From NCBI GenBank assembly GCA_944390305.1, contig CALXPX010000001.1:1-26911 (forward strand): a stretch of DNA of 26,911 nucleotides. The letters run 5' to 3'. Shown here piece after piece: positions 1 through 26,911 of the stretch. Every line of letters begins with the position of its first letter. The stretch's first letter is position 1. The position numbers were made by a program, and so were the translations under genes. The DNA is from an uncultured Clostridia bacterium (lineage in GTDB: Bacteria; Bacillota; Clostridia; TANB77; CAG-508). Under the pieces are notes generated by a model. It was given only the letters and a program-made list of their open reading frames with translations, did no database searches and was not told where the DNA came from.

Positions 1-84
1 TTTTTTTGTATAACTTTGAGTCACCCATTCTGATATAAGAATTGTTATTATTATAACAATTGTAATTATTGCTTCCTTTTTCAT
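1..84 (-). CDS. 5' part of a small membrane-anchored protein, possibly DUF4363 family (runs off the window)
   Basis: Manual translation MKKEAIITIVIIITILISEWVTQSYTKK. ATG at 84, 2 nt after the DUF421 stop, with AAGGA upstream. DUF4363 is suggested only by its usual position after DUF421. Confidence 0.55.
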   Translation of the reverse strand, partial: MKKEAIITIVIIITILISEWVTQSYTKK

Positions 85-86
85 TT

Positions 87-770
87 TTATTTCCTTTCTT
101 TTTTACTTTTTTCTTGACAGAAAAAATTTCCTTTTCCATCCATAGTTGCTATTAATACATTTTCTGGAGTTGTTTTAAATTTATCTATTTGATTTTTAAG
201 CCATCTTTCATTTTTTCCTATTTTAGTTAGATTTTCATACATTATTTTTCCGTCTACTACCAAATCATATGGAAGACCTTCATATTCTGGCATTATATTA
301 AAATCTTCTGGTATTGTATTTCTTTTATTTGGTTTTTGTATTACTGATACTTCTCCATTTGTTTCTAATATAGCAAATTCAACATCTCCTAAATTAAAAA
401 TTTCTTTTCCTCTTAATCTTTCCTGAAGTTCACTTACGGTAAACCTTTCTTTTCTTAATGCCTCTTCATCTATTTTTCCTCTGTATACTAAAATTGTTGG
501 TTTCCCACATGTAATTTTACGTATATTTACAGATTTTATATTTAATACTGTTATTAATAAATGCATGGCCAGCAAACCTAATATTGGGACTAATCCATTA
601 AATATTGGAACTCCTGGATCTGTCATTGGAATTGATGCAAGATCTGCTATCATTATTGATATTACAAGTTCAAATGGCTGAAGCTGACCGATTTCTCTTT
701 TTCCCATCAATCTCATTACTATTAAAACTAAAATATATATAATTATTGCTCTTACAAAATTAATTAACAT
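87..770 (-). CDS. DUF421/YetF family membrane protein
   Basis: N-terminal TM helices with MGKREIGQL.PFELV, then GKIDEEAL...ELQERLR...DVEFAILETNGEVSV, typical of YetF/DUF421. Confidence 0.85.
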   Translation of the reverse strand: MLINFVRAIIIYILVLIVMRLMGKREIGQLQPFELVISIMIADLASIPMTDPGVPIFNGLVPILGLLAMHLLITVLNIKSVNIRKITCGKPTILVYRGKIDEEALRKERFTVSELQERLRGKEIFNLGDVEFAILETNGEVSVIQKPNKRNTIPEDFNIMPEYEGLPYDLVVDGKIMYENLTKIGKNERWLKNQIDKFKTTPENVLIATMDGKGNFFCQEKSKKERK

Positions 771-867
771 TTTTGCACCTCTTAAAAATAGTATTTCCCA
801 AATTTTTAGTGAATATTTATATTTATTTAGGAAATAATTAAATTAATGAACATTTTAGGAGGTTTTT

Positions 868-1242
868 ATGAAAAGAAATAAATTGCCACAATTTGTTGGA
901 AGATTAATTACTGCTATTGTTGTTTTAGGAATTACAGCTTTTTTTACACCGGGTTTTGGAACATCTAGTATTTGGGTTGTAGCTTTAGCAGTATTGCTTC
1001 TTACAGCTTTTGATTTTGCTATTAGCACTTTTACTTCTCTTTTTGCTCATCCAATTGTAAAAGGGATTATAGGGTTTGTACTTTGTAGTATTACTTTATA
1101 TGTTGTACAATATATAGTTACAGGATATGGAATCTCTTGGATTTCTGCACTTCTTGGCGCTTTAGTATATGCTATTGTAGATTATATGCTTCCAGCAGAA
1201 GAAGAATCTTCTCATACACATATGCATCATGCTACAATTTAA
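868..1242 (+). CDS. 4-TM 'phage holin family' (YvlD-like) membrane protein
   Basis: Four hydrophobic segments, FTPGF and 'WISALLGALVYAIV' pattern, AGGAGG RBS. No phage genes nearby. Confidence 0.6.
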   Translation: MKRNKLPQFVGRLITAIVVLGITAFFTPGFGTSSIWVVALAVLLLTAFDFAISTFTSLFAHPIVKGIIGFVLCSITLYVVQYIVTGYGISWISALLGALVYAIVDYMLPAEEESSHTHMHHATI

Positions 1243-1261
1243 TTTATATATTATTTTATAT

Positions 1262-1293
1262 TTAAAGAGGATAAATTGCTTTATCCTCTTTAA
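1262..1293. terminator. Bidirectional intrinsic terminator between convergent genes
   Basis: Perfect 14-bp inverted repeat TTAAAGAGGATAAA-ttgc-TTTATCCTCTTTAA followed by a T-run. Confidence 0.85.
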
Positions 1294-1312
1294 CTTTTTT
1301 GTTTTATTTTTA

Positions 1313-2818
1313 TTATTTATCTATACTATATATTTCTAAATCTTTTATAGCAGGTCCTAATATATTTTTTCCAAATTTGTCAAATCTTGATCCATGACAA
1401 GGGCAATCCCATGTTTTATCTGCATCATTCCATTCTAACATGCATCCTAAATGTGTGCATACTGGTTTTATTAAATAATTTTTTCCCTCTTCATTTTTGT
1501 ATACTCCTACCTTTTCTCCATCTATTTCTATAATTCCTCCTGAATTTTCTTTTATATCTTTTATTTCTAATTCTTTTTTCTTTATTCTTTCTACAACAAG
1601 TGATTTTGTACTATCTACTATCATATTTTTCATTTCATCTTTATTTTCTATTGGTTTAAACCTTGTTGATTTAAATATTTCTCCATATACGCTTCCATCT
1701 GATTTAATTTTATCTGTAATTATATTAGCAGCAATATTTGAAGTAGTCATTCCCCATTTATTAAATCCTGTTGCAACATACAAATTAGGAAGTAAATTTG
1801 AATATTCTCCTATATACGCTATTTTATCTAATGTAACAGCGTCTCTTATAGACCACCTAGCAATCACTCTAGAATCTTTATACAATTCTTTTGCCTTATC
1901 TTCTAATATTTTATACGTTTCTTCATAAGTTACTTTTTTACCAGTCTTGTGTCCCGCTCCTCCAATAAGTAAAATATTCTTTCCATCAAAATTTGCTGTT
2001 CTAAATGATAGGGTTGGTTGTTCTACATTTATATACATTCCTTTAGGTAGATCATTTTCTGTTTTTATTGCAATCACATATGATGATTCTTGATACATTT
2101 TGGCAAAGTAAAAACCTGGGATTTTTAGGAATGGATACTGACTAGCTAAAACAACATATTTTGCATATACTTTGTTATTATTTGCATATACTACATATTC
2201 ATCATTTTCTTTTTTCACATCCATGCATAAAGTATTTGTATATATTCTTCCTTTATTGTTTAAAATATATTTTACTAATCCACTTACATATTTAAATGGA
2301 TTGAATTTAGCCTGGTTTTTAAATTTTATTGTGCTTAATACATTAAATGGTAAATCTGTTTTATTTGTTTTTTCAGCATCTATGTTTATATATTTTAAAG
2401 CATCCATTTCTTTATCTATTTTATTTATGTCACTTTCATTATTTGTATAAATATAACTTTCGGTTTCTTCAAAATCACATGCTACACCATTTTCATCAAT
2501 AATATCTTTTATATTTTTTATACCATCTTCATTTGCTTCAAAATATTTTTTTGCAAAATTTATACCATATTTTTCAGATAAGTAACTATATATTAATCCA
2601 TGTTGTGAAGTTATTTTTGCAGTTGTATGACCTGTTACTCCATTTGCAATTTCATTTTTTTCTAAAACAACAACTTTGTATCCACTTTTTATTAGATAAT
2701 ATGCTGTTGTAATGCCTACAATTCCTCCTCCAATAATACATACATCAGCACTCGTATCTTCTTCTAATTTTCCACTAGATTCTATCTTTTTTTTGCTTTC
2801 TAACCAAATTGAATTCAT
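1313..2818 (-). CDS. FAD-dependent oxidoreductase with C-terminal Rieske [2Fe-2S] domain (YhfW-like)
   Basis: N-terminal GGGIVG FAD motif; C-terminal CTHLGC...WDCPCHGSRF Rieske motifs. Confidence 0.9.
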   Translation of the reverse strand: MNSIWLESKKKIESSGKLEEDTSADVCIIGGGIVGITTAYYLIKSGYKVVVLEKNEIANGVTGHTTAKITSQHGLIYSYLSEKYGINFAKKYFEANEDGIKNIKDIIDENGVACDFEETESYIYTNNESDINKIDKEMDALKYINIDAEKTNKTDLPFNVLSTIKFKNQAKFNPFKYVSGLVKYILNNKGRIYTNTLCMDVKKENDEYVVYANNNKVYAKYVVLASQYPFLKIPGFYFAKMYQESSYVIAIKTENDLPKGMYINVEQPTLSFRTANFDGKNILLIGGAGHKTGKKVTYEETYKILEDKAKELYKDSRVIARWSIRDAVTLDKIAYIGEYSNLLPNLYVATGFNKWGMTTSNIAANIITDKIKSDGSVYGEIFKSTRFKPIENKDEMKNMIVDSTKSLVVERIKKKELEIKDIKENSGGIIEIDGEKVGVYKNEEGKNYLIKPVCTHLGCMLEWNDADKTWDCPCHGSRFDKFGKNILGPAIKDLEIYSIDK

Positions 2819-2985
2819 TTTTGCCTCCTAATTTTTTCATTCTTTATTATTATTTATTTTAAATATTTTTTTATTCTCTTTTTAATAATTTATTTAAACT
2901 TTATGCATGTTTTATTTTTGTTTTAAGTTTTATAAAATTAAAATAATTTATTTTTTTTGAATATAATATAAATGGAGGTTAGAAT

Positions 2986-3444
2986 ATGAATAAATTTATT
3001 TCAAAATTAAAATACATATTAATTCCTGTAATTGTTGGAGGTATTGTAGGTTTTATTATTTCTAATTTTATTGATTATGATAATTTGAATAAGCCTTTTT
3101 TATCCCCTCCTAAAATTGCTTTTCCTATTGTATGGACTATTTTATATATTTTAATGGGTATATCTTATGGAATTTTAAGTGAAAAAAAGTTACTAGATTC
3201 TAAATCTAAATTTATATATTATCTGCAGTTAGGAATAAATGCTCTTTGGTCAATCTTTTTCTTTGTTTTTAAATGGAGATTATTTTCTTTTATCTGGATA
3301 TTGTTATTAGATATTGTAGTTTTAATTATGATAATAGATTTTTATAAAAAGGATAAAACTGCAGGCTTAATTCAAATTCCGTATCTTATCTGGATATTAT
3401 TTGCAAGTTATTTGAATTTGGGAGTATATATTTTAAATAAATAA
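2986..3444 (+). CDS. tspO: TspO/MBR family tryptophan-rich sensory protein
   Basis: LNKPFLSPP..FPIVWTILYILMG, QLGINALWS.FFF and LQIPYL.W..FA.YLN motifs. Confidence 0.9.
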   Translation: MNKFISKLKYILIPVIVGGIVGFIISNFIDYDNLNKPFLSPPKIAFPIVWTILYILMGISYGILSEKKLLDSKSKFIYYLQLGINALWSIFFFVFKWRLFSFIWILLLDIVVLIMIIDFYKKDKTAGLIQIPYLIWILFASYLNLGVYILNK

Positions 3445-3475
3445 GATGTATGCATAAATGTATACATCTTATTTT
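3438..3475. terminator. Intrinsic terminator overlapping the tspO stop codon
   Basis: AAATAAGATGTATGCAT-aa-ATGTATACATCTTATTT inverted repeat (one G-U) followed by T's. Confidence 0.7.
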
Positions 3476-3523
3476 TATAATATATATATAAATCTTATAA
3501 TTAATTTATATTTTCTCTTGTTA

Positions 3524-4036
3524 TCAGATAAAGAATCTATATGCTACTTCACTATAATATTTTTCTCCTATTTTTATTTCCTTTTTTGCTATTACCTCTC
3601 CTCCCATTTTTTCATAAAATTTTCTTGATTTTATATTATCTTTTAGACACCAAAGTATCATTTGTTGTTTACTTTCTTTTTTTAAGTCGTTTATAGCAAA
3701 TTCAAACATTTTACTTCCTATACCTTTAAATTTAAATTCTGGTTTTACATATATTGATAATAATTCACAGTCTATATTTAAAATATTGCTAGAGAATTTA
3801 TTATTATTTATATATCTACAAAAGCCAACTATTATATTATGGTATGTAGCAACTATAAAAGAGTTTTCTTTATAGTCTTTTTTCCTTTTTTTAATTCTTT
3901 CTTCTCTATTCATATTTTTCAAATATTCTTCATCTATTATTCCTCTATATGCTTCCTTCCAGCCCGATATTTGTATATCTACTACTTCTTCTATATCTTT
4001 TTCTTCAATATTTCTTATAAATATATCTTCTATCAT
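3524..4036 (-). CDS. GNAT family N-acetyltransferase
   Basis: 'ELLSIYVKPEFKFKGIGSKM' acetyl-CoA motif A and 'N..SRKFYEKMG' motif B. Confidence 0.9.
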   Translation of the reverse strand: MIEDIFIRNIEEKDIEEVVDIQISGWKEAYRGIIDEEYLKNMNREERIKKRKKDYKENSFIVATYHNIIVGFCRYINNNKFSSNILNIDCELLSIYVKPEFKFKGIGSKMFEFAINDLKKESKQQMILWCLKDNIKSRKFYEKMGGEVIAKKEIKIGEKYYSEVAYRFFI

Positions 4037-4087
4037 ATCTATCCCTCTTATATAATATACATAATTTCAAGTTAGGTATATGTTTAT

Positions 4088-4888
4088 TTATAAATACTCC
4101 TCTATTAATTTTCTTTTTGTATTAAAACTTTCCGTTATAGAAGTATTAAAATCATTGTTTTTTAGAGTATAGTCTATCCACATAATAGCATATTTCTTTA
4201 TAAAGGGTGTTTCTTCTTTTTTTAATTTAAAGTCTTTAAGATAATACGCATCTATAAATTTGTTAATTCCATCTAGATTAACTCCTTTTGTTTTTGAAAA
4301 GAATAAGTTTGCAATTAATATCGCTACATCACATACCGCTTCTCCAAATTTAGCATCATCAAAATCTATAAATCCAACCTTTTTTTCTTTATCATTTATA
4401 AATATATTTTGCCTTGTTAGATCAAAATGTAATATAGATTTGCGACCTATATAATTTTCAAAAGGAATACTAGGTAGATTTATTTCACTATTATTGGTTA
4501 TTTTATGAAGATCTCTTAAAGTATTAGCAAGTATGCATATTTCATTATCTGTTAATTTTATTTTAGTTTCGTCCCATACTACTTGATGTCCTTTTAAAAA
4601 CGAATATACAACTATGTAAGTATTTTTAGATATTTCTAAATACTCTTTGTTTAAGTTATTTTTTATAACCTCAGGCACATAAAAATTATTTTTTACTAAC
4701 ACTTTATGGAGTTTTACTATCCATTTTGTATGTTTTAAATTATTATATGCTTTTATTACATATTTACTTTTATTACTAAATACTATATATACATTTCCCA
4801 CAGTTGATTGAAGATTTTTTTCGATTTTGTTAACTTTAATATCAAATTTTTCTTCTACTATTTTTTTAAAATTTTTTTCTGTTAGCAT
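4088..4888 (-). CDS. APH/choline-kinase-like phosphotransferase
   Basis: YVIK lysine motif, HFDLTRQNI catalytic loop (HxDxxxxN) and IDFDD metal-binding motif. Confidence 0.8.
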   Translation of the reverse strand: MLTEKNFKKIVEEKFDIKVNKIEKNLQSTVGNVYIVFSNKSKYVIKAYNNLKHTKWIVKLHKVLVKNNFYVPEVIKNNLNKEYLEISKNTYIVVYSFLKGHQVVWDETKIKLTDNEICILANTLRDLHKITNNSEINLPSIPFENYIGRKSILHFDLTRQNIFINDKEKKVGFIDFDDAKFGEAVCDVAILIANLFFSKTKGVNLDGINKFIDAYYLKDFKLKKEETPFIKKYAIMWIDYTLKNNDFNTSITESFNTKRKLIEEYL

Positions 4889-4959
4889 ACTTTTCCTTTT
4901 ACTTATATTAATATACTATAATATTATTTTATTACAAAGCTTTTCTATATATATTTTAA

Positions 4960-5703
4960 TTATAATTTATTGTACTCTTCATCACTAACCATTTCACACC
5001 ATTCATTCGATGTTTCTTCTCCTGGTACTTCTATTGCTAAGTGAGAAAACCAACTATTCTTTTTAGCTCCATGCCAGTGTTTAACATTTGCTGGTATGAC
5101 TACTACATCTCCTTCCTTTAAACTTTGTGCTATTTTTCCTTCTTCTTGATACCATCCTTCTCCTTCTACACAAAGTAAGATTTGTCCACCTCCGCTTTTT
5201 GCATGATGTATATGCCAATTATTTCTACAACCTGGTTCAAATGTTACATTAGCTATAGAAATTGTAGATTCTTCTGGTTTTGTTAATGGTTTCAAATATG
5301 AATTTCCACTAAAATACTTAGCATAAGCAGTATTTGCTTCTCCCATTCCAAAGAATCCTCCATGATTTTCTTCTTTAGTATTATCATCACTATATACTTC
5401 TTTTGCTAAATTAAATACTGCCCATGCATTTGGCCATCCTGCATAAAATGCAGCATGAGTTATTATTTCTGCCATTTCATCTTTTGTTATCCCATTATTC
5501 TTTGCATTTATTAGATGATATTTTAATGAGTTATCTATTAAGCCTTTTCCCATAAATATACATATAGTTACTAAAGATCTATCTCTTAGCGATAGCTTAT
5601 CTTCCCTACTCCACACTTCTCCAAATAATACATCATCATTAAGTGAAGCAAATTTAGGAGCAAATTCTCCTAAACTATCTCTTCCAGCAGTTTGTTTTTT
5701 CAT
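4960..5703 (-). CDS. Carboxymuconolactone decarboxylase (CMD)-cupin fusion protein
   Basis: N-terminal 'FAPKFASLNDDVLFGEVWSRE.LSLRDRSLVT...AFYAGWP'; C-terminal cupin 'TFEPGCRNNWHIH...GQIL...HWHGA'. Confidence 0.9.
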   Translation of the reverse strand: MKKQTAGRDSLGEFAPKFASLNDDVLFGEVWSREDKLSLRDRSLVTICIFMGKGLIDNSLKYHLINAKNNGITKDEMAEIITHAAFYAGWPNAWAVFNLAKEVYSDDNTKEENHGGFFGMGEANTAYAKYFSGNSYLKPLTKPEESTISIANVTFEPGCRNNWHIHHAKSGGGQILLCVEGEGWYQEEGKIAQSLKEGDVVVIPANVKHWHGAKKNSWFSHLAIEVPGEETSNEWCEMVSDEEYNKL

Positions 5704-5788
5704 AATTATTACCTCTATATTATTTTTTTATTTAATTAGTTATATAAGATATATAACTTTTATTTTTATTATAATTTTTAAGATATTT

Positions 5789-7729
5789 TTATACTGTTAT
5801 AATGTTTAATTTTTCATTTAGCATTTCCCATTCATTCATTTTTTCTTCTATTTCTTTATTTATATTATCTATTTCTAATTGCATTTCATTTAGTTTTATG
5901 TAGTCTGTGATAATGTTTTGTTCTTCCATTTTATTTTTTATTATTTGTATTTCATTTTCTTTTTCATCTATTTCTTTTTCTAACTTATTTATCTTTGCTT
6001 TTATCTTGTTAACTTCTTTACTAATATAATAAGGATTTTTAAGATTTTTTTCTTCTTTATTTTCTTCCTTTTTATTCGTTTTCTTATTATTCTTTTCTAA
6101 TTTTTCATAGTTTTCTTTATTTTCTTCTTTTGTCTTTAAATATTCTTCATATTTTCCATTAAAGAATTTTACTTTATCTTTATCAAACTCTAATATTACA
6201 TCTGCTATTTTATTTACAAAATATCTATCATGAGATACAAATATTAATGTTCCTTTATATTCTTTTAATATATTTTCCAAAGATTCTTTACCAATTATAT
6301 CCATATGATTGGTAGGCTCATCAAGTAATATCAAATTAGGACCTTTTTTAAATATTTCGCATAAGACTAGTCTTGCTTTTTCACCACCTGATAATACTTT
6401 TATCTTTTTAAATACATCTTCTCCAGAAAAAAGAAATGTTCCAAGGATTGTTCTTATTTGAGTTACTGTTAATTTAGGAAATTTATTACTAAATTCTTCA
6501 AATACTGTGCTTTCCATATTTTTGAATTCTATTTGCTGATCAAAGTATTCTTTTTTTACATTATAACCATACTCAAATTCTCCAGATATTTTTTCTATAT
6601 TTCCGTTTAATGTTTTTAATAATGTAGATTTACCTATTCCATTTTCTCCTATAATAGCTAATTTCTGCCCTTTATACATTTCAAAAGAAACATTGGCTAA
6701 TATTTTATCATATCCTATACCTAAGTTTTTTACAGTTAATACTTTTTTTCCACTTTCTGTTTTTATATCAAAATTTGTATGAAATGTCTTTAAATCATAT
6801 TTATTAGGTTTATCTAAGATTGTCATTTGTTCTATTTTCTTTAATTTTGATAATGCCATTTTAGCTTTTGTTGGTTTATATCTAAATCTGTCTGCTATTT
6901 CTTTAAGTCTTTTTATCTCTCTTTGTTGGTATTCATAATCTTTTAAACTTTTCTCATAATTTTGTCTCTTTTGAATTTCAAAATCTTCATAATTTCCATT
7001 ATATTCTGTTAAACAAGCATACTCTATTTCATATATTTTATTAACAATTCTATTTAAGAACATTCTATCATGAGATACTATAACAACTGCTTTAGAATAG
7101 TTTTTCAAATAACTTTCAAGCCATTCTATAGCCATAACATCCAAATGATTTGTAGGTTCATCTAATAATAATATATCTGGTTTACTTAATAGTAACTTTA
7201 GAAATGCTATTTTTGTTCTTTGTCCTCCTGAAAATTCATCAATTCTTTTTTTCTTATCTTCTGCTATTTTAAATCCAAATTTTTTAAGAGCTGTTTCATA
7301 TTCTTTTTTATATGTATATCCTCCTTGTATTTCATATTTTTCCATCAATTTTGAATATTCATTTATTATCTCTTCTTTTGGATTTATCTGCATTTGCTTT
7401 GATAATTCTTCTATCTTTTTTTCTAATAAAACTATAGGTTCATATACTTTTAATATTTCATCTAATAATGTTGAAGATGGATCTTCAAAATCTATTTGTT
7501 TTAAATATCCTATTTTAGGAATTCCTTTTTTGTATATATTAAATCTTTCTTCTCCAATCCCTTCTTCTAACATAGAATTATCTATTAATGATTTTAATAA
7601 AGTAGTTTTTCCGCTTCCGTTTCTTCCTACTATACCAATTTTATCTTTTTCTTTTATTTCAAAGTTAATCTCTTCTAATATAGTTTCTGCTCCAAATGAT
7701 ATTGACCCATTTACTATTTTATAGTTCAT
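5789..7729 (-). CDS. ABC-F family ATP-binding protein with C-terminal coiled coil
   Basis: Two ABC domains (GRNGSGKT/FSGGQ/LLLDEPTNHLD and GENGIGKST/LSGGE/ILLDEPTNH), an interdomain linker and no TM segments. Confidence 0.92.
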   Translation of the reverse strand: MNYKIVNGSISFGAETILEEINFEIKEKDKIGIVGRNGSGKTTLLKSLIDNSMLEEGIGEERFNIYKKGIPKIGYLKQIDFEDPSSTLLDEILKVYEPIVLLEKKIEELSKQMQINPKEEIINEYSKLMEKYEIQGGYTYKKEYETALKKFGFKIAEDKKKRIDEFSGGQRTKIAFLKLLLSKPDILLLDEPTNHLDVMAIEWLESYLKNYSKAVVIVSHDRMFLNRIVNKIYEIEYACLTEYNGNYEDFEIQKRQNYEKSLKDYEYQQREIKRLKEIADRFRYKPTKAKMALSKLKKIEQMTILDKPNKYDLKTFHTNFDIKTESGKKVLTVKNLGIGYDKILANVSFEMYKGQKLAIIGENGIGKSTLLKTLNGNIEKISGEFEYGYNVKKEYFDQQIEFKNMESTVFEEFSNKFPKLTVTQIRTILGTFLFSGEDVFKKIKVLSGGEKARLVLCEIFKKGPNLILLDEPTNHMDIIGKESLENILKEYKGTLIFVSHDRYFVNKIADVILEFDKDKVKFFNGKYEEYLKTKEENKENYEKLEKNNKKTNKKEENKEEKNLKNPYYISKEVNKIKAKINKLEKEIDEKENEIQIIKNKMEEQNIITDYIKLNEMQLEIDNINKEIEEKMNEWEMLNEKLNIITV

Positions 7730-7750
7730 TTCTGCACATCCTAACTATTG

Positions 7751-8830
7751 TTATTTTTCTGACACATCTTCTTCAATATTTTCATATAATGGAATTATGA
7801 AATTTAAATTTACATCTACAGAATTTGATGCTTCATAAATTTCTTTCATATTACTTGCTTCTGACATAGGTGCTAATAAATTTTGCATATATTGATTTTC
7901 ATATAATTCTCCATCACTATTTACTATATCAAACTTTTGCAAGTATAATGTATTTTGTCCTTTATTTATATATCCTTCTTTTACAAATTCTATTCCTCCA
8001 AGTAGCCCTTTTTCTAAAGTATCCCATCCATTTTCTTTAGCATATTTTGCTGCATTATTTATTATTTCTTCATATGAGTTTCCACTTGCTTTTATATTAA
8101 ATGGATTATATACTTTGACTCCTTCATATTCATATCCTTTAGATAAAACTGTACCTTCTCTTCCTTGTTCCTGGATTAATCTAGAGGTAATAAAATAAGG
8201 ATCTAAATTAGCTTTTTTACCTGCTTCAATTAGTGCTTTTGAAATAGTATCTCCATATAAGAAAGAATCTTTTGTTATATATTCTATTCCTTCTTCTTTA
8301 CAAGCACCTTCTATATAACTTAGTTCTTTAAATTGAAATATATTTTCTTCATTTAGAATATTTCTTGGATCCATTTGATATTTTATTGCTTTATGTGATG
8401 CACAAAGCCATGTTCCATTATCAAAAGTTTTATCTTTATCAATCTCACATTTCCAATCTTCTTTATAGTCATCTGAATCTGGAATTAGATTTAAGGGATT
8501 TGTTCTATTATCATCATGTCCTTCCATTTTAATTACTTCATTCCAATCAAGCTTTGTATAAAAAAGAGTGAAAGTCCAATTTGGGTGCGTTTCTTTTAAT
8601 TTATCTATTAATTCTTTATATCCAGGATATTTGTTTTCATTTAAATTTTCTCCATTATATAGAACGTATTTTTGCTTTTTTTCTTCATTAATAAACACTG
8701 AAACTAATATACCAATTATCAATACAATAATTAATATTAGTGCAGTAATTACTGTTATTTTTGCACTTTTTTTCATATTTTTTATATTTGTCATTATTCT
8801 TTTTATAATATTTTCTTTATATCCATTCAT
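7751..8830 (-). CDS. Membrane-anchored N-acetylglucosaminidase-like cell-wall hydrolase (GH73-like)
   Basis: N-terminal TM; 'YQMDPRNIL', 'SRLIQEQG', 'YNPFNI', 'QNTLYLQKF', 'YMQNLLAP' motifs of clostridial glucosaminidases. Confidence 0.75.
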   Translation of the reverse strand: MNGYKENIIKRIMTNIKNMKKSAKITVITALILIIVLIIGILVSVFINEEKKQKYVLYNGENLNENKYPGYKELIDKLKETHPNWTFTLFYTKLDWNEVIKMEGHDDNRTNPLNLIPDSDDYKEDWKCEIDKDKTFDNGTWLCASHKAIKYQMDPRNILNEENIFQFKELSYIEGACKEEGIEYITKDSFLYGDTISKALIEAGKKANLDPYFITSRLIQEQGREGTVLSKGYEYEGVKVYNPFNIKASGNSYEEIINNAAKYAKENGWDTLEKGLLGGIEFVKEGYINKGQNTLYLQKFDIVNSDGELYENQYMQNLLAPMSEASNMKEIYEASNSVDVNLNFIIPLYENIEEDVSEK

Positions 8831-8899
8831 GAACTTATTATAACATATATTTTGATATTTTATGATAATTTTATATATTTTCTTACATATTTTATAATT

Positions 8900-9836
8900 T
8901 TATAAAAATAAACTAAGTTGATTGTCATTATTAATCCAACTTTTTTGTTTTGCCTCTGATATTTTGTCTTTTTCTTCTTTATTTCCTATTAATAAAGGAG
9001 ATGTTTCTATATGCCTTTTTACATTTTCTATAACTAAATCTTTGTTAGCATTTGCATAACAATATTTGCATAAATGCATACATGTATTATACTCTCCTAT
9101 ATCATTTCCCATTAAGCAATTGCACTCTTCTCTAGTATTTTTTATTTTAGGAGGATTTAATTTTATTTCTAAAGCTTTTTCTATTATGTCTTTACTCATA
9201 CATCCGATTACAGTCAATTCCATATTTATTTAGGAAAGTTTTTTCACAGCAGCTACGTATTAATATATTATTTTCTTTCCCTATTTTATAAAAGGCTTTT
9301 CCTATTTCTATTTGTTCTTCTAATTTAGGTGGTCTTATATCTTGTGCGTTTTTCTTTACTTTTTCATATAAATCAAGAAAACTAATTGTGCAGCTTTTAG
9401 TAAAACCATTTAATTTTTTAGCCATTTTTTCAAATTCTTCTATATGTCTTTTTACATCAAATCCCATACCTATAAAAATTGGATCATATCTCCATGCTAC
9501 TTTATTTATTCCTACCTTTCTTGATAATTCTTTAAAACTTTCAATTACCTCTTCTTTTTTGGGAACATTTGGCTCAATTTCTTTTCCATATGGAGTTATT
9601 GTTACAAACCAATATTGTCTATACTCTTTTATTTCTTCTAAATATTTTATCATTGGTCTTGGATTTTTTGTGCAAAAAGCTAGACAGTCAACAACATTTG
9701 GATTTAATGTATACTTTGTTATTTGAGAGGGGTAATATGGATTTCTTACTAATACATATCCTTCCTTTATCCTATTTATTAGCCATTTTGAGTAAAAAGC
9801 TGGTATATCTGTTCTACATCCTGTATTTATTATCAC
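8900..9836 (-). pseudogene. DUF1848 family (radical-SAM-like) gene split by a +1 frameshift near 9206-9209
   Basis: 9192..9836 starts MIINTGCRTDIPAFY (DUF1848). 8900..9223 carries the C-terminal DIGEYNTCMHLCKYCYAN. The frames join at GAC TGT AAT C GGA TGT ATG. Confidence 0.8.
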
Positions 9837-9872
9837 TTTTATTTTTCTCCTATACCTTTATATTATTTTAGA

Positions 9873-10847
9873 CTATTTTAAATTTTTTCTAAAAAATTCT
9901 TCTATTTTATTAAAAGGTATTATGTCAATTTTATCATATAAATCAGTATGAACTGCATTTGGAATAATCATCAATTCTTTATTATCTCCTTTTAAATTTT
10001 TAAATGCATCTTTACTAAAATAACAAGAATGAGCTTTTTCACCATGTATCATTAAAACTGCATTTCTTATTTCATTACTATATTGAAGTATTGGCATATT
10101 AATAAATGATAATGATGATGTTACATTCCATCCATCATTTGAGTTCAATGATCTTTCATGATAACCACGCTTTGTTTTATAATAATCATAATAATCTTTT
10201 ACATAAAATGGTGCATCTTCTGGAAGTGGGTCTACAACTCCTCCAGCTTTTTTATATTTACCTTCTTTGTAGTCTTGTATTCTTTGAGCATTTAAACTTT
10301 TTTTCAATTCATAACGTTCATTTTCATTATCCATTGAATCAAAATATCCTTTTGAATTTAAACGACTCATATCGTACATTGTAGATGTGATTGTTGCCTT
10401 TATTCTAGTATCTATCGCAGCTGCATTTAAAGCCATTCCTCCCCATCCACAAATTCCAATAATACCTATTTTGTCTTTATCTACATTTTCTTGTACTGAC
10501 AAAAAATCTACTGCTGCAGAAAAATCTTCTGTATTAATATCTGGAGATGCAACATAGCGAGGTTTGCCACCACTTTCTCCGGTAAATGATGGATCAAATG
10601 CTATTGCTAAAAAACCTCTTTTAGCCATTTCCTGTGCATATAATCCTGATGCTTGTTCTTTTACTGCTCCAAAAGGTCCACATACAGCAATCGCTGAAAG
10701 TTTTCCTTCATAATTTTTAGGTTCATAAATGTCAGCTGCTAAAGTTATTCCATAACGATTATGAAATGTTACTTTACGGTGGTTTACTTTTTCACTTTTC
10801 GGGAACGTTTTATCCCATTTTTCGGTTAAGTTTAATTTTTCTTCCAT
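9873..10847 (-). CDS. Alpha/beta hydrolase (YcjY-like)
   Basis: 'GPFGAVKEQASGLYA', 'GICGWGG' (Cys at the nucleophile elbow), 'IHGEKAHS', 'HTDLYD'. Confidence 0.88.
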   Translation of the reverse strand: MEEKLNLTEKWDKTFPKSEKVNHRKVTFHNRYGITLAADIYEPKNYEGKLSAIAVCGPFGAVKEQASGLYAQEMAKRGFLAIAFDPSFTGESGGKPRYVASPDINTEDFSAAVDFLSVQENVDKDKIGIIGICGWGGMALNAAAIDTRIKATITSTMYDMSRLNSKGYFDSMDNENERYELKKSLNAQRIQDYKEGKYKKAGGVVDPLPEDAPFYVKDYYDYYKTKRGYHERSLNSNDGWNVTSSLSFINMPILQYSNEIRNAVLMIHGEKAHSCYFSKDAFKNLKGDNKELMIIPNAVHTDLYDKIDIIPFNKIEEFFRKNLK

Positions 10848-10907
10848 AAAATTACCTTCTTTCTTATTTTTTATTATTTATACTTTTATATATTTTTATT
10901 ATCTTAT

Positions 10908-11486
10908 TTATTTTATAAGTTCAAACCTTATATTTACACTTCCACTATCTAACTCAGATATAAACTCATCTATATTATCTATTTTTCCTAAATCAGTATA
11001 GCTATATGAATTACTGAAATTATCATAAAATATGACTAAACAATTATTACCATATAATTTAATATCTCCTGCATTTATTTTTTCTGGTGTATATGCATTT
11101 TCAACCAAATTAAAATTTAAATAATTGTATTTTTCATTAGAATTTAAATCACTCATATTTAAAGTCATTGGAAAATTCTGTATTAAACTTCTTACAGTTT
11201 CATTATTATTTAATGTTGCACTAAAAGTTTTATTATTTATTATTAAATTTATTTTTATATTTTCATATTTAATATTCATATCTTCACCTTCTTTATTTAA
11301 TTCCTCTATATTATTATCTTCTACTGAATTTGTATAACCTGTATTTATATTTATATTTTTCTTTTCTTCTAATTTATTTGTAATTTTGTTTTGATTTAAA
11401 TAAAACATGTTAAATATAACAATTATAACTATTATTATAAGAATTATTGCTAAGAAAAGTATTAATATATTTTTTGTTTTTTTCAT
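10908..11486 (-). CDS. Cyclophilin-like fold protein with N-terminal membrane anchor
   Basis: 'FSATLNNNETVRSL..FPMTLNMSDLNSNEKY...AGDIKLYGNNCLVIFY...YT.LGKI' pattern. Confidence 0.8.
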   Translation of the reverse strand: MKKTKNILILFLAIILIIIVIIVIFNMFYLNQNKITNKLEEKKNININTGYTNSVEDNNIEELNKEGEDMNIKYENIKINLIINNKTFSATLNNNETVRSLIQNFPMTLNMSDLNSNEKYNYLNFNLVENAYTPEKINAGDIKLYGNNCLVIFYDNFSNSYSYTDLGKIDNIDEFISELDSGSVNIRFELIK

Positions 11487-11609
11487 ACTTTTTACCCCTA
11501 TTTATATGATTTTAATTTATATACTAATGAAAATCAAGAAATGAATTTGTTTTTATATAGTAAATGCAAAAATTACCTTATATGTTATATAAAGTAATTT
11601 TTGTATATT

Positions 11610-12470
11610 TTATTCTTTATTTTTTCTTTCCTTTATTAATTTTATAAACATATCCACTGTTTCTGGTGATTGATGGTCAAAGAATAAGCTAGTTTTTGTA
11701 TCCAATAGAGCTATTTTTTTCATATCTTCATCAGATATCTCAAAATCAAATATTTCAAAATTTTCTTTCATTCTTTCTATTTTACTTGATTTAGCAAGTG
11801 CTATTACATTTCTTTGTGTAAGCCATCTTAAAATTACTTGAGCTACTGTTTTATTATATTTTTTTGAAATCTTAATTAGAGTTTCATTTGAAAACATATT
11901 ATTTCTTCCCTCTCCAAATGGAGCCCAAGCTTCTATTTGCACATTGTGCTTTTCCATATTTTTTTGAGCATATATTTGCTGATTAAAAACATTAGTTTCA
12001 ACTTGGTTTACCTGAGGAACTATTTTATTAAAACTTGCTATATCTGATAATCTATCTGGATAAAAATTGCTTACTCCTATAGCTTTTATTTTGCCTTTTT
12101 CATACAAATCTTCTAAAGCATGATAAGATCCATAATAATCACCAAATGGTTGATGTAATAATACTAAGTCTATATAATCTACTTTTAATTTTTCCATTGA
12201 AGCCATTATAGAATTTGTAGTTTTTTCATAGCCATAATTATCTATCCATACTTTTGTTGTAATAAATAGTTCTTCTCTTGGAACTCCACTTTTTACTATT
12301 GCATTTCCTACTTGCTCTTCATTAAAATAACTTTGTGCTGTGTCAATTAATCTGTATCCTACTTTTATTGCATCTAATACACATCTTTCACAATCTTCTT
12401 TAGATATTTGATATACTCCAAATCCTAATTTTGGCATTTTTACGCCATTGTTTAAAGTTACATATTCCAT
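11610..12470 (-). CDS. Aldo/keto reductase (2,5-DKG reductase-like)
   Basis: 'TLNNGVKMPKLGFGVYQ', 'IDTAQSY.NE', 'LFITTKVW', 'YIDLVLLHQP', 'IGVSNF'. Confidence 0.93.
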   Translation of the reverse strand: MEYVTLNNGVKMPKLGFGVYQISKEDCERCVLDAIKVGYRLIDTAQSYFNEEQVGNAIVKSGVPREELFITTKVWIDNYGYEKTTNSIMASMEKLKVDYIDLVLLHQPFGDYYGSYHALEDLYEKGKIKAIGVSNFYPDRLSDIASFNKIVPQVNQVETNVFNQQIYAQKNMEKHNVQIEAWAPFGEGRNNMFSNETLIKISKKYNKTVAQVILRWLTQRNVIALAKSSKIERMKENFEIFDFEISDEDMKKIALLDTKTSLFFDHQSPETVDMFIKLIKERKNKE

Positions 12471-12590
12471 AATATTTTACCTCCTAAATTAATATATTAT
12501 TTATTTTTAGTTATTTGTTTTTATTGTTTACAAATAACTTATAAATTACTATTTTTCTCCTTTCTTTTTTATATAATATATTTTATCATG

Positions 12591-12618
12591 TTGACTTTTT
12601 TATATTTTTTAGTATAAT
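12591..12618 (+). promoter_or_regulatory. Sigma-A-like promoter of the merR-family gene, overlapping the divergent promoter region
   Basis: TTGACT (12591-12596), 16 nt, TATAAT (12613-12618). Confidence 0.55.
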
Positions 12619-12621
12619 TGA

Positions 12622-12652
12622 ATTATACACGTCGATAGTTGCTATCGGTCAA
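12622..12652 (-). promoter_or_regulatory. MerR-type promoter with 19-bp spacer and operator dyad, facing the aldo/keto reductase
   Basis: TTGACC (12652-12647), 19 nt, TATAAT (12627-12622); dyad CGATAG-ttg-CTATCG at 12633-12647. Confidence 0.85.
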
Positions 12653-12705
12653 TAGTTTTTAAAAAAATTTATTTTTTATATAAATTTATTTGGGGAGGTT
12701 AGTTT

Positions 12706-13098
12706 ATGTATTCAATGAAAGAAACTTGTCAATTAGTCAATATGAGTTATCAAACTTTAAAATTTTATTGTAATGAAGGTTTAATTCCTAATGTAAAAAG
12801 AGATAGAAATAATTATAGAATTTTTGATGATAATGATATTAATTGGATTAAAAGTTTATATTGTCTTAAAAATTGTGGTATGAGTATTAAAGAAATGAAA
12901 AATTATTTAGATTTATGTCTACAAGGTGAATCTACAATTCCTATAAGAAAAGAAATTTTAAAACACAAGCAAGAAGAATTATTAAAAGAAAAAGAAAAAA
13001 TTCAAAGTAGCATTGATTTCATAGATTGGAAACAACATTTTTATGATGATGTATTAAGTGGAAAAACTAAATATTATAGTAATTTGATAAAATCATAA
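12706..13098 (+). CDS. MerR family transcriptional regulator (AdhR/NmlR-like)
   Basis: N-terminal HTH 'TLKFYCNEGLIP.VKRD.NNYRIF'; Cys in 'LYCLKNCGMSIKEM' as in AdhR-type regulators. Confidence 0.88.
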   Translation: MYSMKETCQLVNMSYQTLKFYCNEGLIPNVKRDRNNYRIFDDNDINWIKSLYCLKNCGMSIKEMKNYLDLCLQGESTIPIRKEILKHKQEELLKEKEKIQSSIDFIDWKQHFYDDVLSGKTKYYSNLIKS

Positions 13099-13134
13099 AA
13101 ACAAAAAAGAGAGGAAATCCTCTCTTTTTTGTTT
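13099..13134. terminator. Bidirectional intrinsic terminator
   Basis: AAACAAAAAAGAGAGG-aaat-CCTCTCTTTTTTGTTT perfect inverted repeat between convergent stops. Confidence 0.9.
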
Positions 13135-13831
13135 AATTATTATTAATTTCATATTCTGATAGATCTGGCTCTTCTAAATCCTTGTCTGTTACTACATCAA
13201 ATCTAAATTCATATGTAGTTTCTATTACTCTTCCATCTTTTAAAGTTTCTTCAAATCTTACAGGTAAACCAGTTTCTTTTTCTATATATACACTTGGAAA
13301 TCCTACTCCTTCTCCTGATGCTATCATACTATCCATTGGACCTGTTATTTTATAACATTCTATTCCATTTACTTCCTCAGTAGTTATTAAGTTAGTTGCT
13401 CCATTAAAGAACACTCCCCAAAATCCATAAGATGTTTCTGTAAAATCTACAATTTGTGATTTTGATACTAATCCTTGATTATCTTGTACTGTTGCCTTCT
13501 TGCTTTCTAATGCAAAAAATTTATGAGTACTTTTGCTATCTATTTGTATAAACTTTTCTTTTCCATTATACCTTACTATTGTTTTATCTGTTCCATCTTT
13601 ATAAAAAACTTCTGCTTCAACTATTTTTCCATCAGCTTTTTCTGAAATTACTCTTTTATAAACATTATTACTACTTTCATATGCCATATTTTTATTATGT
13701 AAAGTATTTAATATTATTGAATTTCTGATAATAAATATTAAATAAATTATTACAATTATTCCTAATATTAAAAATATTCCCCTTAATACTTTTCTTCCGT
13801 TTTTTTGTTCTTTATCCTTTTTATCTTCCAT
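13133..13831 (-). CDS. Membrane-anchored hypothetical protein, possibly LolA-like beta fold
   Basis: Single N-terminal TM, then a beta-rich region with 'EEVNGIECYKI' and 'YIEKETGLPVRFEE'. The fold is inference. Confidence 0.6.
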   Translation of the reverse strand: MEDKKDKEQKNGRKVLRGIFLILGIIVIIYLIFIIRNSIILNTLHNKNMAYESSNNVYKRVISEKADGKIVEAEVFYKDGTDKTIVRYNGKEKFIQIDSKSTHKFFALESKKATVQDNQGLVSKSQIVDFTETSYGFWGVFFNGATNLITTEEVNGIECYKITGPMDSMIASGEGVGFPSVYIEKETGLPVRFEETLKDGRVIETTYEFRFDVVTDKDLEEPDLSEYEINNN

Positions 13832-13905
13832 TTTTTTACTCCTTTTCTTTAGATAATATATATTTTCATATTAGCATTAGAAAAAAATTTTTGCAATACT
13901 TTTTA

Positions 13906-14589
13906 TTAAATATCTTTTTTATTATAAATATTATATGATATTTTATATGATATGTAATACATTATTGTCATTATTATAACTAATGTTATAATTCCATATT
14001 GCTTAAAAAAGTTTTTAATTATTTCTACATTTATATCTACCTTTGCTTCTGTCAAAAAATATCCTAATGCTCCTATAATTAAAGCTATTGCAAATATAAG
14101 TACAAACATTTCTATTCTTCCTTTTTCAGCACCCCATTTATATATACTTGGTATTTGAATTGCTTCTACTAAAGATATCCCAAACATTCCTGATATTGTT
14201 GTAATAAATAATTTACTATAATCTAAAGAAATAAAATTTTCTGGTCTTATATTATTATTTATATTTATAATTATAATAGTAATTATATATCCCAATATTG
14301 CGCCTATTATTGTTGCTAATATTGTTAATATGTATTTTTCTACTACTATCTCTTTTTTATTTACAGGCATTGATAAAATATATTTGTCTGATTTAGATTG
14401 TTCATCATAGCTAAATGTTGCAATAGCAATCATACCTATCATTGTCACTATCATAATTGGGATATAATTTATTGCATTTGAACTAAAATACGCAAATGCA
14501 CATATAAAAACTATAATTATTAATATTGAGTTTTTGTAACTTACTAAATTAAATAAATCTTTTTTTATTAAGCCTTTAATTTCTTTCAT
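13906..14589 (-). CDS. ABC-2 type transporter permease
   Basis: Six TM segments with 'FSYDEQSKSDKYILSMPVNKKEIVVEKY' and 'IPSIYKWGAEKGR'. Confidence 0.88.
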   Translation of the reverse strand: MKEIKGLIKKDLFNLVSYKNSILIIIVFICAFAYFSSNAINYIPIMIVTMIGMIAIATFSYDEQSKSDKYILSMPVNKKEIVVEKYILTILATIIGAILGYIITIIIININNNIRPENFISLDYSKLFITTISGMFGISLVEAIQIPSIYKWGAEKGRIEMFVLIFAIALIIGALGYFLTEAKVDINVEIIKNFFKQYGIITLVIIMTIMYYISYKISYNIYNKKDI

Positions 14590-14591
14590 TT

Positions 14592-15449
14592 CTATTTTTC
14601 TCCTTTTATATAAAATAACATTATATCTTCTATTGAAGCTTTATCAATTGTTGATATTTTGTATTTATTTTCAAATTCATATTTGTTGTTTACTAATACT
14701 TCATATTGATATTTTTCTTTTTTATATCTTATATAATCTTTAGTATCTATTTTTTCAAAGTCTTGCCTACTGCATTTTACTATAGCATAATTGTCTAGTA
14801 ATTCTTGCATTTCTATATTTAACATTAACTTTCCATTATCAATAAATACTATATAGTCTGAAATATGTTCTAAATCTGTTGTAATATGTGTAGACAATAA
14901 AATGGATCTATTTTCATCTTCTTCAATATAATTTCTAAATATATCTAATATTTCATTTCTTATTATTGGATCTAAAGTACTTGTAGGTTCATCTAATATT
15001 AATAACTTTGGATTATGAGACATTGCAGTAGCTATTTTTAATTTCATTTTCATTCCACTTGAGAATTCTTTTATTATCTTATTTTCTGGTAGATTAAACT
15101 TTTTCAAGTATTCCCTATATACTTTTTCATCCCAGTTTTCATAAAATTCTTTCATTATTTTATTAATACTTTTTGCATTTAAATAATCAGATAAAAAACT
15201 ATCATCTAAAACTGTTCCTATTTCCTTTTTTATATTTTTTTCATCTTTTTTAATATCCTTACCAAATATCTTTATTTCACCAGAATAACTTATTATATTT
15301 AATATGGATTTAATTGTAGTAGTTTTTCCTGCTCCATTTTCTCCAATTAAGCCAACAATAGCTCCTTTGGGTACGTTAAAACTTATATTTTTTAGTTCAA
15401 ATCCACTATATTTTTTAGAAATATTATTTATCTCTATATTATTTGTCAT
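14592..15449 (-). CDS. ABC transporter ATP-binding protein (YtrB-like)
   Basis: GENGAGKTT, FSSGMKMK, LLILDEPTS, LLSTH. Start moved to ATG 15449 (MTNNIE), which has a GAGGAGG RBS. Confidence 0.9.
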   Translation of the reverse strand: MTNNIEINNISKKYSGFELKNISFNVPKGAIVGLIGENGAGKTTTIKSILNIISYSGEIKIFGKDIKKDEKNIKKEIGTVLDDSFLSDYLNAKSINKIMKEFYENWDEKVYREYLKKFNLPENKIIKEFSSGMKMKLKIATAMSHNPKLLILDEPTSTLDPIIRNEILDIFRNYIEEDENRSILLSTHITTDLEHISDYIVFIDNGKLMLNIEMQELLDNYAIVKCSRQDFEKIDTKDYIRYKKEKYQYEVLVNNKYEFENKYKISTIDKASIEDIMLFYIKGEK

Positions 15450-15450
15450 T

Positions 15451-15828
15451 CTATTTTTCCTCCTCAAATATAATATTTATTAATTCTAAAATTTCTTCTT
15501 TAGTTATATCTGACATTTTTGCTATTATATTTATTTCTTCTATATGTTTTTGAATCTCTTTTATTTTCTCTTCTCTCAATAATTCTAAATTTTTAGGTGC
15601 AACAAAACTTCCTTTTCCTTGAACAGTTTTTATAAAACCTTCTTTTTCTAATTCATCATAAGCTTTCTTTACAGTTAAGAAGCTTATTTTTAGGTCATTT
15701 GCCATAGTTCTTACAGATGGCAAAATTTCCTTTTCTTTTAGTTCGTTAGAAAATATTGCTTGTTTTATTGCTATCTTTATTTGTTCATAAATAGGTATAC
15801 TACTACTATTACTTATTATAATGTTCAT
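15451..15828 (-). CDS. GntR family regulator, YtrA subfamily
   Basis: 'PIYEQIK...LPSVRTMA.DLKISFLTVKKAYDELE..G.I....GKGSFV'. Start moved to ATG 15828, which has a GGAGGG RBS. Confidence 0.9.
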   Translation of the reverse strand: MNIIISNSSSIPIYEQIKIAIKQAIFSNELKEKEILPSVRTMANDLKISFLTVKKAYDELEKEGFIKTVQGKGSFVAPKNLELLREEKIKEIQKHIEEINIIAKMSDITKEEILELINIIFEEEK

Positions 15829-15838
15829 AAATCCCTCC

Positions 15839-15883
15839 ATATACTGTTATATGTAATATATAACAGTATATAACAATTGTCAA
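15839..15883 (-). promoter_or_regulatory. Sigma-A promoter plus 14-bp inverted-repeat operator of the YtrA-like operon
   Basis: TTGACA (15883-15878), 17 nt, TATATT (15860-15855); ATATACTGTTATAT-gtaat-ATATAACAGTATAT at 15839-15871 overlaps the -10 and +1. Confidence 0.8.
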
Positions 15884-15906
15884 TATATTTATATAAAAAT
15901 ATAAAA

Positions 15907-15938
15907 AAATAAACCGCAAATAAATATGCGATTTATTT
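15907..15938 (-). terminator. Intrinsic terminator of the 15947-16648 gene
   Basis: Minus strand AAATAAATCGCA-loop-TGCGGTTTATTT followed by a T-run. Confidence 0.7.
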
Positions 15939-15946
15939 CTTATTTC

Positions 15947-16648
15947 TTATTTATACATGCTTAATGAATCTACTAGAGTATTATATTCACTAACAAGTTC
16001 ATCTGTTTCAAATAAAATAGTTCCGTTTTCTATTTCCCATGAATCTTTATTTTCTCTTAAAAAGTCTATTATATCATTTGATTTGTTTAGTAAACTTATT
16101 AGCTCGTTTATAGAAGTTTCTATTTCTTCATATTGGCTTTCACCCATTATTGTTTTATAAAGTTCTACATAATAGTCATCTAAATTTTTTTTATTTATAT
16201 ATGACATTACCTTTTCTTCTTGCATATAATCACTATAATTTTTCTTTAGGTTTTCTAATTTTTCTATTGCTTCCTTAATATAGTTCTTAGTATTTGTAAA
16301 TTCTTTTCCATCTTCCTTATAATTCTCTACAGATAATATTTTAGTCATTTTGCCGTCATTTACCATTTCTATAAGTTCTAAATTTAGCTGTATAACTTCT
16401 TTTAAATAGCTTTTTGCTGCATCTTCTACTTCTCCATATTCTCCATCTGATACTCTTTCATCTAATCTTTTATTTATAGATTCTGCAGTATAATTATTTG
16501 AAGCAATTATGGTTGAAATTTCATTCATTTCTGCTTTTAATTCATTTTCTTTTTTCAAATCTGTAACCGCAGAATATGCTAAAACTCCTACTATAGCTAA
16601 TACTAATACAATTATTCCTACTATTAAAAATATCCACTTTTTTTTCAT
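15947..16648 (-). CDS. Hypothetical membrane-anchored helical protein
   Basis: 233-aa ORF with GGAGG RBS, N-terminal TM and a helical body. Family not recognised. Confidence 0.7.
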   Translation of the reverse strand: MKKKWIFLIVGIIVLVLAIVGVLAYSAVTDLKKENELKAEMNEISTIIASNNYTAESINKRLDERVSDGEYGEVEDAAKSYLKEVIQLNLELIEMVNDGKMTKILSVENYKEDGKEFTNTKNYIKEAIEKLENLKKNYSDYMQEEKVMSYINKKNLDDYYVELYKTIMGESQYEEIETSINELISLLNKSNDIIDFLRENKDSWEIENGTILFETDELVSEYNTLVDSLSMYK

Positions 16649-16794
16649 ATTCTTTCCTCCCTTTTATTTTCTAGATATATAATAACATAAAAAATAAAAA
16701 AATCAATAAAAAGTAGTATATTTCTATATATATATTTCATTTACACCATATTAATGACATTATTAATAACCTTTCAAGCTTTACTTTTTATATT

Positions 16795-17952
16795 TTAATA
16801 ATTTATTTTTAGCAAATCTATAAATACAAAGCTACACGAAAACCGTATATAAACATCAGGATTGTCTGGATAGTTATTCCAACGAGATGATGTTGGATTG
16901 CCAGATCCAGAATTGTGGTAATCTCCCCCTCGATCAACTCGATAGCCAGTAGATTTCTCCTTCATTGTCCATTCAAACACGTTTCCTGCCAAATCATAAA
17001 TATTATTTACTCTATAATTATCATTTGATCCACATCTTGCTAATTTTCCTGAATAATTTCCTTTATCTGTTGAATTTCTTACGAACGATTTTTCGTCACA
17101 ATTTGATGTCTTATAACTTGGGTCTATCCACGTCATTATTGCATCCCACTGTACTCCATATATTAGCGTACTTGTTACATTATATCTACTTTTATCTGTA
17201 TACATTCCTTGCGATTTTGCAACTGCTCCTTCTGTTCCTATAGATGTCATACTTTCTCCCCATGTTATATTGTTCCACACTTCTGCTCCCTTTTTGCTTA
17301 CTACTATATCTACTCCATCTATATTTTCTTTTCCTGCTTCATATCTTGCTACATAAAATCCTTTATTGTCTTCTACACTTTGTTTCATATTATTATATTC
17401 TTCTAGTTCATTTGGATATCTATATCCTTCTGGTGATGGTTCTGAACATTCTATAAAATACGCTGAGTTTGGTGAATCCTTATAATAACTTGTATATCTT
17501 ATAAACTCATCTATATTTTCTACTGGAACCCATACAAATTGATTCCCAATTAAACCATCTCCTGGTATATTGGCTTGGTCTGTATATTTTTCTTTTGAGT
17601 ATTTATTCTCATCTGCTTTTGCATCTGATATTACTATTCCATCTGATTTAGTTCCCCCAACATAATAAAAGCCTTTTGGCACTTTTACTCCTTCTACTTT
17701 TACTTCTTCATTCATATATTTATCTATGAAGTTTGATGCTTTATTTAATTCATCTTGTTCCTTAAGGCTAGCTATTTCATATCTATCTACCGCATTCTCT
17801 GCTCTTGTAAATATTCCATTAGTTCCTATTGTTAAATTTATTGCTACTCCTGCTAAGATTAATAATACTATTATTGTAACCACTAATGCTATTAATGTTA
17901 TTCCTCTTATCCCACTTTTTACTTTTTCAACTACTTTTTTCTCTTTTTCCAT
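16795..17952 (-). CDS. Pilin-like N-terminus plus C-terminal FGE-sulfatase/CLec-like domain; frameshifted about 9 codons before the expected end
   Basis: G|ITLIALVVTIIVLLILAGVAI class III-like signal; 'GNQFVWVPV', 'GFYVARYEAG', 'NIYDLAGNVFEWT', 'RGG'. GFRVALYL* lies out of frame at 16844-16818. Confidence 0.8.
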   Translation of the reverse strand: MEKEKKVVEKVKSGIRGITLIALVVTIIVLLILAGVAINLTIGTNGIFTRAENAVDRYEIASLKEQDELNKASNFIDKYMNEEVKVEGVKVPKGFYYVGGTKSDGIVISDAKADENKYSKEKYTDQANIPGDGLIGNQFVWVPVENIDEFIRYTSYYKDSPNSAYFIECSEPSPEGYRYPNELEEYNNMKQSVEDNKGFYVARYEAGKENIDGVDIVVSKKGAEVWNNITWGESMTSIGTEGAVAKSQGMYTDKSRYNVTSTLIYGVQWDAIMTWIDPSYKTSNCDEKSFVRNSTDKGNYSGKLARCGSNDNYRVNNIYDLAGNVFEWTMKEKSTGYRVDRGGDYHNSGSGNPTSSRWNNYPDNPDVYIRFSCSFVFIDLLKINY

Positions 17953-17982
17953 ATTGTAACCTCCTTTTAATCTTTAGACAAC

Positions 17983-18022
17983 AAAAAACTATGCTATTTA
18001 GATTCGTCTAAAAAGCATAGTT
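17983..18022 (-). terminator. Leader terminator 1, upstream of the pilin-CLec gene
   Basis: AACTATGCTTTTTAGA-cgaa-TCTAAATAGCATAGTT (one mismatch) followed by T's, about 30 nt before the start codon. Confidence 0.85.
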
Positions 18023-18059
18023 CTATCTCTATGTTTACATAAGTTTATTTTGTTAAATC

Positions 18060-18113
18060 CTACGATATATATATATATATATATACAGCCTCAAGGCTTA
18101 TCTGTCTTTTTAT
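18060..18113 (-). other. Putative leader ORF 1 (ATA start): IKRQISLEAVYIYIYIS*
   Basis: AGGAG-N7-ATA, in the same frame as the ATG-started leader of copy 2. The start codon is non-canonical. Confidence 0.45.
18065..18085. repeat. 21-nt (AT)n microsatellite, copy 1
   Basis: TACG-(AT)10A-CAGCC read directly from the sequence. Confidence 0.97.
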
Positions 18114-18147
18114 TTGTTTTCTCCTATTTTATTTTTTTATTATATTT

Positions 18148-18176
18148 ATTTTATATGTTTTTATTTCTTTAGTCAA
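18148..18176 (-). promoter_or_regulatory. Sigma-A-like promoter for leader 1
   Basis: TTGACT (18176-18171), 17 nt, TAAAAT (18153-18148). Confidence 0.7.
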
Positions 18177-18239
18177 TATTTTTATAATGAAAGTTTTTTT
18201 TCAGTATATTTCTATATTTAATTATATACTTTTTTAATT

Positions 18240-19199
18240 TTATTTTATCTTTTCTATTTCTATTATTTTATTTATTTCACTAATTGCTCTTAACTTTTGA
18301 GAATGTATTTGTGTATTGTTATATGTTTTTATAAAATATTCACAATTTTTTAAGTCCATAAAAGATGTATATTGTGTATAATCATTCTTTCCACTACTTG
18401 TTACAACAATGCCTTTTGGAATACTTACAGATTCCATTATATGAAAATATGTTATGATTGCTTCATTTTTGTTATTTGGTATTTCTACATGAGATTTTAA
18501 AAATGCTGCTCTTACAAATCTTGATGGTGGTGTAAAATCTCCTGGAATACCTATTAATCCTGCACCCTGACCAAATGGTGTTAAATAAATTTTTTCCCAT
18601 CTAGATTCATTATACTGAATAGGAGATAAATTCATGTAATTTCTTAAATTTGTTATATGCCATTCTAAATTAGGACTATTAGTAAGCACTCCTATCGGGT
18701 TTAATAGCAAATGCATTCCATCTTCTCTGTTTTCTAATATTAGACATTTCCCATTACTATCTACAATTATCCAATGCAAAGGAGCTATAGTATTTGTTAT
18801 ATTATCTTTTATTCCAATTATAGAAGTATTATATAGTAAAAAGCAAGCTTCATCAATATTACTACAATTTCCCAATAAGAATTTAACTATGTTTACCGAA
18901 TCAATATTATATTTTTTATTTGTATACATTTTTTCATATTTTGCGAAACCTGGAAAATATAGACTTGCAACAGCTAATCCCTTTTCATTAACTCCATCTG
19001 CAAATACTATATCTTCTACCTTCTGCCCCATTCCTATAAATGAATATTTATTTTTTATTTGCATATTAGATGATACATTTTTCCAATTATAATTTCTAGG
19101 ACAAATATATATCGATGGATTTAAATCATATGAAAAATCCATCGTTCTACCGAAATACCAATTTCTTTGCTTATCACTAAAGTTAATTGCTGTACACAT
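18240..19199 (-). CDS. Choloylglycine hydrolase family Ntn-hydrolase (bile salt hydrolase / penicillin V acylase)
   Basis: N-terminal MCT nucleophile, 'FGRTMDF', 'DGVNEKGL', 'LTNSP', 'GIPGDFTPPSRFVRA', 'YTQYT'. Confidence 0.92.
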   Translation of the reverse strand: MCTAINFSDKQRNWYFGRTMDFSYDLNPSIYICPRNYNWKNVSSNMQIKNKYSFIGMGQKVEDIVFADGVNEKGLAVASLYFPGFAKYEKMYTNKKYNIDSVNIVKFLLGNCSNIDEACFLLYNTSIIGIKDNITNTIAPLHWIIVDSNGKCLILENREDGMHLLLNPIGVLTNSPNLEWHITNLRNYMNLSPIQYNESRWEKIYLTPFGQGAGLIGIPGDFTPPSRFVRAAFLKSHVEIPNNKNEAIITYFHIMESVSIPKGIVVTSSGKNDYTQYTSFMDLKNCEYFIKTYNNTQIHSQKLRAISEINKIIEIEKIK

Positions 19200-19224
19200 A
19201 TTTTCTCCTTTAGTTATCTGAATT

Positions 19225-19923
19225 TTATTCTTTTATTTCTTTTGCAAGTTTTCCTATCGCTCTTGTTTCTATTCTTGATACATAAGAACGTGAAATTCCC
19301 ATATCACTTGCAATTTCTTTTTGAGTCTTTGGTTTTTCTCCATTAAGACCAAATCTTAATTCTATTATAGTCCTTTCTCTGTTTTTTAGAACCTTTTTTA
19401 TTTTTTCATATAACTTTGATATTTTCATTTTAAGATCCACTTCTTCATCAATTGGTCTTTCTTCATTTTCCAAGACTTCTTTTAATGTTACTGTATTATC
19501 GTCTTTATCTTTACCAATTGGATCTTCTAAATACACTTCTGAATTTATTCTTTTAGTAGCTCTTAAATACATAAGAATTTCATTATCTATACATTTTGAT
19601 ATATATGTAGATATTTTTATAGACTTTTTTGAATCATAACTATTTATTCCTTTTATTAATCCTATTGATCCTATAGATATTAAGTCATCTTGATCTATAT
19701 TTGTATTTGAATATTTTTTACATACATGAGCTACTAATCTTAAATTGTGTTCTATTAATATGTTTTTAGCTTCTATATCTCCTTTTTCCATTCTCTCTAC
19801 ATACATTTTTTCTTCATTAGGAGTTAAACTTTCTGGAAAAAGACTATTGTTTGATATGTACCCTAATATAAATATAGCTGAACCTAAAAATGCTAAAAAT
19901 CCTGATATTGTAATCGTTAACAT
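19225..19923 (-). CDS. sigK: Sporulation sigma factor pro-sigmaK, uninterrupted
   Basis: Hydrophobic pro-sequence then 'GYISNNSLFPESL', 'LIEHNLRLVAH', 'DDLISIGSIGLIK', 'TQKEIA..MGISRSYVSRIE'. Start placed at ATG 19923 (GGAGGTG RBS). Confidence 0.9.
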   Translation of the reverse strand: MLTITISGFLAFLGSAIFILGYISNNSLFPESLTPNEEKMYVERMEKGDIEAKNILIEHNLRLVAHVCKKYSNTNIDQDDLISIGSIGLIKGINSYDSKKSIKISTYISKCIDNEILMYLRATKRINSEVYLEDPIGKDKDDNTVTLKEVLENEERPIDEEVDLKMKISKLYEKIKKVLKNRERTIIELRFGLNGEKPKTQKEIASDMGISRSYVSRIETRAIGKLAKEIKE

Positions 19924-19956
19924 ATATGCACCTCCAACATTTTCTCTCATACATTA

Positions 19957-19984
19957 ATTATATGTTAAAAAATTTTTCAATGTG
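19957..19984 (-). promoter_or_regulatory. SigK/SigE-type mother-cell promoter upstream of sigK
   Basis: CACA (19984-19981), 16 nt, CATATAAT (19964-19957), matching the B. subtilis mACa-N16-CATAnnnT consensus. Confidence 0.6.
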
Positions 19985-20080
19985 CATGACCCATGAAAAA
20001 GGCCAAAGTATTGTTTTCTTTTTATATTAAATATTCTATTTTTCTTTATTGTTTTAATTTACTTTTTACTAATAAATAAA

Positions 20081-20116
20081 AAACTCTAAGATTAATAATT
20101 AATCTTTAGAGCTTTT
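20081..20116 (-). terminator. Probable terminator after the U32 gene
   Basis: AAACTCTAAGATTAAT.../...TTAATCTTTAGAGCTTT imperfect inverted repeat with a minus-strand T-run. Confidence 0.55.
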
Positions 20117-20136
20117 AATATTTATATCGAAGTATT

Positions 20137-21369
20137 TTATATTTTCTTTTTTCTTATTATAAACCCTTCTTCACATTTAATTGGCAGATGCATTAATACT
20201 TTCTGTCCATCTTTTCCTGGATTTACATATTCAATTTCTTTTCCAGTTTCATCGTCCCACATATTATTTATAGTGAATTCTTCTACTTCTATTTTATTAG
20301 GAATGATAATTTCCATTTTATTCCCAACTTCTAATCTGTTTTTTACAGCTAAAACTGATTTATCCTCATTATATTCCATAACCTGACATGCATATTCATA
20401 TTTTGCATTATATTGTTTTCCTTCATATTCTTGAAAGTCTTTGTTATTTTTATCTTCAAAGAAGAATGTTGTAAGTCCTCTAGTTTTTGTTTTTTCTAAT
20501 TCATTTAAATATTTCTCATAATTAAATTTTTCGTGATTATTTATATAGTCATCTATTGCTGTTCTATATGTATTTACTACACTTGCTAAATAATATTCAG
20601 ATTTTAGTCTTCCTTCTATTTTTAAACTAGTAACTCCCATTTCAATTATTTCTGGAATTTGTTTAATTAGGCATAGATCTTTTGAGGATAATATATATGT
20701 TCCATTTGTATCTGTTTCTACAGGCATTAAATTACCCGGATTTTGTTTTTCTTCTAGATATAAATTATATGCCCATCTACAACTTTGTGCACAATCACCT
20801 AAATTTGCATTTCTACAAGCTAGAAAATCACTTAAATAGCATCTTCCGGAATATGCCCAGCAAATGGCTCCATGAACAAATATTTCAGTTTCTAATCCTT
20901 GAGGAGTATTATCTATTAGGTATTTAATTTGCTCTTTGTTCATTTCTCTAGAAAGTATTACTCTTTTTGCTCCATTTCTATACCAAAAATTAGCTGCGTG
21001 ACTACTTAATGTGTTTGCTTGTGTACTTATATGTATTGGAATATCTGGAGCCACATTTTTAATCACTTCAATTACTCCCCCGTCAGATGCAATTATTCCA
21101 TCTACTGCTAATTTATTTAATATTTTTACTTGATTTACGATTTCTTCATACATACTATCCCCAGCATATATATTAATTGCTGCATATACTCTTTTCCCTA
21201 TACTATGAGCATATTTAATAGTATTTGCCAAATCTTCATCATCTACTTCTGCTCTACTTCTTAAAGATAAAGCACCTGTTCCACAATATACAGCATCTGC
21301 TCCATATTTAAATGCTACTTTTGCTTTTTCAAAAGACCCAGCTGGTGCTAATAATTCAGGTTTTTCCAT
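20137..21369 (-). CDS. U32 'peptidase' family protein (TrhP/YegQ-like, probable tRNA hydroxylation)
   Basis: 'PELLAPAG', 'GADAVY.G', 'IHISTQAN', Fe-S cysteines 'HGAICWAYSGRC...N.GDCAQSCR', 'SLKIEGR'. Start placed at the second ATG (21369). Confidence 0.85.
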   Translation of the reverse strand: MEKPELLAPAGSFEKAKVAFKYGADAVYCGTGALSLRSRAEVDDEDLANTIKYAHSIGKRVYAAINIYAGDSMYEEIVNQVKILNKLAVDGIIASDGGVIEVIKNVAPDIPIHISTQANTLSSHAANFWYRNGAKRVILSREMNKEQIKYLIDNTPQGLETEIFVHGAICWAYSGRCYLSDFLACRNANLGDCAQSCRWAYNLYLEEKQNPGNLMPVETDTNGTYILSSKDLCLIKQIPEIIEMGVTSLKIEGRLKSEYYLASVVNTYRTAIDDYINNHEKFNYEKYLNELEKTKTRGLTTFFFEDKNNKDFQEYEGKQYNAKYEYACQVMEYNEDKSVLAVKNRLEVGNKMEIIIPNKIEVEEFTINNMWDDETGKEIEYVNPGKDGQKVLMHLPIKCEEGFIIRKKKI

Positions 21370-21414
21370 ATACATTCCTTTCTATATACTTTTTTTACTA
21401 CTTTATTTTTTTAT

Positions 21415-21443
21415 ATTATATTATTTTTTCTATCATTTAGCAA
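21415..21443 (-). promoter_or_regulatory. Sigma-A-like promoter of the U32 gene
   Basis: TTGCTA (21443-21438), 17 nt, TATAAT (21420-21415). Confidence 0.65.
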
Positions 21444-21475
21444 GTAGAGTTTATATTATTTTATTTAATAATAGT

Positions 21476-22717
21476 TTATAAAAATAAAGCAATACGAAAA
21501 GTACCAAAAAGGCTTGCATTTGTATCAACATAAAAACGGCATCCAGCTGGTCCAGCAATATAACTATTTTCTGCATAACAGCCTCCTCTAGCAGTCAGTT
21601 CTGCAATGTGAATTTCACTACTTCTTTCATAACAATTTCCGCCCATATCATATATATTGCTTACTGCTGTTGTTTGCCCTGTTGGTACTAATACTTCTGT
21701 ATTTTGTTCTTTTATTTGATTTTTTCCTAATATATCTATATAACTAAATTCAGATTCATAATTATTTCCTTGTGGTGAATTTATTCCATAATTTGTAGTT
21801 TTTATTTGTATAAAATTTATTGCTGTATCCCATGCATAACTACTTACTAATTTAGTTTTAGTATTATATCCATTTTTACTAGCCATTCCTTCTGATACTT
21901 TCTTTGAATTATCATAAGTTATATAATTATATGGTGCTTGTCCAGATTTTATTGCTACCTCATTACTTTGGCTATCTCCACTTTCTCTCAATTTTTTAGC
22001 TTCTGTTGATACTTTATCTCCTGATTCGAATCTTCCTATATAATAGCCTCCATTTGCATTTACACTTGCTTCTTCATCTGTTGGTAATGTTTCTGAATAC
22101 TCTCCATAATTTCCGGCATTTTTTCCAAAATCCGTTCTTTGATAAATAATAGTTTTATCTCCTATGCTTGTATGTATAGTTACACCTGATCCTGTTTTTG
22201 CTGGTATCCATACAAATTGGTTTCCTTCTTTATCTTCTATTACTACTCCATCTTCTACTAAATCTGCTGTTTCTTCTGATACCTTAAATCCTTCTGGTAA
22301 TGTTATCTTATTTCCTAAGTCATCTACTACTTCTTTATCTTCTTCAAAATATGCATCTTTATCTTTTAGGTATGATACTTTATTAGATGTAAGCATTGTT
22401 CCTACTATCTTTTCTCCATTTACATATCCTGTCTTTCCCCATTCTATATCTTCTGCTTTTGCTGTTGCATCTGATGTATCCAAAACTTCTAATTCTCCTG
22501 TTATTCCTCCTATTTTTACTCCTTTTCTTATGTATTTTGCAATTAGACTTGAACTTGTATTTTCTCCTAATTTATATTTTTCTTCTTCTGCTCTTTTATT
22601 TACTATTACATTTCTTATTAATATACTTCCTACTATTATTCCTATTAGAATTACAACTATAATTAATATTAATAACTTTTTGTTTTTTAGATTTTCTATT
22701 TTTCTTTCTTTTGACAT
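21476..22717 (-). CDS. Membrane-anchored surface protein with C-terminal FGE-sulfatase/CLec-like domain (paralogue of 16795-17952)
   Basis: N-terminal TM; 'GNQFVWIPA', 'GYYIGRFESG', 'LVSSYAWDTAINFI', 'NIYDMGGNCYE', 'RGG', terminal 'TFRIALFL'. Confidence 0.8.
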   Translation of the reverse strand: MSKERKIENLKNKKLLILIIVVILIGIIVGSILIRNVIVNKRAEEEKYKLGENTSSSLIAKYIRKGVKIGGITGELEVLDTSDATAKAEDIEWGKTGYVNGEKIVGTMLTSNKVSYLKDKDAYFEEDKEVVDDLGNKITLPEGFKVSEETADLVEDGVVIEDKEGNQFVWIPAKTGSGVTIHTSIGDKTIIYQRTDFGKNAGNYGEYSETLPTDEEASVNANGGYYIGRFESGDKVSTEAKKLRESGDSQSNEVAIKSGQAPYNYITYDNSKKVSEGMASKNGYNTKTKLVSSYAWDTAINFIQIKTTNYGINSPQGNNYESEFSYIDILGKNQIKEQNTEVLVPTGQTTAVSNIYDMGGNCYERSSEIHIAELTARGGCYAENSYIAGPAGCRFYVDTNASLFGTFRIALFL

Positions 22718-22749
22718 ATTTTTTCTCCTTTTACTTTTTTATATAACGC

Positions 22750-22792
22750 AAAAAAACTATGCCTTTTAGATTCGTCTAAAAAGCATAGTTTT
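22750..22792 (-). terminator. Leader terminator 2
   Basis: AAAACTATGCTTTTTAGA-cgaa-TCTAAAAGGCATAGTTTT (18 bp, one G-U), ending in a T7 run. Confidence 0.88.
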
Positions 22793-22861
22793 ATTTCTAT
22801 GTTTACATAAGCTTATTTTGTTAAATCCTACGATATATATATATATATATATACAGCCTCA
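22751..22861. repeat. 111-bp direct repeat, copy 2 (leader element)
   Basis: 106/111 identical to 17983-18093. Confidence 0.95.
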
Positions 22862-22875
22862 GCGTTTTTAAGCAT
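22828..22875 (-). other. Putative leader ORF 2: MLKNAEAVYIYIYIS*
   Basis: ATG at 22875 preceded by AAAGGAAAAGGTAAG; the TA tract encodes YIYIYI; TAG at 22830-22828. Confidence 0.65.
22833..22853. repeat. 21-nt (AT)n microsatellite, copy 2
   Basis: TACG-(AT)10A-CAGCC, same length as copy 1. Confidence 0.97.
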
Positions 22876-22903
22876 TTTCTTACCTTTTCCTTTATTTTTT
22901 TAT

Positions 22904-22932
22904 ATAATACCATTATTTAATTTTTATTTCAA
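22904..22932 (-). promoter_or_regulatory. Sigma-A-like promoter for leader 2
   Basis: TTGAAA (22932-22927), 17 nt, TATTAT (22909-22904), with an extended TGn. Confidence 0.7.
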
Positions 22933-23107
22933 TACAATACCTATAATTATTTTTATGCTATTTCGTTCTTTATTTTAATATATTAAATATATACCTTATT
23001 TGATTTTTTCTTTATTTTCGGGTATAATTTAAGTTATACTATAAAAGTAGAATATAAAAAATTTTAATATTTAATTATTTTACTTTTATTTGGAGGTTTT
23101 TATTTTT

Positions 23108-25309
23108 ATGTTTGATATAGAAAAACTAGAATTTAATTATATAAGAAATCGCTTACTTAGTTTTTCTTCTACTTTTGAAGGAAAAAATTTAATTTTAAAT
23201 TTAAAGCCTACTTCTAATGAATTAGAAGTACAATCTTTACTTGATGAAACTTTTGAAGCTATAAATGCTATACATTGTAATGGAGCATTTCCTATTTCTG
23301 AACTTTCTGATTTTTCTTTATGGATAAAAAAATTAAAAAGTAATTCTTCACTTAATACAAAAGGACTTTTAGATTTGTGTAGTATTTTAAAAATTTCAAG
23401 AGAACTTTTAGATTATTATAAAAGTGTAAGTTTAACTATTCAATTAGATACTTTAAATCCTTATTTCTCTTCTCTTTATTCTAATAAAGATGTTGAAGCA
23501 AAAATCAGTACTGCAATTGTTTCAGAAGATATAATAGCGGATGAAGCATCTAAGGAACTTTATTTTATTAGAAAAACTAAAAAGATTTTAGAAAATGAAG
23601 TTAAACAAAAATTAAATTCTTTAATTCATTCTTCTTCATATTCAAAATATATAATGGATCCTGTTGTCACTATTAGATCTGGAAGATTCGTAATTCCTGT
23701 TAAAGAAGAATATAAATCTTTTATAAAAGGTTTTATCCATGATACATCTAGTAGTGGTTCTACAGTATATATAGAACCTATGGCTGTATTTGAAATTAAT
23801 AACAAAATAAATGATTTGATTATTAAAGAAAATAAAGAAATTGAAAAAATTTTAGAAAATTTATCTAATTTATTAATACCTTTAGTTAATTATTTAGAAG
23901 AAGATATTTTTCTAATTGGAAAATTAGATTTTATTTCTTCTAAAGCTAAACTTGCTATAGATATGGATGCAACTATGCCTATTTTGTCAAATGAAATTAA
24001 TCTTATTAAAGCTAGACATCCTTTAATTCCTAAAGATAAGGTTGTGCCAATAAATATTTATGTAGGAAATAGTTTTTCTACTTTAGTAATAACTGGGCCT
24101 AATACTGGTGGAAAGACTGTTAGTTTAAAAACTGTTGGTTTATTATGTTTAATGGCTCAGTCTGGTTTATTTATCCCAGCAAATGAAAACAGTAAGGTAA
24201 AAGTTTTTGATAATATTTTTGCAGATATAGGAGATAAACAAAGTATAGAAGAATCTTTAAGTACATTTTCTGGTCATATGACTAATATTGTAGATATTAC
24301 CAAAAATGTAACTTCTAAAAGTTTAGTTTTAGTAGATGAATTAGGTTCTGGTACAGACCCTATAGAAGGAGCTAATTTAGCCTTGGCTCTTCTTGAATAT
24401 TTTCATAAGAAAAAAGCAATTACAGTTGCTACTACTCATTACCATGAAATAAAAAATTATTGTATTACTCACGATGGTTTTGAAAATGCAAGTCAGGAAT
24501 TTAATATAGAAAAGCTAGAACCCACATATAATCTTTTAATTGGTATTCCTGGAAAGAGTAATGCTTTTTCCATCAGTAAACGTTTAGGTTTAAGTAAAGA
24601 AATTTTAGATAGAGCTGCATCTTTTATGGAGAAAAAAGACTTTGATATTGAAACTTTAATGAAAGAAATATATGATGATAGAATATCTATAGAAAACTTA
24701 AAAAAAGAAGAAGAAAAAAATTTGCATCAAATAGAGTTATTAAGAAAAAAATTAGAACAAGAAAATTCTCAAAAATTAATTAATGAGGAAAAAAAGGTAC
24801 AAAAAGCAAAAAAGGAAGCAAAAGATATTTTACTTAGTGCCAAAGAAGAAGCAAATAGAATTATTAAAGAACTTAATCAATTAAATAATGATGATTTAAA
24901 AAAAGCAAATAGACTAAGAAATGATCTTAATAACAGTTTAAAAGATGCTGATTATGTATCTAATTCTTTAGATTTAAGCGTATTACTAAAATTAAATAAT
25001 CAAGAAACTATTAAGCCTAATAATAATACTACTACTGTACATTTAAATAACTTATCTTCTACAAATATTTCATCCGAAATTAATCTGCTAGGAGAAAATG
25101 TTGATAGTGCTATAGATATGCTAGATAAATATTTAGATAATTGTTCTATGGCTCATTTAAAACAAGTAAGAATTATTCATGGTAAAGGTACTGGCAAACT
25201 TCGTACAGGTATTCACTCTTACTTAAAAAACTCTAAGTATGTAAAATCTTTTAGAATTGCAGGCTTTGGAGAAGGCGATTATGGAGTAACTATTGTAGAA
25301 TTAAAATAA
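23108..25309 (+). CDS. mutS2: MutS2 (ATPase with C-terminal Smr domain)
   Basis: 'VTIRSGRFVIPVK', 'ITGPNTGGKTV', 'ADIGD.QSIE.SLSTFSGHM', 'VDELGSGTDP.EG', 'IIHGKGTGKL'. ATG 23108 preferred over TTG 23090. Confidence 0.95.
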   Translation: MFDIEKLEFNYIRNRLLSFSSTFEGKNLILNLKPTSNELEVQSLLDETFEAINAIHCNGAFPISELSDFSLWIKKLKSNSSLNTKGLLDLCSILKISRELLDYYKSVSLTIQLDTLNPYFSSLYSNKDVEAKISTAIVSEDIIADEASKELYFIRKTKKILENEVKQKLNSLIHSSSYSKYIMDPVVTIRSGRFVIPVKEEYKSFIKGFIHDTSSSGSTVYIEPMAVFEINNKINDLIIKENKEIEKILENLSNLLIPLVNYLEEDIFLIGKLDFISSKAKLAIDMDATMPILSNEINLIKARHPLIPKDKVVPINIYVGNSFSTLVITGPNTGGKTVSLKTVGLLCLMAQSGLFIPANENSKVKVFDNIFADIGDKQSIEESLSTFSGHMTNIVDITKNVTSKSLVLVDELGSGTDPIEGANLALALLEYFHKKKAITVATTHYHEIKNYCITHDGFENASQEFNIEKLEPTYNLLIGIPGKSNAFSISKRLGLSKEILDRAASFMEKKDFDIETLMKEIYDDRISIENLKKEEEKNLHQIELLRKKLEQENSQKLINEEKKVQKAKKEAKDILLSAKEEANRIIKELNQLNNDDLKKANRLRNDLNNSLKDADYVSNSLDLSVLLKLNNQETIKPNNNTTTVHLNNLSSTNISSEINLLGENVDSAIDMLDKYLDNCSMAHLKQVRIIHGKGTGKLRTGIHSYLKNSKYVKSFRIAGFGEGDYGVTIVELK

Positions 25310-25312
25310 ATT

Positions 25313-25345
25313 TAAGCCAATTATATAAAAAATATAATTGGCTTA
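25313..25345. terminator. Bidirectional terminator
   Basis: TAAGCCAATTATAT-aaaaa-ATATAATTGGCTTA perfect inverted repeat between convergent genes. Confidence 0.85.
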
Positions 25346-25354
25346 CTTTATTTC

Positions 25355-25849
25355 CTATCTCCCTCTTAGACATCTTCTAAATTGCCTTTGACAATTACAT
25401 ATTCTACATGCTTCAGTGTCTGGATCATTATTTCGATTACATCTACAATTACAGTTACAATTTGAAGTATTATTTGTATTGCTAATTGCATTAATTAAAT
25501 CTATGTCGTTATTATTGCTATTATTGTCATTATTATTATTTTGGCAACCGCATCTATTACAGTCATTATTATTGCAGTTATTATCATTATTATTTATTAA
25601 ATTTATTTGTATTGTTCTATTTTCTATTTTGCAAAATATTCTTACTATATATGCTGTAATTAATGCAATTAATGCATATATGAAAGCTGCTATTAAGAAA
25701 ACGACTCCATAGACAGTAAATGTAACTATTAAAAACACTGCTAATATTATTGCAGATACTAAAAAGGGATTATTTAATATTTTCTGAAGTGCTATAGAAA
25801 ATATTATTGTTGCTATTGGAAATATAAAGAAAAATAAAATTATGTCCAT
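25355..25849 (-). CDS. DUF2651/YbeF-like 3-TM membrane protein with Asn/Cys-rich tail
   Basis: 'FFFIFPIATIIFSIALQKIL..PFLVSAII.AVFLIVTF' N-terminus; low-complexity N/C-rich C-terminus. Confidence 0.65.
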   Translation of the reverse strand: MDIILFFFIFPIATIIFSIALQKILNNPFLVSAIILAVFLIVTFTVYGVVFLIAAFIYALIALITAYIVRIFCKIENRTIQINLINNNDNNCNNNDCNRCGCQNNNNDNNSNNNDIDLINAISNTNNTSNCNCNCRCNRNNDPDTEACRICNCQRQFRRCLRGR

Positions 25850-25889
25850 ATTATCCCCTTGTATATTTTATGTAAAGTATGTTTTTTTG

Positions 25890-26642
25890 TTACACTTTAT
25901 CTTTTTCTTCATATTCTACATTTACTAAGTATAATCCATTAGGTGGAAGTGTTTTTCCTGCTTTTAGTCTATTTTTTGCATCTAATATTTCTTTTACATC
26001 TTTAGCATTAATTTTTCCTGTTCCTACATCAATAAGAGTTCCTGCAATTATTCTTACCATGTTGTATAAAAAACCATTCCCTGTTAATTCAATTGTAACA
26101 ATTTCTTCTTCTCTTTTAACTGATGCATTATATATAGTTCTAATACTACTTTTGCTACTAGTACCACTTGCCTTAAATGATTTAAAATCATGCTCTCCTA
26201 TTAGATATTTAGCAGCTTCATTCATTTTTACGTCATCTAGTTTTTCAGGGAAATGATATTGTAAATTTCTATAAATTGCAGTTCCTTGAACTGAATTATT
26301 AATTACATATTTGTATGTCTTTCTTTTACAAGTATATCTACTATGAAATTTTTCATCTACTTCATTTGCCTCTTTTATTCTTATTGATTTTTTTAGTTTG
26401 GAGTTTAATGCATATGGTATTTTTTCTATTGGAATATCTTTTTCTATTTTAAAATTGGCAACTTGTCCAAGCGCATGTACTCCTGCATCAGTTCTACCAG
26501 ATGCAATTAAATCTACTTTTTCTCCTGTTACTTCTTCTATTGCTCTTTCTATTTCTCCTTGAATATTCAATTTGTTAGGCTGTTTTTGCCATCCATTAAA
26601 ATCTTTTCCATCATATTCTATTATTATTTTTATATTTCGCAT
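25890..26642 (-). CDS. truA: tRNA pseudouridine(38-40) synthase
   Basis: 'IEYDGKDFNGWQKQ', 'ASGRTDAGVHALGQVA', 'GEHDFKSF', 'GFLYNMVRIIAGTL'. Confidence 0.97.
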   Translation of the reverse strand: MRNIKIIIEYDGKDFNGWQKQPNKLNIQGEIERAIEEVTGEKVDLIASGRTDAGVHALGQVANFKIEKDIPIEKIPYALNSKLKKSIRIKEANEVDEKFHSRYTCKRKTYKYVINNSVQGTAIYRNLQYHFPEKLDDVKMNEAAKYLIGEHDFKSFKASGTSSKSSIRTIYNASVKREEEIVTIELTGNGFLYNMVRIIAGTLIDVGTGKINAKDVKEILDAKNRLKAGKTLPPNGLYLVNVEYEEKDKV

Positions 26643-26708
26643 TTAATTTCCTCTTATTCTTTATTTATTTTTATGTTTCTATCTTTTAGTTTATGTATTT
26701 AAAAATTT

Positions 26709-26736
26709 ATTCGCCTAAAATTTACTTTAGGCGAAT
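26709..26736. terminator. Intrinsic terminator upstream of truA
   Basis: ATTCGCCTAAA-atttac-TTTAGGCGAAT perfect inverted repeat. Confidence 0.75.
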
Positions 26737-26739
26737 TTT

Positions 26740-26910
26740 TTATTCTTTATTTTCTTGCTTTTTTATTTTTTTAAGTGCAATTTTTTCCTTCATTTTTGTG
26801 AATCTATTTGTTTTTTGCTCAGAACCAAACTTAGCAGTAACTAGATTTTTTATTAATATTCTTTTTAAAGCATCTTCTTTTACATCTGCAATTAAAGTTC
26901 CATATTTAGA
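26740..26910 (-). CDS. 3' end of an unidentified gene entering from beyond the window
   Basis: Open frame SKYGTLIADVKEDALKRILIKNLVTAKFGSEQKTNRFTKMKEKIALKKIKKQENKE*, with the stop next to a hairpin. Confidence 0.55.
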   Translation of the reverse strand, partial: SKYGTLIADVKEDALKRILIKNLVTAKFGSEQKTNRFTKMKEKIALKKIKKQENKE

Positions 26911-26911
26911 T

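Follow-up and report, generated by a model that had tools for sequence, protein, structure and literature searches.

Within the window, the whole 26,911-nt stretch of DNA that was analysed, the minus strand carries two copies, A and B, of a short element, each upstream of a gene whose product has a pilin-like N-terminus (copy A) or an N-terminal membrane anchor (copy B; Table 1). The source genome is a chicken-gut Clostridia assembly of 64% completeness. The two copies were found to be identical at 106 of 111 positions, the value given in the first-pass annotation, and its description of the three reading frames was reproduced in both. With the present (TA)n tract of 21 nt the frame ends in ...YIYIYIS-TAG, with 23 nt it ends in YRRI-TAA, and with 19 or 25 nt it reads IVGFNKI(N/S)LCKHR..TMLFRRI and stops only in the 3' arm of a 16-bp hairpin that precedes a T run. 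The downstream genes had been called highly diverged, and indeed the two proteins share only 26% identity, in the C-terminal region. Homologues of the copy A protein often bear the FGE-sulfatase/C-type-lectin-like PF03781, and Pfam and NCBIfam searches with the 385-aa protein itself gave no match. In both copies, the start codon of the target gene follows the T run after about 30 nt, too short a distance to accommodate a separate promoter.

Table 1. Coordinates of the two cassette copies in the window and of their target genes
Feature	Position	Strand	Remarks
Copy A element	18093-17983	minus	
Copy A promoter, TTGACT-17 nt-TAAAAT	18148..18176	-	10/12 consensus matches
Copy A SD of leader mini-ORF, AGGAG	18121..18125	-	sequence
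Copy A leader mini-ORF, present phase, (ATA)-KRQISLEAVYIYIYIS-TAG	18060..18113	-	start position 18113-18111 is ATA
Copy A (TA)n tract, 21 nt	18065..18085	.	sequence
Copy A TAA, closes second short frame (17/23-nt phase, ...YRRI-stop)	18053..18055	-	stop conserved at +9 in nearly all 114 copies
Copy A intrinsic terminator (predicted)	17983..18022	-	RNAfold; 5' arm 18022-18007, loop CGAA 18006-18003, 3' arm 18002-17987, T run to 17983
Copy A long-frame stop, TAA	18000-17998	-	within 3' arm
Copy A target gene, 385-aa protein, pilin-like N-terminus (RGITLIALVVTIIVLLILAGV)	16795..17952	-	
Copy B element	22861-22751	minus	
Copy B promoter, TTGAAA-17 nt-TATTAT, upstream TG	22904..22932	-	10/12 consensus matches
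Copy B purine-rich SD before mini-ORF, AAAGG	22887-22883	-	
Copy B leader mini-ORF, MLKNAEAVYIYIYIS	22828..22875	-	ATG 22875-22873, TAG 22830-22828
Copy B (TA)n tract, 21 nt	22833..22853	.	
Copy B TAA, closes second short frame	22821..22823	-	
Copy B intrinsic terminator (predicted)	22750..22792	-	18 pairs, loop of 4, T tail; 5' arm 22790-22775, loop 22774-22771, 3' arm 22770-22755, T run to 22750
Copy B long-frame stop, TAA	22768-22766	-	within 3' arm
Copy B target gene, 413-aa protein, N-terminal membrane anchor	21476..22717	-	second family behind the cassette

The element had been thought to be present twice. It is a family of dozens of copies and not a pair: at least 24 copies were found in the window genome, copies in the genomes of relatives number in the hundreds, and 16 of the 44 species of the genus contain it, mostly in many copies. 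The order of its parts is a sigma-A-type promoter, an SD motif, an ATG mini-ORF, the (TA)n tract, a spacer, and a predicted strong intrinsic terminator. The regions upstream of copies A and B had been described as unrelated; promoter, SD and mini-ORF all turned out to belong to one conserved cassette that is shared across copies. A TTGACw-N17-TATAAAAT promoter box aligns in most copies of the genome, and the N-termini of the mini-ORFs fall into two subtypes, MKxxxKSLEAV and MLKxxEAV. Homologous copies devoid of an RBS or start had been named as evidence against the switch; the ATG is present in 109 of 114 parsed copies and the ATG together with an SD in 105, and copy A, with ATA, is an exception. 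The targets are almost always genes for membrane-anchored or pilin-like surface proteins. For 90 of the 102 copies that could be judged, a same-strand gene with an N-terminal-anchor product lies within 420 nt downstream. Copies also occur in tandem gene arrays, which points to co-duplication with the genes.

The reading frames of the 114 parsed copies were compared. Two frames stop 2 or 9 nt past the tract (+2, +9), and the third is open into the hairpin, to +52 to +64, in 111 copies whatever their current phase. Randomly placed substitutions would leave 90 ± 4 long frames open, a comparison in which the counts overstate independence because the copies share descent. An independent set was assembled of 71 copies from more than 20 MAGs, 62 of which have a strong terminator. 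In 61 of these 62 copies one frame reads into the hairpin, and the other two end 15 nt or more ahead of it; homologous copies thus keep the long frame open, a check that had been suggested at the outset. The same layout of two early stops and one frame into the hairpin is kept by five spacer/terminator types of unrelated sequence, for which shuffling gave P values of 0.15-0.33 for each type and a joint P of about 4.6e-4. The frame layout is beyond chance. When stop-creating substitutions were compared by type, a Fisher test was not significant (p = 0.75); its power was low, as a stop would arise from only 10 of the 165 changes that are possible. Variability at the codon positions of the long frame was weakly coding-like (0.13/0.08/0.15). 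The read-in phase is held by 14-18% of the copies, or one to five per genome, as expected for a mostly silent family of variable surface proteins. One diverged subtype, with three of three sampled copies in the long phase, counts against the proposed switch.

The (TA)n tract ranges from 7 to 37 nt and lies inside the ORF in all copies, where it is read as (Tyr-Ile)n. An invariant tract across strains had been named as a finding that would speak against switching, and the tract is not invariant: of six loci for which independent metagenome assemblies were compared, four showed lengths that vary by 2-nt steps between near-identical flanks. One of these orthologous loci has 19 or 17 nt, another 21, 19 or 15 nt; a third has 21 nt in eight samples and also occurs with 19 and with 9 nt, and a fourth has 21 or 23 nt. 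The lengths were read from assemblies of which some have 3-5x coverage, such that single cases may be PCR or assembly stutter. Logan contigs, the RNA data at hand, end at the repeat. At the same time one length, 21 nt, strongly predominates: it is found in 64 of the 114 parsed copies and in 37 of the 71 copies of the independent set, a preference that frame alone does not explain.

The hairpin, with a family mean energy of about -19 kcal/mol, precedes a T run and is predicted to be an intrinsic terminator. In the hairpin alignment 97.7% of the cells are paired, with compensatory changes at 3 of 16 pairs. RNA folding revealed no competing antiterminator; the best alternative partner of the 5' arm was CAUAG/CUAUG, with -3.3 kcal/mol. 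An amino-acid-sensing attenuator of the trp/his type was rejected on this ground, -3.3 kcal/mol standing against about -19 kcal/mol for the terminator. A search of Rfam 15 yielded no family match near the gathering score, and the only hit, mir-651 on the hairpin, was spurious (27.6 bits versus a threshold of 106, E = 0.048).

It is likely that the cassette is a phase-variable, translation-dependent attenuator that is ON only with tracts of 19, 25 or 13 nt. Each copy would be a self-contained control cassette before a surface-protein gene. At the head of the transcript from a constitutive-looking promoter would stand a short translated leader ORF that includes the (TA)n tract; the strong terminator would follow 40-50 nt further on, and after it the ribosome-binding site of the gene. 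Slipped-strand mispairing at replication would alter the tract by 2 nt and thereby move the leader ORF among three phases. In the 21/15/9-nt and 17/23/11-nt phases the ribosome would meet the stop 2 or 9 nt past the tract and come off the RNA 30 nt or more ahead of the hairpin, so that the terminator could form and expression of the gene would be low. In the 19/25/13-nt phase the ORF would cross the 5' arm and stop in the loop or 3' arm, and a ribosome trailing the polymerase would cover the arm, prevent hairpin formation and let transcription enter the gene. We infer terminator activity, its relief by translation, and the identity of the long phase with ON from the geometry and from analogy with pil1 of S. 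gallolyticus. Both window copies are predicted to be OFF because their tracts have 21 nt. This had been proposed together with a single ON class among the three tract lengths, and the comparative data support it: the open long frames in both sets of copies, the unrelated variants, the 2-nt steps, the lack of a competing antiterminator and the small share of copies in the read-in phase. Tight coupling of transcription and translation is not universal in Firmicutes, which counts against the mechanism.

The first-pass annotation knew of no description of such an architecture. However, a switch that works likewise, based on attenuation at a leader repeat, has been described and tested experimentally for pil1/pil3 of S. 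gallolyticus (Danne 2014, PLoS Pathog, PMC3894217). Its logic was proven there by mutagenesis, with ATG*, three-stop and terminator-deletion mutants (PMC3894217). Like pil1/pil3, the cassette combines a promoter, an SD/ATG leader with a simple repeat of a unit length not divisible by three, a premature terminator, here predicted, and a gene for a surface appendage, and it also shows repeat variation and a phase-dependent stop position; there is no sequence homology, and the shared class is mechanistic and not a homology family. The terminators are similarly strong (-18.7 kcal/mol in S. gallolyticus, PMC3894217, and about -19 kcal/mol in the cassette), and repeat numbers differ between strains in the former and between samples in the latter. 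In S. gallolyticus, the OFF stop precedes the terminator by 49 nt (or at least 28 nt), and ON stops lie beside or inside it (PMC3894217), compared to 30-37 nt for the OFF stops upstream of the hairpin in the cassette. Expression in S. gallolyticus is low with a short leader whose stop is well ahead of the hairpin and high with one that reaches up to or into it, and the same is predicted for the cassette. The two systems differ in the repeat (TA about ten times versus GCAGA 13-22 times), in the share of ON phases (one of three predicted versus two of three), in the number of loci (dozens per genome versus two), in the hosts, which for the cassette are uncultured spore-forming gut Clostridia, and in the targets (pilin-like or membrane-anchored proteins, many with FGE-sulfatase/lectin-like ends, versus sortase pili). 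In the gut Clostridia, a switch principle proven in one streptococcus would thus guard dozens of genes in each genome.

Three further systems share single traits with the cassette. In hifA/hifB of Haemophilus influenzae and in Vmm of Mycoplasma mycoides, a (TA)n tract of about ten units slips between the -35 and -10 boxes and alters promoter spacing. The cassette resembles them in its slipping tract of about ten units and in that a surface structure would be switched. A promoter-spacer switch of this type was nevertheless rejected: the complete TTGACT-17-TAAAAT promoter lies 60-90 nt upstream, and the tract is inside the leader ORF. In copy A, 26 nt separate the tract-adjacent TTGAGG from the nearest -10-like TAGGAT. 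In pyrBI of E. coli the leader ORF overlaps the terminator, as in the cassette, and a closely following ribosome blocks the hairpin; its input is UTP-dependent polymerase pausing, and, unlike the cassette, it is not known to involve a mutable repeat or phase variation. For cwpV of Clostridioides difficile, site-specific DNA inversion driven by a recombinase reportedly sets terminator formation in the 5' leader. Common to cwpV and the cassette are a Clostridia surface protein and terminator control in the 5' leader, but the cwpV switch is not known to involve a repeat tract or leader translation. The phase variation of the CwpV surface protein is described in Emerson et al. 2009 (PMC2784873).

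Several other explanations were weighed against the phase-variable attenuator. Relief of the terminator might come from an antiterminator protein or a small RNA that acts in trans, for example by binding to the spacer (CGTAGGATTTAACAAAATAAACTTATGTAAACATAGA), with tract variation as a tolerated by-product. Within the main family the nucleotide sequence of the spacer is well conserved, and both the weakly coding-like variability of the long frame and the clustering at 21 nt would fit. A sequence-specific binder would, however, not predict that four other types with unrelated spacers and terminators keep the layout, it matters that the leader is translated, as its conserved SD and ATG show, and no Rfam family matched; we regard such a factor as unlikely. 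The Tyr/Ile (UAU/AUA) run could alternatively be a physiological sensor, by stalling at hungry codons or by tRNA or polymerase slippage of ±2 into the long frame, such that OFF copies would be induced without a DNA change. A shift by 2 nt lets UAU and AUA pair again perfectly, and from the dominant 21-nt phase a shift of +2 leads into the long frame; the preferred length also hints at a constraint beyond frame. Yet a ribosome stalled in the tract would stand more than 40 nt before the hairpin with no antiterminator to free, the targets are surface-protein genes and not genes of Tyr/Ile metabolism, and length changes at the DNA level occur and suffice, which makes a sensor very unlikely.

That the cassette is an independent small-peptide gene, encoding the 17-aa ...VYIYIYIS or the 35-aa long-frame peptide and adjacent to surface genes by position only, is highly improbable. 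It does come with a promoter, SD, ATG and terminator of its own, ORFs of 35 and 37 aa were annotated at two loci by gene callers, and the virtual product of the long frame, IV(G/R/S)FNKINLCKHR..M.FRRI, shows fair conservation; on the other hand, the N-terminus is variable, diverged cassette types encode unrelated long-frame peptides, the genes behind copies A and B lack room for a promoter of their own, and most judgeable copies precede a same-strand anchor gene at short distance. A MITE- or REP-like element, dispersed as a mobile or selfish repeat and with no role in regulation, would account for dozens of near-identical copies per genome, at which assemblies break, but it is extremely improbable given the fixed orientation and position relative to one gene class, the co-duplication indicated by the tandem arrays, and a copy alignment with no terminal inverted repeats or target duplications.

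For the phase-variable attenuator itself, an additional layer is conceivable, though we hold it to be improbable: besides the flip at the DNA level, a regulated fraction of ribosomes or transcripts might move by slippage out of the 21-nt phase and into the long frame, because (UAU-AUA)n permits perfect re-pairing of tRNA or of the RNA-DNA hybrid after a 2-nt shift and the tract is tightly centred on 21 nt in different species and paralogues alike. If so, the switch would have two layers, a genetic one set by tract length and a physiology-responsive one set by slippage without a DNA change. Over 30-40 loci, each cell would then show a small, changing subset of surface proteins, which may also be diversified by a retroelement.

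Copy A is probably locked low, beyond being in an OFF phase, because it has no start codon: ATA takes the place of the ATG of other copies. At this locus the ATG is intact in sample L208 and ATA is present in L203 and L202, and in L202 the SD is in addition mutated to AACAA. The tract of the locus also has 21 nt in three other samples. Related genomes without the cassette do contain classical promoter-spacer TA tracts.

The first-pass annotation had described the element as present twice, but an assembly-wide search found at least 24 copies in the window's own genome (1.18 Mb in 134 contigs, 64% complete); the earlier observation was real but under-scaled. When the genomic copies were aligned, their similarity reached well past 111 nt. 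The aligned copies have in common a promoter (TTGACw-N17-TATAAAAT), an AGGAG Shine-Dalgarno (SD) motif, a mini-ORF that starts with ATG and encodes M-K-x-x-x-K-S-L-E-A-V or M-L-K-x-x-E-A-V, and also the tract, the spacer and the terminator. Because promoter, SD motif and mini-ORF are shared, what had been taken for two unrelated promoter/RBS regions are really two subtypes of one cassette.

The host, a spore-forming member of the Clostridia as judged from a SigK/SigE-like sigma factor, comes mainly from chicken-gut metagenomes. The cassette was found in 16 of 44 species representatives of the genus, typically with 10-40 matches each, and a pattern scan with one genome per species detected it in more than 20 MAGs, human-gut and rabbit samples among them. 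In the window genome, nearly all copies lie upstream of, and on the same strand as, a gene of one of two protein families, one with a pilin-like N-terminus (K-G-ITLIALVVTIIVLLILAGVAINLTIGSNGIFTRA...) and one with a charged N-terminus and a single membrane helix. Such a gene starts at most 420 nt downstream in 90 of the 102 copies that could be judged, out of 114 distinct copies from eight species. The expected position ahead of pilin- or lectin-type genes held for these 90 copies, with a pilin-like or membrane-anchored protein gene in each case, but not for all 102. A MITE-like repeat was rejected on the fixed orientation and the association with genes.

The anatomy of the two window copies is listed in the table. 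The elements differ at 5 of 111 positions, confirming their near-identity, and the downstream genes are indeed highly diverged, as the 26% identity of their products (385 and 413 aa) extends over only part of the sequences. The frame bookkeeping was also reproduced. At the present 21 nt the leader ends ...VYIYIYIS-TAG, at 23 nt it would end ...YRRI-TAA, and at 19 or 25 nt it would read IVGFNKI(N/S)LCKHR..TMLFRRI and stop only within the hairpin. The view that a short ORF feeds both elements was wrong for copy A, in which the leader has ATA where other copies have ATG, with no alternative in-frame start codon.

Positions of cassette features in the window and of associated features on other contigs of the window genome
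Feature	Position	Strand	Details
Cassette copy A, element	18093-17983	minus	111 nt
Cassette copy B, element	22861-22751	minus	111 nt
Promoter-like site, copy A	18176-18148	minus	TTGACT-17-TAAAAT; 10/12 consensus matches
Promoter-like site, copy B	22932-22904	minus	TTGAAA-17-TATTAT with TG extension; 10/12 consensus matches
ATA at leader start position, copy A	18113-18111	minus	
TA tract, copy A	18085-18065	minus	alternating, 21 nt
TA tract, copy B	22853-22833	minus	alternating, 21 nt
Spacer, each copy			42 nt, 3' of TA tract
Hairpin, each copy			16 bp, loop CGAA, then six or seven T
Long-frame stop, copy A	18000-17998	minus	within 3' arm
Long-frame stop, copy B	22768-22766	minus	within 3' arm
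SD motif and ATG of the gene, each copy			about 30 nt 3' of hairpin/T run
Copy A protein gene	16795-17952	minus	
Reverse-transcriptase gene and MutS_I-like ORF (locus L237)	C95:2240-2809 and C95:3965-4180		RVT_1, 58 bits (reverse transcriptase)
Cassette with pilin-like gene	C20:1-76		
Prepilin-peptidase-like gene	C20:6624-6959		Peptidase_A24
Long-phase cassette copy (locus L022)	C129:7630-7722		13-nt tract

Next, the frame logic was analyzed in the 114 copies. The tract was 21 nt long in 64 copies, 17 nt in 16, 19 nt in 14, 23 nt in 11, 9 nt in four, 15 nt in two, and 7, 11 or 13 nt in one copy each. In the phase comprising 21, 15 and 9 nt (70 copies) the leader ends with S-stop 2 nt past the tract, and in the phase of 17, 23 and 11 nt (28 copies) it ends with (R/C/H)(R/K)(I/L)-stop 9 nt past it. 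The remaining 16 copies, with 19, 13 or 7 nt, are in the long frame into the hairpin, and there are one to five of these per well-sampled genome. The long frame meets no stop before +52..+64 in 111 of the 114 copies, regardless of their present phase, in agreement with the expectation that it is kept open. In about 100 copies its stop ends 8-27 nt 5' of the T run, that is, in the hairpin loop or arm, and both early stops are retained in nearly all copies, TAG-to-TAA swaps included. Across copies, basic-basic-Ile-stop is a common ending of the second short frame (YRRI*) and of the long frame (FRRI*), which may be a coincidence or reflect a shared termination context.

Random placement of each copy's own number of substitutions left 90 +/- 4 long frames open, compared with the 111 observed, the copies being related by descent. 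A Fisher test on stop-creating substitution types gave p = 0.75 at low power, as 10 of 165 possible changes make a stop and the consensus framing is confounded by indels. A null model of indel placement was judged unfair and discarded because the observed indels cluster at one A-rich spot. Codon-position variability within the long frame was weakly coding-like (0.13/0.08/0.15). We claim from these comparisons that the long frame appears to be selected to stay open; because the codon-position signal is faint, the claim does not extend to a particular peptide sequence.

Another set, of 71 copies, was collected solely via the mini-ORF and the tract head, and the spacers and terminators of some versions in it are unrelated to those of the window in sequence. 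Sixty-two of these copies have a strong hairpin and T run, and in 61 of the 62 exactly two frames stop 15 nt or more ahead of the hairpin, the third reading into or through it; 11 are currently in the reading-in frame. Shuffling of the spacers of five sequence-distinct types produced the layout by chance with P values of 0.15-0.33 each (joint P about 4.6e-4). A divergent copy in a congeneric genome, again located 5' of a pilin-like gene, has the same layout, with a 17-nt tract, early stops at +9 and +17, and a third frame that runs for 106 nt across the hairpins without a stop. The retention of the layout by sequence-unrelated versions is the strongest comparative evidence for the predicted switch.

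Tract lengths at the same locus were compared across assemblies, anchored on exact copies of neighbouring housekeeping proteins; for four neighbour proteins no record matched. The tract of the upp-adjacent locus has 19 nt in the window genome and 17 nt in another sample; the locus on contig C29 has 21, 21, 21, 19 and 15 nt, that on C54 has 21 nt in eight samples and also 19 and 9 nt, and that on C18 has 21 and 23 nt, with coverage of 3-5x for some contigs, at which individual length calls could be stutter. The window copy A locus and the C34 locus have 21 nt in 4 of 4 samples each. Overall, the differences were consistent 2-nt steps within near-identical flanks, which bears out the assumed slippage by whole dinucleotide units. 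Loss of mismatch repair was rejected as the cause because MutS1 and MutL are present in the genome. In the source annotations, the 19-nt variants of the C29 and C54 loci are called as genes of 37 and 35 aa. In both copy sets, lengths peaked strongly at 21 nt and less so at 17 nt, the predicted-ON length of 19 nt between them was under-represented, and lengths equivalent by frame, e.g. 15 or 27 nt, were rare. Frame alone is no explanation for the concentration at 21 nt. Logan contigs that contain the window region are interrupted at the element, with 18058-18156 and 22826-22865 skipped; if the switch is confirmed, the cassette would account for the assembly breaks at its sites in these organisms. 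Gene fragments were present in Logan contigs of two metatranscriptome runs, in which DNA carry-over is possible, so that they are no proof of expression.

Across the family, the hairpin has a mean predicted folding energy of about -19 kcal/mol, the A-tract/U-tract extension included. It is paired in 97.7% of cells, with both partners changed in 3 of 16 pairs, and in some lineages it is lengthened to more than 20 bp. The sole match in an Rfam scan was a sub-threshold hit of mir-651 on the hairpin; therefore, no known RNA family applies. When the leader was folded without the 3' arm, the 5' arm was not sequestered in any stable structure; the best candidate was a CAUAG/CUAUG helix of -3.3 kcal/mol. 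Given this absence, termination is the predicted default state. Competing structures of the trp type are unlikely, as no stable antiterminator was obtained on folding, and a function of the TA tract as promoter spacer was ruled out by the spacing and the complete promoters upstream. The geometry of leader and hairpin fits ribosome occlusion. In the short phases, the stop codon 30-37 nt 5' of the hairpin would leave the terminator free, while in the long phase the ribosome would sit on the 5' arm as the polymerase reaches the T run, and the hairpin would be occluded.

The first-pass annotation knew of no description of this exact architecture. However, a full-text search showed that the same principle has been demonstrated at two loci of Streptococcus gallolyticus (Danne et al. 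2014, PMC3894217). In that system, leader-ORF length is set by GCAGA repeats; short leaders stop 49 nt before a terminator of -18.7 kcal/mol and give low pilus expression, whereas expression is high with longer leaders, which end inside the hairpin or 4 nt short of it (PMC3894217). Mutation of the leader SD motif and ATG locked expression low, and deletion of a hairpin arm locked it high (PMC3894217). The window cassette has a like mode of working and no homology. It differs in the repeat unit (TA), in the number of phases that are ON (one of three predicted, compared with two of three in S. gallolyticus), in the number of loci per genome, in the host lineage and in the target proteins. At the copy A locus, the start signals (18111-18125) were polymorphic across four samples, i.e. 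the window and loci L202, L203 and L208. ATG with AGGAG is present in one sample and ATA with AGGAG in two, one of which is the window; the fourth has ATA and a destroyed SD motif (AACAA). The ATA alleles look like natural locked-low versions of one gene, and the S. gallolyticus ATG* mutant seems to have natural parallels in copy A and its SD-less allele. Together, the comparative evidence and this analogy support well the earlier interpretation of the cassette as a predicted phase-variable, translation-dependent attenuator, read-through itself being predicted.

The main interest lies in scale and in the bearing on surface variation in uncultured gut Firmicutes. Much of the surface-protein repertoire appears to be under the control of the non-homologous dinucleotide version, which has at least 24 loci in the 64%-complete window genome and 20-40 or more in relatives; its carriers are uncultured gut Clostridia of chickens, humans and rabbits. 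If confirmed, the switch would be a general, portable route to stochastic surface variation in Firmicutes and not a streptococcal curiosity, and tract phase would be a simple sequence read-out of the surface proteins that a strain currently expresses.

Pfam and NCBIfam scans of the copy A and copy B proteins gave no matches. More than 7,500 homologues of the copy A protein were scored, and many contain PF03781 (FGE-sulfatase/C-type-lectin-like), a fold that is typical of the targets of diversity-generating retroelements. The window genome has a reverse-transcriptase gene on contig C95, and about 1.2 kb from it lies an ORF of about 150 aa with a MutS_I-like domain; related genomes have small MutS_I ORFs of this kind as well. 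The C95 locus is a possible diversity-generating retroelement, with the MutS-like gene as an accessory. A template/variable repeat pair was searched for around the reverse transcriptase, and nothing convincing was found in the 3.5 kb present. Because many homologues carry this fold and the genome has a reverse transcriptase, the same proteins may be subject both to expression switching and to sequence diversification.

A prepilin-peptidase-like gene is also present in the window genome, about 6.5 kb from a cassette with a pilin-like gene on contig C20, and for this reason the pilin-like N-termini may be processed by type IV pilus-type machinery. The pilin-like N-termini of the target proteins are without the usual Glu at +5. 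The long-phase copy on contig C129 lies 5' of a pilin-like gene with an apparently frame-shifted N-terminal coding region, which is probably a pseudogene. Cassette-free relatives at loci L039/L052, L041 and L040 (related genomes G013, G016 and G033, respectively) carry (TA)10-13 tracts in another setting, directly 3' of TTGA. At L039/L052 and L041 the tracts also lie just 5' of a TATAAT-like box, which is the classical arrangement of promoter-spacer phase variation.
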